64,000 nt of DNA from Candidatus Dormiibacterota bacterium (GCA_035534695.1 DATLRN010000043.1:31-64030), one strand, 5' to 3'. Counted from the stretch's first letter, positions 1-64,000 are shown. The notes: a model not told the origin generated them from the sequence alone. Program-made: numbers and translations.

Positions 1-1
1 G

Positions 2-121
2 GCCCTGGTCGCGGCCGGCGTCACCGAGTTGCTGAGCCGCGAACCGTCGTTAGAGGAGCCGTTTCTGGCGCAAGACGGAGCGGACGGCAAGAAGCCTGAC
101 ATGATTAGCGATGCAAGCTGA
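2..121 (+). CDS. ABC transporter ATP-binding protein, C-terminal end (5' part lies outside the window)
   Basis: The frame starting at nt 2 reads ALVAAGVTELLSREPSLEEPFLAQDGADGKKPDMISDAS*. The PSLEEPFL-type ending is typical of ABC-2/DrrA-like ATPases. Stop TGA 119-121 overlaps the ATG at 111 of the downstream permease. Confidence 0.5.
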   Translation, partial: ALVAAGVTELLSREPSLEEPFLAQDGADGKKPDMISDAS

Positions 122-1758
122 AATTGTGGTAGAGGACCGCGCCCAGGTGGGTCGATGGCCCGGTACCGTCGTAGCTCGTCTGACAGCACGTGGAGCCGTC
201 CGTTCCGGAGTCATCTGGGGCTACATCTTCGGCATCGCCATCGCCTCTTCGGCTATCAGCTATTCCGGCATCTACCATACTCTGGTCCAAAGAGATGCCT
301 TGGCAGCCGCCTACGGCTCCAACCACGCGACGAGCGCCCTCTTTGGGGCCGCCCCGCAACTCCAGACGGTCGCCGGGTTCACCGCCTTCAAGATTTCCAT
401 GGCGCTCATGATCCTCGGCGCAGTGTGGGGCCTTTTGACCAGCACCAGGCTCCTGCGTGGCGAGGAGGAGAACGGTCGCTGGGACCTCCTACTCGCCGGT
501 CAGACGACCCGGCGGCGTGCTACCGCCCAAGCGCTCAGCGGCCTCGCCGCTGGGGTATTCACTCTTTGGGTATTAACCGGCCTCATCACCGTCGTGACTG
601 GTCTGGACGCGAAAGTGCAACTCGCGGCCGGTCCGGCACTCTATTTCTCCGGAGCCATGGTGGCCACTGCGGTGATTTTCCTGGCTGTCGGCGCTATCCA
701 CCAGCCAGCTCGGGGCGACGCGTCGCCAGGCCGTCTCCTATGCCGCGGCGTTCCTCGGAGTGAGCTATGCCGTCCGGATGATCGCTGACGCGGGCGTGGG
801 CCTGCACTGGCTGATTTGGGCTTCACCGCTTGGTTGGGTAGAGGAGCTCAAGCCTCTGACTGCGCCACAGCCGCTCGCTTTCTTGCCGATCTTCGCGTTC
901 ACCGCGCTAATGGCAGCCGGTGCAGTCCACCTCGCAGGTACGCGCGACATCGGGGCGAGCATAGTGCCGGATCGGTCAGCCACCCAACCGCACCTTCGAT
1001 TGCTATCCGGCCCTATCGGACTTGCGATCCGCATGATGCGACCCACCGTTCTTGGGTGGTGGGTGGCGATCGCGCTCTCGAGCTTCCTCTACGGGTTCAT
1101 TGCTAAAGCCACAGGGGCAACGATCTCGCAGTCCACAGTTGAAGGTCTGCGTTCCAAGCTCGGGGCACCCGGGGCGGGCGTCGATACGGTACTCGGTATC
1201 TGCTTCCTCTTTCTGGCCGCATTGATCGCGTTCGTCGCCGCTAACCAGATAACCGCGGCGCGTTCAGAGGAGTCCGGAGGTCGACTTGATAACCTCTTGG
1301 TCCGCCCGTTCTCTCGTTCATCGTGGCTCTGGGGACGGATCCGTGTGGCGGTCCTCGTCATATTGGTGGACGGCCTGACGGCGGGCATTTTCGCCTGGTT
1401 GGGCGCGGCAAGTCAGCATTCTGACGTGAGTCTCATGACATTGCTGGCAGCTGGCCTGAATATCGTCCCACCGGCGATCACGATCCTGGGCATCGGAGTA
1501 CTGGCGCTCGGGATATGGCCCCGCGGCGCTTCGATCCTTGTCTACAGCTTGCTGGGGTGGTCTCTCTTCGTCGTACTCATCGGCGGTATACGTGTCACTA
1601 GCCACTGGGTACTCGACACTTCAGTGTTTCACGATATGGCGTCCGCTCCCGCGGTGCGTCCCAACTGGGAAGCAAATGGAGTCATGGTCTCCGTCGGCAT
1701 CCTGGCTGCTCTTCTCGGGGTGGTCGCGTTCACACGAAGAGACTTGCAGGGCGAATGA
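111..1758 (+). pseudogene. ABC-2 type exporter permease (~550 aa, two six-TM halves) interrupted by a 1-nt frameshift near 697-702
   Basis: ORF 111..788 is membrane-protein-like up to ...AVIFLAVGAI, then turns into Arg/Pro-rich nonsense. The frame of ORF 760..1758 is already open upstream and reads ...STSQLGATRRQAVSYAAAFLGVSYAVRMIADAGVG, continuing the same permease. The junction lies in gcgctatccaccagcc. Confidence 0.6.
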
Positions 1759-1817
1759 ACACGGCCTCCTAACGCCGCCCCTCCATTGCGAGATAGGTTC
1801 CACATTGTTCCCGCGGG

Positions 1818-1901
1818 CGAGCTATGGTCTGAAGCGAACTCAGATTCGCCAAAGCGCAGGGGTTTCTCAGACCCGTGCTCTACCAACTGAGCTACCTCGG
1901 C
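1818..1901 (-). tRNA. Degenerate tRNA-like sequence (probable tRNA pseudogene; anticodon loop CTGAGAA gives GAG)
   Basis: The minus strand reads GCCGAGG TA GCTC AGTTGGTA GAGC A CGGGT CTGAGAA ACCCC TGCGCTTTGGCGAA TCTGA GTTCGCT TCAGA CCATAGC. The acceptor 5' strand, D-arm and anticodon arm are near-canonical. The T-loop is non-canonical, and the 3' acceptor strand (CCATAGC instead of CCTCGGC) pairs at only 4-5 of 7 positions. Confidence 0.35.
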
Positions 1902-2539
1902 TTGAGGCTGTTTGATCCTGATTCTGGGCCGCTGGACGCTTCGGTTTTCCCGGCGCATGCGGGAGCAGCCTGCCCCCTGCCTGATGCGAATCGTGCCAGG
2001 TTGTTTGAGAGGCCGAGCGGGGCCAGGTGCACGAGCGTGTTGTAAGTGATGAAGGCGATCGAGAGGTGCATCACCATCAGAACGCCTACTCCGCGGATCG
2101 GTTCACCGCGGACCAGAATCCACAGATCCGGCAACCAAAGAACGAGCGTCACAAGGACGGCCAGTCGGAGGAACAACCAGCGTGGCTGAGACGAGATACG
2201 GGCGACGACTGGCCAACCGACGCAGGCGATGGTCACGCCGATGAGCGTCAGCTTCCCGTAGTCGGTCGGCTGGAAGTGCACGAATCCTAGCGTGGAGGGG
2301 AAGATCGTCGTCCCGATAGCGACGAGGATCGCATTCGAGATCAGCGAACCCACGTCTGCGACGACCAAGGCCAGCATCCAGCGAGTCCAAGATGGCGGCT
2401 CGCGGCGCACGTCAAGGTCAACCTTGACGACTTCGAGCCAGCGCCGGACTTCTGGGGGAATCCCGTCGAAGACTTCCTCCGCGAAGCCGAGCAGGGGACC
2501 TCCGTGCGCTGGACGCTCAGATGAAGGCCATTCTGACAT
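1892..2539 (-). CDS. Integral membrane protein, four predicted TM helices, function unknown
   Basis: This is the internal ATG (cat at 2537-2539) of ORF 1892..2740. From MSEWPSSERP... it contains hydrophobic segments WMLALVVADVGSLISNAILVAIG, LTLIGVTIACVGWPVV, LFLRLAVLVTLVLWLPDLWIL and GVGVLMVMHLSIAFITYNTLV. The N-terminal 67 codons of the long ORF look non-coding. Confidence 0.5.
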   Translation of the reverse strand: MSEWPSSERPAHGGPLLGFAEEVFDGIPPEVRRWLEVVKVDLDVRREPPSWTRWMLALVVADVGSLISNAILVAIGTTIFPSTLGFVHFQPTDYGKLTLIGVTIACVGWPVVARISSQPRWLFLRLAVLVTLVLWLPDLWILVRGEPIRGVGVLMVMHLSIAFITYNTLVHLAPLGLSNNLARFASGRGQAAPACAGKTEASSGPESGSNSLKPR

Positions 2540-3016
2540 CCCGCACACGATAACGGCTGAGGGTAAGCCCGTCGTTGGGCGAACTGGCCAGAGGCCATGC
2601 CCATACATCTTCACCTTCGCCCAGGGACCTTGGAGTGGGCTCTCGGCGTACCGCAGGGCGCTGAAGCTGCTTGGATACGCTCCGCAAGCCGCGCCGCCCG
2701 GCCAGTGGCCGTCCTGGTGGTCATGGCCGCTGGTCGACACCTGGGGCCAGCAAATGGTCGACGGCGCCCAGCGAACTTCGCGGCTCTACACGACCGCTTG
2801 GGTCCGTCGCTACGTGGCTAGCTGGAGAGCTCGATACGGCCAGAGCAGGATTACCCTGGTCGTCGACGCCCAATGGCTGGATCGCATCGGCGAGGCCCAG
2901 CCGACCTTCGCGGTCCCTCGCCAGAGGGATGGAAGAAGCCAGCGGGCGCGCCCGCCTACTTTCCGTGTCGCGGTTGAGCCCTATGCGCCCCACGAACTGG
3001 CCTGGCTCGGACGCGG

Positions 3017-3502
3017 CTAACCTCGCAGAACCCACATCTCGCGGTCGCTGGCGAAAACTGCTACTGCCAATCCGAACACACCCAGGTCCCGGGCTACGAT
3101 GTCGGAGACGCCTCCGGTGAAGGAGAGTGATAGGACTATCTCGAGGAGCAGCAGGGCGCTGACCCCAGCCGCCAGTCGAGCGGCGACACCGAGCACCAGC
3201 GCTACCCCCAAGACGGAGAGAAGCCAGCCGTGCAGCAGCACCATGGCCAGTGCGAGGTGCGACGTCTGGGAGATGATTGGTACATAGCCGGTCCACTGAC
3301 TAGGTTGGAACAACTCGTGCATTCCGAACCAGAGCAGGACCAGCCCGAGGGAGACGCGCGCAGCGGTTGGTGCCCAAGCACGGACCGTTTCAACGGGGTT
3401 AGCACCAGCGGCACGGGCATCCATCTCTGGGCGAGCAGTGACTACGGCGGTCCCGCCTCGGGCGGCGAGTCTGTGCGCTCGGTTTCTTCGCGCCATGTTC
3501 AC
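3017..3502 (-). CDS. DoxX-family membrane protein
   Basis: SLGLVLLWFGMHELFQPSQWTGYVP...LLHGWLLSVLGVALVLGVAARLAAGVSALLLLEIV is the typical DoxX TM pattern. The start overlaps the stop of the upstream ORF by 4 nt. The true start may be an internal Met. Confidence 0.7.
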   Translation of the reverse strand: MNMARRNRAHRLAARGGTAVVTARPEMDARAAGANPVETVRAWAPTAARVSLGLVLLWFGMHELFQPSQWTGYVPIISQTSHLALAMVLLHGWLLSVLGVALVLGVAARLAAGVSALLLLEIVLSLSFTGGVSDIVARDLGVFGLAVAVFASDREMWVLRG

Positions 3503-4047
3503 TGCACCACATGGCCGGAGGCATCGGTCACCACCACGCCGTCGTCGCCGAAGCTGTACTCGGTATCGCCCGAGTCGTCGCCCAGGTTGGCCTCGATAAA
3601 GTAGACGCGGTCCGTCGCGGGATAGGTATTGCTGCGCACTGACTGAGTACTCCCGGAGGCATATAGGGTGAACTCCACGGAGCTCCCGGAAAGCCGGGTA
3701 GTGTAGGTGAATCCTGCCAACGCCTGGCGAGTGCTAGGGCTGGGACTCCCAGGGTAGAGCTGGTAGGTGTACGAGGCGTACGGCGTCGATGACAGCAGCG
3801 GCCCGGGAGTCCCGGACGCTCTCGGAGTCGCCGATGGCGAGGCCGCAGCGCTCGGACTCGCCTTGGGGGTCCCCCCTGAAGTATTCGCACTCGGACTGCC
3901 GTGCCCCGTCGAGATCCCGCCCGATCCGCCGACAACCAGGGACCCGGGATTGCTATAGCCGTGAACGGCCAGCAGGGCGGCGGCTACCGCGGCCACCGAC
4001 ACTGCGAGCCCGCCGCGCCGACCGACCGTGTCACCTGCGATTCGCAC
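3499..4047 (-). CDS. Membrane-anchored or secreted protein of unknown function (N-terminal signal anchor, Ser/Pro/Gly linker, beta-rich C-terminal domain)
   Basis: MRIAGDTVGRRGGLAVSVAAVAAALLAVHG is a signal anchor. It is followed by a low-complexity linker and then YTYQLYPGSPSPSTRQALAGFTYTTRLSGSSVEFTLYASGSTQSV...YFIEANLGDDSGDTEYSFGDDGVVVTDASGHVV. The ORF is translationally coupled to the DoxX gene. Confidence 0.55.
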   Translation of the reverse strand: MRIAGDTVGRRGGLAVSVAAVAAALLAVHGYSNPGSLVVGGSGGISTGHGSPSANTSGGTPKASPSAAASPSATPRASGTPGPLLSSTPYASYTYQLYPGSPSPSTRQALAGFTYTTRLSGSSVEFTLYASGSTQSVRSNTYPATDRVYFIEANLGDDSGDTEYSFGDDGVVVTDASGHVVQ

Positions 4048-4923
4048 CTGGCAGATCCTCCTGGGCTCCCCGGGCAGATGATAACGGCAGACCGCGAAGC
4101 TTTCGGCGAGGCGCCCGTCTGTGGCACTGTAACGGGCCCTGGCGCTTGAGCCGCGAGGTTGGACGCTGGACCAGTGCGGCTCCCGGAGCCTTCCGGGCCA
4201 GCCTCCGGCGGTTCGTTAGGCTCAGAGGTCTCTGAGGGCGACCTCGAGTGCTCCGCTTCGGGGCTAGGATCTTTGGGTGGATTGCCGTGCGAGGCTTTGG
4301 ACTGTCGGAGCGCTCGCACTTCTGACTGCGACCATGATCGCTGGATCTGGCGCACCCGCCTTGCAGCGGACCAAGGTGACTCCACGCATTGCGCCGCCGG
4401 TGCCCCGCCGCCCGGCACCGACGTAGACGCGATCGCTACCTCCCCGGCCGCCCTGTTTAGCCACCAGCTCGCCCTGTGGCCGTATGGGGCGCGGTGGTCC
4501 GTCTTATCACTGGCACGGGTGACCGGGGCGGGGGTGGTGTCAATTTCGGGGCGCGGTAGGTGAGCGGAGTCGTCGGCGGAGTGAATAGGCGCTGCCCGGC
4601 GCTCGCCAGCTAGGACGCGGCCTCGGTTCCCAGGTGCTGGCTCAGATCTCTTGGCGATGCGCACGCTGACATGGTCGTAGATCACGATCGGTATCCTCAC
4701 TGTGAGGAACAGGGTAAGTGGAACCCGCTGCGGGGCACGGCTTGCCGCGTCGAGCACATCCACATGGCCCCGCGTGGGCAGCGGGTCATGTCATCCAGAC
4801 TCCCACGTTCAATTCTGGCTGACGGCGCTGGCGGCTCCTGGGGGACCAGTTGACTACGGTGCTAGAAAGCGGGCGGACGACCGCTGGGTACGAGCCAACG
4901 TAGGGGTCAACCCCGGGTGTCCG

Positions 4924-4957
4924 CCTGATCTGGCATCTAGCCTGATCTGGCAGCTAG
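4924..4957. repeat. Tandem 17-bp direct repeat, two copies with one mismatch
   Basis: cctgatctggcatctag (4924-4940) is followed immediately by cctgatctggcagctag (4941-4957). It lies about 240 bp upstream of the ApbE operon start. Confidence 0.9.
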
Positions 4958-5195
4958 GTGGTATACCGCTGGAACTAGCGATCCCCGGCGGTAACTGGCG
5001 AGAAAGACTGACATCCCTTCTGGCCCGAACACGGCGACTTCCTGTGCCGCCACTTTGTGCGAAGCCGGGACTCGCTACAGGAACGTGGCTCAACTGGCTT
5101 GGAGTTCGAAGACGTGGCTTCTAGCCCACCAAGCCACAGTCACCTGTAAGGGAGTCCTCATCCGACTCCCAGGTTGATATTAGACCCTGGCTAAC

Positions 5196-5462
5196 ATGAC
5201 AAACACTGGCCGAGACGCCGTCGCACGCCGGGCTGCCGGAACAGCCTTGGTTAGCCGTCTGACCAAGTTGGGCGGAGTTGCTGCGATAGTCGCAGTTGGA
5301 GCGAGCGCCGCCGTAGTGGCTCACTCCCTGCCCGGCAGGTCAGCCCCGAGTGTAAGTCGCGTCAGTGGCTCTGCCCCGTCAACGTCCGCGCCCTTGGCCC
5401 CAATACCCGGTGGATCAACTAGTGCTCCTTCCGTTCCGGCCGTTACCTCGGGAGGCTCATGA
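5196..5462 (+). CDS. Small single-pass membrane peptide with a Ser/Pro-rich tail; first gene of the ApbE operon
   Basis: The 88-aa product is MTNTGRDAVARRAAGTALVSRLTKLGG, then TM VAAIVAVGASAAVVAHSL, then PGRSAPSVSRVSGSAPSTSAPLAPIPGGSTSAPSVPAVTSGGS. Its stop TGA (5460-5462) overlaps the apbE ATG (5459) in ATGA, and a GGGAGG SD for apbE lies inside its 3' end. Confidence 0.5.
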   Translation: MTNTGRDAVARRAAGTALVSRLTKLGGVAAIVAVGASAAVVAHSLPGRSAPSVSRVSGSAPSTSAPLAPIPGGSTSAPSVPAVTSGGS

Positions 5463-6463
5463 CGAGTGACTCACCGTGGCTTCCAATGCCCGCCCCCGAC
5501 CAAATGGCCTCCGCCAAGCGGGCCGCCTTCGGTTCCACCGCCCAGGTCGTAGCCCATCCCTCGGGGGTGCTCCCGGATGTCCTTCCCCTCGTGGACGCGG
5601 AGATCCTAGCGCTAGACATGACTGCCAGCCGATTCAGACGCGACTCTGAGTTAGACCAGCTCAACCGATCACTGGCAGCCGAGGTCATGGTGGGACCCCT
5701 GCTGGCGCAGCTGCTGAGGCTGGCGCTCCACTGGGCCGAGCGGTCCTCCGGGCTCCTCGATCCTTGTGTCGGCGCTGCAGTCATCGCCAACGGTTACGAG
5801 GGCGACTTTTCCGGTATGGCAAAGGACGGTCCTGGTCTGGTTCGACAGGCGCCGTGTGGGTTGAGCTGGAAGTCGGTCACGATCAGTGGCCAGACCGTAC
5901 GCCGACCTCCGGGGCTGGTGCTTGACCTCGGGGCGACGGCCAAGGCCTGGGGCGCCGACCAGATGGCCTCCGTGGCTGCTCAGACCGGAGCATCGGTGCT
6001 GGTGAGTCTCGGGGGCGATCTGGCCACCAGCGGACCGGAGCCTCCCGGGGGTTGGGTAGTGCGCATAGCCGACGACCACGAAGCGAGTGCACGCTCTCCC
6101 GGGCAGACGGTACGCCTGCGGGCACGGGCGCTAGCTACCTCTTCGGTGACGAGGCGCAGGTGGCGGCGGGCCGGAGTTGAGCTACATCACATCATCGATC
6201 CGCAGACGGGAGCTCCAGCGCAGGGACCTTGGCGGACAGTGAGTGTGGCCGCCGAATTGTGTTCAGAAGCCAATGCGACGGCCACCAGTGCGATCGTGGC
6301 GGGCGACGGAGCGGTGGGCTTCCTGGCGCCGTTTGGACTACCCGCGCGTCTCGTTTCCAGAGACGCGCAAGTCTTGCACTTTGGCGGTTGGCCCAGCGAC
6401 GGAGACGACCTGTCCCAGATCACGAGTTGGATGCGTGCACCAGTCGCGGGAGCGGCCCCGTGA
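5459..6463 (+). CDS. apbE: FAD:protein FMN transferase (ApbE family)
   Basis: The N-terminus FGSTAQVV...VDAEILALDMTASRFRRDSELDQLN and the core LDLGATAKAWGADQ...SLGGDLA...ALATSS...HHIIDPQTG are ApbE hallmarks. No obvious signal peptide or lipobox is present. Confidence 0.85.
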   Translation: MTSDSPWLPMPAPDQMASAKRAAFGSTAQVVAHPSGVLPDVLPLVDAEILALDMTASRFRRDSELDQLNRSLAAEVMVGPLLAQLLRLALHWAERSSGLLDPCVGAAVIANGYEGDFSGMAKDGPGLVRQAPCGLSWKSVTISGQTVRRPPGLVLDLGATAKAWGADQMASVAAQTGASVLVSLGGDLATSGPEPPGGWVVRIADDHEASARSPGQTVRLRARALATSSVTRRRWRRAGVELHHIIDPQTGAPAQGPWRTVSVAAELCSEANATATSAIVAGDGAVGFLAPFGLPARLVSRDAQVLHFGGWPSDGDDLSQITSWMRAPVAGAAP

Positions 6464-7590
6464 GCCTTGCCGTAGCAGCAACCGGTCCTTCAGCGCTCTG
6501 GTATCTCACCCGCGGCAGCGGACTGATTCTGCTGGTGATACTCACGGCGAGCGTTGCCATGGGGATTCTTCACAAGAGCGGCTGGACACCGTCGGGGTGG
6601 CCCCGCTTCGTCATGGGCGATCTCCATCGGAACCTGGCGCTCCTAGGCGCGGCACTGTTGGTGGTCCACATCATCACGGCCGAGCTTGACCCGTTTGCTC
6701 CCGTCGGCTGGCTCGCAGTTTTACTGCCCTTCCTATCCTCCTACCGTCCCGTCTGGCTCGGGCTGGGAACGCTGAGCGTCGACCTCTTGATTGCAGTTGT
6801 TACAACCAGTCTGCTCCGTTCCCACTTGAGTCTCCAAATGTGGAGGCTGGTCCACTGGTTCACCTACCTCGCCTGGCCGTTCGCCTTTCTTCACTCCCTC
6901 GGAACTGGCACCGACACTCGCCTGGGGTGGGCCTTTCTTCTCGATCTGCTGTGCCTAGCCGTCGTGGTGGGGGTGACCCTCTATCGAGTCTGGCGTCTCT
7001 CTGCGGTTACGCGCCTGTTGAAATGGTCGACGGTGGGCGTGGCTGGCGGTGCTGTGCTTGCGCTCACAGTCTTCGCTGCGGTCGGCCCACTGCAGGCGGG
7101 TTGGGCCCGGTCCGCCGGCACTCCGCTATCCCTGCTGGCGAAGAGTGGGGGTAGCGGTGCATCGAGCGCCGCACCAAGCCAGAGTGGGCAGCTGGCTCAT
7201 TTCGCAGGGACCTTCAGCGGCACGCTGGTTCCTCAGCAAACGGGCGCAGCGACCTCGATCGCGATCTCCGGGACTGTTCGTGGGGCACCGGGGGGAACGC
7301 TCACCGTGACGATAACGGGAGATCCGTTGCCCAGTGGAGGATTCAATGTGGCGTCGGGCACTGCGACCTTTCGGAGCGCCTCGACTGGACGCACCTACAG
7401 GGGGCAGCTGGCGGCTCTGTCGGGAGATGCGATGACCTTCAGTCTCGACGAAGGCGATGGCCAGTCGGTGGGTCTTCAGCTCAACCTCCAAGAAGCTAAT
7501 CAGGGTCCAGTTTCCGGGACCGTGGTGGTCGGCGGCGTGAAGACTCCCACACCCGCTACCGGATCAAGCGCGTCGAACGAGTCCGAGTGA
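6460..7590 (+). CDS. Ferric-reductase-like (YedZ/MsrQ-type, haem b) transmembrane protein with an extra Gly/Ser/Thr-rich C-terminal domain
   Basis: GTG 6460 overlaps the apbE stop in GTGA. ALWYLTRGSGLILLVILTASV..., conserved His-bearing helices (DLHRNLALLGAALLVVHI and VHWFTYLAWPFAFLHSLG), about six TM segments, and then ~170 aa (…KSGGSGASSAAPSQSG…TLTVTITGDPLPSGGFNVASGTATFRS…). The upstream 77 codons of ORF 6229 overlap apbE and are discounted. Confidence 0.8.
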   Translation: MSLAVAATGPSALWYLTRGSGLILLVILTASVAMGILHKSGWTPSGWPRFVMGDLHRNLALLGAALLVVHIITAELDPFAPVGWLAVLLPFLSSYRPVWLGLGTLSVDLLIAVVTTSLLRSHLSLQMWRLVHWFTYLAWPFAFLHSLGTGTDTRLGWAFLLDLLCLAVVVGVTLYRVWRLSAVTRLLKWSTVGVAGGAVLALTVFAAVGPLQAGWARSAGTPLSLLAKSGGSGASSAAPSQSGQLAHFAGTFSGTLVPQQTGAATSIAISGTVRGAPGGTLTVTITGDPLPSGGFNVASGTATFRSASTGRTYRGQLAALSGDAMTFSLDEGDGQSVGLQLNLQEANQGPVSGTVVVGGVKTPTPATGSSASNESE

Positions 7591-8915
7591 ACCTGGCCAC
7601 TGCCGCCACCGATACGGACCTGGCAGTCAGGGGTGGGGTTCTCGGGTCTCCCCGGCTGCTGGCCGGTCCTGGAGGAGACATCACCGAGTCGCTAGCGTCG
7701 CACCTGGATCGGCTGGGCGACCCACTTGGTGCGGTCGGGACGACAGCTCCCCGGGAACTCATTCAGAGGATCCGCGCATCCGGTCTGCGAGGTCGTGGGG
7801 GCGGGGGTTTCCCAGTAGGCGAGAAGTTGGCGGTCGTGGCTGCCGGTGCAGGAGTCGGGAATCGGGCAGTCGTGGTCGCGAACGCATCCGAGAGTGAGCC
7901 CGCCAGTGCCAAGGACCGCTTCCTTCTCTCGGTGCGCCCGCACCTGGTCATCGACGGCATCGAGGTCGCCGCCAGGGCGGTCGGAGTTAGACAGGCCTAC
8001 ATCTGCGTGAGCCAGCGATCCGAGCACGCGGTGTTCGCCCTGCGACAGGCCTTGCTGGAGAGGCGGGAGGCGCGGCTGCTGCCGGTGCCCATCGAGGTGG
8101 TTCTGGCCGCTCCGACCTTCGTTGGGGGAGATGAAACGGCTCTCTTGAACTGGATCGCCGGGGGCGCTCCCAGCCCCACGGTGGTGCCTCCCCTACCTGC
8201 CCATAAAGGCCTCACCGGCCGTCCCACCCTGGTGCAGAATGCTGAGTCGCTGGCTCATCTCGCGCTGATCGCACGCTTTGGGCCGGGTTGGTTCCGTCGC
8301 GTCGGGACCGAGGAGGAGCCTGGCACGATGCTGGTGACGGTCAGCGGCTGCGTGACCAGTGCGGGGGTATATGAGACGCCCATCGGGACCCACCTCGAGG
8401 ATGTCCTGGAGGCGAGCGGGTGGTCTGTCGAAACCGAAGTCATCTTGGTCGGGGGATATTTCGGAAGTTGGGTCAGAAGACAGGACGCCCGCGAGATGTC
8501 GCTGTCTCGGGCGAGCCTGGCATCATGCGGCGCCTCGCCCGGAGCCGGAGTGATTCTCGCCCTGCCGAAATCGGCTTGCGGCGTCAAGGAGACGGCCGAA
8601 GTTGTCGACTGGCTTTCCGCCGAGAGTTCCGGACAGTGCGGCCCCTGTGTCCATGGACTTTCATCGGTGGCAGCCTGCCTCGCCCAGCTGGCGTCGCCGG
8701 CCTCGGCCCGTCGAGCGGACCTGGGCCGCCTGTTGCGCTGGTGCGCCGAGATCGAAGGCCGGGGCGCCTGCCGGCATCCCGATGGCGTCATCAAGTTGGT
8801 CCGCAGTTGCCTGCAGGTGTTCGCCACCGAGGTGGAGGCACACCGAAGCGGACGCTGCTTAGGTTCCTTCGAAGGATGGCTTCCGCTCCCGGCAACCACG
8901 CAGCAAGTCCGATGA
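7587..8915 (+). CDS. NuoF-like NADH/FMN-binding iron-sulfur protein (Complex1_51K + SLBB + NADH_4Fe-4S architecture), soluble
   Basis: GLRGRGGGGFPVGEKL corresponds to the NuoF NADH/FMN glycine-rich motif. AESSGQCGPCVHG ... GRGACRHPDG corresponds to the NuoF N3 cluster region. GTG 7587 overlaps the upstream stop in GTGA. Confidence 0.85.
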   Translation: MNLATAATDTDLAVRGGVLGSPRLLAGPGGDITESLASHLDRLGDPLGAVGTTAPRELIQRIRASGLRGRGGGGFPVGEKLAVVAAGAGVGNRAVVVANASESEPASAKDRFLLSVRPHLVIDGIEVAARAVGVRQAYICVSQRSEHAVFALRQALLERREARLLPVPIEVVLAAPTFVGGDETALLNWIAGGAPSPTVVPPLPAHKGLTGRPTLVQNAESLAHLALIARFGPGWFRRVGTEEEPGTMLVTVSGCVTSAGVYETPIGTHLEDVLEASGWSVETEVILVGGYFGSWVRRQDAREMSLSRASLASCGASPGAGVILALPKSACGVKETAEVVDWLSAESSGQCGPCVHGLSSVAACLAQLASPASARRADLGRLLRWCAEIEGRGACRHPDGVIKLVRSCLQVFATEVEAHRSGRCLGSFEGWLPLPATTQQVR

Positions 8916-9154
8916 AGAGCCTCTACCTGCACGTGAACCCCATCACATGCGCCGGGCACGGGCTCTGCGCCGAGCTTCTGCCTGAGGCGGTACGACTGGA
9001 CGACTGGGGCTATCCCATAGTGGACCCATCGCCCGTTTCCCCACGTATCCAGGGTCACGCGCGCCGAGCCGTGGCAGCGTGCCCCACCCTTGCTCTCGCC
9101 TTGCGCAGCGCCCCCGCTCGGGGAGTCACCTCGCCGCAACGTGGCGAATCGTGA
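8912..9154 (+). CDS. Small ferredoxin (single-cluster CxxHxxC...CP type)
   Basis: MKSLYLHVNPITCAGHGLCAELLPEAVRLDDWGYPIV...RRAVAACPTLAL. ATG 8912 overlaps the NuoF-like stop in ATGA. Confidence 0.75.
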   Translation: MKSLYLHVNPITCAGHGLCAELLPEAVRLDDWGYPIVDPSPVSPRIQGHARRAVAACPTLALALRSAPARGVTSPQRGES

Positions 9155-9250
9155 TCAAGCCGGAGACAACGGTGGAGCGCCTCCGTGCTCCAGCACCAGC
9201 CTCACCGCCCGCTCCCGCAGCCCCTGCGGGTACCGCGTCGTGCTTGTCAT
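9155..9250 (-). mobile_element. IS3-family transposase OrfA N-terminal stub (~31 codons), truncated
   Basis: MTSTTRYPQGLRERAVRLVLEHGG resembles the HTH start of IS3/IS911-type OrfA (…EFRERAVRLV.E…). The reading frame dies after 31 codons, exactly at the 3' end of the ferredoxin gene. No remainder of the IS is present. Confidence 0.45.
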
Positions 9251-9435
9251 CTCTCCATCCTCTCCACGAATGGAGTCTCCAACCTTCCCGGGGCGGTTCA
9301 GTCTCATAGGTCGCCAGACTGTGGAGCAAATAGTGCTCATGCGTGGCATTCGGCGTTGGCCTCGACGGAGGCGGCCGGTCAGGGGGAGGGTGATGTTGAC
9401 TCCGCGGGCCGTTCTGAGTTCCATGTCGTTGCGGC

Positions 9436-10085
9436 TCACGCTGCAGTGCCGTGGAGGCCTGCCCGCAGAGTCGTTACGCCCGGACCGTCGAGCTGGTCAA
9501 CGTAAGGAGCGCCGCCAGCCATGCTCATCATCAGCGCGAGGGTCGATCCGGTGACCAGCGGCCCGGTGCCCGTGGCCAACGGCCCCCGTCTGCGCGCAGC
9601 TGCAGACCGCGAACGGTGGTCCGGATAGCAACCGTCAAGTCGCGCCACGCAGAAAAGTCAGCCACCCGCGTCAGCGCGTCGACGTCCGGTGTCCGGGACA
9701 GTCCCAGCGGCTGACGGATGTCCTGGGCGTGCACGAGGACCTCGCCCAGGCAGGCCGGGCTCTGTCCCGAGGGGACGGCGGTGCTGCCGATGACGGCGCG
9801 GAATCGGTCGAGAGTCTCTGCCGGGGTGCTGCCAAGATGCTCGACCAGCCGGCGCTACTTGTGCGCGTCGACACGGAAACGCGTGCCGAGCATGCCCCGC
9901 ATCCACCACCACTGGTTCAGGCTCGCCGCGTCGGTGAGGTGGGCGGCGACTTGCTCGACGTCCCACTGCCCACACCGGATGCCGTGCCGCTACTGCTCGG
10001 CACTGAGGTCTGACAGGTACTTCGCAAGCGCAGTCCCTTCGGCGCGCACCAGCGCCCATAGGTGGTCGTCCGGAGACCTCGCCAT
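9436..10085 (-). pseudogene. DinB/TIGR03083-type (mycothiol-dependent maleylpyruvate isomerase-like) gene with two in-frame TAG codons and one frameshift
   Basis: Hand translation of the minus strand gives MARSPDDHLWALVRAEGTALAKYLSDLSAEQ*RHGIRCGQWDVEQVAAHLTDAASLNQWWWMRGMLGTRFRVDAHK*RRLVEHLGSTPAETLDRFRAVIGS...LGEVLVHAQDIRQPLGL...LQLRADGG. After a frameshift in a G-run it continues PLATGTGPLVTGSTLALMMSMAGGAPYVDQLDGPGVTTLRA. Confidence 0.65.
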
Positions 10086-10264
10086 ACCGCTCTATGCCTT
10101 TCCCATGCTCGAGAGTATCTTGGGCACGGTCCTTGGCAAGTGGGACCCAGCTTGCTTTATGCTTGTCTCAGTAGCATCGAGTTCACGGTGCCCTACGATC
10201 TATTTTGGCGAGCTGCTGCGGGTTGCGGAAGTGGACTTGGCGCAGGACCAGACATCACATGACG

Positions 10265-10298
10265 ATTGGCTTACCTCGGTCGGCCGAGGTAAGCCAAT
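10265..10298. repeat. Perfect 15-bp inverted repeat with a 4-nt spacer
   Basis: attggcttacctcgg tcgg ccgaggtaagccaat. It sits in a ~380-bp non-coding gap between the DinB pseudogene and the MFS gene. No T-tract follows it. Confidence 0.9.
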
Positions 10299-10463
10299 AG
10301 CACCGGATCGTACGGCCTGAATAGGACGCGCCGGGCGGTGCGGGAGCTGCTGTGCCCAAGTCGCCGCCGGTACGGAAGAGACGGCTCGACGCGCGGGCGA
10401 GACCAACCCCACCGACATCCTCGCTCTCCGATACGCTGTTCGTAGAGGCACCAACTTGCAGGT

Positions 10464-11825
10464 GTGCGCGTTCCGCTGCGAGACGAGGGTGCGCTGCGTG
10501 TCCTTGAGGATGTGAGTGGAGTGAAACCGGTGGCGCTCTCTGCCTGGACGGTAACCGCACGTACCTTTAGCGCGCTCGGAAATCGCAACTACCGGCTCTT
10601 CTTCCTCGGACAGACTGTTTCCCTAACAGGCAGCTGGCTGCAGTCTACGGCTCAAGCGTGGCTGATCCTAGAACTAACGCATTCTGCACTCATCCTAGGT
10701 CTCCTGCTGACCGTGCAATTCGTCCCAAATCTCTTGCTCCAGCCATTCGGCGGCGTGGTCGCCGACCGTTGGCCGAAGCGACGCCTCCTCATTCTCACCC
10801 AGAGCTGCTTCGCAATTACGGCCGCGACCCTCGGTATCACCGAGGCTCTCCATCTGGCCAGCGTCTGGGAGGTTTTTGTGGTTGTCGCCACTTTCGGAGT
10901 GATCAACGTTGTGGACGGGCCGGCCCGTCAGGCGTTCGTACCCGAGATGGTCGGAAAGCGGCGAATGCCCAACGCTGTCGCCCTCAATTCGATGGTCTTC
11001 AACGGTGCTCGCGTGGTAGGCCCAGCAGTGGGCGGGGTTCTGATCGCTACCGTTGGCACTGCCGTCTGCTTTGAGCTCAATGCAATCTCTTACCTGGCGG
11101 TGATAGCAGGACTGATTTTGATGCGACCGGCGGAACTCCACCCTAACCAGCGCTTGGAAGGAGGGGTGGCGGCAGTGCTTACCCAAGTCCGGGAGGCTGT
11201 CGGATACGTCCGGCGCACCCCTGAGGTCAAGCTTGTGATCGTTCTCATGGCCGTTGTCGGTACCTTCTCCTTCAACCTCACCATCCTGATCACCGCAATC
11301 GCCCGAACTGGGTTGCACGCCGGAGCGGGTGGCTTTGGGCTCCTCAGTGCCGCGCTCGGCGCGGGCGCACTGATTGGCGCAATCGGGGTGGCATATGCCA
11401 GCCGTGCCTCGATACGAGGGCTGTTGATCGGCTGCGCCGTGTTCGGTCTCTTCCTAGCGCTGGCCGGTCAAGCACCTGGGATGGCCGTCGCCATGGCCCT
11501 CCTCGCCCTAGCGGGCGGTGGGATGATCACCTATAGTGCCATGTCCAATAGCGTGGTGCAGACGTTTACACCAGGGGCTTTGCGGGGCCGCGTAATGTCG
11601 CTCTACCTGTGGGTCTTCCTCGGATCAACCCCGTTCGGGAGCTTACTCTTCGGAGGAATCGAGCAGGCGTGGGGTAGCCGCCTAGCTACGGCGCTGAGTG
11701 GCTCGGCGGCGGTGTTGGCTGCGCTGGCAGGCGCCTGGTGGTGGGCTCGAACTGCCCGCTCCCGAAGGACCTATTCAGGCGGGTCACCGCCCGCCGAACC
11801 TATGATCGCCACCGCTGAGCGGTAA
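10464..11825 (+). CDS. MFS transporter (EntS/MFS_3-like, 12 TM)
   Basis: FSALGNRNYRLFFLGQTVSLTGSWLQSTAQAWLIL...GGVVADRWPKRRLL... is typical of the enterobactin-exporter-like MFS subfamily. The true start is probably a GTG near 10521-10530 rather than 10464. Confidence 0.8.
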   Translation: MRVPLRDEGALRVLEDVSGVKPVALSAWTVTARTFSALGNRNYRLFFLGQTVSLTGSWLQSTAQAWLILELTHSALILGLLLTVQFVPNLLLQPFGGVVADRWPKRRLLILTQSCFAITAATLGITEALHLASVWEVFVVVATFGVINVVDGPARQAFVPEMVGKRRMPNAVALNSMVFNGARVVGPAVGGVLIATVGTAVCFELNAISYLAVIAGLILMRPAELHPNQRLEGGVAAVLTQVREAVGYVRRTPEVKLVIVLMAVVGTFSFNLTILITAIARTGLHAGAGGFGLLSAALGAGALIGAIGVAYASRASIRGLLIGCAVFGLFLALAGQAPGMAVAMALLALAGGGMITYSAMSNSVVQTFTPGALRGRVMSLYLWVFLGSTPFGSLLFGGIEQAWGSRLATALSGSAAVLAALAGAWWWARTARSRRTYSGGSPPAEPMIATAER

Positions 11826-12035
11826 TGGCCGCTCGAGGCTTGAGAACCTGCGACCCCGGCAGAGCGGCCGTGACCTCGCAGAACCCTTCTATTCAGAGAC
11901 CATCCTTATCTGATGCGCGCCGTCTCGTCTGCCATCGATGTTGGGGATAGTGCGGTACCGGGAAAGCGGTAGGAGAGACTAGTCGACCCCAAGAGAGGCC
12001 TCCGAACTGGTTCCAAGACGCCTTGGTTGGCTCTG

Positions 12036-12776
12036 CTACGAGCTCAGCGACACGGTTGCGGGCTGATCACCTGCGCTGGTCTCTAGACGGCTGTGCGGAT
12101 CAAGGGTTCGTGAATCCGCCTGGGCGGCGGCGACCGCGTTGCGGACGCGGAGTCGGGCGTCTTCCACGTGTTGGGCGACGTGTTCCTGCGCGGTGTCAAC
12201 ATCGTGTTCAAGAATCGCATCCATGATGTGCTGATGATGGGACACCTCGATTGCCATAGGATGCAGAGTTCGGGTGGTGATGTTGACCAACATCCGCAAC
12301 TTGCCCGCTACGTTCTCACGCCAGACTCGGACTAAAAGGTCGTCGCCAGTGAGCTCATAAATAGTGTCATGGAAAGACAGATCTGCCAGTGCCATGCGCA
12401 AGGGATCGGCCATCTCAGCCGCGTCACGAACCTGGCGCCAGGCCCGCTCCAACGCTCTCTCCTTGCTGGGCTCAGCAGCCTTGATTAGCCGTTCGACGGC
12501 GTGCGTCTCAAGTACGTTCCGTAGCCGGTAGAGCTCATCGATGCCTTTGGTAGTGAACTCTACGACGTACCGACCCCGTCGAGGGACATTGAGGATCAGG
12601 CCATCCTTCTCCAAGAGTGCCATGGCCTCGCGGAGGGGTCCCCGGCTGATCCCCATTTCTTGCGCCAGGGTGGCTTCAACGAGTCTATCTCCACCCGCAA
12701 AGCGACCGGCGAGAATGGACGTGCGCAAGGCCTCGAGCGCACTGGCGCCAAGTGTCTCGGAAGGCACTCGGGCCAT
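12036..12776 (-). CDS. GntR/FadR-family transcriptional regulator (wHTH + FCD domain)
   Basis: LEALRTSILAGRFAGGDRLVEATLAQEMGISRGPLREAMALLEKDGLILNVPRRGRYV is the GntR HTH, followed by a helical FCD-like domain. The start is taken at the ATG (cat 12774-12776); 12809 is the alternative. Confidence 0.85.
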   Translation of the reverse strand: MARVPSETLGASALEALRTSILAGRFAGGDRLVEATLAQEMGISRGPLREAMALLEKDGLILNVPRRGRYVVEFTTKGIDELYRLRNVLETHAVERLIKAAEPSKERALERAWRQVRDAAEMADPLRMALADLSFHDTIYELTGDDLLVRVWRENVAGKLRMLVNITTRTLHPMAIEVSHHQHIMDAILEHDVDTAQEHVAQHVEDARLRVRNAVAAAQADSRTLDPHSRLETSAGDQPATVSLSS

Positions 12777-12856
12777 CCGTCTGCTCTGTCGCTGACCCGA
12801 AGCTACCACTCTAGGCCCCCTCGTAAGTACCGTGTCGACTATTCCTCATCTGCGCA

Positions 12857-13783
12857 CTAGCGGCGCTGCAGCCGAACCTCAAACGCGTCACGGAGACCAT
12901 CCCCGATGAAGTTGAAAGCCACGACGACCAGGACGATGCAGACACCAGCGGGCCAGATCTGCCACCAGTACCCGCTGTAGACGTAGTTCACGCCGTCGGA
13001 CAGCATACCTCCCCAGTTGGCGGCTGGCGGCGGAATGCCCAAACCAAGAAAGCTGAGTGATGTTACCGCCAAGACAGCGTCGGCAACTTGAAAGGTTGAG
13101 TTGACCGCGACCGTACCAAAGACGTTTGGAATGACATGGCGGAAGATGATGCGCAGTGGTCCCGCTCCCTGTCCCTGGGCTGCCTCCACAAAGTTCCGTG
13201 TTTTGAGGGATAGCGTCTCGGCCCGGACCAGTCGGGAGGGGACCAGCCATGCGACCGACGCAATCACCACGATGAGGAGAGGCTCCGATGGGGAGAAGAT
13301 GCTGGAAAGGAACAGCAGAAGAAAGAGGGTGGGTATAGCGAGCAATGCATCCACCGCTCTCATCATCACCCCGTCCACCAATCCGCCCGCGAAGCCGGCT
13401 ATGGCCCCCCAAGCCACACCCATGCTGGTCGCCAGCAGAGAAACAACGAGTCCGACTACTAACGTGGTTTGGCCCCCCACCATCAGTCTTCCGAGCAGGT
13501 CGTAACCTACGGTGTCGGTGCCGAGCGGGTGGTGCAGGCTGGGCCCTTCGTTCTCGATGCCGAGTCGGGTCTGCACCTGGTTGGTGTGATAGAGGACGGG
13601 ACCGACAAAACAGAAGAGGATGAAGAAGGCGACTACAAAAAGCCCCACCAGGGCCAGGCGATTCTCGGTGAACACGGCCACCGCCAAGCGGAATGCGCCG
13701 CCTGAGCTGTGGATCTCACCCGCATCTGCCGCAGACTCGGCGCCGAGCGAACGGGGTGGTTCGATCGGGATCCCACCCGTCAT
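12857..13783 (-). CDS. ABC transporter permease, DppC/OppC-like (peptide/opine/nickel family)
   Basis: HPLGTDTVGYDLLGRLMVGGQTTL..., AVDALLAIPTLFLLL, and the EAA-like loop VEAAQGQGAGPLRIIFRHVIPN. ATG 13783 overlaps the dppB-like stop in ATGA. Confidence 0.85.
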   Translation of the reverse strand: MTGGIPIEPPRSLGAESAADAGEIHSSGGAFRLAVAVFTENRLALVGLFVVAFFILFCFVGPVLYHTNQVQTRLGIENEGPSLHHPLGTDTVGYDLLGRLMVGGQTTLVVGLVVSLLATSMGVAWGAIAGFAGGLVDGVMMRAVDALLAIPTLFLLLFLSSIFSPSEPLLIVVIASVAWLVPSRLVRAETLSLKTRNFVEAAQGQGAGPLRIIFRHVIPNVFGTVAVNSTFQVADAVLAVTSLSFLGLGIPPPAANWGGMLSDGVNYVYSGYWWQIWPAGVCIVLVVVAFNFIGDGLRDAFEVRLQRR

Positions 13784-14721
13784 GAGTATCGTATCCGGGG
13801 ATCGAAGACTGCGTAGAGGATGTCTGCGAGCAAGGAGCCGATGACCACCGCCACGCCAACCACGATGGTGGTTCCGAGCATCACCGGAAAGTCCTCGGTC
13901 TGGGCGGCATTCCAAAACAGAAGCCCCATTCCCGGGTAGTTGAAGACGGACTCAACGATCAACGCGCCACTGAGGATGCCGGGCAAGCTTAGGCCGATCA
14001 GAGTGACGATGGGGAGCATGGCGTTGGGCAAGACATGGCGGAAGAGGATGACCCGCCTACTCACGCCTTTGGAGTCGGCGGTGCGGACGTAGTCCTGCAC
14101 CAAGTTTTCAAGAACTGAAGAGCGCATGTAGCGACTGAACAATGCGATCGTGATGAGCGTCAGCGTCAGTACGGGTAGGACCAGATTGGGAATCTGCTGC
14201 CAGAGGGGGCTGGTGGCGGTGGGGCCGAGGGGGGGGAAGAAGGGCAGCACCTGGCTGAGGAGGATGATCAGGATGGTGCCCAGAAAGAAGCTGGGCATGG
14301 AGTAGAAAATGAAGGAAAAGCCCGTCAGAACGTAGTCCTCAGGCTTGTTGCGACGAACCGCTTGGTAGACCCCGGCAGGGATCGCCACCATGATCGCCAG
14401 GGCCGTGGAGACCCCAACCAGGGCGAGGGTTCGGGGCACGTTCTCGCTGAGCAGCGAGTCGACACTCTGGTTCAGCTTGTAGGAGAAGCCGAGGTTCCCG
14501 TGCAGCAGCTGATTCACCCAGTCGACGTACTGGACGGGCAAAGGCTGGAGCAGCCCGAACTTTATGTCGAAGGCGGCAATCTGAGCTTTATTGGCGCGCA
14601 GTCCCAGGGCGGCTTTGGCGGGACCGCCAGGGAGTAGGTGAAGCAGGATGAAAGTGATGATCGTGACGCCCAGCAGGACGGCGATCGCCTGGAGGAGCCG
14701 TCTGAGGAGAAATGCTTGCAT
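13780..14721 (-). CDS. ABC transporter permease, DppB/OppB-like
   Basis: MQAFLLRRLLQAIAVLLGVTIITFILLHLLPGGP..., YVRTADSKGVSRRVILFRHVLPNAMLPIVT. Confidence 0.9.
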   Translation of the reverse strand: MQAFLLRRLLQAIAVLLGVTIITFILLHLLPGGPAKAALGLRANKAQIAAFDIKFGLLQPLPVQYVDWVNQLLHGNLGFSYKLNQSVDSLLSENVPRTLALVGVSTALAIMVAIPAGVYQAVRRNKPEDYVLTGFSFIFYSMPSFFLGTILIILLSQVLPFFPPLGPTATSPLWQQIPNLVLPVLTLTLITIALFSRYMRSSVLENLVQDYVRTADSKGVSRRVILFRHVLPNAMLPIVTLIGLSLPGILSGALIVESVFNYPGMGLLFWNAAQTEDFPVMLGTTIVVGVAVVIGSLLADILYAVFDPRIRYS

Positions 14722-14888
14722 CAGACACCTAGCGCTTGCGGGGGGGGCTCTTAGAGACCGCCTGAATCAATTAGCCGTCGAATGATAGCGGTCGCGCCTA
14801 GTCAATAGTCGACCAGGTTCCTGGTTGGCTCTGGAGGTCTCTCTCTGGTGTCTCGAGGAGCTGCCTGGCACTCCCTTGCCAGCGGCGG

Positions 14889-15833
14889 TCAATCGTCGGC
14901 CCAGCCGACGGTCGCTAGGAGCGCACCCTCGGCGACGACACGGGCGAGTGGCCGCAGCAAGACCCACCCCGAGTGCGGTGAGGCAACAGTTTCGAGGACC
15001 GTGCCATCGAAGTCAGTGACGGTGCACAGCAGCTCCCCGACAACGACGCTCTGGCCGACCTGAACGGAGGGGACTACGACTCCGGGGACCGAGCTGCGCA
15101 GCTGGACGCCGCCAGCTAGAGTGACCGTGCTCGGGGCCTTATCTTGCGCGTTCGCTTCGATGGAGCCGAGGGCGGCGAGTACCCGATTCAAAGCGGCAAC
15201 GAGCAGGTCAAGTTCCACGGCGGAGCGTCGCCCGCCGCCGCCGACTTCCATGGCCAGACCTATCCCACCCGTTCTGGCTACGGCGCCAGAGAGGGTTCCC
15301 TCACCGGGGGTGGTCTGGATGAAGGGGAGGCCTAGCAGAGAGCCCAGCTCCAGGGCCCGGCGGTCCCGCACGGCGTCACCGCTGGCGTGAACGATGGCAA
15401 AGGGGTGGACGTCCTCGACCCACTCACCACCGTGGACATCGACAACCACTTCACTCTCCAGGAGGAGCTCCGACCATATCCTGGCGGCCAGGCGCTCGGA
15501 GAAGGTGCCGTCCTTGGAACCGGGCCAGACCCGATTCAGGTTGCGGCCGTCAACGGGGTTGGCGCCGGGCAGACCGGCCTGCGCCGCCAGAACATCGGCG
15601 ACAAAGATGATGGTCAGTGAGCCCCGAACCTGCGCTGGCTCCAGCGTCTTCCAAAGCTCCTGGACGGCGTCCTGGGTGACTAGCTCGGTGCCGTGCACCC
15701 CGGCAACGATCGCGACGCGTGGTCCCCGCGAAGTTCCCTGAATCACGCCGTAGGGCACGAACGTCGCGGGCTCCCGACCTGCTCCCGGAACGTCCAGTCT
15801 GGCTGTCGCCTTGCCGGCAGTTGTCTCGGTCAA
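14889..15833 (-). CDS. Succinylglutamate desuccinylase/aspartoacylase-family (AstE/AspA, M14-like) zinc deacylase
   Basis: PRVAIVAGVHGTELVTQDAV...NLNRVWPG...VVVDVHGGE are the family Zn/His-Glu motifs, followed by a C-terminal beta domain. Confidence 0.8.
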   Translation of the reverse strand: MTETTAGKATARLDVPGAGREPATFVPYGVIQGTSRGPRVAIVAGVHGTELVTQDAVQELWKTLEPAQVRGSLTIIFVADVLAAQAGLPGANPVDGRNLNRVWPGSKDGTFSERLAARIWSELLLESEVVVDVHGGEWVEDVHPFAIVHASGDAVRDRRALELGSLLGLPFIQTTPGEGTLSGAVARTGGIGLAMEVGGGGRRSAVELDLLVAALNRVLAALGSIEANAQDKAPSTVTLAGGVQLRSSVPGVVVPSVQVGQSVVVGELLCTVTDFDGTVLETVASPHSGWVLLRPLARVVAEGALLATVGWADD

Positions 15834-15868
15834 AGCTCTTCTCCTTGCAAAAACATGGGCCTGAGAGC

Positions 15869-16678
15869 CTATCTCGCGACCGCTGTGCCGGGTGGTCCGG
15901 CGGCGACGATGGCCTCGACCTCGTCTCGGCGCAGGTCAAACGGCCCGAGCTGGGTCAGATACCAGGTCACCCCGACCGCTTCCCAGGGGTCGGGGTCCCC
16001 ACCGGGTGGCTGGGTGATGATGATCTCGAAGGGCTGACCGGCCACCCCACCCTGCGCCAACAGCGCCCGCAGCTCAGTGATCTCAGCAGGGCGTTCCACA
16101 TCGATGACAAAGACACCTTGATATCGCGTCGAGCGGCGAATGGGAGCGCGGTTGGGCCAGCGCGCGGCAACCCAGATGGGCAGAGGCTGCTGGATCGGGG
16201 TGGGAAGGAATTGAGCGGATTCGACCATGTAATGCTGGCCCCGATGCTGCACCTGGCTCCCACCGAGAAGCTGCCCAAGGAGCTCTAGGGATTCGTCCAA
16301 CATCGCAGCCCGCACTCGAGGGTCGAGCTCCTCTCCGAACGTTGCGAACTCACCACCTCGGAGGTCCCCCAGGCCGACTCCGAGAACCAAGCGGCCGTTG
16401 CAGAGCAGGTCGAGGGCGGCTAGCTGACGGGCCAGTACCCAGGGTCGGCGTCGCGGTAGCGGGGTCACCATCGGCCCGAGCTTGATCGTGCTCGTCGACA
16501 AGGCGATCGCGGCTAGGGGGATCCAGGGATCGAGGAGCTGGGACACCCGGGGGAAGACCATGTGGTCCCAGAGAAAAAAGCCTTCCCAGCCGGCCTTCTC
16601 CGCGCGCTGTGCCAGCTCCCCCAGGTACCGGGGATGAGACAGTTCACCGAAGGGCGGAAGGAAGAGACCGTGGCGCAT
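15869..16678 (-). CDS. LLM-class (luciferase-like) flavin/F420-dependent oxidoreductase
   Basis: From the internal ATG (cat 16676-16678): MRHGLFLPPFGELSHPRYLGELAQRAEKAGWEGFFLWDHMVFP...LGPMVTPLPRRRPWVLARQLAALDLLCNGRLVLGVGLG. Confidence 0.8.
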   Translation of the reverse strand: MRHGLFLPPFGELSHPRYLGELAQRAEKAGWEGFFLWDHMVFPRVSQLLDPWIPLAAIALSTSTIKLGPMVTPLPRRRPWVLARQLAALDLLCNGRLVLGVGLGDLRGGEFATFGEELDPRVRAAMLDESLELLGQLLGGSQVQHRGQHYMVESAQFLPTPIQQPLPIWVAARWPNRAPIRRSTRYQGVFVIDVERPAEITELRALLAQGGVAGQPFEIIITQPPGGDPDPWEAVGVTWYLTQLGPFDLRRDEVEAIVAAGPPGTAVAR

Positions 16679-16688
16679 GGCGGCCTGC

Positions 16689-17492
16689 CTAGATGGCCTG
16701 CGCCCGGCGCAGAGGCGTGTTCTGAGCGAGACCTTCCGCAACCGAACCGGACTGAGCCAGGCGCCAAATGTCGTAGCGCTCGCCGCTGCGGACCTGATCC
16801 ACCTGGGCCGCCAAGAGCGAGAAGGCGGGGGCCAGCTCGGCAGGCTCATGCCACTGGGCCTGCTCAGATGGACCTAAGGTGATCAGGGACATGGCGGTGC
16901 GCATAAATGCCCCCGGGGTGACCGAAATCACGGAAACACCGCTGTCCGCCAGCTCCAGGGCGAGCGTCTTGGTCAAGCCTTCGACGCCATGCTTGGAGGG
17001 ACAATAGCCGGACTCGCCCGCAAATCCCATGATTCCCGACTGGGAGGAGACGTTGACGATCAGTCCCTGGGCGCGCTGGCGCATCGCCGGAACGACCTCG
17101 TGGGCAAACAGAAATACCGAGCGCAGGTTAGTGGTGATGACGCGGTCAAACTCCGCCACCGTCATCTCTTCCACCGGCTTCAAGACGATGACGCCTGCGT
17201 TGTTGACGAGGATGTCGATCTGGCCCGAGCGGGCGAGGATGTCGGCAACTACCTGAGACACCTGTTCGGCGTTCCCGACGTCGACCTGCTGGGTCAGCAA
17301 GGGATGTCCTGCCGCATCGGCGGCTTCACTCAGTTCGTCGAGCTCGGTCTGCAGTAAGGAAAGGGCGACTACGGTAGCGCCTGTCTCGGCCAGATGAAGA
17401 GCGATGCTCCGGCCTAGACCGGCGCCGGCTCCGGTGACGATCGCAACCTTCCTCGAGAGGGTGGGCTCGACCTGCTGCTCAGCCGAGGGCAT
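16689..17492 (-). CDS. SDR-family oxidoreductase
   Basis: KVAIVTGAGAGLGRSIA (TGxxxGxG), NNAG, and YCPSKHG (YxxxK). The start at cat 17490-17492 overlaps the upstream gene by 14 nt. Confidence 0.85.
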   Translation of the reverse strand: MPSAEQQVEPTLSRKVAIVTGAGAGLGRSIALHLAETGATVVALSLLQTELDELSEAADAAGHPLLTQQVDVGNAEQVSQVVADILARSGQIDILVNNAGVIVLKPVEEMTVAEFDRVITTNLRSVFLFAHEVVPAMRQRAQGLIVNVSSQSGIMGFAGESGYCPSKHGVEGLTKTLALELADSGVSVISVTPGAFMRTAMSLITLGPSEQAQWHEPAELAPAFSLLAAQVDQVRSGERYDIWRLAQSGSVAEGLAQNTPLRRAQAI

Positions 17493-18705
17493 CGACTGCC
17501 TCCAGCAAGCGGGCCACATCGGTCTGATCGTTGTAGTGCACCAACCCGGCGCGGACGGCACAGCCAGTTTCCCGAATGCCGAGCGCTCCGGTGACCTCCC
17601 AGGCGTAGTTGTCACCACTCCAGACGTTGATCTTGCGCTCCACCAAGCGCTCCGCTACCGCTCGCGGTTGGCGCCCGCGAATATTGAAATATGCGGTGGG
17701 AGCGCGGTTCTCGGCCCTGCCGTAGAGAGTGACGTGAGGCATCTCCTCGAGACCGCTCAAGAGGACCGCGAAGAGTTTGGCTTCGTAGGCACCGACGGCG
17801 GCCATCGATCTGAGCACCCGCTCGCGTCGGGTGCCCTCGGGGTCGGGCACCAGTTGACTCAGGTGTTCGACGGCGGCGGTGACTCCAGCGTAGTCGGCGA
17901 AGGGTGGGGTTCCAGTCTGAAAGCGTTCGGGAACCGCATCTGGAGCCGGCACCAACTTGTCGGGTTCCAGACCCTCCAACACGCGCGGATTCGCCACCAC
18001 GGCGCCGATGTGAGGCCCGCACCATTTGTAGGCACTGGTGGTGTAGAAGTCCGCCCCTAGCCGACCGACGTCGACGGGGCCGTGGGGTGTGGCATGGACG
18101 CCGTCGACGTAGGTGAGGGCTCCAGCGCTGTGGGCGATGGCGCAAATTTCGGCTACCTGGGGTCGGCTTCCGAGCACGTTGCTGGCGGCCGTAACAGCCA
18201 CCAGCCTGGTGCGTTCCCCGATCAGCTCCCGGTACTGCTGGGTGGGAAGCTCACCTCGCTCGACGTCGATCTCGGCCCAGCGGACAGTCACCCCCGCCCG
18301 GGCTGCCAGCTGCAGCCAGGGGCGCACGTTGGCATCGTGTTCGAGCCGGGAGACGACGATCTCATCGCCCGGCTTCCAGGTCTTGGCCAGGGCGGACGCC
18401 AGCCGATAGGTGATCGTAGTCATGTTCGGTCCCAAGATCACACCCTGGGGAGTGCCCCCAACGAGGTCGGCAATGGCCCTCCGGCACTCGTCGACGATGG
18501 CATTGGCCCGGAGGCTGGACGGAAAGGCGCCATCGGTATTGCTGAGACCGGAGCGGTAGGCACCGGCAATCGCTTCGATGACCGATTCAGGAACCTGGGT
18601 CCCGGCTGCCCCGTCCAGATAGGCGTAGCCGTCGGCCAAGGCGGGGAAGCGGCTACGGACCTCGGCAACCTGGAATGTCCGGGCTGACCCAACTTCAGTC
18701 AACAT
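17479..18705 (-). CDS. Class V aminotransferase-fold PLP enzyme (cysteine-desulfurase-like)
   Basis: FPALADGYAYLDGAAGTQVP...VAVTAASNVLGSRP...DGVHATPHGPVDV...FYTTSAYKWCGPHIG (PLP-Lys context). The start is at cat 18703-18705. Confidence 0.85.
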   Translation of the reverse strand: MLTEVGSARTFQVAEVRSRFPALADGYAYLDGAAGTQVPESVIEAIAGAYRSGLSNTDGAFPSSLRANAIVDECRRAIADLVGGTPQGVILGPNMTTITYRLASALAKTWKPGDEIVVSRLEHDANVRPWLQLAARAGVTVRWAEIDVERGELPTQQYRELIGERTRLVAVTAASNVLGSRPQVAEICAIAHSAGALTYVDGVHATPHGPVDVGRLGADFYTTSAYKWCGPHIGAVVANPRVLEGLEPDKLVPAPDAVPERFQTGTPPFADYAGVTAAVEHLSQLVPDPEGTRRERVLRSMAAVGAYEAKLFAVLLSGLEEMPHVTLYGRAENRAPTAYFNIRGRQPRAVAERLVERKINVWSGDNYAWEVTGALGIRETGCAVRAGLVHYNDQTDVARLLEAVDALG

Positions 18706-18706
18706 C

Positions 18707-19687
18707 TCAGCGCCCGACTTCGGACATATCCCGGTAGCGGGGCCCCGCGGTAGAGCCTCTTGGGAAGGCGGACTCGAGCTTCTCGATCTCCTCCGGGGAG
18801 AGCTCGATGGCCACTGCCGCCGCGTCCTCCTCCAGGTAGCCCACCTGCTTGGTGCCAGGGATGGGCACGATGTCGCGCCCGCGGTGCAAGAGCCAGGCCA
18901 GCGCCAACTGGGCCGGGCTGGTGCCCCGATCCGCGGCAACTTGGGCGAGAAGGTCTACGGAGCGGCGATTGCGGCTGAAGTTGTCGCCTTGGAAGCGGGG
19001 CCCGCGCCGGCGCGAGTCGCCTTCGGCGAAGTCTTGGGGCGTCTGGAAGGTGCCGGACAGGAAGCCACGTCCCAGGGGGCTGTAGGCGACGAAGCCGATG
19101 CCCAGCTCGCGCACCGTGGCCAGAATCTCGTCTTCCGGGTCTCTTGACCAGAGCGAGTACTCGGTCTGAAGAGCCGAGATCGGATGGACGGCATGAGCCT
19201 GGCGGATGGTCTCCGGTCCCGCTTCCGAGAGCCCGAGGTAGCGGACCTTGCCGGCCGCGACCAGCTCCGCCATGGCGGAGACCGTCTCCTCGATGGGGGT
19301 GGCTGGGTCGACCCGGTGCTGGTAGTAGAGGTCGATCTGCTCGACCCCAAGACGCTCCAGGGAGGCGTCGCAACACTGCCGCACGTAGGCAGCATTCCCC
19401 CGGACTCCCAGGCTCTTACCGTCGGCGCCGAAGGCGTAGCCGAACTTGGTGGCCAGCACGACCTCCTGGCGGCGATGGTTCAAGACCTGCTCAAGAAGAC
19501 GCTCATTGCTGCCTCTGCCGTACATGTCGGCGGTATCCAGGAAGGTCACTCCCAGGTCGATGGCGCGATTGAGCGTGGCCAGCGAGGCGGCGTCCTCGGC
19601 AGTCCCGTAGACACCGGCCATACCCATGCAGCCCAGTCCGATAGCGGAGACCTCGAGCCCTTCCCTGCCAAGTTTTCGCAGCTTCAA
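18707..19687 (-). CDS. Aldo/keto reductase
   Basis: [23 protein letters not shown]...[17 protein letters not shown]...[11 protein letters not shown]...VRYLGLSEA. Confidence 0.9.
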
Positions 19688-19877
19688 AGTTTCTCCCTGA
19701 TAGGGCGCCGGAATGCCCCCTGACCCGGCCGACTCGCCGCCGCCATTGAACCAGCCCTGCCCTGGCGCGGGCGCCGGCGGAGGGGCACGGCCGTCCGGCT
19801 AATATCGCAAACCTTGCGTTGTCCGCCCTGCCTGGGCGCGGTCGCCGGGGCAAGCCGGTTTGGTCTTGGAGGTGGTC

Positions 19878-20657
19878 ATGGAGCTAGGTCTCGGCGGGCG
19901 CAGGACCTTGATTACCGGAGCCAGTCGGGGGATTGGACTGGAGATCGCCCGAACGCTGGCGGCCGAGGGGGGATCAGTCGCCATCTGTGCCCGCGAGGAG
20001 GGCCCCCTCTCCGAAGCGGAGGCGGAGCTGCGCTCTCTGGGGGCGACCGTTTTTGCCGAGAGTGTCGACGTCACCGAGTCCGGTAGGCTGGCCGCCTTCG
20101 TGGAGCATGCCGCCGACGCCCTGGCAGGGCTGGACGCGGTGGTGGCCAACGCCGGCGGCAGTAGCGGCGGCTGCCTGGTTGAGTCCACCAGCGAGCAGTG
20201 GCAGGACACCTACCAGCTCAACGTCGGCCACGCTGCCGACCTGGTCAGGGCGGCCATGCCCTACCTGGCCGCGGCGGACGGAGCGGCCGCCGTGTTGATC
20301 TCGTCGATCTCGGGCAGCAAGCCGGCCCCGCGCGCCCAGTACGGGGCCAGCAAGGCGGGCCTGATCTACCTGGCGGCTGCCCTGGCCCGGGAGTTGAGTC
20401 CGCAGCACATCCGGGTCAATGCTGTGAGCCCAGGGTCGATCCTCTTTCCCGGCGGCGGATGGGACTCCTTGCGAATCAGCGATCCGCAGCGCTTCCAGGC
20501 CTTCTTGGACCGGGACCTGCCCGAGGGACGTCTGGGGACGGTGCAGGAGGTGGCCCGGGTCGTCGCATTCTTGCTATCCCCAGCCGCTAGCTGGGTAAAC
20601 GGAGCCAACATCGCCATCGACGGGGCCCAGGGACGCCCCAGTTCCGCCGGATGGTAG
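19878..20657 (+). CDS. SDR-family oxidoreductase (FabG-like)
   Basis: RRTLITGASRGIGLEIA, NAGG, YGASKAGL. It is divergent from the AKR operon across a 190-bp spacer. Confidence 0.85.
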   Translation: MELGLGGRRTLITGASRGIGLEIARTLAAEGGSVAICAREEGPLSEAEAELRSLGATVFAESVDVTESGRLAAFVEHAADALAGLDAVVANAGGSSGGCLVESTSEQWQDTYQLNVGHAADLVRAAMPYLAAADGAAAVLISSISGSKPAPRAQYGASKAGLIYLAAALARELSPQHIRVNAVSPGSILFPGGGWDSLRISDPQRFQAFLDRDLPEGRLGTVQEVARVVAFLLSPAASWVNGANIAIDGAQGRPSSAGW

Positions 20658-21721
20658 ACAACTCCTCCGCTGAGCGGCGGGGATCGCTGGTGGTGATGAT
20701 CTCGAGCCCCCTCGAGCCCGAGTTGGTAGATCTGATTCGAGCCACCCCAGTCGTCTCCGAGGTGCTCTACGATCCGATCCTTCTTCCACCAGCTCGTTAC
20801 CCCAACGACCATGGCGGTGACCCCACCTTCAGGCGAACTGAGGCCCAGGAACTGCGATGGCGGGAGATGCTCAGTCGAGCCGATGCTCTGATCGGCTACC
20901 CCCAGGAGAGCGCCGGGGAGCTGGCCCGAGTTCTTGAGCAAGCGCCCCGGGTGCGCTTCGTCCAGGGGACCTCGGCGGGGATGGGAGCGCACATTCGCCG
21001 GGCTGAGCTTTCCCGAGAGGTGCTGGAACGGGTCAACTTTGCATCGGCGGCGGGGGTGCATGCGGGAATGCTGGCCGAGTTCGTCTTCTACGGTCTGCTC
21101 TGGCTCCGCAAGGATGCCGCGCGGCTGGCCGAGATCCGCGCCGCCCAGGCTTGGACCCACTACGCCATGGGAGAACTCCAGGGCTCGACGGTCGCGGTGG
21201 TGGGGATGGGCCACATCGGCCGGGCCGTCGCCAGCCGAGCTCGGGCCTTCGGCATGGAGGTCCTGGCGGTAACCCGGACGGCCGCACCCGAGCCATTGGC
21301 AGATTCGGTATTCCCTACTACCGAATTGACCCAGGCATTTCGCCGCACCGATGCCGTTGTCCTGACCCTGCCCCTGACGCCCCTGACCACCGGCCTGATC
21401 TCGACCAAGGTCCTGGGAGCGCTGCGCCCGACGGCGGTGCTTTGCAACGTCGGCCGGGGCGCGGTGATAGATCAGCCAGCCCTCCTCGAGCTGTTGCAGG
21501 TGGGCCGCCTGGCGGGTGCCGTGCTCGATGTCTTTGCCGAGGAGCCGCTGCCCCCGGGCCATCCTCTCTGGACCATGGAGAACGTGGTCCTCAGTCCCCA
21601 TACCGCCGCCCTCTCGGTTCACGAGAGCCGGCGCATCGTCGAACTCTTCTGCAAGAACCTGAGCCGTCTGGCAGCTGACGAGCCTCTGCTCAGCGCCGTC
21701 AACCTGCGCGAGTTCTACTAG
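20651..21721 (+). CDS. D-isomer-specific 2-hydroxyacid dehydrogenase
   Basis: VAVVGMGHIGRAVA (GxGxxG), LPLTPLTTGLI, NVGRGAVID, FAEEPLPPGHPLW...SPHTAA. The start is uncertain and an internal Met is possible. Confidence 0.85.
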   Translation: MVDNSSAERRGSLVVMISSPLEPELVDLIRATPVVSEVLYDPILLPPARYPNDHGGDPTFRRTEAQELRWREMLSRADALIGYPQESAGELARVLEQAPRVRFVQGTSAGMGAHIRRAELSREVLERVNFASAAGVHAGMLAEFVFYGLLWLRKDAARLAEIRAAQAWTHYAMGELQGSTVAVVGMGHIGRAVASRARAFGMEVLAVTRTAAPEPLADSVFPTTELTQAFRRTDAVVLTLPLTPLTTGLISTKVLGALRPTAVLCNVGRGAVIDQPALLELLQVGRLAGAVLDVFAEEPLPPGHPLWTMENVVLSPHTAALSVHESRRIVELFCKNLSRLAADEPLLSAVNLREFY

Positions 21722-21729
21722 GCCAAGTT

Positions 21730-22737
21730 ATGACGCAAACGGTCCGGTGGGGGATTCTCAGCACTGCCAACATCGCCGTCAAGCGCTTCATCCCCGGGGC
21801 CCAGAAGTCCCACAACGGGGTGGTCGCGGCGATCGCCAGTCGGGATCTGGACCGGGCCCGCCGGGTCGCGGAGCGGCTGTCGATTCCCCGCGCCTACGGC
21901 TCCTACCAGGAGCTGATCGAGGATCCCGACGTCGACGCCATCTACATCCCCCTGCCCAACAGCATGCACGCGGAGTGGACCATCAAGGCGGCGGCCGCCG
22001 GCAAGCCGGTGCTCTGCGAGAAGCCCCTGGGTCTGACCAGCAGCGAGGCGTTGACCATGATCGAGGCCTGCCGGCGCCACAACGTCCTGCTGATGGAGGC
22101 ATTCATGTACCGCTTCCACCCGCAGCAAGCACTGGTGCGTTCGCTGATCGATGGTGGTGCAATCGGCGACTTGCGCGCTGTCCGGGCCGCCTTCACCTTC
22201 ATGCTCGAACCCTTTCCTCCGGCCAACGTGCGTCTCCGCGCGGAATTGGGGGGAGGGGCGCTCATGGACGTCGGCTGCTATGCCGTCAACGCCGCCCGGA
22301 TGCTGTTTGGTGCAGAGCCGGTGGCAGCGTCGGCGCTCTGGGACCTCCGGCCCGAGTTCGGGGTCGAGGTCTCGTTGGCAGGGATCCTCGACTTCGGCGG
22401 CGGCCGCTTCGCCACCTTCGACTGCGGCTTCCGAGCTCCGGGCCGGGGCTGGTACACCGTCGTGGGCACTAAGGGCCAGATCGAGGTGCCCGACGCCTTC
22501 GTACCCGCCGAGGCTGACCTTCAGGTTCGGGTCACCAAGGCGGGGGCGACGGTGGAGCATCTAGTCCCGGGCGTGGACCAATACCAGCTCGAGGCGGAGG
22601 AATTCGCTGCGGCCCTGCTCAACTCGCGCCGGCTGCAGATCCCGCCGGAGGACGCGGTGGCCACCCTGCGAGTCATCGAGGCGCTGCACCGCGCAGCCTC
22701 TCGGGAGGGTGAGCGTCAGTCGGTCAGTGTCGGTTGA
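21730..22737 (+). CDS. Gfo/Idh/MocA-family NAD(P)-dependent oxidoreductase
   Basis: VRWGILSTANIAVKRFIPG...AIYIPLPNSMHAEW...GKPVLCEKPL. Confidence 0.9.
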   Translation: MTQTVRWGILSTANIAVKRFIPGAQKSHNGVVAAIASRDLDRARRVAERLSIPRAYGSYQELIEDPDVDAIYIPLPNSMHAEWTIKAAAAGKPVLCEKPLGLTSSEALTMIEACRRHNVLLMEAFMYRFHPQQALVRSLIDGGAIGDLRAVRAAFTFMLEPFPPANVRLRAELGGGALMDVGCYAVNAARMLFGAEPVAASALWDLRPEFGVEVSLAGILDFGGGRFATFDCGFRAPGRGWYTVVGTKGQIEVPDAFVPAEADLQVRVTKAGATVEHLVPGVDQYQLEAEEFAAALLNSRRLQIPPEDAVATLRVIEALHRAASREGERQSVSVG

Positions 22738-22879
22738 CCGGTCGTTCTAGCGGCCGCTGGAGCCCGAAATCCGGCCGACAGTTGACAATTGTTTCACCCC
22801 TCTGTTACCGTCCCCACCCAGGCCGGTCGGAGCGGCCCATCAATCTCAAACGCGGTCATTTTCCGGGGGGGAGTCTCTC

Positions 22880-24700
22880 TTGAGATCTAGGGTCCTTACC
22901 AGCATCGTCATCACCCTGCTGGCCGCCAGCGTGGTCCTGGGTGGGTCAAGTTCCGCCTTGGCCAAGTCGAGCAGCAAGTCGGGCGGTACTGTCACCTTCG
23001 CCTTGCCCCCCGGTTCGATTCCCACTTACATATTTCCCTTCGTGAGCGGCCCCAACTCCAACAACATCGATCTCTTCCAACTCACTCCCTACCTGTGGCG
23101 GCCGCTCTACTGGTTCGGTAAGGGCAACCAGGCGGGCATCAACTACTCCCAGAGTGTGGGTAAGCCCCCCGTCTACTCCAACGGCGGCCGTACCGTCACG
23201 ATCACGCTCAACCGGGACTTCAAGTGGTCAGATGGCCAGCCGGTCACCAACCGCGACGTGGAACTGTGGATGAACATCTTCATGGCGGAGAAGGCCAACT
23301 ACCTCGCGTACTCGGTGGGCAGCATTCCTGACGACATCAGCTCGATGAGCTTCCCGGCCAGCACGCCCTACCAGTTCAGCCTCACGTTCAACAAGGCCTA
23401 CAGCCATCTCTGGCTGCTCTACAACCAGTTGAGCCAGATCACTCCGATCCCCCAGAACGCTTGGGACAGGACTTCGGCGACGGGCGCCGTGGGCGACTAC
23501 GACCTGACCACGGCGGGTGCGACTGCCGTCTACAACTTCCTCAACGGCCAGTCCAGCCAGGAGTCCACCTACGCTTCCAACCCGCTGTGGAAGACGGTGG
23601 ACGGGCCCTGGAAGCTGTCCGCCTTCAGCTCCACCACCGGCTATTCGGCCTTCGTCCCCAATCCCACCTACGGCGGACCCGGCAAGCCCAAGATCGCTAA
23701 GTTCGAGGAGATTCCGTTCACCAGCGACACGGCAGAGTTCGATGCCCTGCGCTCGGGAGAGCTTGACTACGGCTACTTGCCCTCTGAGGACATCTCCCAG
23801 GAGAGCTACTTCAAGTCCAAGGGCTACAAGATCGCGCCTTGGACCGACTTTGGATTCAACGACTTCTTCGTCAACTTCCTGAGCCCCAAGGTGGGTGCCA
23901 TCTTCCGCCAGCTCTATATCCGCCAGGCCTTGCAGAAGCTGGTCAACCAGCCGCAGATCTCCAAGGACATCTACCACAACACTGCCTATCCGACCTACGG
24001 GCCGGTCCCGGTCACGCCGCCCAATCCCTATGTCTCCAAGGCGGTCAAAGCCAACCCATATCCCTTTAGTGTTCCGGGAGCCAAGAAGCTGCTCTCCACA
24101 CACGGCTGGTCGATCCACCCCGGTGGAACCGACACCTGCACCGATCCGGGGACCGGCTCCAACCAGTGCGGCGCCGGGATCACCAACGGCGAGGCGTTGA
24201 ACTTCACCGAACTGGTGGCGACCGGATCGGCTCCCTTCACTGCTGAAGTCGAGTCCATCCAGTCCAACTGGTCGGATGTGGGGATCCACGTGACCCTGCA
24301 TCAGGAATCGCCGAACCAGATCTTCGCCGGCCTCGAGCCCTGCTCAGACGGCAACGCCGGTTGCCAGTGGGAGATGGCCAACTTCGGGGCTCCGGGCGAG
24401 ACCCCGACCTACTCGCCGGAATACCTGCCCACGGGCGGCCCCTGGTTCGCCACTAACGGCGCCAACAACGTCCAGGGCTACAGCAACCCGACCATGGACG
24501 CCAAGATCGCGGCGACCGAGACCGACTCATCGCCATCCGCGGTACGGGCATTCGGTACTTTCGCGGCTGAGAATCTGCCCAACATCTGGGAGCCTGACTA
24601 CGACTACCAGCTCTCGGTGATAAGTCCCAAGCTGCACGGGGCCGTACCCCAAGATCCGAACCTCAATCTCTATCCGCAGAACTGGACTCTAAGCTCCTAG
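22880..24700 (+). CDS. ABC transporter substrate-binding protein, family 5 (peptide/opine/nickel type), secreted
   Basis: Signal peptide MRSRVLTSIVITLLAASVVLGGSSSALA. The length (606 aa) and motifs (WSDGQPVTNRDV, NPTYGGPGKPKI) fit DppA/OppA-like SBPs. TTG start is preceded by GGGGGGGAG. Confidence 0.9.
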   Translation: MRSRVLTSIVITLLAASVVLGGSSSALAKSSSKSGGTVTFALPPGSIPTYIFPFVSGPNSNNIDLFQLTPYLWRPLYWFGKGNQAGINYSQSVGKPPVYSNGGRTVTITLNRDFKWSDGQPVTNRDVELWMNIFMAEKANYLAYSVGSIPDDISSMSFPASTPYQFSLTFNKAYSHLWLLYNQLSQITPIPQNAWDRTSATGAVGDYDLTTAGATAVYNFLNGQSSQESTYASNPLWKTVDGPWKLSAFSSTTGYSAFVPNPTYGGPGKPKIAKFEEIPFTSDTAEFDALRSGELDYGYLPSEDISQESYFKSKGYKIAPWTDFGFNDFFVNFLSPKVGAIFRQLYIRQALQKLVNQPQISKDIYHNTAYPTYGPVPVTPPNPYVSKAVKANPYPFSVPGAKKLLSTHGWSIHPGGTDTCTDPGTGSNQCGAGITNGEALNFTELVATGSAPFTAEVESIQSNWSDVGIHVTLHQESPNQIFAGLEPCSDGNAGCQWEMANFGAPGETPTYSPEYLPTGGPWFATNGANNVQGYSNPTMDAKIAATETDSSPSAVRAFGTFAAENLPNIWEPDYDYQLSVISPKLHGAVPQDPNLNLYPQNWTLSS

Positions 24701-25124
24701 GTCCAGGTAAGCGACTCCGGCTTTCCACGGCGCGACTGAAGCCGTGGCCAGGGCTCCACCCCTGGTCGCGGCTTCTCATTGTGTGGGGTACCCATATCCA
24801 GCCGCCTTGCTGGGTGGAGGAGCCGGGAGGGGACGGGGCTATTCCTCATTAATGGAGGGCACACTAATTGGGAGGTGCTGCGGATCTCTGCCTGACCGGC
24901 CAGGGGCGGCCCTCTGGCCGCGAGCCCACCGGATCCCAACCGATCCTCGGCCGGCAGAGCTGAGTCCACTAGAGGTGGACGTGGTGCGCGAGACGGTGGA
25001 TGTCCGGGAGCCCCGAGCCGAGGCTTGCCCGACCCAACCACCTCGTCTTACCCAGGCAAGAGCCCAGCGGCCGGTTGCTGGGCAACTTCTAGTCTTGGCC
25101 TGGCGACCACTGGCGACCACAGGT

Positions 25125-25325
25125 TTAATCCGATTGGGTCCACTTCTTAGGCGGAGGGTAGATATATCTGGCGATTGTGCCTGATATCCACGCGATAGCA
25201 AATCCGCCGAAGACCAGTAGGAAGCGGTTCAGCGCGCTGGGGTTATTTTTCAGCGCCCAAATCCCCAAGACCACGGCCCACACGACGGCCAAACCGATGC
25301 TGTATACCCAATAGTTCCGTCTCAC
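25125..25325 (-). CDS. Small two-TM membrane protein in a low-GC islet, function unknown
   Basis: MRRNYWVYSIGLAVVWAVVLGIWALKNNPSALNRFLLVFGGFAIAWISGTIARYIYPPPKKW. There are no competing ORFs. Local composition is visibly AT-richer than the flanks. Confidence 0.4.
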   Translation of the reverse strand: MRRNYWVYSIGLAVVWAVVLGIWALKNNPSALNRFLLVFGGFAIAWISGTIARYIYPPPKKWTQSD

Positions 25326-25609
25326 ACCATTTCACCTCGCAGTACGCCGGATCCGATGGTCACGACGGATGCACAGTACCGCTCTGTAGGCTGCGGTGGC
25401 CCGTGCAAGCCTGCGATCACTCATTGGGACTGCTCGCCATGCCGGGATCGCACGTCACCACGGTGACGGTCCGGAAGGATCGCAGGGCTACGCAGCAGAG
25501 GAACGGCGCAGCTGACGAGTGGCACCTGTACAACTTCTCACCATTGGTATCCGGACGGCGACGATGGAGCAGAACTTACCTCGCTAGCGGTAGCTCCAAC
25601 GGATTTCGG

Positions 25610-26290
25610 TCACCGCTTGCTCGGTGTTGGTGAGACGAGACCGGCTTCGTAGGCGGTGATCACGAGCTGGGCGCGGTCGCGGGCGTCGAGCTTGTCGAGC
25701 AGGTGGGCGATGTGCGTCTTGACGGTGGCGAGGCTGATGTGCAGATGCTCGACGATCTCTGCGTTGGAGAGGCCCGTGGCGATTAGGGTGAGGATTTCTT
25801 GCTCGCGGGCCGTGGTGTCGGCGACGTCATGGGCGGGCGGCTGGGAGGGTTGGGGCTGGCGGGCGAACTCGGCAATGAGGCGCCGAGTGATGGTCGGGGC
25901 GAGGAGTGCGTCGCCAGCGGCGATGACGGTGATGGCGTTGAGCAGGCTGGCGGGGGTCGTGTCTTTGAGCAGGAAGCCTGAGGCGCCGGCACGCAGCGCG
26001 TCGTAGACGTAGGCGTCGAGGTCGAAGGTGGTGAGGACCAGGACGCGCGCGTGGCTGGTTTCTGGGCAAGTGCAGATGCGCTTGGTCGCCTCGATGCCGT
26101 TCATCTCGGGCATACGGACGTCCATGAGGATCACGTCGGGGTGCTCGCTGCGGCTCAGCTCGACCGCTTCGGCGCCGGTGGCTGCTTCACCGACCACGGG
26201 GAGGTCGGGGGCGGTTTCGACCAGGACGCGGAAGCTGCCCCGCACGAGGGCTTGATCGTCGGCGATCAGAACCCGAATCGGCGTGCTCAA
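25610..26290 (-). CDS. NarL/FixJ (LuxR)-family two-component response regulator
   Basis: IRVLIADDQALVRGSF...PDVILMDVRMPEMNGIEA (receiver) and LTAREQEILTLIATGLSNAEIVEHLHISLATVKTHIAHLLDKL (LuxR HTH). The TTG start overlaps the stop of the HK remnant in TTGA. Confidence 0.9.
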   Translation of the reverse strand: MSTPIRVLIADDQALVRGSFRVLVETAPDLPVVGEAATGAEAVELSRSEHPDVILMDVRMPEMNGIEATKRICTCPETSHARVLVLTTFDLDAYVYDALRAGASGFLLKDTTPASLLNAITVIAAGDALLAPTITRRLIAEFARQPQPSQPPAHDVADTTAREQEILTLIATGLSNAEIVEHLHISLATVKTHIAHLLDKLDARDRAQLVITAYEAGLVSPTPSKR

Positions 26291-26415
26291 CGGGATCCCA
26301 CCGAGTAGGGGAAACGGGCTTTAACCCGGAAGCCGGCACCGTCCAGAGGGCCGGCTTCCAGCTCCCCCCCGCAGACGAGCGCTCGTTCCCGCATCCCGGC
26401 GAGGCCGTGGCCGGG
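26287..26415 (-). pseudogene. Histidine kinase remnant: only the last ~43 codons (end of HATPase_c) remain
   Basis: GHGLAGMRERALVCGGELEAGPLDGAGFRVKARFPYSVGSR* is the canonical C-terminus of NarX/DesK-type kinases. Everything upstream in this frame is antisense to an ABC ATPase fragment. Confidence 0.65.
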
Positions 26416-26791
26416 CGCCGGCTGGCGGGCGGGTTCTCGCTGGGGATGCGCCAGCGGCTCGGGATCGCCGCCGCGCTGCTTGGCGACCCCGGCCGTGTTG
26501 ATCTTCGATGAGCCGGTCAACGGGCTCGATCCCGACGGTATCCGCTGGGCCCGCCAGCTGATGCAGGCCCTGGCCAAGCAGGGGCGCACCGTGCTGGTCT
26601 CCAGCCATCTGGTCACCGAGATGGAGCTCACGGCCGACCGAGTCGTGATCATCGGTCGGGGCCAGCTCATCAACGACTCCTCCCGGGCGGACCTGGCCGC
26701 CCGCTACGCGACCCTGGAAGAGGCGTACCTGCAGCTCACCGCTGGCAGCACCGACCACCGGGCCCAGTGGCCCCGAACGCCGGGGCAGTGA
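26395..26791 (+). pseudogene. ABC transporter ATPase remnant: 5' half (Walker A, Q-loop) missing, plus a 1-nt frameshift
   Basis: One frame reads ...AGRRLAGGFSLGMRQRLGIAAALLGDP (ABC signature). After an extra C in gaccccggcc (about 26486-26490), a second frame reads AVLIFDEPVNGLDPDGIRWARQLMQALAKQGRTVLVSSHLVTEMELTADRVVIIGRGQL (Walker B, D-loop, H-loop). Confidence 0.7.
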
Positions 26792-27540
26792 TGACGAGAC
26801 TCCTGTACGCAGAGTGGATCAAGCTGCGCTCGGTCCGGTCGACCTACCTAACGTTCGGGCTTACCTTGCTGATCTCGGTCGGTGGTGGGGCGGCCATCGC
26901 CGCGTCGGTCGGCACCGCGGTCAAGGACGGCCACTGGTACGGTGTCTACGATCCCACTGCAGCGAGCTTCTACGCCCTCCCCTTCGCCCAGCTCGCACTT
27001 GCCGTGGGCGGGGTGCTCGCCGCCTCGTCGGAGTATGCGACCGGTACGATCCGGACCAGCCTGACCGCGGTGCCCCGACGCGGCCGCTTCCTCGCCGCCA
27101 AGGCCATGGTGTTCACACTGGTCGCGCTGGCCGTCTGCGAAACCACCACCTTCTGCTGCTTTTTCGTCGCTCAGTGCCTCCTCGCCGCCAACGCCGCCCA
27201 CGCCGCGCTCGGCCAGCCTCACGTCGCCCAAGCCATCATCGGAACCGGCATCGACCTCACCCTAATCGGCCTGCTCGGACTCGCGCTCGGAAGCCTCCTG
27301 CGCCATGCCGTCCCGGCCATCGCCGTCATCGTCGTGCTGCTGTTCATCCCCTACGAAGCGCTCGACGCACTGCCAACCTGGCTCCAGAAGTACCTTCCCA
27401 CCCTCGCCTGGAACCAGATCAGCAACGTCATTCCCGCCCCTCACGCCCTGCCCGCCTGGATCGGGCTCGGACTGATGGCCGCCTTCACCGCTGCCGTGCT
27501 CACCGCAGCCCTCATCCGCCTATGCACCCAAGACGCCTGA
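26791..27540 (+). CDS. ABC-2 type transporter permease (apparently intact)
   Basis: MTRLLYAEWIKLRSVRSTYLTFGLTLLISVGGGA... with six hydrophobic segments. The ATG overlaps the stop of the ATPase remnant in TGATG. Confidence 0.75.
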   Translation: MTRLLYAEWIKLRSVRSTYLTFGLTLLISVGGGAAIAASVGTAVKDGHWYGVYDPTAASFYALPFAQLALAVGGVLAASSEYATGTIRTSLTAVPRRGRFLAAKAMVFTLVALAVCETTTFCCFFVAQCLLAANAAHAALGQPHVAQAIIGTGIDLTLIGLLGLALGSLLRHAVPAIAVIVVLLFIPYEALDALPTWLQKYLPTLAWNQISNVIPAPHALPAWIGLGLMAAFTAAVLTAALIRLCTQDA

Positions 27541-27555
27541 ACTGGACCACGGGAC

Positions 27556-27660
27556 GGTGCGGTCTCGCGGGAGACGCTGTATGGGTGGCTGCGGCGATGG
27601 ACGGTGGAGCGGGAGAAAAGGCTCTCGGACCGGTCCTCGCGGCCCCAGGTGGTGGTGTCC
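27556..27660 (+). mobile_element. IS481/IS3-type transposase N-terminal HTH stub (~33 codons)
   Basis: One frame reads SRETLYGWLRRWTVEREKRLSDRSSRPQ, resembling VSRxTvYxWLxRYxxxGxxgLxDRSxRP of IS481-like transposases. No catalytic domain follows. Confidence 0.4.
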
Positions 27661-27707
27661 GCGAACCTAGGTAGTCGTTCTGCCCCAGCTGCCGTTACCC
27701 TAACCGA

Positions 27708-27905
27708 ATGCTAAGCGGGCTGGGCGCTCATCGAGTTCCACTCGGCTTGGCTGCAGCACTGTTTTTTGTATCCGCCTTGGCTTTGTCTTGGACCGAGGGC
27801 GCGGACCACTTAACCTTGCAAATTCTGGCTATGGGACTCGGTTTGGTGGCGTGCCTGTTGGCTGCTCTGGCGGCCGGGGTTGGCCGGCGGCAGACTCCGC
27901 CCTAG
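27708..27905 (+). CDS. Possible small two-TM membrane protein
   Basis: MLSGLGAHRVPLGLAAALFFVSALALSW...LQILAMGLGLVACLLAALAAGVG. The support is hydrophobicity only. It overlaps the thiolase stop convergently. Confidence 0.3.
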   Translation: MLSGLGAHRVPLGLAAALFFVSALALSWTEGADHLTLQILAMGLGLVACLLAALAAGVGRRQTPP

Positions 27906-29065
27906 GAGAGACGCTCCAGGATCATTGCCATTCCCATCCCGCCCCCCACACACATGGTTTCCAGACCCAGCGTTTTGTCTCGAGTACGTAGCCCATTAAG
28001 CAAGGTGCAAGTTATCCGAGCACCAGTCATGCCGAAGGGATGGCCAAGCGCGATAGATCCGCCAAACGGGTTGAGTCGGTCCTCGCTGGGGTCTAGGCCG
28101 ATACCCCTGGCGGCGGGAATAACCTGGGCCGCGAAAGCCTCGTTGATCTCGACGATATCCATGTCTTTCAGGGTCAAACCTGTGCGAGCGAAGACCTTCT
28201 CAGTCGCCGGAATCGGTCCCAGTCCCATGTACTCGGGTTCGACGGCGGCCACGGCTGTGCCCACGATCCGGGCGAGCGGGGCGATCCCCAAGTCGTGCGC
28301 CCGCTCCAGGGACATCACGATCACTGCGGCGGCGCCATCGTTGAGCGGGCAAGCGTTGCCCGCGGTGACTCGGCCTCCCTCCTTGAACACGGGCTTTAGG
28401 GTGGCCAGCACCTCGGCTGTGGTATTCGGGCGGGGACCGTCGTCACGATCGATGATACGTCCGTCCCCGGTTGTCACCGGGATGATCTCGCGGCCGAAGA
28501 AACCGTCCCTCTGAGCTGCTACCGCGCGGTTCTGGCTACGCGCCGCAAACCGATCCATCTCCTGGCGGCTGATGTTCTCGCGCTCGGCGACGTTCTCGGC
28601 GGTCAGCCCCATGGGTAAGTAGAGGTCAGGGAAGCCTTCGGCGTTGCCCGGCATCAGTCGCGGGTTGCGCGCCTCGGCGGGGTCGGAGGTTCCGTTGCCG
28701 AACCGGCTCACCGTCTCCACCCCAACCGAGGCGAATACGTCGCCCTCGCCGGCCCGAATTGCGTGGGCGGCCATCCTGGTCGTCTGCAGCGAGGAGCTGC
28801 AGTAGCGGGTCAAGGTGGTGCCGGGGGCGTTGACGCCGGCCAGAATGCTGATCGCCCGGCCCAGGTTGAACCCGGATTCACCTCCGGGCAACCCACAGCC
28901 ACAGATGACGTCCTCGACTTGGCTCGGACTCAGTTCGGGGACCTGGGCGAGAACCTGGCTGAGGATGAACGCTCCCAGATCATCCGGCCGAAAGTCCACC
29001 AAGGAACCCTTGCCGGCCCGGCCGATGGGGGAGCGTCCGGCCGCCACGATCACGGCTTCGGTCAT
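27902..29065 (-). CDS. Acetyl-CoA C-acetyltransferase (thiolase)
   Basis: MTEAVIVAAGRSPIGRAGKGSL..., LTRYCSSSLQ (active-site Cys), NEAFAAQV, GHPFGMTGAR, CVGGGMG. Confidence 0.9.
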   Translation of the reverse strand: MTEAVIVAAGRSPIGRAGKGSLVDFRPDDLGAFILSQVLAQVPELSPSQVEDVICGCGLPGGESGFNLGRAISILAGVNAPGTTLTRYCSSSLQTTRMAAHAIRAGEGDVFASVGVETVSRFGNGTSDPAEARNPRLMPGNAEGFPDLYLPMGLTAENVAERENISRQEMDRFAARSQNRAVAAQRDGFFGREIIPVTTGDGRIIDRDDGPRPNTTAEVLATLKPVFKEGGRVTAGNACPLNDGAAAVIVMSLERAHDLGIAPLARIVGTAVAAVEPEYMGLGPIPATEKVFARTGLTLKDMDIVEINEAFAAQVIPAARGIGLDPSEDRLNPFGGSIALGHPFGMTGARITCTLLNGLRTRDKTLGLETMCVGGGMGMAMILERLS

Positions 29066-29288
29066 AGGGGATCTCCTCAGAGTTTGCGATCGAGACGCGC
29101 CGGCACTGTCCAGGGCATCCTAGTAAGCCTTCAAGAGCGCCCATCTACTGGAGCCAGGTCCGGGTTCGTCCCGGCGGGGCTGCGGCAGACCGCCGCTGAT
29201 CGACGTCCAGACTCCCGCCAGATCGAGCCGCCTGTGTTACTCTGGGGGTGTCCTTCGCCGTTTGTGATGGACCGTTCGCCGCCGCTAA

Positions 29289-29323
29289 CCTCGCGAGCCG
29301 GCCGATCGATAAGGCTCGCGAGG
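29289..29323 (+). promoter_or_regulatory. 11-bp-stem hairpin in the long 5' leader of the cold-shock gene
   Basis: cctcgcgagcc (29289-29299) / ggctcgcgagg (29313-29323), with loop ggccgatcgataa. It lies 31 nt upstream of the csp ATG, inside a 288-bp gap. Confidence 0.5.
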
Positions 29324-29353
29324 AGGGCCGCGCTGCGGCACGGGAGATTGCAG

Positions 29354-29551
29354 ATGCCGATTGGAACAATCAAGTCGATAAACGAGCGTGGATTCGGGTT
29401 CTTGGCCGCCGAGGACGGAGTGGAGTACTTCTTCCACCGTTCCAGCGTGGAAGGCGGAGCCTTCGAGTCCCTGACCAGGGGTTCGCAGGTGGAATTCGAG
29501 ATCGAGGCTAGCACCAGGGGTCCTCGGGCTGGGCGCGTCCGCGCCGCTTGA
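29354..29551 (+). CDS. Cold-shock domain protein (CspA family)
   Basis: MPIGTIKSINERGFGFLAAEDGVEYFFHRSSV contains the RNP1 (GFGF) and RNP2-like motifs. Confidence 0.9.
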   Translation: MPIGTIKSINERGFGFLAAEDGVEYFFHRSSVEGGAFESLTRGSQVEFEIEASTRGPRAGRVRAA

Positions 29552-29976
29552 TGGTTGCGCAGGCCGTCGGCAAGCCGCCGGTCCAGCGCCCCTTTCGTCG
29601 GCTTCATCCGGACCTTCCCGCAGCTCGTAACTCGCTTTACGATCCCTGGCAGTGTGGGTTCCTACACGATGGGCGGCGAAAGACCTGCCTCTTTGACGTG
29701 AGAGATGCCCAGCGCGCAATGCGCGCGCTGGGTTTTCCGCAGGAACTCTGGACGCCACTCAGCGAAGCCCGCATTGCTCACGACGAGTTCGCTCGTCACG
29801 TTGTCGCTGTGCATGAGGCGTTGTCAGTGCACGCCGACACCGCTGAGGCGAGGCGCCGCTCCATGGTCCCCTCGGCGGTAAGGATCGTCCAGAACTACCT
29901 GGGTTGGGCCGACCGCGTTTGCACCCACGGCACCGGTGTGGTCGAGACCGACGACCGGCGCCGACCGATTCCCTGA
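29551..29976 (+). CDS. Hypothetical protein, translationally coupled to csp
   Basis: The ATG overlaps the csp TGA in TGATG. The product contains protein-like segments (AQRAMRALGFPQELWTPLSEARIAHDEFARHVVAVHEAL) but no recognisable family. Confidence 0.35.
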   Translation: MVAQAVGKPPVQRPFRRLHPDLPAARNSLYDPWQCGFLHDGRRKTCLFDVRDAQRAMRALGFPQELWTPLSEARIAHDEFARHVVAVHEALSVHADTAEARRRSMVPSAVRIVQNYLGWADRVCTHGTGVVETDDRRRPIP

Positions 29977-30093
29977 CCCAGCGCCAATCCAGGTCTCGTC
30001 GGGTCGGCCGATGAAGGCCGAACAGTAAGTGATCACAGCTCAAGTCTTCGTGCTTTGATAGCAGGGGACGACAGCCGTGCAGGGAGGCACACC

Positions 30094-30423
30094 ATGGGAT
30101 ACACCAAGGGACTCAGTCACGGACTGGCAATCGGGCTCGCCATCGGAATCTTGACCGCCCCTCGCGCGGGTCGGGAGACCAGGGCGCAGCTGCAGCGGAA
30201 GCTGACCAACACCAAGGAGAAGTCGCAGCGGCTCGGTGAGAAGGTCCAGCAGGGCTGGCAAATCGCTCAGCCAGCGATAGACCGGGCCAGCCAGACGGCC
30301 GGCGACGTCGCTCGAGCCGTCCAGCCGGTCGCCCAGGGCGCCACGGATCGCTTCGTGGAACTGGCCGGCCTCAGTGAGAAGGCGGTCCCGCCGGCGGTGC
30401 CGGGATTCGACCACTCCAACTGA
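30094..30423 (+). CDS. YtxH-domain protein
   Basis: MGYTKGLSHGLAIGLAIGILTAPRAGRETRAQLQRKL is the YtxH signature (hydrophobic helix followed by APxSGxETR). AGGGAGG lies 7 nt upstream of the ATG. Confidence 0.7.
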   Translation: MGYTKGLSHGLAIGLAIGILTAPRAGRETRAQLQRKLTNTKEKSQRLGEKVQQGWQIAQPAIDRASQTAGDVARAVQPVAQGATDRFVELAGLSEKAVPPAVPGFDHSN

Positions 30424-30659
30424 TGGACGACGACGGGCGCACCCCCCAGGAGAGGATCCGCGCCTTCACCGACGCGGTGGACGAGGAGATCCTGACCCCG
30501 ACTCGCCGCTACGTGCGGGGAGTTCGCCGCGGCATCCTCTTGGGGATCGCTCTGGGGTTGCTCTACGCTCCCCGATCCGGGCGCGAGAGCCGCCAGCAGT
30601 TGCAGCGCGCCTGGAGGATGGTGAGCCGCCACCTGCCGGATCGGGGTGCGAGCTCCTAG
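30423..30659 (+). CDS. Second YtxH-like protein
   Basis: GILLGIALGLLYAPRSGRESRQQLQRAW. The ATG overlaps the upstream TGA in TGATG. Confidence 0.6.
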   Translation: MDDDGRTPQERIRAFTDAVDEEILTPTRRYVRGVRRGILLGIALGLLYAPRSGRESRQQLQRAWRMVSRHLPDRGASS

Positions 30660-30671
30660 CCGAGACCTGGG

Positions 30672-31079
30672 TCAGTCGGAGAAGCCAGCTCCGGCGACGA
30701 TCTGGTCTTCGCCGCCGTCCAGACTGCTGGAGGCGCCGTCGGGGTAGTCCGCCATGAACGATGTGCCGCAGCCGCAGGCATTGCGGGCGTTGGGGTTGGC
30801 GAGCCGGAAGCCTCGGCCCCGGTAGCTGTCCTCGAAGTCAAGGACTGAGCCGTCGATCAGGGGCAGGCCGTCCTCTTGGACGACCACCTTAACTCCGTCG
30901 AATTCGGTGAGTACGTCGTCTCCCTGGGCCGTCTCTTCCAGATCAAAGAAGAGCTTGAATCCGCGGCAGCCTCCGAGTCTGACGTCGATCCGAAAAACGG
31001 TTTCCAGCTTGTGGTCCCGCTCCTGCCAGGCTTTGATCTCCTCGATCGCGTCGCGGGTGGCGAGAACTCGAGCGGTCAT
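30672..31079 (-). CDS. HesB/IscA-family iron-sulfur cluster insertion protein with an acidic C-terminal tail
   Basis: RIDVRLGGCRGFKLFFDL ... ANPNARNACGCGTSF carries the three conserved Cys, followed by MADYPDGASSSLDGGEDQIVAGAGFSD. Confidence 0.8.
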   Translation of the reverse strand: MTARVLATRDAIEEIKAWQERDHKLETVFRIDVRLGGCRGFKLFFDLEETAQGDDVLTEFDGVKVVVQEDGLPLIDGSVLDFEDSYRGRGFRLANPNARNACGCGTSFMADYPDGASSSLDGGEDQIVAGAGFSD

Positions 31080-31135
31080 GGCCCGATTGTAGCTCGGGTC
31101 GGAAAGTACGGCCTGGCGTCGCTAGCCTTAGGGCG

Positions 31136-31819
31136 ATGGAAGTCGCTGAACTCTGGCGCTACCCGGTCAAGTCGATGGCGGGAGAGCGGATCAGCGACGC
31201 CGAAGTGGGTGAGCGCGGCATCCCCGGTGATCGCCGCCTGGCCGCTTTCGAGCTGGCGCCCAACCCCAGGGACCATGAGCTGAGCGCTCGCGACGTCCCC
31301 GGGCTGCTTCGCTTTGGGGCCAGCCTGGGATCCGGCTCGGCCCGAGTCTCCGGTCCCGAGGTGAGTTCGGTTGCCTGGGACGACACTGAGCTCCGACGCA
31401 GTCTGAGTCTGGTGTGTCGCCGCCAGCTCGAGGTCCGGCCCATGCCCCAGGGGGCCTTCGACGATTCCCCCATCCTGCTCGTCTATATGGCCACCATGAC
31501 GGCCCTCTCGGAGGAGCTCAGCGCCTACGTCGATCCCCGCCGCTTTCGGGCCAACATCTACTTGACCGGGTCCGGGACCAGCGGACACGCAGAGGCAGAG
31601 CTGGTCGGTCGCGAGCTCCACTGCGGCGACTCCCTGGTTCTCCAGGTGGTCAAGGTCTGTGCCCGCTGCTCGGTTACGACCAGAGATCCCGATACCTGGG
31701 CCAATTGGCCCAGGCTCCTGCGTCATCTCGTTCAAGCCCACGATGAGGTAGTGGGCGTGTACTGCCGGGTCAAGGTCCCCGGGGCGATCGCGGAGGGGGA
31801 GCGTATTGAAGTCGTCTGA
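31136..31819 (+). CDS. MOSC domain-containing protein
   Basis: MEVAELWRYPVKSMAGERI ... RFRANIYL ... CARCSVTTRDPDT (the conserved MOSC Cys). Confidence 0.85.
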   Translation: MEVAELWRYPVKSMAGERISDAEVGERGIPGDRRLAAFELAPNPRDHELSARDVPGLLRFGASLGSGSARVSGPEVSSVAWDDTELRRSLSLVCRRQLEVRPMPQGAFDDSPILLVYMATMTALSEELSAYVDPRRFRANIYLTGSGTSGHAEAELVGRELHCGDSLVLQVVKVCARCSVTTRDPDTWANWPRLLRHLVQAHDEVVGVYCRVKVPGAIAEGERIEVV

Positions 31820-32177
31820 GGCCGCCTACTTCCCCAGGGTCGGTCTGGTGAGCCAAGACCTCATGGTCCGGTCGCGGGTGGAGGCGAGCTTGGCCTTTCC
31901 GTTGGTCGTGGTGGAGGTCGGCGCCGCCCGACTCGAGGGCGGTTTCGACCTGATCCTGCTCGATCTCAACAGGGAGGCCGAGGAGCGGCTCCGTTGGCTC
32001 GCCCGGCTGGTTCCGCTGGAGGAGGCGTCGGAGGTGATCTGTTTTGGCCCCCATACTGAGATGGCTCAGTTGAACCCGGCGGCCATGGCAGCGGGCGCCG
32101 CTCGCTGCGTCGCCAACAGCCATCTGCCCGAAACGCTGCAGCGGTGGCTACGTTCTTGGGGCGGCGGCCCGGCCTGA
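31806..32177 (+). CDS. Hypothetical protein with a CheY-like receiver fold pattern (degenerate)
   Basis: RVGLVSQDLMVRSRVE...FDLILLDLN...VICFGPH resembles a beta-alpha receiver layout. The call is from pattern only. It overlaps the MOSC gene end by 14 nt. Confidence 0.4.
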   Translation: MKSSEAAYFPRVGLVSQDLMVRSRVEASLAFPLVVVEVGAARLEGGFDLILLDLNREAEERLRWLARLVPLEEASEVICFGPHTEMAQLNPAAMAAGAARCVANSHLPETLQRWLRSWGGGPA

Positions 32178-33388
32178 GCGAGGAGAGCAACCATTTGAGC
32201 GTCAGCGATCTCGACCTCCGATCTGAGTCCAGCGCCCTGGCTCCCCAGATGGTGGAGATGCGAAGGCACCTGCACCGGCACCCGGAACTCTCGGGGCAGG
32301 AGACCGGGACGTCTCTTTACATCCTCGGCCATCTCCAGGGCCTGGGACTGGAGCCGGAGCTGCTGCTGGACGGCACCGCCGTGCGAGTTGACATCGTCGG
32401 CACCGGCAAGGGGGGCCGCGGCCTGCTGATTCGTGCTGACAGCGACGCTCTGCCCATCCAGGAGCGCGGTGAGGAGCGCCCCTATCGCTCTCAGGTCGCG
32501 GGGGTGATGCATGCCTGTGGCCACGACGGTCATGTGGCCATCGCCCTGGCCACGGCGGAACTGCTGGCCCGGCACCGTGATCGGTACGGTGGCAGGGCCC
32601 GGGTCATCTTCCAGCCGGCCGAGGAAACCGCCGGCGGAGCCGAGCGGATGATCGAGGCCGGCGTGATGGAGCGGCCCGCGGTGGAGGCAGCCATCGGGCT
32701 TCACCTCTGGAGCGGGCAGCAGGTGGGCCGGGTCGGAGTCCGCAACGGCGCCATCTTCGCCTCCGCAGACGAGTTCGCGGTAGAGATCCGGGGCCGGGGC
32801 GGACACGGTGCCCTACCACACCAGGCGCTCGACCCCATCCCGATAGCCAGCCTGATCGTGCTCGCTCTACAGACGCTGGTCTCGCGGGAGACCTCCCCCT
32901 ACGCCTCCACGGTGGTGACGGTGGGAACCATCAGCGCCGGACAGGCATTCAACGTCATCCCCGAGGTGGCCCAGCTGACGGGCACGGTGCGGGCCTTCAC
33001 CGAGGAGGATCGCGAGCGGCTGCTGCGACGGATCGACGAGGTGGCTCAGGGCATCGCCGGCGCCTTCGGCGCCAGTGCCAGCACCAAGCGGGGAGCCGGA
33101 TGTCCGCCAGTGGTCTGCGACCCGGATATCGCCGACCTGGTTCGATCAGCGGTCGCCCAGTGCCAGGGGGCGGAGCTGGTCGACCCCGAGCCGCTCACCG
33201 TGGGCGACGACGTCGGGCTCTTTCTCCGCCAGGTGCCGGGTTGTTATTTCCTCCTCGGGGCTGGCAACGAGGCGAGCGGAATCACGGCGCCGCACCACCA
33301 TCCTGACTTCGACATCGACGAGGCTTGCCTGCCCCTCGGCGCTGAGGTGATGACCCGGGCCGCCCTCGCCTTCCTGGCGGGTAGCTGA
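32144..33388 (+). CDS. M20D-family amidohydrolase (N-acyl-amino-acid/hippurate hydrolase type)
   Basis: MRRHLHRHPELSGQE, ADSDALPI, MHACGHDGH, FQPAEE, HHHPDFDIDE. The start is probably downstream of 32144, for example the TTG near 32195. Confidence 0.85.
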   Translation: MATFLGRRPGLSEESNHLSVSDLDLRSESSALAPQMVEMRRHLHRHPELSGQETGTSLYILGHLQGLGLEPELLLDGTAVRVDIVGTGKGGRGLLIRADSDALPIQERGEERPYRSQVAGVMHACGHDGHVAIALATAELLARHRDRYGGRARVIFQPAEETAGGAERMIEAGVMERPAVEAAIGLHLWSGQQVGRVGVRNGAIFASADEFAVEIRGRGGHGALPHQALDPIPIASLIVLALQTLVSRETSPYASTVVTVGTISAGQAFNVIPEVAQLTGTVRAFTEEDRERLLRRIDEVAQGIAGAFGASASTKRGAGCPPVVCDPDIADLVRSAVAQCQGAELVDPEPLTVGDDVGLFLRQVPGCYFLLGAGNEASGITAPHHHPDFDIDEACLPLGAEVMTRAALAFLAGS

Positions 33389-33390
33389 TC

Positions 33391-33579
33391 GTGCTCTACA
33401 ACCCGCCGCCGGACACCTGCGATCATTGTCGGCAGCGCCGCGCTGCTTGGCATCTGGTCGATGGCCCGGAGCAGACAGTTAGCCTGACCGGTGGCCGCTC
33501 GGTGATCCGCCGGGGCCGGGTCTACGTCTGCAGTGACTGCGGGCATACCGTTCCTGCCTCCAGCGAAGGCGTGCGCTAG
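33391..33579 (+). CDS. Small zinc-ribbon protein (two CxxC pairs)
   Basis: The 62-aa product is MLYNPPPDTCDHCRQRRAAW...RVYVCSDCGHTV. The GTG start lies 3 nt after the amidohydrolase stop. Confidence 0.5.
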   Translation: MLYNPPPDTCDHCRQRRAAWHLVDGPEQTVSLTGGRSVIRRGRVYVCSDCGHTVPASSEGVR

Positions 33580-33603
33580 GACCTAGATGGGAGCAAGTCG
33601 CCA

Positions 33604-34365
33604 GTGACCGAAACCTCGACCACCTCGCCCAGCCGCCCCCAGGTGGGGGCCGTGCGCGTCCGTGATGCCACCAAGCCAGGAGCCCGTCAGCTGGTCCGCT
33701 TCGCCTTCTACCAGGTCATGCCGGAGTGGCGCCGACTCGGTCCCGAGGAGAAGGCGAGACAGCGGCAAGAGCTGGGCGACGTCCTTGCCAGGCACACCGC
33801 GGCGATGCTGGTCCGCACCTACACCCTGGTCGGCACCAGGGGCGATGTCGACTTCATGATCTGGGCGGTCAGCGAGGAGTCGGAGCGCCTCCAGACCCTC
33901 TTTGCCGACCTCAACCGAACCGCTCTGGCCGGCTACCTAACCTGCCCCTACAGCTACACCTCGATGACCAAGCGCTCCATCTACGTCGACGTTGATCACC
34001 CCAATGCCGGAGCCGGCCGGGACCGGCTCGTCCTGGCCCCCGGCAGCCGCCGCTTCCTCTTCGTCTACCCCTTCATAAAGAACCGGGCCTGGTGGGCCCT
34101 GGCCGCCGCTGAGAGGCAGCGGATGATGGAGGAGCATATCCGGATAGGCCACCAGTTCCCCAGCGTCAAGATCAACACCACCTACTCCTTCGGGCTCGAC
34201 GACCAGGAGTTCGTGGTCGCCTTCGAGACCGACAGTGCCGCCGACTTCCTCGACTGTGTGCAGGTGCTCCGCGATACCGAGGCCTCTTCCTACACCGCCC
34301 GCGACGTGCCCAGCTTCACCTGCATCAGGACCGAGACCAAAGAGATGCTGGAGTCGCTCGGCTGA
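33604..34365 (+). CDS. chdC: Coproheme decarboxylase / chlorite-dismutase-family protein (ChdC, HemQ)
   Basis: FAFYQVMPEWRRL...VDFMIWAVSE...YTSMTKRSIYV...FLFVYPFIKNRAWW...RMMEEHIRIG. Confidence 0.85.
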   Translation: MTETSTTSPSRPQVGAVRVRDATKPGARQLVRFAFYQVMPEWRRLGPEEKARQRQELGDVLARHTAAMLVRTYTLVGTRGDVDFMIWAVSEESERLQTLFADLNRTALAGYLTCPYSYTSMTKRSIYVDVDHPNAGAGRDRLVLAPGSRRFLFVYPFIKNRAWWALAAAERQRMMEEHIRIGHQFPSVKINTTYSFGLDDQEFVVAFETDSAADFLDCVQVLRDTEASSYTARDVPSFTCIRTETKEMLESLG

Positions 34366-34395
34366 GCAATCCATCGCCGCGGAGACCACGCCCCC

Positions 34396-35184
34396 ATGCG
34401 TGAGACCAGCCCCAGCATCTTCCTGATCGCCCGTCCGGCAATAGACCTGGACGCGATGCGCGCCTATCTGGCCCAGGTCGGGGGGGAGTCCTGGCTCGAC
34501 CGGCGCCTGCTCGAGACCAAGGCTCAGCCCAATCAAGGTGAGCTCCTAGTTGAGTTCGCCGGACGAGCCTGCTACCGGAGTTGGGAGCCCGGGCTCAATC
34601 CCAACGTGACCCGGGTCAGAAGTGATCCCAGGGCCTACCTGGAGAACATCCTCAGCAGCGCCCACGGCAGTGTTCTCGAGCACGCCAACTACACCTTCGC
34701 CCTCCACAACGTGAGCCGGGTGGCGACCCATGAGATCGTCCGCCACCGGGCCGGGGCCGCCTACAGCCAGGAGAGCCTGCGCTACGTCCGCCTGGTCGAC
34801 ATCGGCTTTCGGGTCCCGCCCGCCCTGGAGCCGCTCAAGCAGCAGTGCATCGAACTGGTCGAGAAGTTGGAGGAGTTTCAGGTCAGCGCCGCCCAGGCCC
34901 TCCACATCGACGAGAAGGGGATCCCCTTCCACGTCAAGAAGGAGGTCACCTCGGCCCTGCGCCGGCTGGCTCCGATCGGAGTCAGCACCGACCTGATCAT
35001 GACCATGAACCTGCGCACCCTGCGCCACGTGGTCGAGATGCGCACCGATCCCGGCGCCGAGGAGGAGCTGCGGCTCATCTTCGGCCGCATCGGGGAGATC
35101 ATGGTCGAGGAGTCATCTGGTGTTTTCCAGGACTTTGAGTGCAGCGACGATGGCGGCTGGAGACCCAAGTACCGGAAGGTCTAG
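34396..35184 (+). CDS. thyX: FAD-dependent thymidylate synthase
   Basis: The ThyX motif is HEIVRHRAGAAYSQESLRYV (RHRxxSxxxxSxRY). Confidence 0.9.
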   Translation: MRETSPSIFLIARPAIDLDAMRAYLAQVGGESWLDRRLLETKAQPNQGELLVEFAGRACYRSWEPGLNPNVTRVRSDPRAYLENILSSAHGSVLEHANYTFALHNVSRVATHEIVRHRAGAAYSQESLRYVRLVDIGFRVPPALEPLKQQCIELVEKLEEFQVSAAQALHIDEKGIPFHVKKEVTSALRRLAPIGVSTDLIMTMNLRTLRHVVEMRTDPGAEEELRLIFGRIGEIMVEESSGVFQDFECSDDGGWRPKYRKV

Positions 35185-35477
35185 GTTCGCTTCCGATCCG
35201 GCGCCACTGCCGCGGCGATCCGTTCAACCAGGCTCGGGAGCTCCAGTAGCAGATATCCCGGAGCCGAGGTGTTTTTCCCGCCAGACCTTCCTCCAGCTGG
35301 GCTGCTGCTGCTGGGGCGACCATCTCCCCGCCTCCCGGTCCCGGGAACCGCCAGCTCGGACCCTGGGGCTTGTTCTCACAGTTGAGCCGATCTCAGATGT
35401 GCGAGCCTGGAATGGGCGTGATCGGGTAGGATGAATGAGGCGGACCAACTATCGACCCTAGGAAGGGAAACACCATA

Positions 35478-35840
35478 ATGATCACGGTCTCTGACCAAGC
35501 CCTCTCGCAACTGAAGAACCTGCTCGACGAGCAGGAGCACCCGACCATGGGACTGCGGGTTTACGTGAGCCCGGGCGGCTGCTCCGGATTCAGCTACGGC
35601 ATGGGGTTCGATGACCAGCCCGCGGCTGACGACGAGGTGGTCGAGCACAGCGGGGTCAAGGTATTCGTGGATCCCTACAGCGCCACCTATCTGGAAGGCG
35701 CGGAGATCGACTACGTCGACAGCCTGATGGGCGGCGGGTTCACCGTGCACAATCCCAACGCCGTCAAGACGTGTTCCTGCGGCTCTTCCTTCGACGCCGG
35801 GGATGAGGCGGGAGCCGCCAAGTCCTGCAGCGCCGGCTGA
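35478..35840 (+). CDS. Iron-sulfur cluster insertion protein (ErpA/IscA family)
   Basis: MITVSDQALSQLKNLL...GLRVYVSPGGCSGFSYGMGFD...NPNAVKTCSCGSSF. Confidence 0.9.
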   Translation: MITVSDQALSQLKNLLDEQEHPTMGLRVYVSPGGCSGFSYGMGFDDQPAADDEVVEHSGVKVFVDPYSATYLEGAEIDYVDSLMGGGFTVHNPNAVKTCSCGSSFDAGDEAGAAKSCSAG

Positions 35841-35867
35841 TCTGATCCCGCTCCGGGTACGCCCGGC

Positions 35868-36230
35868 GTGATCCTCAGCCTCCATGAGAAGTTCGCCTTA
35901 ACTCTGATCCTGCTGGGGCTGGTGGGAGCAGCCTGGTGTTTCTTTGATCTCCGCCGTCAGAGCTCGCCATCGGGAGGTGTCCGTGCCTTCCTCATCCTGT
36001 GCTGGGCCCTGGTCCTGGTCCAGGACATCCTTGGCCTGCTCCTCCTGGCCGAGGGGCGGCGGCCCAGCAACTTCTTACTCCACATCATGTACGGCGTGTT
36101 GAGTGCTGCCTGCCTGCCGGTCGCCTGGGTGCTCAGCTCGCGCAGCCATGGTCGCCACGAGGCCCTCTACCTGGGGCTGGGATCGCTCCTTTTCGCCGGA
36201 CTCACCTTCCGAGCGCTGGCGGTCGCCTGA
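35868..36230 (+). CDS. Four-TM membrane protein, function unknown
   Basis: Four hydrophobic helices are present (LTLILLGLVGAAWCFF, AFLILCWALVLVQDILGLLLL, LLHIMYGVLSAACLPVAWVL, LYLGLGSLLFAGLTF). It has a GTG start. Confidence 0.5.
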   Translation: MILSLHEKFALTLILLGLVGAAWCFFDLRRQSSPSGGVRAFLILCWALVLVQDILGLLLLAEGRRPSNFLLHIMYGVLSAACLPVAWVLSSRSHGRHEALYLGLGSLLFAGLTFRALAVA

Positions 36231-36238
36231 ATCTCCCC

Positions 36239-37309
36239 ATGGCTGGGGAAACAAGGTCGGCTCCAGCGGATCAGGGCTTACCGAAAGGGGTGAGCGCTGG
36301 CGAAAAGGGGCGTCCGCGAGGTGGCCGAGAAGGGTCTCTGGAGCGGGGCCGGACCAAGCTGGTGGTCCTGGCTGGCGGGGTGGGGGCGGCGCGCTTCCTG
36401 GCGGGGCTGGTCGCAGTGGCCCCAGATGCCGAGCTGACGGTGATCGGCAACACCGGAGATGACTTCACCGTGCACGGACTGCATATCAGCCCCGACCTCG
36501 ACACCGTGAGCTACTCCCTGGCCGGGCTGGGCGACTGGGAAAGGGGCTGGGGTCTGCGGGGGGAGACCTGGGCCGCGGCGGAGCAGTTCGCCTTCCTCGG
36601 CGACGACACCTGGTTCCAGCTGGGTGATCGCGACTTGGCCACCCATGTCTGGCGTACCGAGCAGCTACGCCGGGGCCGGCCGCTCTCCGAAGTCACCGGG
36701 AAGCTTGCCGAGAGGCTACGGCTGGGCTTCACTCTCCTGCCCATGACCGACCAGGCGGTTGCGACCAGGGTGCTCACCACCGACGGCCGTGATCTCCACA
36801 TCCAGGAGTACCTGGTCCGGGAAGCATGCCAACCGGAGATCGCCAGGATCGAGTATCGCGGCATCGAGCGGGCGCGGCCCGCCCCGGCAGTTCGGGAAGC
36901 TATCTCCAACGCCGATCTGGTGGTGATCGCGCCCAGCAACCCTGTCATCTCGATCGGACCCATCCTCGCCGTGGCCGGGCTGCGCGCCGAAGTCGCGGCG
37001 GCGGCCCAGGTGATTGCGGTGAGCCCGATCGTGGGCGGCCGGGCTGTCAAGGGCCCCGCCGTGCCCATGCTGGAGAGCCTGGGGGTCGCCCCCAGTGCGA
37101 CCGGCGTGGCTGGACTCTACGCGGACTTGATTTCCGGCTTGGTTCTGGACCAGGTCGATGCCGAGCTGGCAGGTGAGGTTGCAGCCCTGGGGATCCGGCC
37201 TCATCTGTGCGACACCTTGATGGTCGACCAGAAGGCTCGGGAGCGTCTTGCTGGAGCTGTGCTAGAGGCCGCCGCAGTGAGGCCGACCCCCAGCTTGGCA
37301 TCGGCATGA
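36239..37309 (+). CDS. cofD: 2-phospho-L-lactate transferase (F420 biosynthesis)
   Basis: KLVVLAGGVGAARFLAGL...VIGNTGDDFTVHGLHISPDLDTV...GWGLRGETW...IAPSNPVISIGPIL. ATG 36239 gives a ~39-aa Gly/Arg/Lys-rich N-terminal extension. A GTG just before VLAGG is an alternative start. Confidence 0.9.
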   Translation: MAGETRSAPADQGLPKGVSAGEKGRPRGGREGSLERGRTKLVVLAGGVGAARFLAGLVAVAPDAELTVIGNTGDDFTVHGLHISPDLDTVSYSLAGLGDWERGWGLRGETWAAAEQFAFLGDDTWFQLGDRDLATHVWRTEQLRRGRPLSEVTGKLAERLRLGFTLLPMTDQAVATRVLTTDGRDLHIQEYLVREACQPEIARIEYRGIERARPAPAVREAISNADLVVIAPSNPVISIGPILAVAGLRAEVAAAAQVIAVSPIVGGRAVKGPAVPMLESLGVAPSATGVAGLYADLISGLVLDQVDAELAGEVAALGIRPHLCDTLMVDQKARERLAGAVLEAAAVRPTPSLASA

Positions 37310-38028
37310 CTGAAGCCTCTTCGCCTGAGGTCGGCCCGGTGGCGAGCTACCTGGTGATCCCGATCAAGAGCTCAGTCGGGTCGAAGCAGCGCCTGGCTGC
37401 GGGGCTTCCCTCCGATGTCCGGCAACTGGTGAGTCGGGCTTTGGCATCACGCATGGTCCGCTGCGCCGCGGAGGGGTGGGCGCCGTCTCGAGTCGTGGTG
37501 GTGGGGGATGATCCCGAGCTGACCAACCTCTGCCGCCGGTTGGGATTGACCACCGTTGCCGATTTCGGCGACGGCCAGAGTGATGCCGTCCGAGCCGGCC
37601 AGGCCTGGTGTCTGGAGCAGGGCGCGACTACCCTGGCGACCATCGCCGCCGACCTGCCCCAAGTTGAGTCATCCGATCTCAGGCGGCTCTGGCAGATGGC
37701 CGATGACCTGCCCGTCAACTCGCTCGCACTGATCCCCGACCGCGGCGGCTCAGGGACAAACGGGATGCTGGTCAGGCCAGCCGACCGCGACGTCTTCCTC
37801 TTCGGGCCCGACTCGCTCCGTCTGCACTTTGAGCTGGGAGCGCGTCTGGGACTGCAGGTCTCCCTGCTCGATCTACCCTCTCTGACTTGGGACATCGACC
37901 GGCCCGAGGACCTGGTTCCCCCTGAGTGGCCCATCTCCGAGGGAGTCCACCCGGTCGTTGCCTGGGCCCGCGAGGTGGCCGCCCTAGGAATGGACCGAAA
38001 TCACCTCGACCCCCGCTTTGGCCACTGA
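37306..38028 (+). CDS. cofC: 2-phospho-L-lactate / phosphoenolpyruvate guanylyltransferase (F420 biosynthesis)
   Basis: YLVIPIKSSVGSKQRL...IAADLPQVESSDLRRL...IPDRGGSGTNGML. The ATG overlaps the cofD stop in ATGA. Confidence 0.8.
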   Translation: MTEASSPEVGPVASYLVIPIKSSVGSKQRLAAGLPSDVRQLVSRALASRMVRCAAEGWAPSRVVVVGDDPELTNLCRRLGLTTVADFGDGQSDAVRAGQAWCLEQGATTLATIAADLPQVESSDLRRLWQMADDLPVNSLALIPDRGGSGTNGMLVRPADRDVFLFGPDSLRLHFELGARLGLQVSLLDLPSLTWDIDRPEDLVPPEWPISEGVHPVVAWAREVAALGMDRNHLDPRFGH

Positions 38029-38029
38029 T

Positions 38030-38806
38030 ATGGATCGGCCCCTCGTAGGGGCTGCACCCATCACCGCCTGGGCGGTGGCAGGCATGCCCGAAGTCGCCAG
38101 CGGTACTGATCTGGGCCATCTGGCGTTGGAGCCACTGACGTTGGCGGGCGGCCTTCGCCCCTGGGACGTGGTGGTGGTGACCCACAAGGTCGTCTCCAAG
38201 GCCGAAGGTCGGGTCTTCTCGTTGGGCGATTACCAGCCGGGGCCGAGGGCCCTGGAGCTGGCGGCCGAGCTCGGCCAGGAACCTGCCATGGTGGAAGCGG
38301 TGCTCCGGGAGAGCCGCCGGGTGGTCCGGGCAGAGTCAGGGGTCCTCATCACCGAGACCCAACACGGCCTGGTCTGCGCCAACTCCGGGGTTGACCGCAG
38401 CAACGTCGGGGGCGGTGATTGGATCACCTGCCTGCCACTGGACCCGGACCTTTCGGCGCAGCGACTGCGCCAGCAATGGTTGCCTCTTTCTGCCGGCGGA
38501 CCACTGGGAGTCCTGATCTCGGACACCTTCGGCAGGCCCTTTCGCGAAGGCTCCGTCAATATCGCCATCGGAGTCGCTGGCATGCCGGCGCTGAGCGACT
38601 ACCGCGGCCTCAACGATCCTCAGGGATATGAGCTGCACGCCTCCACTATCGGTAGCGCCGATGAGATCGCCTCGCTGGGCGAGCTGCTCATGGGCAAGGT
38701 CGATGGCCTGCCCTTGGTTGTGGTGCGGGGACTCAACTGGAGTGGCCGGGAGGAGGGCTCCGCGCCGCTCCTCCGCGAACCGGGACAGGACATCTTTCGT
38801 CGCTAG
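38030..38806 (+). CDS. cofE: Coenzyme F420-0:L-glutamate ligase
   Basis: DVVVVTHKVVSKAEGRV...ITETQHGLVCANSGVDRSN...LISDTFGRPFREGSVNIAIG. Confidence 0.85.
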   Translation: MDRPLVGAAPITAWAVAGMPEVASGTDLGHLALEPLTLAGGLRPWDVVVVTHKVVSKAEGRVFSLGDYQPGPRALELAAELGQEPAMVEAVLRESRRVVRAESGVLITETQHGLVCANSGVDRSNVGGGDWITCLPLDPDLSAQRLRQQWLPLSAGGPLGVLISDTFGRPFREGSVNIAIGVAGMPALSDYRGLNDPQGYELHASTIGSADEIASLGELLMGKVDGLPLVVVRGLNWSGREEGSAPLLREPGQDIFRR

Positions 38807-38833
38807 CCGACGCCTTCTTGCTAGGCTCGGAAG

Positions 38834-39484
38834 ATGGCTACCCGGTCGGTGCGTGTGCGCCTCTTCGCCTCTCTCCGCGACGTCGCCGGCACCTCCGCAC
38901 TCGAGCTCGAGCTGCTCGGCGACGACTCGGTCGAGTCTTGCTGGCTGCAGCTCTGCGACCGCTTCCAGGGGCTGACCAGCTGGCGCGCCTCGGTCCGTCC
39001 CGCTCGCAACCTCGAGTATGCCGAATGGGACGACTCTGTCGGTAGCGGCGACGAGCTCGCCTTTCTGCCCCCCGTGTCGGGAGGATCTGCCACCTCGGAA
39101 CCCGTGGTCGAGGTCAAGGTAGGGCCAGATGCCATCGATGAGGCGGAACTCAGCGCCGGGATCGAGCGCCGGGGGATCGGGGCCATCGCCACCTTCGTCG
39201 GCCTGGTCCGCGATCCCGACCAGGGCCACCCAGTTAGTCACCTTATCTATGAGGCCTATCCGGAAATGGCCGAGCCGGTACTGCGGGCCATCTGTATCGA
39301 GGCGTGCCAGCGTTTCGGCGTCCGAGAGGCCCGGGTACGGCATCGGACGGGTGAGGTACTCACTGGAGCGACCTCGGTGGCAGTGGCTGTGGGTGCTGCC
39401 CACCGACGCCAGGCGCTGGACGCCTGCAGCTACATCATCGATGAGCTGAAGTCCCGGGCCCCGATCTGGAAGTCAGAGGACTGA
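38834..39484 (+). CDS. Fused molybdopterin synthase MoaD-MoaE (MoaX-like)
   Basis: The N-terminal 84 aa end in ...GDELAFLPPVSGG (MoaD C-terminal Gly-Gly, codons at 39080-39085). A MoaE domain follows directly (GAIATFVGLVRD...YEAYPEMAE...VAVAVGAAHRRQALDACSYIIDELKSRAPIWK). Confidence 0.85.
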   Translation: MATRSVRVRLFASLRDVAGTSALELELLGDDSVESCWLQLCDRFQGLTSWRASVRPARNLEYAEWDDSVGSGDELAFLPPVSGGSATSEPVVEVKVGPDAIDEAELSAGIERRGIGAIATFVGLVRDPDQGHPVSHLIYEAYPEMAEPVLRAICIEACQRFGVREARVRHRTGEVLTGATSVAVAVGAAHRRQALDACSYIIDELKSRAPIWKSED

Positions 39485-39512
39485 TTCTGGGCGCCTGCTA
39501 GACTCGGCCGAA

Positions 39513-40376
39513 GTGGCCAGCACCGAACTGCTCCCCGAGAGGGGCCTCCAGAAGCGTCCGCGTGCCCCCCACGCCGGCCCCATCGCGGGGCGCTTGGAGC
39601 TTCTCTTCGAGCTGGTCCGCCGCGACGTCAAACAGCGTTACCGCGGCTCGGTCCTGGGGGTCGCCTGGACCCTGCTGAACCCGCTCATCTTCATGCTGGT
39701 CTACTCCCTTGTCTTCGGCAAGTTCCTGCGCGTGCAGTACCCCGGCGGCTCGGCCACTGTCTTCATCCTCTCCGGATTGCTGGCCTGGACCTTCTTCTCC
39801 CAGGCCCTGGTCATGGCCACCAACAGCATCGTCGCCAACGCTGCATTGGTTCGCAAGGTGGCCTTTCCCTGGATGCTGCTGACCGTTTCGTCAGTGATCG
39901 CGGCCCTTGTCAACTATGCGATCAGCCTGCTGCTCCTCATCCCCTTCATGCTCTTGTCGCACAAGGGTGTTGGCCCCCCCATCCTCGCGGCGCCGTTTCT
40001 GGTTCTGGTGACGTTCGCGCTGGCCTTGGGATTCGGTCTGATGCTCGCCGCCGGCAACGTTTACCTGCGCGATCTGACCTACCTGGTAAACCTAGGCACT
40101 CTAATCTGGTTCTATATCACTCCGATCATCTATCCATTCACGTTGGTCCAGTCCAAGTTTTCGGGCCACGGGTTGGAAGGGGAACTCGCTCACATCGTCT
40201 TGTACATCAACCCGATGACGTGGGTTGTCCTGGGGTTCCAGGACGTGCTGGTTTTTGACCGCTGGCCTCAACATTGGCATGGCCTGGGCTATTCTTTCGT
40301 CTTCTCCATGGCATCGATATGGCTCGGCTTGTGGGTCTTCCGGCGCCTTCGCCGACGCTTCGCGGAGGAGGTCTAG
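39513..40376 (+). CDS. ABC-2 type polysaccharide/teichoic-acid exporter permease (Wzm/TagG-like)
   Basis: LLFELVRRDVKQRYRGSVLGVAWTLLNPLIFMLVYSLVFG is the Wzm/TagG N-terminal signature, followed by six TM segments. Confidence 0.85.
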   Translation: MASTELLPERGLQKRPRAPHAGPIAGRLELLFELVRRDVKQRYRGSVLGVAWTLLNPLIFMLVYSLVFGKFLRVQYPGGSATVFILSGLLAWTFFSQALVMATNSIVANAALVRKVAFPWMLLTVSSVIAALVNYAISLLLLIPFMLLSHKGVGPPILAAPFLVLVTFALALGFGLMLAAGNVYLRDLTYLVNLGTLIWFYITPIIYPFTLVQSKFSGHGLEGELAHIVLYINPMTWVVLGFQDVLVFDRWPQHWHGLGYSFVFSMASIWLGLWVFRRLRRRFAEEV

Positions 40377-41606
40377 ATGGCCGAGCCTGCGGTTGCAATC
40401 AACAATGTGAGCAAGCGTTTTCGGGTTTATCACCAGCGCGCGGGAACTCTCAAGCAGTCGCTCATCGATCGCCGCCACAGTCGATTCGAAGAGTTCTGGG
40501 CAGTCCGCGACGTCAACCTTGAAGTCGCCGAGGGCGAGTCCATCGGCATCATCGGAGAGAACGGCTCGGGCAAGTCGACTTTGCTCAAGTGTGTTGCCGG
40601 GATTCTGGTCCAGGACAACGGCACGATCACAGTGAGAGGCCGACTGGCTTCTCTGCTGGAGGTGGGAGCGGGGTTCCATCCCGACTTCACCGGCCGCGAG
40701 AACATCTACTTGAACGGGGCCATCTTGGGCCTGCCGCGGCGCTACATCACGTCCATTTTGGACACCATCGTGGAGTTCGCGGAACTGCAGCAGTTTATCG
40801 ATAATCCCGTCAAAACGTACAGTTCGGGTATGTTTACCCGACTGGGCTTTGCCATTGCTGTCAATCTCGACCCCGACATCCTCCTCGTCGATGAGGTTCT
40901 CGCGGTCGGTGATGAGGCTTTCCAGAGACGGTGTATGGAGCGCATCAATGCGCTGCGCGCTGAGGGCCGCACTCTCATTTTTGTCTCACACGCTATGGAC
41001 TCGGTTCGCGCCGTTTGCGACCGCTGCTTATGGATCGAGCATGGCGTAGTCCGCGACCTGGGGGAGGTGAACGCGGTCACCTCCGCGTACGTCGCCGACG
41101 TCAACCGGCGTGAGGAGGTAGAGATGGGGGTCTCCGAGTCCTCGACGATTGACGACAGCCCGGGCCGGATGGGCGTGCGGCTGACGGGAGTGGAGCTGTC
41201 CGGACCGGATGGTCCTACCTCGGTCCTCAATACCGGTGATCCGGTTTCGGTGTCGATCGCCTACGAGGCTCCGGCGCCACTCCTGGGAGCACGCTTCACG
41301 ATCAGCTTCCTGCGCTCCGACGGGGCGCCGATACTGAGCGTGCCCACTGACGACGGGGAGACGGGCCTGGGCGCGCTACCCCGTCAGGGGGAGGTCCGCC
41401 TTAGGCTGCCGGGTCTTCCCTTCCTGGAGGGCGTCTACCTGATCACCGTCGACGTCACCGAAATCACGACCGGCCAGCACTACAAGCGTCTTGAGCGCGT
41501 TCGCCGCTTTAGGGTCCACAGCGCCGAACATCGGGAGGTGGGGATGGCCTTGCTTGGTCACACCTGGGAGTTGCCCCACGTGGGCGCGCCAGCAGCAGGT
41601 CGCTGA
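40377..41606 (+). CDS. Polysaccharide ABC exporter ATPase (Wzt/TagH-like) with a C-terminal beta-sandwich substrate-binding-type domain
   Basis: GIIGENGSGKSTLLK (Walker A), YSSGMFTRLGFA (signature), ILLVDEVLAVGD (Walker B), plus ~170 extra C-terminal residues (VRLTGVELSGPDG...GVYLITVDV) resembling Wzt_C. Confidence 0.9.
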   Translation: MAEPAVAINNVSKRFRVYHQRAGTLKQSLIDRRHSRFEEFWAVRDVNLEVAEGESIGIIGENGSGKSTLLKCVAGILVQDNGTITVRGRLASLLEVGAGFHPDFTGRENIYLNGAILGLPRRYITSILDTIVEFAELQQFIDNPVKTYSSGMFTRLGFAIAVNLDPDILLVDEVLAVGDEAFQRRCMERINALRAEGRTLIFVSHAMDSVRAVCDRCLWIEHGVVRDLGEVNAVTSAYVADVNRREEVEMGVSESSTIDDSPGRMGVRLTGVELSGPDGPTSVLNTGDPVSVSIAYEAPAPLLGARFTISFLRSDGAPILSVPTDDGETGLGALPRQGEVRLRLPGLPFLEGVYLITVDVTEITTGQHYKRLERVRRFRVHSAEHREVGMALLGHTWELPHVGAPAAGR

Positions 41607-41628
41607 GGCGGAGACCGTCGGCGCCGGA

Positions 41629-42084
41629 TCAACCCTCGAGAGGAGCTCCGGCGAACGTCACCTTGTGGTTGGCGATGTAGTTCCAGATCGCGGCCACGCC
41701 GCTACCGAAGACCAAAGCGACCAGATAGTAGAGGTGGAAGTGGGAGACGCAGGTGAGAAGCACGGCTTCGTTGATCCCGAGTCCGACCAGGCTGACCGCT
41801 TCGAAGATGACAAAGCGCCGCCCCTTGTGAACGCCGCGACGGTCCCGCCAAGTGACCAGCGAGTTGAGCGTGTAGGTGACCAAGATGGCCAGCTGGATTG
41901 AGAGTCCCGACGCCAGCCATAGGGGCAGGTGCACGTGGTGGTAGAGGATCACGGTACCCACGAAGGTGGTGACCAGACCAACCATGCCCACGCTGAGGAA
42001 GGTGGGAAAGCGCTTGCCGTGGCGTCGGAGAACTTCCTGGACTCCGCCGACAGACGGGCGTCTACGTTCCACAGATGCGCTCAA
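41629..42084 (-). CDS. GtrA-family membrane protein
   Basis: FLSVGMVGLVTTFVGTVILY...SIQLAILVTYTLNSLVTWRDRR...IWNYIANHKVTF. Confidence 0.8.
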   Translation of the reverse strand: MSASVERRRPSVGGVQEVLRRHGKRFPTFLSVGMVGLVTTFVGTVILYHHVHLPLWLASGLSIQLAILVTYTLNSLVTWRDRRGVHKGRRFVIFEAVSLVGLGINEAVLLTCVSHFHLYYLVALVFGSGVAAIWNYIANHKVTFAGAPLEG

Positions 42085-42183
42085 GTCCCGCAGAGGCTAG
42101 CAGAGGTCTGACGGCGGCTCGCTGTCAATCGAGTAGCGCCTTGGTGACAGCGGCGGTGGGCCCACAAACCGTCTGCTCCTCGC

Positions 42184-43221
42184 TCATAGCTGAAAGACGG
42201 GCCGGATCTCGCCGACTGCTGTGCCCACCCAGTTGGTCACCGGCTCGTCTACCAACTTGGCGAGGGACTCGGGAAGGGGGTCATCCAGCGCTCCTAGCTG
42301 CTGCAAGGAGCGCAGGGCGATCTGGGGAAGGCCAACTGCTGCGCCTGCTTCCAGTTTGATCACCAGTGCCCAGCTCCCGTCGCGGGCGACGGCGCCGAAG
42401 ATCGCGGCAGCACCTCCCTTGGATACCAACCTGTTCCCGGCAGCGCCGATCAGAGCCGTGTCGAAGGAGGTGGTCCCGCCGACCAGCCATGGGTGCTCTG
42501 CCATGGCCCCCTGGCAGCGCTGGATCGCCGGGTCGGATCGGGTTCCCCGGACCAGGGCGCCGGCGAAGTCCTGGAGCGACAGGCCGAAGCTGGGAAGTCC
42601 ACAACCGTCGATCCCATAGGGCATTTCCGCGGGGTCCAGATTGGCATAGCCCCCGAGTCGCTCGGCGATCTCAATCTGGAGGGGGTGATCGCGCTTCAGG
42701 TACGAGTCCCGGGGCCAGTCCCGGTGCACGCAGGTGGCCAGCATGGCGGCATGCTTTCCCGAGCAGTTGTTATGCAGCTGCGTTGGGGTGCCCCCGCTGC
42801 GCAGCAACTCGGCAGCGGCATCTGGATTGCTGGGAGGGTGGATACCGCAGCGAAGCGCGCTCTCGTCGAGCCCGGCCGTGGCCAGGATTCGTTGCGCCGC
42901 CGCCACGTGGCCAGGCTCCCCTTGGTGCGATGCGCAGCCAATGGCGACACTGTCACTGCCCAGATGGAACGCGTCGACTGTGCCTGAGGCCACGAAGCTC
43001 GCTGTTTGGAAGGGCTTGGAGGCGCTCCGGAGGGTGCTCACCGTGCCCGGATTCCCCAGCTGTCGGGACAGAACCCCTCGCTCATCCACGAACACCAGGT
43101 GGCCCCGGATGACCCCTTCCACGATTTCGCCGCGGCGGACCTCCGCCAGCCGGGCCGGCTCCCCCGACAATACGCTTGGCAAGGTCGGCTCCCCCGTGAG
43201 TAGCTCTCTGATCCCGAGCAA
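42184..43221 (-). CDS. L-asparaginase II-family protein
   Basis: LRSASKPFQTASFV...GCASHQGEPGHV...LHNNCSGKHAAMLATC. Confidence 0.8.
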   Translation of the reverse strand: MLGIRELLTGEPTLPSVLSGEPARLAEVRRGEIVEGVIRGHLVFVDERGVLSRQLGNPGTVSTLRSASKPFQTASFVASGTVDAFHLGSDSVAIGCASHQGEPGHVAAAQRILATAGLDESALRCGIHPPSNPDAAAELLRSGGTPTQLHNNCSGKHAAMLATCVHRDWPRDSYLKRDHPLQIEIAERLGGYANLDPAEMPYGIDGCGLPSFGLSLQDFAGALVRGTRSDPAIQRCQGAMAEHPWLVGGTTSFDTALIGAAGNRLVSKGGAAAIFGAVARDGSWALVIKLEAGAAVGLPQIALRSLQQLGALDDPLPESLAKLVDEPVTNWVGTAVGEIRPVFQL

Positions 43222-43305
43222 GGCCCAGACAGGTGGGTGGATTTAGTCTACGTAGCCGCGGAGGCCGACTCCGAGCCCGCCGGTACCTGTAGGGAGGACC
43301 CATCG

Positions 43306-44058
43306 GTGAAGCGTTTCCAGGATCAGGTGGCTCTGGTGACCGGCGGCGGCCAGGGGATTGGCGCGGCCACCGTGCGCCGCTTCGCCCAAGAGGGGGCCCA
43401 GGTGGTCGTCGCCGACCTCAACGGAGAGCGCGCCCAGGCGGTGGCGGCCGAGGTCGGAAGCGAGGCCTTCGCTATCACCTGCGATGTCGGGGAGGAGAGC
43501 GGCGTCGAGGCTATGGTGGCGGGGGCACTGGAGCGCTTCGGTGCGATCGACATCCTGGTCAGCAACGCCGGCGTGACCAGGGACAACCTGCTCCACAAGA
43601 TGAGCCTCGCCGAATGGGATCAAGTTCTCCAGGTGCATACCCGGGGAGCCTTCCTCTGCTCTCGGGCGGTCGCTCGCAACATGGTTTCCCGGCAGCACGG
43701 GAAGATGGTCTTTCTCTCGTCCACCTCGGCCCTGGGCAACCGGGGCCAGGCCAACTACGCCACCGCCAAGGCCGGCCTCCAGGGGCTGACCCGGACCCTG
43801 GCCCTGGAGCTGGGCAAGTTTCAGATCAACGTCAATTCTGTGGCTCCGGGCTTTGTCGACACGGCGATGACCAGAGCGGTGGCGGAGCGGCTGCACGTCC
43901 CTCTGGAGGAATTCCTGCGAGACGCGGCCAGTCGTATCCCGTTGGGCCGGCTGGGCCAGCCCGAGGACATCGCCTCCGTGATCGCTTTTCTCTGTTCCGA
44001 GGACGCCGCCTACGTCAGCGGACAGGTGCTCTACGTCAACGGGGGGAGGCCGAGCTGA
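43306..44058 (+). CDS. 3-oxoacyl-ACP reductase (SDR, FabG-like)
   Basis: VALVTGGGQGIGAA, NAGVTRD, YATAKAGLQGL. GTG 43306 is preceded by AGGGAGGA. Confidence 0.9.
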   Translation: MKRFQDQVALVTGGGQGIGAATVRRFAQEGAQVVVADLNGERAQAVAAEVGSEAFAITCDVGEESGVEAMVAGALERFGAIDILVSNAGVTRDNLLHKMSLAEWDQVLQVHTRGAFLCSRAVARNMVSRQHGKMVFLSSTSALGNRGQANYATAKAGLQGLTRTLALELGKFQINVNSVAPGFVDTAMTRAVAERLHVPLEEFLRDAASRIPLGRLGQPEDIASVIAFLCSEDAAYVSGQVLYVNGGRPS

Positions 44059-44068
44059 GTCCGATGGC

Positions 44069-44890
44069 CTAGGAGATCCCCGCAGGAGGGACCCAGTTGG
44101 GGGGCCGTCGTTCCAGGAAGGCCGACATCCCCTCGCTGGCCTCAGAGCTGACGAAGAGCTTGGCCGAAAGCTCGGCCATGGCGGAGAACGCTGCTTCCCG
44201 GCGCATACCAGGCACATCGGCGAGGATTTGCTTGGTGGTGGCCAGGGCGTTGGGGTGGGCCAGCAGGAGCTGACTGACGACCAGTTCCACGGCTGCGCCC
44301 AGCTCCTGTTCTGAGACCACGTGGGCGACCAGGCCCATGGCCAAGGCCTCGGCGGCACCGAGGGTGGCTCCGGTCAGAAAGAGTCTGGCTGCCGCACTCC
44401 GGCCGACCTTGGGCAGCACCACGACAGAGAGCACTGCCGGTGCTAACCCGAGCCGGACCTCGCCAGTTGCAAAGGTTGCCGTCTCGGCGGCGATGGCGAT
44501 GTCACAAGCGGCCACCAGGCCCACTCCCCCCGCCCGGACGGCTCCCCCCACGGCGCAGACGACGGGCTTGGGGCAGTCGAGGAGGAGCCGGAAGAGAGGC
44601 ACCAGGGCGCCCACCCCAGGGGCCGGCCGCCCCTCGGCGACACCGGCGGTTTGCTCACGCAGATCCGCACCGGCGCAGAAGGCAGGCCCGGTATGACCGA
44701 GGACGATGACCCGGACTTGAGGGTCGCTCTGAGCCCGCTCGATTTCCTGGGTGAGAGCCAGCAACATGGCGGCTGAGAGGGCGTTGCGGTTGCTGGGCGA
44801 GTCCAGTTGCAAGCGGGCCACCGCCCCGGAGAACTCCGACCGCACTGGGCTTGTCTGCATCTCCAATCCTCCCAGCTGGTTCTCAGCCAC
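44069..44890 (-). CDS. Enoyl-CoA hydratase/isomerase
   Basis: NRNALSAAMLLAL...VIVLGHTGPAFCAGADL...VCAVGGAVRAGGVGL. Confidence 0.9.
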   Translation of the reverse strand: MAENQLGGLEMQTSPVRSEFSGAVARLQLDSPSNRNALSAAMLLALTQEIERAQSDPQVRVIVLGHTGPAFCAGADLREQTAGVAEGRPAPGVGALVPLFRLLLDCPKPVVCAVGGAVRAGGVGLVAACDIAIAAETATFATGEVRLGLAPAVLSVVVLPKVGRSAAARLFLTGATLGAAEALAMGLVAHVVSEQELGAAVELVVSQLLLAHPNALATTKQILADVPGMRREAAFSAMAELSAKLFVSSEASEGMSAFLERRPPNWVPPAGIS

Positions 44891-45006
44891 TTCTGCCGTG
44901 GCTGCGCTACCTTATCTCCAAGGTGGGAACGGATGGCCTCGCCCGGCGCGGAAGCGCAACTTGAATATTGTCCCAGCCCGTGAAGGGGAGTCAGAGTGAG
45001 GTGCGC

Positions 45007-46074
45007 ATGAGACGGCTGACCTGGGGTGCCGTGCCCGCTCTGCTGGCGCTGGCTCTTCTTTTGGCCAGTTGTGGGGTGGCGGGCACCGGCGGCAACGCTC
45101 CCAAGGTGGCCAAGATTCCATCTCTGAAGCTGTCCCCAACCGCCCTCTCCCAGTCCCTTCTGGCGCTGCAGCAGGCCTACGTGGATCTCTACAAGAACGT
45201 CAGCCCGTCGGTGGTTCAGATCTCCACCAAGGCGGACCTCGGTTCCGGGATCGTCTTCAACTCCCAGGGCGACATCGTCACCAACAACCACGTTGCCAAT
45301 GGCTACAAGACCTTCGAGGTGACGTTGGCCAACGGCAAGCAGTACCCAGGAACTCTGGTCAACAACTTTTCGCCAGATGACCTGGCGGTGATCCACATCG
45401 ACGCCAGCGGGCTGCACCCGGCCACTTTCGCCGACTCTTCGCAGCTGGAGGTGGGCGACATCGTGATGGCCATCGGTAATCCCCTCGGCTTCCAGAGCAG
45501 CGCTACCGACGGGATCATCAGCGCCGTCGGCCGAACCGTCAGCGAGCCCAACGGAGTGACCCTGCCCGACGTCATTCAGACCTCGGCTCCCATCAATCCG
45601 GGCAACAGTGGGGGAGCGCTGGTCGACCTCCAAGGACAGGTGGTGGGAATCCCCACCCTGGCCGCTGTCGACCAGGAACTGGGCGGATCGCAAGCCTCGG
45701 GAATCGGTTTCGCCATCCCCAGCAGCGTGGTCGCCAATATCGCCGGCCAGATCGTCAAATACGGCAAGGTGCAGACGTCTGATCGATCCTGTCTCGGCAT
45801 CGAGGTCGAGCAGGTGACCGGCTCCAACGGACAGGACGCCGGGGTACTGGTCAGCTCCGTCACCCGTTCTGCAGCGACTGTGGCCGGCCTGAAGGCGCGG
45901 GACGTGATCACTGCCCTGAACGGCCAACCCACCCTGGCGGTGCAGGAGCTCACCGACGCCTTGGCCAACATCAATCCGGGCAAGACCGTCTCCCTGTCGG
46001 TCACCCACGCCGACGGGTCCAAGGCCACGGTCTCCATCGCCCTGGGGCAGTTGAGTTCGACCGGCTGTGCCTAA
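45007..46074 (+). CDS. HtrA/DegP-family serine protease with PDZ domain, probable lipoprotein
   Basis: Lipobox-like LLLASCG. The catalytic motifs are intact: IVTNNHVANG (His), DDLAVIHI (Asp), NPGNSGGALV (Ser). A C-terminal PDZ domain follows. Confidence 0.9.
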   Translation: MRRLTWGAVPALLALALLLASCGVAGTGGNAPKVAKIPSLKLSPTALSQSLLALQQAYVDLYKNVSPSVVQISTKADLGSGIVFNSQGDIVTNNHVANGYKTFEVTLANGKQYPGTLVNNFSPDDLAVIHIDASGLHPATFADSSQLEVGDIVMAIGNPLGFQSSATDGIISAVGRTVSEPNGVTLPDVIQTSAPINPGNSGGALVDLQGQVVGIPTLAAVDQELGGSQASGIGFAIPSSVVANIAGQIVKYGKVQTSDRSCLGIEVEQVTGSNGQDAGVLVSSVTRSAATVAGLKARDVITALNGQPTLAVQELTDALANINPGKTVSLSVTHADGSKATVSIALGQLSSTGCA

Positions 46075-46474
46075 GGGACCGTTGCCCGCCTCGGTGCGCG
46101 AACTCCTCGAGGCCCCCAACATGGCCACCCTGGCCACCGTAGGTCCGGACGGCGCCCCCCAGGCAACCGTGATCTGGTACGTGATGGAGGGGGATCGCGT
46201 CCTGGTCAACAGCAAGCTGGGCCGGACCAAACCGGCCAACCTCGACCGCGACCCCAGGGTGGCCCTGGCCATCTTCGACCTAGCCACGCCCTATCGCTCG
46301 GTCCAGCTCCGGGGCATGGTCTCTGAGCGGCGGGAGGGGGCGGCGGCGGCGACCGACATCCATCTCCTCAGCCGTCGCTACACCGGCCACGAATACGGCG
46401 AACCGGAGGCCAGGGTCAGCTACCTGATCACGGTCGAATCCTGGTCGACGTGGGGCCTGGACGAGGGCGGCTGA
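46067..46474 (+). CDS. PPOX-class (pyridoxamine 5'-phosphate oxidase-like) probable F420-dependent enzyme
   Basis: LEAPNMATLATVGPDGAPQATVIWYVMEGDRVLVNS...DPRVALAI. Confidence 0.75.
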   Translation: MPKGPLPASVRELLEAPNMATLATVGPDGAPQATVIWYVMEGDRVLVNSKLGRTKPANLDRDPRVALAIFDLATPYRSVQLRGMVSERREGAAAATDIHLLSRRYTGHEYGEPEARVSYLITVESWSTWGLDEGG

Positions 46475-46540
46475 GCGAAGACCGATCGAGGCCGTCCTAA
46501 CATGGCGCCTGGGGCGGGGCCGCAAGGATAAGGAGTCCAA

Positions 46541-46900
46541 ATGTCAGATTCGTCCGACGAGCCGGCTAGCGAGATCGATCCCGACCAGCAGATTGCCTGG
46601 ATCCAAACTCCCTACCATGCCCCGGTCTTTGACCAGGCCGGCCTCGAGTTCGCGACCACGGAATCGCTCCTGGGGGATGAGGCGTCGGACATCTTCCACG
46701 GGCTGGCGGTCAAGATCCACGAAGGCGGCCAGGTAGCTGAGATCGCGGCGCTCCAGATCGACAAGGTGACCCTGACCGGCGTCTACACCAGCATTCCCAC
46801 CGAGCAGGTGCAGAGCCTGCCCCTCTACCAGGAGGAGCGCTGGTTCCACCTGGGTTGGGGCGGTCTCTTCCGTAAGCGCCCCGAGTGGGAGGAGCGGTGA
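46541..46900 (+). CDS. Hypothetical acidic protein
   Basis: Clean 119-aa ORF with an ATG start and GGAG upstream. No family was recognised. Confidence 0.5.
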   Translation: MSDSSDEPASEIDPDQQIAWIQTPYHAPVFDQAGLEFATTESLLGDEASDIFHGLAVKIHEGGQVAEIAALQIDKVTLTGVYTSIPTEQVQSLPLYQEERWFHLGWGGLFRKRPEWEER

Positions 46901-46940
46901 CAGTACGGGGTCACCCGCACTTCACCAGGGGGCTGCCCCG

Positions 46941-48554
46941 GTGAGCAGACTGCTTCGCCCTCGGTACCTGGTCGTTCTGCTAGCGGCCGTTCTGGTGGTG
47001 GCGCTGGGAGTCGGGGCCGGGGTGCTGCTCAGGCCCAAGTCCACGTCCCAAGGCAAGCTGCTGGTGCTGCTGACGGTGGACGTGCCCCTGGCGCAGCACG
47101 CGCGGAGCCAGGAGGAGCGGGCGGTGGGGCTCCGGCTTCTGCCATCCGCCCAGGGCAGTAGCTGGATCAGCGTGACGGTCCCCGTGACCAAGGTCGCTCT
47201 TCCGGGTAACTGGACGGCGCCCAATTCGGACAGCCTCTTCCTGGCCACCGTTCCCGCTCAGGGGTACCGCGCCGCCGAACTCGAGATGCAAGCCACTTCC
47301 GGTCGTCGCCTGGACGACTCCCGAAAACTGGTCATGAAGGTAGCCAAGACCGGGCTGACCCCACTTCTGTTCACCTTCCGAGTGGGTCAGGCGAGCCCGG
47401 CGGGCTCGCCCGCCACGGTCACCGCCGCCGCCGCCTATGGCGGCAACGACGAGGTCAACTTCGGTCTCGAGGTTGCCCAGGGCAAGGTCATGTCGCTGCC
47501 CTCGCTCCCGCTCGTCAACCAAGCAGGTCAGACGGTCTCACTCAACCAGTACCGGGGCAAGGTCTTGATCGTCGCCTCCTTCCTGACCGAGTGCCAGGAG
47601 ACCTGCCCCTTGGTGGCGGCGGCGCTGCTCCAGCTGCAGCATCTCCTCAAGCAGCAGCACCTCCAGAACCAGGTTCAGATCGTTGAGGTGAGCCAAGACC
47701 CCGAGGACGACACTCCGGCCATCCTCACCAAGTACCAGAAGTACTTCTCGCTGCCCTGGCCGCTTCTCACCGGAACTTCAGCCAACGTCAACCAGTTCTG
47801 GTCGCAGCTCAAGGTGCCTCCGGTCCAGGCCCAGGCCTGGGATGGTCCCGCCCCCGTCGACACGTTCACTGGTCAGAAGGAGCCCTACAACCTCATCCAT
47901 GCCTCGGTCGTGGACGTGGTCAACCCTCAGGGCTACGTGGTCTCCGAGCTCGAGGACCAGCCCACCCTCAGCCTGACCACCATTCCGACGGTGATCTACA
48001 AGTACCTCGACGCCCAAGGGCAGCAGGAGGAGAAGGCGGGCGGCTCCTGGACGCCGGAATCGTTGCTCGGCGAGGTCACCCCCATCCTGGAGCGCGACGG
48101 CACCTACACCAAGCTGCCTAACGCCGGCGGGGCGGCCACGGTGGGCAAGCCGGCGCCTGACTTCTCACTGACCAGCTCTGCGGGAGGCAGCGTCGCGCTC
48201 AGCCAAGAGGCGGGACAGCCAGTGCTGATCGACTTCTGGGCCACCTGGTGCACCAACTGCCAGGCCGACATGAAGCTGGTGGCCCAGACCGCCCAGAAGT
48301 ACCGGGCTCAGGGGCTGCGCGTGCTCCTGGTCGACTTCGAAGAGGACCGGGCAACCGCGCTCAAGTTCCTCAAGAAGCTGGGTATCGGCCTGCCCACGCT
48401 CCTGGACCGCAATGGGCAGGTGGCCCAGGACTACGGCGTCCCCGGCCTGCCGGTCGCGGTCTTCACCAACAGGGCAGGCACGGTCACCGCCATCCAGGTG
48501 GGCCAGCTCGATCAAGCCGAGGTGGACCAGGACGTACCCGCCGCCCTGGGTTAG
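46941..48554 (+). CDS. Membrane-anchored three-domain protein: N-terminal beta-sandwich-like domain + SCO1/SenC copper chaperone domain + TlpA/ResA-like thioredoxin domain
   Basis: Signal anchor YLVVLLAAVLVVALGVGAGVLL. SCO motif VLIVASFLTECQETCP (CxxxC at 47592-47606) with a downstream His (NLIHAS). TlpA motif VLIDFWATWCTNCQ (WCxxC at 48246-48260) and GVPGLPVAVF. Confidence 0.8.
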   Translation: MSRLLRPRYLVVLLAAVLVVALGVGAGVLLRPKSTSQGKLLVLLTVDVPLAQHARSQEERAVGLRLLPSAQGSSWISVTVPVTKVALPGNWTAPNSDSLFLATVPAQGYRAAELEMQATSGRRLDDSRKLVMKVAKTGLTPLLFTFRVGQASPAGSPATVTAAAAYGGNDEVNFGLEVAQGKVMSLPSLPLVNQAGQTVSLNQYRGKVLIVASFLTECQETCPLVAAALLQLQHLLKQQHLQNQVQIVEVSQDPEDDTPAILTKYQKYFSLPWPLLTGTSANVNQFWSQLKVPPVQAQAWDGPAPVDTFTGQKEPYNLIHASVVDVVNPQGYVVSELEDQPTLSLTTIPTVIYKYLDAQGQQEEKAGGSWTPESLLGEVTPILERDGTYTKLPNAGGAATVGKPAPDFSLTSSAGGSVALSQEAGQPVLIDFWATWCTNCQADMKLVAQTAQKYRAQGLRVLLVDFEEDRATALKFLKKLGIGLPTLLDRNGQVAQDYGVPGLPVAVFTNRAGTVTAIQVGQLDQAEVDQDVPAALG

Positions 48555-48644
48555 TGAACCAATTTGCTAGTATTTGGTTCGTGGCACTGTTGGGCGAGGC
48601 TCCGCTGGTTCGCCGCGGCACCGTCGCGAGGCGATGTAGGCGTG

Positions 48645-48689
48645 CGCCCGCTGGGCTAGCCGGCTAGCCGAATCCGTCGCCAGCGGGCG
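48645..48689 (+). promoter_or_regulatory. Nested hairpin in the 243-bp leader of the rhodanese gene
   Basis: cgcccgctgg (48645-48654) pairs with ccagcgggcg (48680-48689). The self-complementary gctagccggctagc (48655-48668) lies inside. Confidence 0.4.
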
Positions 48690-48797
48690 ACCGGAGCTTC
48701 TCCGCGAGACGGTAGAGGAGGAACCCCGGAGGACGGTGCGGAGCCCGGTCCATGGCGGCTTGAAGTTGCAATTACCGATCTTTCAAGGGAGAAAAGC

Positions 48798-49649
48798 GTG
48801 AGCGAATATGCCCATCCGGAAGTGCTGGTAACCACCGAATGGCTGGCCCAGCATCTCCAGGACCCCGATCTCAGGATCCTGGATGTGGACGAGGACACCG
48901 AGGCTTATGGCAAGGGCCACATCCCGGGCGCGATCGGGGTCCACTGGCGCAACGACCTGCAGACCCAACTGGAGCGTGACTTCGTCGGTCCCGAGGGCTT
49001 CGCCCAGCTCTTGGACCGCTACGGCATCACCCCGAAGACCAGGGTCATCCTCTACGGTGGCAATAAGAACTGGTTTGCCGCCTATGCCTACTGGTACTTC
49101 AAGTACTACGGCCACGATTCGGTCCAGCTACTCAACGGCGGTCGCAAGAAGTGGGGGCTGGAAGGACGTCCTCTGGTCACTGACGCCCCCAGCGTGACTC
49201 CCACCAGCGGCTACCCGGTGCCCAAGGGCGACGACAGGATCCGCGCCTACCGCGATCAGGTGGCCCAGGAGATCGTCGGCAAGCAGGGCAAGAACCTGGT
49301 CGACGTGCGCTCGCCTGAAGAATACCGTGGCGAATCCATGGCTCCCGCCCACCTACCTCAGGAGGGAGCCCAGCGCGGCGGTCACATCCCGGGAGCTCGC
49401 AACATTCCCTGGAGCAAGGCCGTCGATCCCGATCAGGAGACCTTCCTCAGCGCGGATCAGCTGAGCCAGCTCTACCAGGGCGAAGGGGTCACCCCGGACC
49501 AAGAGGTGGTCGCCTACTGCCGGATCGGGGAGCGCTCGGCGCACACCTGGTTCGTCCTGCGCGAGCTGCTCGGCTACCCCAACGTCCGCAACTACGACGG
49601 TTCCTGGACGGAGTGGGGGAGTTTGGTCAAGGCTCCTATCGAAAAGTGA
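48798..49649 (+). CDS. Thiosulfate/3-mercaptopyruvate sulfurtransferase (tandem rhodanese)
   Basis: VTTEWLAQHLQDPDLRILDV...GHIPGA...; active-site loop YCRIGERSAH. Confidence 0.9.
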   Translation: MSEYAHPEVLVTTEWLAQHLQDPDLRILDVDEDTEAYGKGHIPGAIGVHWRNDLQTQLERDFVGPEGFAQLLDRYGITPKTRVILYGGNKNWFAAYAYWYFKYYGHDSVQLLNGGRKKWGLEGRPLVTDAPSVTPTSGYPVPKGDDRIRAYRDQVAQEIVGKQGKNLVDVRSPEEYRGESMAPAHLPQEGAQRGGHIPGARNIPWSKAVDPDQETFLSADQLSQLYQGEGVTPDQEVVAYCRIGERSAHTWFVLRELLGYPNVRNYDGSWTEWGSLVKAPIEK

Positions 49650-49764
49650 TCTCGGGGCCGGGGGGCGGCCTGCCCCCCCGGCCCATTCGCCGGAGCGCCG
49701 CTGCGCACGCACGCGGTACCTTCATCCGGGTGAGTACTCCATACCGCCGCTCGACAGGGGATCT

Positions 49765-51216
49765 GTGACCGCTGCTGTGGAGGGTGGACCAGGCCTTAGC
49801 GGCGCCCGGGCGTTTCCGACCGAGGAGAGCCACCAGACCCCGGGAGCGATCTCCCCGTATCGGATCGTGCGCACCCTGCGTCTGCGCAACGAGAACCTCC
49901 CCGGTGTCTTGGGCGAGGTGGCCACGGCCATCGGCGGTGCTGGGGCCAACCTGGGCGACATCCGGACCGTGCAGCGGGGTTCCCGTCATGTCGTCCGGGA
50001 CATCGATGTCAGCACCACTGACCTGCACATGCTGGAGGTGGTGCTGGAGCAGATCCGCGAGCTCTCGCACACGACTCTTCTCGACGTTCGTGACGAGGTG
50101 CTCCGAGTCCACCTGGGCGGCAAGCTCAAGGTGATACCCAAGTATCCGGTCCACTCGGTAGCGGATCTGCGCCGCGTCTACACCCCCGGGGTGGCCGAGG
50201 TGTGCCGGCTCATCGCCGCCGACCCCGGGCTGGCCGACCGTTACACCGGGATCAACAACTCGGTGGCGGTGGTCACCGATGGAACCGCGATTCTAGGCCT
50301 GGGCAACATCGGCGCCGTAGCCGGCATGCCGGTGATCGAGGGCAAGTGCGCCCTGCTCGCCCAGATGGTGGGGATCGACGCCTATCCCCTGCTGGTTCGG
50401 CCCGGTCCGTCGGAGGAGATCGTCGACGCCATCGCGCGGATCAGTCCCACCTACGGAGCCATCCAGCTGGAGGACATCGGGGCGCCCCACTGCTTCGAGA
50501 TCGCCCCCGCCCTGCAGGAAAGGGTTGACATCCCGGTCATGCACGACGACCAGCACGGCACCGCCACGGTCGTCCTGGCGGCCCTCCTCCGGGCGGCGAC
50601 CCTGACCGGCCTGGATCTGAGCACCTTGACCGCAGGGATCATCGGCCTGGGGGCGGCCGGCTCGGCCATCGCTCAGCTACTGATGCGCTATCAGGACCGC
50701 CCCGTCCTGGGAACGGGCCGTACCCCCGACTCGGTGGCGCGGCTCGACCTGGCTGGTGGCGAGGCGGTCGAGATGGATGAGCTAATGGCCCGCTCCGACG
50801 TGGTCATCGCGACCACCGCCCAGCCGGGGCTGATCAGGCCCGAGCAGATTCGCCGGGGTCAGATCATCTTCGCCCTCTCCAACCCGCTGCCCGAGATCGA
50901 GCCGGAGAGGGCTATGGACGCCGGCGCCATCCTGGCGGTGGACGGAAGTGTGGTCAACAACCTGCTGGGCTTCCCGGGCCTCTATCGGGGAGCTCTCGAC
51001 ACCAAGTCCCGCCGCTTCAACACCGAGATGTACCTGGCCGCGGCGACTGCGATAGCCCGGCTGGCTCAGGATGACGAGGTGGTCCCCGACTCACTTGATC
51101 CCCGGGTCCACCTGAGTGTGGCCCGGGCGGTGGCCAGAGAGGCGGTCCGGACCGGAGTCGCCCGGGTAGAGCCCCTGCCCGACTACTACGACGAGGGCGA
51201 GCGGGCGGAGAGCTGA
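49765..51216 (+). CDS. NAD(P)-dependent malic enzyme with an N-terminal ACT-like domain
   Basis: VYTPGVAEVC...VAVVTDGTAILGLGNIG...MPVIEGKCALL...AIQLEDIGAPHCFEI...HDDQHGTA. The N-terminal ~90 aa look ACT-like (LRLRNENLPGVLGEVATAIGGAGANLGDI). Confidence 0.9.
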   Translation: MTAAVEGGPGLSGARAFPTEESHQTPGAISPYRIVRTLRLRNENLPGVLGEVATAIGGAGANLGDIRTVQRGSRHVVRDIDVSTTDLHMLEVVLEQIRELSHTTLLDVRDEVLRVHLGGKLKVIPKYPVHSVADLRRVYTPGVAEVCRLIAADPGLADRYTGINNSVAVVTDGTAILGLGNIGAVAGMPVIEGKCALLAQMVGIDAYPLLVRPGPSEEIVDAIARISPTYGAIQLEDIGAPHCFEIAPALQERVDIPVMHDDQHGTATVVLAALLRAATLTGLDLSTLTAGIIGLGAAGSAIAQLLMRYQDRPVLGTGRTPDSVARLDLAGGEAVEMDELMARSDVVIATTAQPGLIRPEQIRRGQIIFALSNPLPEIEPERAMDAGAILAVDGSVVNNLLGFPGLYRGALDTKSRRFNTEMYLAAATAIARLAQDDEVVPDSLDPRVHLSVARAVAREAVRTGVARVEPLPDYYDEGERAES

Positions 51217-51241
51217 ACGCGGAGATCCGTACGATGACCCG

Positions 51242-51700
51242 GTGGTGATCGAGCCTCTAAGGGAAGCTGAGCTAGGCGCTATCAGGCCCCTTCTGGTCGA
51301 CCTGCTCCACGGCGAGCAGGCCCTGGCGGCCACACCGCCCCTGACACGAGAGCAGCTGGAGCGCTCGCTGCCCATAACGGGGCCAACCTTCGTGGGCGAG
51401 AACCACATCTTCGCCGCCCGGGAGGATGGCCGGATTCTGGGCTTCTGCTGGTGCGTGCTGTTCGAGCCCGGCACTGGCCTTGAGGGCGAGGTGGCGGAGC
51501 TCTACGTGGCTCCCGAGGCCCGCGGCCAGGGTGTCGCCTCGAAGCTGATGGAGGAGGCGGTGGCCCTCTTCACCAGGCACCGGGTCACCTTCGCCTGCGT
51601 GTGGACCCGGGAGGCCAACCCGGCGGCGGTCAGCGCCTACCGAAGGGCGGGCTTTCGACCGACCGACCAACTGGTTCTTACCTGGTACCCGCCTTCGTGA
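51242..51700 (+). CDS. GNAT-family N-acetyltransferase
   Basis: LYVAPEARGQGVASKLMEEAV is the acetyl-CoA-binding Q/RxxGxG/A motif, followed by AVSAYRRAGF. Confidence 0.8.
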   Translation: MVIEPLREAELGAIRPLLVDLLHGEQALAATPPLTREQLERSLPITGPTFVGENHIFAAREDGRILGFCWCVLFEPGTGLEGEVAELYVAPEARGQGVASKLMEEAVALFTRHRVTFACVWTREANPAAVSAYRRAGFRPTDQLVLTWYPPS

Positions 51701-52854
51701 GCACTGCTCCGGATTCCCTCCCCGCTGCTCCGGTGGTGCGCCCGGCATCCCCATCCCTGCGCTTGGGAGCGGTCGCGGTCGTGGCCGCTGTTGTCGGATT
51801 GGTTGTGGGAGGCGGGGCCGCCTACTTCCTGGTTCGCCACTTCGAGAACTCCTCCCCGGGTCAGGTGGTGATCCGCAACGTGACCACGCAGGGAGGCGGT
51901 GGCAACGCCTCCCTGCCCGCCTTGGTGGCTCACCTGAGCCCGGCTCTGGTCGAGGTGATCCGGGAGCCGGGAACAGCAGGTGGGGCGGTCACCTCGTCTG
52001 ACATCTCGAGTGGCTTTGTAGCCGGCAGTGGAGGGCTGATCGTCACCAGTGAGGGCGCCGTGGCCGGGGCCGCCGGGGTTGAGGTGTCACTGGCCTCGGG
52101 TGTGGTTCTCCCCGCCACCATCGCCGCCGCGGATCCGGATACCGGCATCGTGGTTCTGCAGGTCAGCAGCAATTCCCTGCCCACTCCCCTCAACTTCGCC
52201 TCGTCTCCGCCCGCGACCGGCGATGTGGCCATCGCTGTCTCGGTTCCGCTCGGGGACGGCGCCAGCGTGGACGTGGGGACGGTCAGTGCCATCGGGCTCA
52301 CCGTCTCTGTCCCCGATCTGGCGACGAGCACCGGGTTGGCCCTGGTTGACGGCGTCCTGCGCACCGATACCCCACAGCCGGTGGGAAGCACTGGAGGACC
52401 CTTGGTCGATTCCGCGGGAGACGTTGTCGGGGTGCTCACCGGCGACCGGATGCAACCCGTCGACCAGGGGAGCAGCGCGGCTGCCTCCGGCTTCGCCCTC
52501 GACGCCTCGGCCGCCGATCAGTTGGTCACCTCCCTGAGTTCGACAGGCTCGGTGCCCCACCCCATCGGCCTGGTCAGCCGCTGGCTGGATCCCGCCTCGG
52601 CGTCGGCTTTCGGACTTCCACCTGGGGTGCTCGTCCTGTCCGTCGACCCCGGCTCGGCAGCGGCTGCCGCAGGCATCCAGGTTGGCGACGTGGTGACCTC
52701 GGTCGCCGGTCGCCCGGCCTGGAGCGCCAAGGCGATTGCCTATCCCAGCCTCTCCGACTACCTGGGATCTCAGGGAGTCGGCTCGCAGGTGGCGGTGGTC
52801 GTCTCCCGCGATGGGGTGACGCACCAGCTTTCGCTTACGCTTCCCTCGCCCTAA
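51697..52854 (+). CDS. HtrA-like pseudo-protease with PDZ domain (catalytic His and Ser not conserved), membrane-anchored
   Basis: GTG 51697 overlaps the GNAT stop in GTGA. TM segment LGAVAVVAAVVGLVVGGGAAYFLV. It aligns with the neighbouring HtrA, but IVTNNHV becomes IVTSEGA (Gly codon 52054-52056 at the His position) and GNSGG becomes GSTGG (Thr codon 52390-52392 at the Ser position). Asp is kept (DTGIVVLQV). Confidence 0.75.
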   Translation: MSTAPDSLPAAPVVRPASPSLRLGAVAVVAAVVGLVVGGGAAYFLVRHFENSSPGQVVIRNVTTQGGGGNASLPALVAHLSPALVEVIREPGTAGGAVTSSDISSGFVAGSGGLIVTSEGAVAGAAGVEVSLASGVVLPATIAAADPDTGIVVLQVSSNSLPTPLNFASSPPATGDVAIAVSVPLGDGASVDVGTVSAIGLTVSVPDLATSTGLALVDGVLRTDTPQPVGSTGGPLVDSAGDVVGVLTGDRMQPVDQGSSAAASGFALDASAADQLVTSLSSTGSVPHPIGLVSRWLDPASASAFGLPPGVLVLSVDPGSAAAAAGIQVGDVVTSVAGRPAWSAKAIAYPSLSDYLGSQGVGSQVAVVVSRDGVTHQLSLTLPSP

Positions 52855-52902
52855 CTTGCTTCTGGGCGCGCTCCTGATCGTCGAGTTCTTGTGAGGTAGC
52901 CG

Positions 52903-53493
52903 TTGGAGATCACCTGGCTGGGCGATAACGCCCTTCTGCTCAAGGGTCGCGAGACCAAGGTTCTGCTCGATCCCGCCTACCGGGCAGTCGGCGCCGCCCA
53001 AGGCGCGGCCGAGATCGTGGTCAGCGCTGGAGGGGACAATGTGCTCCGCCCAACTCAGGGTCCCCAGGTGATCGCCCGTCAGGGTGAGTACGAGCTACGC
53101 GGAGTTTCGGTGCGGGGAATTGCCACCTCAACCGGAACGGTGTTCGTCACCGAGGTCGACGAGGTCTCCGTTTGTGACTTTGGCGAGCTTCCGGGCCCCC
53201 TCAATGTCGAGGCGCTCGACGCGATCGGCACCATCGACGTGCTGGCCGTCTCCCTGAACCAGGGCTCGGCGGCCCGTGCCGTAGAGGTCGCTGCCTTGGT
53301 CTCGCAACTACAGCCGTCGGTGCTGATCCCAGTCGGTTTCCAGGCCAGTGGCGACGAGTCGCTGGGACAGCTCGGCGACTTCGCCAAGGAGATGGGTCTG
53401 GCCCAGGTGAGTCCTCAGGCCAAGCTCACCCTGGCCGGTTCGCCCGGGATCAGCGATGAGACTCGGGTTGTGGTCTTGGAGACCCGCCACTGA
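52903..53493 (+). CDS. MBL-fold (metallo-beta-lactamase-like) protein, UPF0173-like
   Basis: MEITWLGDNALLLKGRETKVLLDP... matches the N-terminal pattern of small MBL-fold hydrolases. It has a TTG start. Confidence 0.55.
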   Translation: MEITWLGDNALLLKGRETKVLLDPAYRAVGAAQGAAEIVVSAGGDNVLRPTQGPQVIARQGEYELRGVSVRGIATSTGTVFVTEVDEVSVCDFGELPGPLNVEALDAIGTIDVLAVSLNQGSAARAVEVAALVSQLQPSVLIPVGFQASGDESLGQLGDFAKEMGLAQVSPQAKLTLAGSPGISDETRVVVLETRH

Positions 53494-53526
53494 CGATTGC
53501 GTGTTAGGATTCGGCTACATGGGTGA

Positions 53527-55203
<1,677 letters not shown>

Positions 55204-55227
55204 GCTATCTGTCCGTCCGACCTGCGC

Positions 55228-55458
55228 TCAGGTCTCTTGTAAGGCTCTTCTGACGGCTTCCTTATCCGCGAGGTCTACTTGGAATCCCAGGTCGTCGGCA
55301 TTCCAGCGAAGCGGCTTGGCGGAGGCGCCCGAAGGACCGGCGAGGCCGTTTGCCAGCAATTCAGAAGCCAACTCGCCAAGGCTTTTGCCCTGGCTCCGAC
55401 ACTGGAGCTTCAACTCGTCCAAAACGTCCGCCGCCAGGTTCAAGGTAGTTCTGGTCAC
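55228..55458 (-). CDS. Type II antitoxin-like protein (VapB/RHH-like), no adjacent toxin gene
   Basis: MTRTTLNLAADVLDELKLQCRSQGKSLGELASELL... has the standard MxxTTLxLDDDLLxxxK antitoxin start. Only 24 bp separate its stop from pyrG, so no toxin ORF fits downstream. Confidence 0.6.
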   Translation of the reverse strand: MTRTTLNLAADVLDELKLQCRSQGKSLGELASELLANGLAGPSGASAKPLRWNADDLGFQVDLADKEAVRRALQET

Positions 55459-55749
55459 GCAGCAGAAGCTACACAGGTGCGGATCAGGTGTCCAGTCGGG
55501 AGGAGACGTTGACGTTCCGCGAACGCGGTCGGCACAGGTCGCTGCAGGGCAATCCTTACCTCCCGCCTATCATCCATGGGTGAGGGAAACACCTCTGCGC
55601 ATAGCCGTACCCGAAGTAGAGTCCCCGGACTGGACCCGGGCTGGGTTCATCCGGGCTCGAAACGCGTTGCTGGTTCCGGTCAAAGAGACAGGAGTGGTCT
55701 ATCGCACGGGGATCGTCGTCCCCACGCTGGACCACTGCCCCCGCGCCGC

Positions 55750-57048
55750 GTGACAAATCGACTCAGACCCTTACTGAGTAACGAGCAGGGCGAACTGCGA
55801 GTCGCCTCCTCGGGGTGGGAGGGGCTCGGGCAGAGCGGCTGGCAGGATAAGCCGATCTCCAGCTGGGTACCACTGCCCGCAAAGGCGACGCTGATGCACC
55901 TACCCCAGCGAGGAGCTCTCGGCAAGAGGCGGGGATCTGGGCAAGTCGCGGCCATCGGCGCTGGGGCTCTCGCCGTGGCGGCCGTGCTGCCGGTGGGTTA
56001 TCTAAGGCTTCTCTTCCCCGCCTATCGTCCGCTCGGCGAGTTGCCGCCGCCGACCCTCCCGCTCTACGGCTACGCCGCGGTCGCTGATCTCGACGGCGAG
56101 GTGGTGGTAGCGGCTTCTCGGAGCGACGAATTCTCACCTTGGACAGGGCACCGCCCCTCCCACGCCCGGCTCACCGCCGCCGTCGAGCGCGCTCAGCGCC
56201 TGATGCCCCGCAGCCGGGTCATTGCCCAGCTAACGGTCTGCGCCCTTCAGCACAACTGCCTGACCGCCCAGAACACCTTCCTGCGTTGCTACGAGGGAGC
56301 TCTGCCGACGTCGGCCGCGTGTAATGCCGACTGCCTTGGCTGCATCTCGCTGCAATCCGATTCGGGAGCGCCTACCCCGCAGCCCCGCATGTCCAGGGCG
56401 CCCAGCGCCGACGACCTCGTCGAAGTAGGCAGCTACCACCTGGCCGGGGCGCAAGAGCGGGGAGAGCCCGGCATGGTCAGCTTCGGCCAAGGTTGCGAGG
56501 GCGAGCCGCTGCTGCGCGAGAGGGCGCTCCGTCCGGTGGCGCGTGAGCTTCAGGGCAGGTTTCCCGCGGCCACAATCCATGTGAACACCAACGCCAGCCG
56601 TCCCGGTGCATTGGAGCGCTTGATCCGCGCCGGTGTCAACAGTGTCCGGATCAGCGTCTTCAGCTTTCGCCAGGATCTTTTCGCGACCTACTATCGACCG
56701 CGTGGCTACTCTATCGGCGAGGTACTGGAATGTGCCCGGATTGCGCGTCGCCTGGGTGCCCAGCTGACTATAAATTTGCTCACTTTTCCTGGGGTTTCTG
56801 ATACTCCTGCGGAGATCACTCGAACGGTGCGCACCCTGCGCGAGCTGGCCGTCGAACAGGTCCAGCTACGCAGTCTCAACGCCGACCCTTTGTGGCTGAT
56901 GGGTCGCTTGCCAAAGCTCGAGCCGGGCCAGGGTTTGGAGTTCCTGGTCGAAACGCTGCGCGGCGAACTGCCCTCGGTGAGGTTGGGAAACTTTACCCGG
57001 CCGTTGCCTGGACCGAGGGATACGCCAGCATTGCTGGCAACCAGCTGA
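55750..57048 (+). CDS. Radical SAM protein with a ~195-aa non-rSAM N-terminal region
   Basis: CNADCLGC (CxxxCxxC), GQGCEGEPLL, and TIM-barrel-like repeats (NTNAS..., VRISVFS). There is no C-terminal Cys cluster, so no SPASM domain. The start is placed at GTG 55750 and is uncertain; the ORF is open from 55576. Confidence 0.75.
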   Translation: MTNRLRPLLSNEQGELRVASSGWEGLGQSGWQDKPISSWVPLPAKATLMHLPQRGALGKRRGSGQVAAIGAGALAVAAVLPVGYLRLLFPAYRPLGELPPPTLPLYGYAAVADLDGEVVVAASRSDEFSPWTGHRPSHARLTAAVERAQRLMPRSRVIAQLTVCALQHNCLTAQNTFLRCYEGALPTSAACNADCLGCISLQSDSGAPTPQPRMSRAPSADDLVEVGSYHLAGAQERGEPGMVSFGQGCEGEPLLRERALRPVARELQGRFPAATIHVNTNASRPGALERLIRAGVNSVRISVFSFRQDLFATYYRPRGYSIGEVLECARIARRLGAQLTINLLTFPGVSDTPAEITRTVRTLRELAVEQVQLRSLNADPLWLMGRLPKLEPGQGLEFLVETLRGELPSVRLGNFTRPLPGPRDTPALLATS

Positions 57049-57150
57049 TCAGCATCCTAGCGTCGCGAACTCTTGGAATGGGCTCGGCCGTCCCCGCCAC
57101 AGTGTGCGGAGCAAGGTTTAGCGTAGTTCAACCTCGCCTATGATCGATCC

Positions 57151-58128
57151 ATGAGTTCGCCTCCCGAGGGTCGGGACGGCATCGGGTGGGTGGGAACAGC
57201 GCCTCCGGCTGTTCCCACCCAGCGGCCAGCCGGGCCAGGTCCCGTCGACCCAGGCGACCCGCACTTCTTATCCGCAAGCCCGGGGTCTTGGGGCAGCGGC
57301 TATTCGCCTTCGCCGGCAGGACCAGCCAAGCCGGGGCGCCGACGGGGGATCATCGGCACCATCCTGGCCGGCGGATACGCGGTGCTCAAGTGGGGCGTCC
57401 TGCTCCTCAAGCTGGGGGCGTTCAAGGGAACGCTGATCACCATGCTGATCAGCGTTGTCGTCTATTCCCTGTTCTTCGGCCCCATCTTTGCGATCGGTTT
57501 CGTGCTGCTCTTGCTGGTCCACGAGATGGGCCACTATCTGATGGCCCGGCGCCTGGGGCAGTCCGTCTCTGCGCCTGTCTTCATCCCCTTCCTGGGGGCG
57601 CTGATCAACATGCGCCGGCAGCCCGCCTCGGTCCAGCAGGAGGCAACCATGGCGCTGGCGGGGCCGACGGTTGGCACCGCCGCCTCCTGGCTCAGCCTGC
57701 TCATCGGCGCGAGCCTCCATTCCGAGTTCTGGGCGGCGCTCGGCTACCTCGGCTGCTTGCTCAACCTCTTCAACCTGATCCCGGCCACTCCTCTGGACGG
57801 AGGCCGGGTCACCGCAGCAATCTCCAAGTGGGCCAACCTGGTCGGCCTGGGCATCCTGGTCCTCTACGCGCTCTGGGCCTTCACTTCGGGAACGGCGGTG
57901 AGCCCGGTGATCGCGATCATCGTCTTGTTCGCCATCTTCGGGACCGTCTCGCGGTTCCGCCAGGCCAAGCGTATGCCCGAGTACCTCGCCGTCCCCGCCC
58001 GCGAGCGCTGGCTATTTCTGGGCTGTTACCTGGCCATCGTCCTCATCGCCGGTCTGGGAGTGGTCAAGGGCTACCCCTACCTCCATTACGTGCACACCGT
58101 GCATATCCATCTGCCGTTTAGCTTCTGA
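57151..58128 (+). CDS. Site-2 protease family (M50) membrane metalloprotease
   Basis: LLLVHEMGHYLMARRLG (HExxH) and NLFNLIPATPLDGGRV (NxxPxxxLDG). Confidence 0.85.
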   Translation: MSSPPEGRDGIGWVGTAPPAVPTQRPAGPGPVDPGDPHFLSASPGSWGSGYSPSPAGPAKPGRRRGIIGTILAGGYAVLKWGVLLLKLGAFKGTLITMLISVVVYSLFFGPIFAIGFVLLLLVHEMGHYLMARRLGQSVSAPVFIPFLGALINMRRQPASVQQEATMALAGPTVGTAASWLSLLIGASLHSEFWAALGYLGCLLNLFNLIPATPLDGGRVTAAISKWANLVGLGILVLYALWAFTSGTAVSPVIAIIVLFAIFGTVSRFRQAKRMPEYLAVPARERWLFLGCYLAIVLIAGLGVVKGYPYLHYVHTVHIHLPFSF

Positions 58129-58156
58129 CGGTGCCTGGTAGACTCAAGTCGTAGTC

Positions 58157-58366
58157 ATGCAAGCAATTCATCCCGAGTACTTCCACGACACAGCGGTGAG
58201 CTGTTCCTGTGGGAACACGTTCACCACCGGTTCCACTCAGCAGACACTGCACACCGAGGTCTGCAGCGTCTGCCACCCCTTCTTCACGGGGCAGCAGCGG
58301 ATCGTGGACACCGGTGGCCAGGTCGAGCGCTTCCGCCGCCGCGCCCAGCTCGCCCAGCAGCAGTAG
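58157..58366 (+). CDS. rpmE: 50S ribosomal protein L31 (Zn-ribbon, type A)
   Basis: [27 protein letters not shown]...[26 protein letters not shown]. Confidence 0.95.
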
Positions 58367-58518
58367 CTCGACCCGCGGCTCAAGTCGCCCGGTCGGCGCC
58401 CCGGCAACGTCTGCGCCGCGATGCTCCCTGGAACCCGTATGAGCGTTCCGCATTCGATAAGGTGACGCGCGTGTCCGAGCCTCATCACGTAGATCTAGCC
58501 CACTGCTGCGGCTCATCC

Positions 58519-58558
58519 ATGGCGCCAGCATCCGCGAGGCGCGCCTGATGCTGGCGCC
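58519..58558 (+). promoter_or_regulatory. 9-codon uORF (58519-58548, stop TGA) plus a 12-bp hairpin enclosing the prfA start codon
   Basis: The uORF is atg gcg cca gca tcc gcg agg cgc gcc tga, and its TGA overlaps the prfA ATG in TGATG. ggcgccagcatc (58521-58532) is the perfect complement of gatgctggcgcc (58547-58558). Confidence 0.5.
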
Positions 58559-59630
58559 GGGTTTGGAGGCCAGGCTGGAGGCGGTGCGGGAGCGATCAGA
58601 GGCCATCGCGGCGGAACTGCAGAACCCCGAGGTAAGTCGTGACCCGGGCCAGCTCGAGAGGCTAGGCAAAGAACAAGCAGAGCTCCGCCCCGTGGTGGAG
58701 GCCCTGGCCACCCTGCGCCAGGCTCAGGAGGCTGAAGCGGAGGCGCGAAAGCTGGCCGGCAGTGAGTCTGACCCTGAGATGCGCTCGTTCCTTGAGGCAG
58801 AGGCGCGAAGCGAGCAAGAGAGAGCAAATCAACGTTTGGCTGCCCTCAAGGTCTTGCTCCTACCCAGAGACCCCGACGATGCGCGCGATGCCGTGGTCGA
58901 GATCCGTTCCGGCACGGGGGGCGACGAGGCTGCTCTCTTCGCCGCCGACCTGATGCGCATGTACCTGCGCTTCGCCGAGAGGCGGCATTGGCGGACCGAG
59001 CTTCTCGACAGTTCCGCCACCGAGGGCGGGGGGTTCAAGGAAGTGTCCTTCGAGGTCCATGGAAAAGGGGCCTACGGAACCCTCAAGTTCGAGAGCGGAG
59101 TGCATCGGGTGCAGAGGGTCCCCAAGACCGAGTCTCAGGGTCGCATCCACACCTCGGCGGCGAGCGTGGTGGTCCTCCCCGAGGCGGACGATCTCGATGT
59201 CGAGATCAACGACGAGGATCTCCGCATCGACGTCTTTCGCTCCACCGGGCCGGGCGGCCAGAGTGTCAACACCACCGACTCGGCGGTACGGATAACCCAC
59301 CTGCCCACGGGTCTGGTGGTGACCTGCCAAGACGAGAAGTCACAACACAAGAACCGGGCCAAGGCCCTGCGGGTGCTCCGCTCGCGCCTCTATGACCTCC
59401 GGCAAGGTGAGCGCGATGCCGAACTTCAGGAGACCAGACGGAGCATGGTCGGGCATGGCGACCGCAGTGAGAAGGTTCGCACCTACAACTTTGCCGAGGC
59501 TCGGGTGACCGACCATCGCATCGACCTCAAGATCTACCAGCTACCTCGGGTCTTGGAGGGTGAACTGGAGCTGCTGGTCGCGCCTCTCCAGGCGGCCGAG
59601 CAGGCTCGTCGCCTGGCCGGGGAGGAGTGA
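58548..59630 (+). CDS. prfA: Peptide chain release factor 1
   Basis: GGQSVNTTDSAVRITHLPTG (GGQ) and RVQRVPKTESQGRIHTS (PxT tripeptide, RF1 type). Confidence 0.95.
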   Translation: MLAPGLEARLEAVRERSEAIAAELQNPEVSRDPGQLERLGKEQAELRPVVEALATLRQAQEAEAEARKLAGSESDPEMRSFLEAEARSEQERANQRLAALKVLLLPRDPDDARDAVVEIRSGTGGDEAALFAADLMRMYLRFAERRHWRTELLDSSATEGGGFKEVSFEVHGKGAYGTLKFESGVHRVQRVPKTESQGRIHTSAASVVVLPEADDLDVEINDEDLRIDVFRSTGPGGQSVNTTDSAVRITHLPTGLVVTCQDEKSQHKNRAKALRVLRSRLYDLRQGERDAELQETRRSMVGHGDRSEKVRTYNFAEARVTDHRIDLKIYQLPRVLEGELELLVAPLQAAEQARRLAGEE

Positions 59631-59715
59631 GAGCCGGCCCCTCGATAGAGGGCGGACTGCTCACCGCCCGCCCGAGTGTCGTCGGCCCTGGGCCGGACCG
59701 TGAGCCGTCGGAAGC

Positions 59716-60720
59716 CTAGGCGCCCTCCGGGTGCACCACTCCAGGTTCGACCGGCGGGCTTGGGGAAGTGGCCGCGGTGCCGGAGTGACTGCGCCGCCCC
59801 CGTCCGCCTCGTCTCCGGCGCCGGCCCGCCCGCTCGGTGCCGGCCTCAAGGCTGTTTGGGGCGTTCGGCGTCGGGCCAGACGCCGCCGCCGCCGGAGTCA
59901 GAGGCCGGCGTATCCGGGGTTTGGGCAAGATCCGAGGTGGTGGTGGCGTTCCCACCGAGATCAGGTCACCGAGGGTTTTCCAGCCGAACTCCTCCTGGCC
60001 CAGTCGTACCAAGCGGACGAAGCAATCGGCGGTGGCCTCGGCGTCGGCCAGGGCGTAGTGGGGCTGGCGGTGGGTCACCTCGAGGCGCTCGCAGAGTCGC
60101 TCCAACCCGATCGTGTCCTTGAGTTGGAAGAGGAACCCAGCCACTCGAGAGGTGTCGAGGTGGTGATTGTCGAGGGGACGTCCGAGCGCCTTGGCGACTA
60201 GTCGGGTGTCGAAGCCGTCCGCCGAGTGCTCAATCAGGACCGAACCCTGAGCCAGGTCGGCGAAGGCAGCCGCCACCTGGTGCAGAGTCGGCGCACCGCC
60301 CAACATCGAGCTGTTGATGCCGTGCACGCGGCGGGCGTAAGGGTTGATGTGGTCGGCGGTGTGCACCAGGCTTTCCAGGGAGATCCGTGGCTCTGGCGGC
60401 CGGTCGTCGGCGCCGAGAAAGAAGCGGACAGCTCCCAGCTCGACCATGCGGTGGGGGAAGTGTCCGGTTGTCTCGCAATCCAGAGCGACGAAACTGAAGT
60501 CCGCGAGTTGGGTGTCCTCGGCGGGTGGGCTCTGACCGACCGGTGCTAGGGCAGCAGGGTTGTGGAAAGGCGCGCTCTCAGGCGAGGCCGGTCCCAGTCG
60601 GGGTATGAGGTGTTCACCAGGTCCCGAAAAGCCGCGTTGACGCCCACGTCTTTGGCGCGGAGGGGAAGATGGCGCTGGGACGGGCACGTCGTTGCCGAGT
60701 TCCGGAAGTGGACGGTCCAC
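59716..60720 (-). CDS. DEDDh 3'-5' exonuclease (DnaQ/epsilon-like) with Pro/Arg-rich N- and C-terminal extensions
   Basis: FVALDCETTG (ExoI), IEHSADGFD (ExoII-like), HYALADAEATA (ExoIII, H-x4-D). The tail is ...GRRRRRGGRGRRS.... Confidence 0.8.
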   Translation of the reverse strand: MDRPLPELGNDVPVPAPSSPPRQRRGRQRGFSGPGEHLIPRLGPASPESAPFHNPAALAPVGQSPPAEDTQLADFSFVALDCETTGHFPHRMVELGAVRFFLGADDRPPEPRISLESLVHTADHINPYARRVHGINSSMLGGAPTLHQVAAAFADLAQGSVLIEHSADGFDTRLVAKALGRPLDNHHLDTSRVAGFLFQLKDTIGLERLCERLEVTHRQPHYALADAEATADCFVRLVRLGQEEFGWKTLGDLISVGTPPPPRILPKPRIRRPLTPAAAASGPTPNAPNSLEAGTERAGRRRRRGGRGRRSHSGTAATSPSPPVEPGVVHPEGA

Positions 60721-60808
60721 GCCCCCATCCTATAGGGGTACCTGCTCCAGGGCCGGTCCGCCTTCCCGATCGGGGGCTCAAGCTGCCGAGGATATACTCG
60801 GATCTAAT

Positions 60809-62068
60809 TTGCCCTTTCTCGCCACCGGGCTCAGCCACCATCTGGCACCCCTTCCGGTCCGCGAGCGGCTCCATCTCGACGAGTCTCAGATCGTGGAGTC
60901 GCTGCGGGCGCTGGTTGGCCATGCCGGTTTAACGGGCGCAGTGTGCCTCAGCACCTGCAACCGCACAGAGTTCTACATCACCACCCGGGATGACCGCCAA
61001 AGCGAGCAGGCGACCTCCCGCTTCTTCCACTACATCTCCCCGGCCCCGACAACTGAGCTGGTCTACAGCCACCCCGGTCGAGTCGGTCTGCGGCACACCT
61101 TCCGGGTCGCCAGCGGGCTCGACAGCGTGGTGTTGGGGGAGGCGCAGGTGCTGGCCCAGTTCAAGCGCGCCCACCGGCTGGCTCAGCAGGCAGGGACCAT
61201 CGACGCCGAGTTGGATCTGGTCATGCGCCGGGCGGTCGAGACCGCCAAGCGGGTCCGCACCTCGACAGGCATCTCCCGTCAAGCGGTGGGATACGGGCAG
61301 GCGGCACTGGTGGTTGCCAAGGAGCGTCTCGGTGATCTTGAAGGGGTGGGAGCGGTGATCGTGGGCGCCGGCAGCGTGGGCAGTGCTACCGCCAGGTTGC
61401 TAAAGCGCGCCGGGGCGGCGCCGCTGTACGTGGCCCGTCGGGGCCACAAGGCGGAGATGCTAGCCCAGGCCATAGGCGCGGAACTCATCGATCTCGACCA
61501 GCTACCGGGGCTCGCGCCCAGGCTGCAAATGGTCGTGTCCAGTACCAGCAGCGAGGAGCGCGTCCTCAGCCGCAAGTTGATCAAGGCGGTACGGCTGGCT
61601 CAGAACCCCGACGATCGACTCCTAATACTCGACCTTGCGGTTCCTCGGGATGTCGAACCGGCCACCGACCAGGTGGACGGGGTTACCCTGCTCGACCTGG
61701 ACAGGCTCGGCGAGGTGATCCAGCACAGCCTGAGCCAGCGCGAGCGGCACCGCCCGGCCGCTGAGGCTGTGGTCGAGGAGGCGGTGGATGAGCTCGAGCG
61801 GGAACTGGGGCGGCGGGCGGCGGTGCCCCTCATCACCGCTCTGGTTGACCGCGCTGAGCTGGTGCGTCAAGGCGAGCTGGCCCGCACCCTCTCGAGGATG
61901 AGGCCGCTCAGCGAGGAGGAGCGAGCCCACCTGGACCGTCTGACTCAGGCCATCGCCGCCAAGCTCCTGCATCACCCGATCGCGTTCCTGCGCCAACACG
62001 CCGAGGACCCCGAGCGCAGACAGCTTCTGGAGGAGGCCTTCGGCCTGGAGGGAGCGGGGGAGGAGTGA
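60809..62068 (+). CDS. hemA: Glutamyl-tRNA reductase
   Basis: LATGLSHHLAPLPVRERL...CLSTCNRTEFY (active-site Cys)...GAGSVG. The start is placed at TTG 60809; the longer ORF from 60692 overlaps the divergent exonuclease gene. Confidence 0.9.
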   Translation: MPFLATGLSHHLAPLPVRERLHLDESQIVESLRALVGHAGLTGAVCLSTCNRTEFYITTRDDRQSEQATSRFFHYISPAPTTELVYSHPGRVGLRHTFRVASGLDSVVLGEAQVLAQFKRAHRLAQQAGTIDAELDLVMRRAVETAKRVRTSTGISRQAVGYGQAALVVAKERLGDLEGVGAVIVGAGSVGSATARLLKRAGAAPLYVARRGHKAEMLAQAIGAELIDLDQLPGLAPRLQMVVSSTSSEERVLSRKLIKAVRLAQNPDDRLLILDLAVPRDVEPATDQVDGVTLLDLDRLGEVIQHSLSQRERHRPAAEAVVEEAVDELERELGRRAAVPLITALVDRAELVRQGELARTLSRMRPLSEEERAHLDRLTQAIAAKLLHHPIAFLRQHAEDPERRQLLEEAFGLEGAGEE

Positions 62069-62940
62069 TCGCGCTCGCCACCAGGGGGAGCGCTCTGGCG
62101 CGGGTCCAGGCCGAGCTGGCTCTGGCAGCCCTCAGGTACGCCTTTCCGGAGGAAGAGTTCACGACTGTGGTGGTGGACTCGGACGGGGACCTTAGTCCAG
62201 CTGCGGTGGCCCCCGACCAGCCCGGGGAGGGCTGGTTCACCTCTCGACTGGAGCGATCCTTGCGCACCGGTCAGGTGGACGGCGCGGTGCATAGTGCCAA
62301 GGACCTACCCACCCAGATCTCCGAGGACCTCGTCATCGCCGCCTTCCTGCCTCGCGCAGATCCGCGAGATGCCCTAGTGACGGCGGGAGACACTCAGTTG
62401 GCAGACCTGCCCCAAGGGGCACGGATCGGCACCTCTTCGCCCCGGCGTGCAGCCCAGCTGCTGGCTCTACGTCCTGACTTGGCCGTGGTTCCGATCAGGG
62501 GCAATGTCGATACCAGAGTCGGCAAGGTTCGGAGGGGCGAGTTCAGTGGCTGCCTCCTCGCCATGGCCGGACTACTCCGACTCGGTCGGGGCTTAGAGGG
62601 TCAAGCGCTCGACCCCGAGAACGAGTGCACTCCGGCTCCCGCCCAGGGTGCCATCGCCCTCCAGGCGCGCGCAGGCACCCGGCTCGCCGAAATGGCCGCC
62701 CACATCGATGACTCGAGGACACGGCGCTGCATTGAGGCGGAGCGACTGGTCCTGACCCAGATGGGCGGCGGGTGCCAGCTCCCGTTGGGAGCTCTGGCCA
62801 CGCCCCTGGCCCCAGCCTGGGCCAGGCTCACCGTGGCCTGGGCGCCCGAGATGGGGGAGCCTGTCCGGCGGATAACCGGCGAGGCGTCGCTGACAGGCCT
62901 TTCCGGCCTGGCGATCGAACTGGCGGGTCAACTCCGCTGA
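62065..62940 (+). CDS. hemC: Hydroxymethylbilane synthase (porphobilinogen deaminase)
   Basis: IALATRGSALARVQAE...HSAKDLP...RIGTSSPRRAAQL...RGNVDTR...GGCQLPLGA. The GTG overlaps the hemA stop in GTGA. Confidence 0.9.
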   Translation: MIALATRGSALARVQAELALAALRYAFPEEEFTTVVVDSDGDLSPAAVAPDQPGEGWFTSRLERSLRTGQVDGAVHSAKDLPTQISEDLVIAAFLPRADPRDALVTAGDTQLADLPQGARIGTSSPRRAAQLLALRPDLAVVPIRGNVDTRVGKVRRGEFSGCLLAMAGLLRLGRGLEGQALDPENECTPAPAQGAIALQARAGTRLAEMAAHIDDSRTRRCIEAERLVLTQMGGGCQLPLGALATPLAPAWARLTVAWAPEMGEPVRRITGEASLTGLSGLAIELAGQLR

Positions 62941-62951
62941 CCACATCTTCC

Positions 62952-63722
62952 CTGGCCGGGCGACACATCCTGGTGACTCGAGCTGCTCATCAGGCGAAGG
63001 AGCTGACCGACCTGCTCCGCAAGCGCGGCGCCGAGCCGGTTTCGGTACCGGTGATGCGGCTGGAGGCGTTACTCAACAAGGCCGCATTACGGGATTTGGG
63101 GGAGGGGATCAGCGCCGGAGGCTGGGACGATGTCGTCTTTACCAGCGCCAATGCCGTGCGTCTGGTCCTGCCCCGGTCGTCCGGGTCTTATCCCGCGCTG
63201 CGGATCTTCGCCATCGGTCCCGGCACGGCGGCCGCCGTGCGCGAGCTAGGGTGGCCGGTCGAGCCGTTGCCGGGCAGCTACGTTGCAGAGTCTCTGGCCG
63301 AGCACATGGTGGCTCAGGGGATGACTGGTCGCCGGATTCTCCTGCCTCGCGCCGCGGGTGCCCGCGAGGTTCTACCGGAGGCCCTCAGGGCGGCCGGTGC
63401 CAAGCTGGAAGAGGTGACTTTGTACCAGATGATTCCCGATGCCGGATCTCGATCGGCCCTGGACCGGGCCATGGCGGACCCGGCCCTGGACTGCGTCTTG
63501 TTCACGAGTGGCAGTTCGATCGAATGCTTCCGGGCGCTCTGGGGTCCGCGCCTCGTCCCGACGTCCGTTCTGATCGCCTGCATCGGGCCGGTCACCGCGG
63601 CAGCGGCTACGGCCTCGGGCCTAACCCCTGACCTGATCGCCGAGGAGTACTCGCTGGAGGGGCTGGTCAGGGCGCTTGAGATGCGCCTCGGTCCTTTACC
63701 GGAGAATGATCACCGACCATGA
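62952..63722 (+). CDS. hemD: Uroporphyrinogen-III synthase; start codon unresolved
   Basis: LAGRHILVTRAAHQAKELTDLLRKRGAEPVSVPV...VVFTSANAV...VLFTSGSSI. No ATG, GTG or TTG lies between the hemC stop and the conserved ILVTR. CTG 62952 is given as a nominal start. Confidence 0.7.
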   Translation: MAGRHILVTRAAHQAKELTDLLRKRGAEPVSVPVMRLEALLNKAALRDLGEGISAGGWDDVVFTSANAVRLVLPRSSGSYPALRIFAIGPGTAAAVRELGWPVEPLPGSYVAESLAEHMVAQGMTGRRILLPRAAGAREVLPEALRAAGAKLEEVTLYQMIPDAGSRSALDRAMADPALDCVLFTSGSSIECFRALWGPRLVPTSVLIACIGPVTAAAATASGLTPDLIAEEYSLEGLVRALEMRLGPLPENDHRP

Positions 63723-64000
63723 GCTTCCCTGAGGAACGGCCCCGGCGACTCCGACGCAATCCCTTGCTGCGTAGTTTGGCAAGCGAGTCGTCACTCAGCG
63801 CCAGTGACCTGATCCTGCCCGTCTTCGTGAGCGAGGCCATCGAGGCTCGCCGCGAGGTCCCAACCATGCCCGGAGTCTTCCAGGAGACGGTCGAGTCAGT
63901 GGTCAAGGTGGCTGAGGAGGCCGTGACTCTGGGCATTCCGGGCCTGATCCTCTTCGGCATCCCCGCCCGCAAGGACGCCGAGGGTTCCTCCGCCTGGGAT
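63719..64000 (+). CDS. hemB: Porphobilinogen synthase (delta-aminolevulinate dehydratase), 5' part; continues beyond the window
   Basis: MSFPEERPRRLRRNPLLRSLASESSLSASDLILPVFV...GIPGLILFGIP. The ATG overlaps the hemD stop in ATGA. Confidence 0.9.
   Translation, partial: MSFPEERPRRLRRNPLLRSLASESSLSASDLILPVFVSEAIEARREVPTMPGVFQETVESVVKVAEEAVTLGIPGLILFGIPARKDAEGSSAWD

Follow-up and report, generated by a model that had tools for sequence, protein, structure and literature searches.

Which protein does an ApbE-type flavin transferase modify when the operon around it encodes no FMN_bind domain? The question is raised by five plus-strand ORFs at positions 5196-9154 of a 64,000-nucleotide stretch of DNA (the window) from a Candidatus Dormibacterota MAG. 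A previous sequence-only reading had described five coupled ORFs on one strand, and direct reading of the DNA bears this out, the ORFs being chained by four 4-nt start/stop overlaps: ATGA at 5459, GTGA at 6460, GTGA at 7587 and ATGA at 8912 (Table 1). The same reading had named ApbE, a ferric-reductase-like protein, a NuoF-like protein and a ferredoxin among the products, identities that Pfam and AF2/Foldseek comparisons support, and had remarked on the missing FMN_bind domain, for which a Pfam search at E ≤ 0.1 likewise returned no match in any of the five products. Its choice of Actinomycetota as taxon was mistaken, the host belonging to Dormibacterota, where a 100% identical protein is on record; the same system does reach into Actinomycetota.

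Table 1. Features of the five-gene operon and its leader, in window coordinates.
Feature	Position (nt)	Residues	Strand	Remarks
Conserved leader/promoter region	5111-5195		+	5′ boundary of the cassette common to close relatives
Gene 1, small protein, proposed flavin carrier	5196-5462		+	88 aa
Gene 1, hydrophobic helix	5268-5327	25-44	+	Preceded by basic n-region
Gene 1, cleavage-like site A-x-S↓LPGR	5328-5339		+	Just after the helix
Gene 1, C-terminal VTSGGS	5442-5459		+	After disordered S/P/A/T linker
Gene 2, ApbE-family FAD:protein FMN transferase	5459-6463		+	334 aa; start overlaps gene 1 stop
Gene 3, MsrQ/STEAP-like six-TM protein with β-barrel	6460-7590		+	376 aa from GTG
Gene 3, TM domain	6493-7083	12-208	+	Six TM helices in AF2 model
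Gene 3, invariant post-TM6 motif GPLxxGWAxxAGTP	7084-7125	209-222	+	
Gene 3, variable linker containing KSGGSGASS	7141-7167		+	
Gene 3, eight-stranded β-barrel	7201-7530	248-357	+	AF2 model
Gene 4, soluble NuoF-like flavoprotein	7587-8915		+	442 aa
Gene 5, single-cluster ferredoxin, CxxHxxC...CP	8912-9154		+	80 aa

Blastn homology to L001 (91%), L002 and L003 begins at 5111-5133 and stops at 9148, with differing flanks; a search of the leader for a sigma-70 consensus and for Rfam matches found neither. The synteny on which the earlier proposal depended is present in relatives and across phyla: the five genes stand in the same order in Dormibacterota, Acidimicrobiales, Mycobacteriales and further MAGs, a conservation far beyond chance. 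All 16 related loci carry the small gene, and in 13 of them apbE lies directly 3′ of it, usually with a stop/start overlap, which makes this the tightest linkage in the operon. The remaining three pair the small gene with the MsrQ-like gene and have no adjacent apbE. Since the barrel of gene 3 is absent in L012 and L015 and the ferredoxin in L012, neither is obligatory.

The gene 2 product is a clear member of the ApbE family (PF02424, E 7e-46, 157 bits against a cut-off of 25.6), with the T. pallidum and other ApbE/Ftp structures as its closest PDB relatives. In all nine orthologues aligned to T. pallidum Ftp, the HH[IL][IV]DP motif (HHIIDP in the window) is kept, as is the Phe of SRFRxDS at the FAD-stacking position. 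The corresponding aromatic residue of the E. coli enzyme is Y60, and its metal-site-1 ligands are D280 and T284 (Table 3, PMC4767422); Phe at this position is read as the mark of a transferase rather than a pyrophosphatase type (PMC4767422). The metal-site Thr is likewise kept, and the Asp is Asn in 9/9 aligned orthologues, a residue that could still ligate metal, although the chemistry may differ. As the earlier reading had noted for the window's ApbE, a signal peptide is missing: neither this nor a lipobox was seen at the N-termini of the 12 orthologues examined (nine aligned, L016 and L017 read, L015 checked by coordinates). The nine aligned proteins have 0-25 residues and no hydrophobic stretch before the domain-opening GT motif—23 residues in the window and none in L010, where the called start is the GT motif itself. 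On this evidence the enzyme is assigned to the cytoplasm. Most members of the family have such an export signal, though not all, and cytosolic ApbEs are known (PMC12052999).

The gene 3 product of the window stays below the PF01794 (Ferric_reduct) threshold and has no Pfam match; 19 of its 24 homologues match that family. Its AF2 model (pLDDT 85.6) is matched by Foldseek to STEAP2 with a probability of 1.0 and to STEAP1 with 0.98. In the model TM2 carries H56 and H70, and TM4 carries H132 and H145; all four are invariant in 106 sequences, giving the two pairs, each spaced 12-14 residues on one helix, that define ferric-reductase di-haem proteins, and they probably bind haem. The extra C-terminal domain, previously described as about 170 residues rich in Gly, Ser and Thr, is more than a region of that composition, since residues 248-357 form a folded barrel: modelled separately (pLDDT 87.7), its best fold matches are PyrI4, PloI4, a DUF3224-like protein and nitrobindin, at TM scores of about 0.5, and it is classed from the model as a calycin-like eight-stranded barrel. 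Judged by loop charges, L1, L3 and L5 face the cytoplasm, and the barrel is predicted to be extracytoplasmic.

Gene 4 matches PF01512 (E 2e-32), PF10589 (E 8e-15) and, weakly, SLBB. Like NuoF/Nqo1 of complex I and HydB, its closest PDB relatives (7p5h_B for HydB, 2fug_1 for Nqo1; E 1e-51 to 1e-53), it has an FMN/NADH glycine loop (GLRGRGGGGFP), an SLBB domain and a C-terminal four-helix Fe-S domain. Unlike them, it has no NuoE partner and scores 241 bits against TIGR01959, below the equivalog cut-off of 558.65. The Fe-S motif expected of a NuoF is present in a non-canonical form, SxxCxxC...C-x-HPDG in place of CxxCxxC...C: the first Cys of N3 is Ser or Ala in 10/10 orthologues, and the remaining Cys are invariant. 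The protein is thus best called NuoF-like, not a NuoF. Gene 5 encodes a Fer4_15 protein (E 6e-9, 36.9 bits, cut-off 22.4) closest in the PDB to an M. tuberculosis ferredoxin (8amp_A), and its CxxHxxC...CP motif is invariant in nine orthologues. The order of electron flow suggested earlier, from NAD(P)H through the NuoF-like protein, the ferredoxin and two b haems to a flavinylated acceptor, fits this anatomy.

This leaves the small protein encoded by gene 1, whose family comprises about 1300 clusters at 50% identity (profile search, E ≤ 1e-3). In 31 members checked, no Pfam or NCBIfam family matched, and no folded flavin-binding domain (FMN_bind, DUF2271, DUF3570, Flavodoxin_4 or FMN_red) was found. 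The N flank of the hydrophobic helix is more positively charged than the C flank (net +3.0 vs +1.2), as in 123 of 158 members, and a conserved cleavage-like site of the AxA↓xPG type follows the helix, with a small/small −3/−1 pair in 148/166 members. The tails are of low complexity (A/P/S/T), and the linker measures 40-130 residues across the family. An actinobacterial subgroup has Arg/His-rich linkers.

What the family shares is its end. The C-terminus is almost invariably V-x-S-G-G-S-COOH, rarely S-G-A-S: the logo of 158 members shows S at 99%, G at 100%, G at 98% (A at 2%) and a final S, with V at 86% at position −6, and among 146 new top profile matches 131 end in SGGS, three in SGAS and two in TGGS. 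The invariant residues are R12, P46, G47, S85, G86, G87 and S88, and VTSGGS emerges from the alignments as the one feature, besides the signal-anchor, that is invariant across phyla. The sequence-only reading had listed VTSGGS as one of two acceptor candidates, and its conservation makes it by far the better one. As a protein-level feature it is secure: compared with L001, a 90% identical relative, the small ORF differs by 17 synonymous and nine non-synonymous codons, with substitutions mostly at third codon positions, and the Gly codons of the motif vary between loci (GGC GGC, GGG GGC, GGC GGG, GGT GGA, GGA GGT), so that selection acts on the protein and not merely on a Shine-Dalgarno sequence. 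Two loci that have no gene start overlapping the motif, L005 and L011, retain SGGS as well.

How well does this ending agree with what ApbE accepts? The enzyme needs only a seven-residue motif, which serves it best when placed at the end of a protein; the Asp of the motif is dispensable, the effect of a D-to-A change being minor, and Ser is accepted (PMC12052999). The small proteins have P or V in place of this Asp and a hydrophobic V at −6/−5. The SGAS members (~2%), which occur in the same type of operon, match the canonical motif exactly, whereas the SGGS majority (~98%) deviates from it; in the literature on the ApbE motif, no report on tolerance of the Ala-to-Gly change was found. Two kinds of short, unstructured terminal peptide provide a comparison: the synthetic Flavin-tag (DxxSGAT), for which such a peptide suffices and the C-terminal position is best (Tong et al. 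2021, via PMC12052999), and FMN_red proteins, whose flavinylation motifs sit on unstructured C-terminal extensions (PMC11334425). The FMN_red tails, however, fold back on their own flavin-binding domain, whereas here a whole natural protein consists of signal, linker and tag, with SGGS as the motif and the last residue as the putative modified Ser. The presence of the small gene in every locus and the conservation of its ending strongly support VTSGGS as the flavin-acceptor candidate, and the invariant SGGS has the look of a natural tag to which the neighbouring ApbE could attach flavin covalently.

The operon architecture is not wholly new, and the earlier view of it as an unrecognised class has to be given up: ‘MsrQ-like’ flavinylation clusters, 1797 in number and 31 of them with a NuoF-like gene, have been described bioinformatically (Meheust et al. 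2021, eLife, PMC8238504). That study contains no experimental work on this class, states that the substrates of orphan ApbEs have yet to be identified, and restricted its analysis to clusters in which ApbE or a known substrate has a predicted signal peptide or lipidation site (PMC8238504). As in the MsrQ-like clusters, which are mostly actinobacterial, apbE here adjoins a six-TM di-haem gene of the PF01794 type, the donor is a cytosolic NAD(P)H-binding protein, and the proposed flow runs from the cytosol over the haems to a flavinylated extracytosolic acceptor (PMC8238504). In contrast to them, the six-TM protein is fused to a β-barrel where an FNR-type NAD domain would stand, signal peptide and lipobox are both missing from ApbE, and a small protein ending in SGGS stands where an FMN_bind, DUF2271 or DUF3570 substrate gene would be expected. 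Because its ApbE lacks a signal, a cluster of this kind would qualify for the survey only if the N-terminus of the peptide were counted as a target-gene signal, and the peptide was no target.

Other relatives differ more. The EET locus of Listeria monocytogenes, a monoderm (Ndh2, EetA/B, PplA, FmnB), also passes NADH electrons to a membrane-tethered carrier outside the cytosol that ApbE flavinylates, but uses the quinone pool and EetA/B in place of a di-haem protein, and PplA combines two folded FMN_bind domains with a lipid anchor; FmnB is extracytosolic and depends on exported FAD (PMC9973259). With NOX, FRE and STEAP proteins and E. coli MsrQ + Fre, the gene 3 product shares two His pairs on two helices as probable haem ligands, cytoplasmic NAD(P)H as the presumed source of electrons, and the STEAP fold match. 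Its donor, however, would be a separate NuoF-like and ferredoxin pair rather than a fused FNR/F420-type domain or free reduced flavin, and there is no MsrP partner. A counterpart of NOX TM1 is lacking, and an additional helix near the C-terminus would put the C-terminal domain outside.

We therefore propose, with a probability of roughly one half, that the operon belongs to the MsrQ-like, flavinylation-associated kind and encodes an NAD(P)H-driven conduit that takes electrons across the membrane by way of b haems, with the gene 1 product as its flavin carrier. By homology, the NuoF-like flavoprotein would oxidise NAD(P)H in the cytoplasm and its Fe-S cluster would pass single electrons to the small ferredoxin, which would reduce the inner haem of the STEAP/NOX-type protein; if the four invariant His do hold haems, electrons would then cross the membrane to the outer one. 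The carrier, taking the place of the FMN_bind protein of other MsrQ-like clusters, would consist of a signal-anchor or cleavable signal (AxA↓LPG), the linker and a terminal V-x-S-G-(G/A)-S-COOH that mimics [S/T]-G-A-[S/T]. The coupled ApbE would join FMN to the terminal Ser through an ester bond and, as it has no signal peptide, may do so before export, in the cytoplasm and from cytoplasmic FAD. With ApbE inside and the tail predicted outside, the model needs export of a pre-flavinylated tail, presumably post-translational, for which we know of no precedent among ApbE substrates. The sequence-only reading had counted a C-terminal domain and an ApbE on opposite sides of the membrane, with no flavinylatable residue, as refuting its proposal; topology does predict this placement, with the barrel outside and ApbE inside, and the peptide stays a possible acceptor because it passes through the cytoplasm before export. 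Once outside, the tethered or released flavin could take electrons from the outer haem, docking perhaps in the calycin-like barrel or on the outer face, where GWAxxAGTP is conserved, and hand them to a final acceptor, for which the His-rich linkers of the actinobacterial subgroup suggest a metal ion.

Rather unlikely, though the most serious alternative, is a small protein that is never flavinylated and serves as a structural or assembly subunit, its TM helix packing on the MsrQ-like protein and its C-terminus binding a partner, while ApbE acts on another cytoplasmic target such as an unlinked protein or takes part in the flavin handling of the NuoF-like protein. The cytoplasmic location of ApbE, the three loci in which peptide and MsrQ-like gene occur with no adjoining apbE, the departure from SGAT and the Asp-to-Asn change, which hints at an altered activity, all agree with this. 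Yet the overlap with apbE in most loci, the exact canonical motif of the SGAS variants and the transferase-type Phe (PMC4767422) argue for a flavinylated peptide, and the alignments of MsrQ-like proteins, NuoF-like proteins and ferredoxins yielded no other conserved [ST]G[AG][ST] motif.

It is improbable that the flavinylated tail is cytoplasmic (peptide N-out, C-in) and, as a tethered mediator of one or two electrons, links the NuoF-like protein or the ferredoxin to the inner haem, leaving the barrel alone to serve the outside acceptor. NOX and STEAP proteins use a flavin below the inner haem, an FAD that the tail would replace; a cytoplasmic ApbE would require no export step, and the Arg/His-rich linkers of the actinobacterial subgroup would be hard to export. 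The charge bias of the helix flanks and the conserved cleavage-like site nevertheless point the other way, Pro/Ser/Thr/Ala-rich linkers are typical extracytoplasmic tethers, and a ferredoxin can reduce haem directly.

Very improbable is the other acceptor once put forward, the SGAS within KSGGSGASS (S235/S236) after TM6 of the MsrQ-like protein, which fits [ST]GA[ST] in the window but lies in a linker of variable length whose pLDDT is under 50; nearly all homologues, among them some that are 73-78% identical (GGGATS), lack it or have another sequence in its place, and it was rejected. That the small ORF is no gene, its GGS-stop being a by-product of the GGAGG ribosome-binding site in the last codons (GGA GGC TCA TGA), 5 nt before the apbE ATG, and of the ATGA overlap, is refuted by the varying Gly codon pairs, the motif kept without an overlapping start, the excess of synonymous third-position changes, and the conservation of N-terminal helix and xPG motif across phyla in so large a family.

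Going beyond the flavin-carrier reading of the operon, we tentatively suggest that the gene 1 product represents a hitherto unrecognised class of ApbE substrates: a ribosomally made, domain-less ‘flavopeptide’ in which a disordered tether joins a signal to a C-terminal Ser-O-FMN. A signal-less ApbE would flavinylate it in the cytoplasm; once exported, and perhaps set free by signal peptidase, it would serve as a flavin shuttle, tethered or diffusible, that carries electrons through the cell envelope from the outer haem of an MsrQ-like cytochrome. If so, an FAD exporter would not be needed, and the His-rich linker of the actinobacterial subgroup could put a metal ion beside the flavin.

The five same-strand ORFs that the sequence-only reading had described as a translationally coupled operon were confirmed, with ATGA, GTGA, GTGA and ATGA overlaps in this order, and an FMN_bind domain is indeed absent from all five products according to Pfam and NCBIfam models. 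The operon falls within an already catalogued kind: a survey of flavinylation-associated gene clusters listed 1797 'MsrQ-like' clusters, i.e. those with a PF01794 six-TM di-haem protein, chiefly from actinobacteria, 31 of which include a NuoF-like gene (Meheust et al. 2021, PMC8238504). To be retained by that pipeline, a cluster needed a predicted signal peptide or a lipidation site, either on ApbE or on a known substrate domain (PMC8238504). In contrast to the catalogued clusters, a small protein without any recognised domain here occupies the place of the FMN_bind gene, a cytosolic ApbE has Asn at a metal-ligand position, a calycin-like barrel is fused to the cytochrome, and the donor is a pair of NuoF-like protein and ferredoxin. 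Among the related loci examined, none has an FMN_bind gene in the place of the small gene with the rest of the operon unchanged. The earlier interpretation is partly supported: it holds as regards an electron-transfer module and the VTSGGS candidate, but not as regards the SGAS acceptor, the taxon or the degree of novelty.

We read the operon as a conduit that would take electrons from NAD(P)H to the outside of the cell, with the small protein as a natural C-terminal 'flavin-tag' peptide serving as flavin carrier, and assign this whole chain a probability of about 0.5. The conduit alone, irrespective of the carrier, is very probable; the export step of the flavin-tag reading is held with less confidence than the whole chain.

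Features of the operon, its surroundings and a recurrent neighbouring gene pair in related loci
Feature	Location	Strand	Evidence or remark
Gene 1, small protein	5196-5462	+	ORF
Gene 2, ApbE	5459-6463	+	PF02424, E 7e-46
ApbE N272, metal-site-1 position	6272-6274	+	alignment; clade-specific change
Gene 3, MsrQ-like membrane protein	6460-7590	+	no Pfam match of its own
Gene 4, NuoF-like protein	7587-8915	+	PF01512, PF10589, weak SLBB
Gene 5, ferredoxin	8912-9154	+	Fer4_15
IS3-type transposase HTH-like N-terminal fragment, 31 aa, MTSTTRYPQGLRERAVRLVLEHGG	9158-9250	-	abuts ferredoxin stop codon
MFS_3 transporter	10464-11825	+	downstream neighbour
GntR/FCD regulator	12036-12809	-	downstream neighbour
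Opp-type permease	12857-13915	-	downstream neighbour
OmpR-type regulator and HAMP/HisKA kinase	L004 3879-4592; L005 3443-5556; L008/L009 2457-4638; L010 2478-4612; L015 1962-4243		related loci

Independent searches with the membrane, NuoF-like and small proteins as entry points yielded 16 distinct loci. These belong to Dormibacterota, Acidimicrobiales, Mycobacteriales and unclassified MAGs, and most of the loci have the complete order small ORF, ApbE, MsrQ-like, NuoF-like and ferredoxin. Three related loci (L005, L011 and L014) lack an adjoining ApbE and have the peptide gene before the MsrQ-like gene, L012 and L015 encode a MsrQ-like protein without the C-terminal domain, and L012 has no ferredoxin gene. 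Actinomycetota had been assumed as the host; since a membrane protein 100% identical to that of the window belongs to a Candidatus Dormibacterota MAG, this does not apply to the window, although the phylum also carries the system. Comparison with the 91% identical locus L001 shows homology limited to 5111-9148, i.e. the operon borders, with different flanking genes, which argues for a discrete cassette that was moved or retained as a unit. The comparison also covered L002 and L003; in L002, the genes upstream of the operon (window 3015-4088) are still syntenic.

The small protein is present in all 16 loci and has a uniform build. Its N-terminus comprises a basic n-region, in which one Arg is invariant, and an uncharged helix of ~20 residues, followed by a small-x-small site and [LF]-P-G-[HKR], the -3/-1 rule being satisfied in 148 of 166 members. 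The low-complexity Ala/Pro/Ser/Thr linker is very variable in length and, together with the C-terminal motif, spans 44-137 residues. When 1.84 billion representatives were searched with a profile of the family, 1300 clusters matched at E <= 1e-3, 249 of them at E <= 1e-10. Among the C-termini of 146 new top matches, 131 read SGGS, three SGAS and two TGGS, the other ten being apparently truncated or frameshifted; the logo of 158 members starts with V (86%), continues with V/S/T, S (99%), G (100%) and either G (98%) or A (2%), and closes with a terminal Ser. None of the Pfam or NCBIfam models matches this protein, the source names displayed for its members, only some of which carry a name, are all 'hypothetical protein', and a full-text literature search found no paper describing it. 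Automatic gene calling overlooked the small ORF upstream of apbE, or called an opposite-strand ORF instead, in L008, L010, L012 and L016, which helps to explain why the family is unannotated.

Conservation of SGGS acts at the level of protein rather than DNA. The two Gly residues are encoded by GGA GGC, GGG GGC, GGC GGC, GGC GGG, GGC GGA, GGT GGA or GGA GGT, and the motif is kept in L005 and L011 even though no start codon overlaps there; this codon variation and the overlap-free loci rule out a Shine-Dalgarno or start-overlap constraint as its cause. Codon differences between the small ORFs of the window and L001 comprise 17 synonymous and nine non-synonymous changes. A peptide-ApbE fusion by frameshifting or readthrough can also be rejected: a slippery site is lacking, the layout of two ORFs with a -1 frame offset is conserved, and the peptide precedes the MsrQ-like gene in the three loci without adjoining ApbE.

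Tails with at least five His occur in 56 of 158 members, and an actinobacterial subgroup (P0122-P0146 and relatives; L005 5640-5969) has a His/Arg-rich linker stretch such as HSHHHHHHH or RRHRRHRKHHH with a conserved LQPPAQPP after it; the His-rich linker may be a metal-binding site beside the proposed flavin.

ApbE recognises D-x-x-[S/T]-G-A-[S/T], with FMN carried by the last residue. The seven-residue motif is enough and works best at termini, replacing its Asp by Ala has little effect and Ser is accepted (PMC12052999), and FMN_red proteins bear flavinylation motifs on disordered C-terminal extensions (PMC11334425). In 13 of the 16 loci, apbE lies directly 3′ of the small gene, usually with its start overlapping the stop codon after SGGS. 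Members ending in SGAS are found in the same operon type in L015 and immediately 5′ of a ferric-reductase gene in L014, and the alignments of the MsrQ-like, NuoF-like and ferredoxin proteins contain no further conserved [ST]G[AG][ST] motif. Taken together, the apbE overlap, the motif rules, the SGAS members and the lack of another motif point to the last Ser of gene 1 as the likeliest flavinylation site as judged from sequence, which supports the earlier candidate VTSGGS at the invariant C-terminus of the family.

As the sequence-only reading had noted, ApbE has no signal peptide; this is true of all 12 orthologues inspected. In nine aligned orthologues, 0-25 residues lie before the start of the ApbE domain (the window has 23), and a hydrophobic stretch is absent. 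The enzyme keeps the HHIIDP segment and the Phe at the FAD-stacking position, the latter marking it as a transferase type. At metal site 1 the Thr ligand is kept, but Asn stands in place of the Asp (E. coli D280, T. pallidum D284) in 9/9 aligned orthologues (from loci L001-L013). For the peptide, the charge bias of the helix flanks (N +3.0 versus C +1.2; N exceeds C in 123/158 members) suggests an N-in, C-out orientation, and linker composition and the cleavage-like site point to an extracytoplasmic fate. Only 11 of 166 members have a strict Tat motif, which leaves the idea of Tat export unsupported. The simplest way to reconcile a signal-less ApbE with an outside tail would be flavinylation of the small protein in the cytoplasm, using cytoplasmic FAD, and export afterwards; a protein this short can leave only post-translationally, and SecYEG reportedly passes side-chain adducts of FMN-like size. 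Alternatively, the tail could remain cytoplasmic, next to its signal-less ApbE, and mediate between ferredoxin and the inner haem, an arrangement at odds with the N-in, C-out bias.

The presumed exit path is the membrane protein, 19 of 24 homologues of which match PF01794. In an AF2 model (106 homologues, pLDDT 85.6), six TM helices and a disordered linker are followed by a beta-barrel of eight strands in up-and-down order (residues 248-357). The TM part has STEAP2 and STEAP1 as Foldseek matches; relative to NOX, it corresponds to helices 2-6 plus one extra C-terminal helix. By sequence, the four invariant His (H56 and H70 on TM2, H132 and H145 on TM4) form the di-haem pattern of ferric-reductase domains. 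Loops 1, 3 and 5 have net charges of +2.2, +3.7 and +3.1 (mean K+R counts, 106 sequences) and are predicted to lie inside, which would place the N-terminus, loops 2 and 4 and the barrel outside. Modelled alone, the barrel reaches a pLDDT of 87.7, and its fold matches (PyrI4, PloI4, a DUF3224-like protein, nitrobindin and streptavidin) have TM scores of about 0.5 with E-values that are not significant. No Pfam family covers it, and an all-beta, eight-stranded, calycin-like fold is not that of a divergent FMN_bind domain. Invariant motifs of the predicted outer face include GPLxxGWAxxAGTP directly after TM6; its A-G-T-P, possibly a docking or phosphate-binding site, was rejected as acceptor as the residue order differs from G-A-T. 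KSGGSGASS (residues 228-236), the other acceptor put forward earlier, fails as well, being part of a variable disordered linker (pLDDT < 50) that is not conserved even in 73-78% identical relatives.

On the cytoplasmic side, the NuoF-like protein scores 241 bits against a 559-bit cut-off for the NuoF equivalog (NCBIfam), contains a GLRGRGGGGFP loop and can be aligned over its full length with HydB and Nqo1. Its cluster motif, SxxCxxC...C-x-HPDG, has four invariant Cys at non-canonical positions: around residues 345-395 (window about 8620-8770), Ser or Ala replaces the first Cys of the N3 CxxCxxC in 10/10 orthologues, and the cluster may be completed by C-x-HPDG and an upstream Cys (xxCG), both invariant. 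Its conserved G-[AG]-[ST]-x-G-x-G, which reads GAAL in L013, is the ordinary GSGG loop of HydB/NuoF without a leading S/T and was dismissed as a flavinylation site. The operon encodes no NuoE. The ferredoxin has an invariant CxxHxxC...CP, its closest known structure being the M. tuberculosis ferredoxin 8amp.

As to regulation, searches for promoter, terminator and Rfam signals at the operon were negative, and the upstream regions showed no shared box for an iron or redox regulator. The string CTCATCCGAC (window about 5153-5162), about 35-45 nt 5′ of the small-gene start, is common to the window, L002 and L017, three loci being too few for a motif. An OmpR-type response regulator and a HAMP/HisKA kinase adjoin the operon in five of the 16 loci, the window not among them, and are candidate regulators. 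Two actinobacterial loci have a NAGPA (phosphodiester glycosidase)-like gene with weak Pfam matches 3′ of the ferredoxin gene (L005 8869-10497, L008/L009 8653-9924). The match of the transposase-like fragment to PF01527 extends over the first 24 positions, with an E of only 0.069. In relatives, the MFS_3, GntR/FCD and Opp-type neighbours are not conserved beside the operon, and they probably have no connection with it.

To our knowledge, all known ApbE substrates present their flavin on a folded domain, and those of the envelope are modified after export. If true, the combination of signal, flexible tether and terminal flavin tag would be a minimal flavinylated electron carrier, and modification in the cytoplasm before export would bypass the need for FAD to reach an extracytosolic ApbE. 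Genomes with an orphan apbE imply unidentified substrates (Meheust et al. 2021, PMC8238504); a flavin-tag peptide would explain part of these genomes. A natural SGGS tag with its cognate enzyme would also serve protein labelling. Should the peptide not be flavinylated, the operon would be an ordinary member of the catalogued class; if it is, this family of about 1300 clusters (50% identity) in soil lineages that are abundant but for the most part uncultured (Dormibacterota, Acidimicrobiia and other Actinomycetota) would constitute a common yet unannotated route for NAD(P)H electrons out of the cell.
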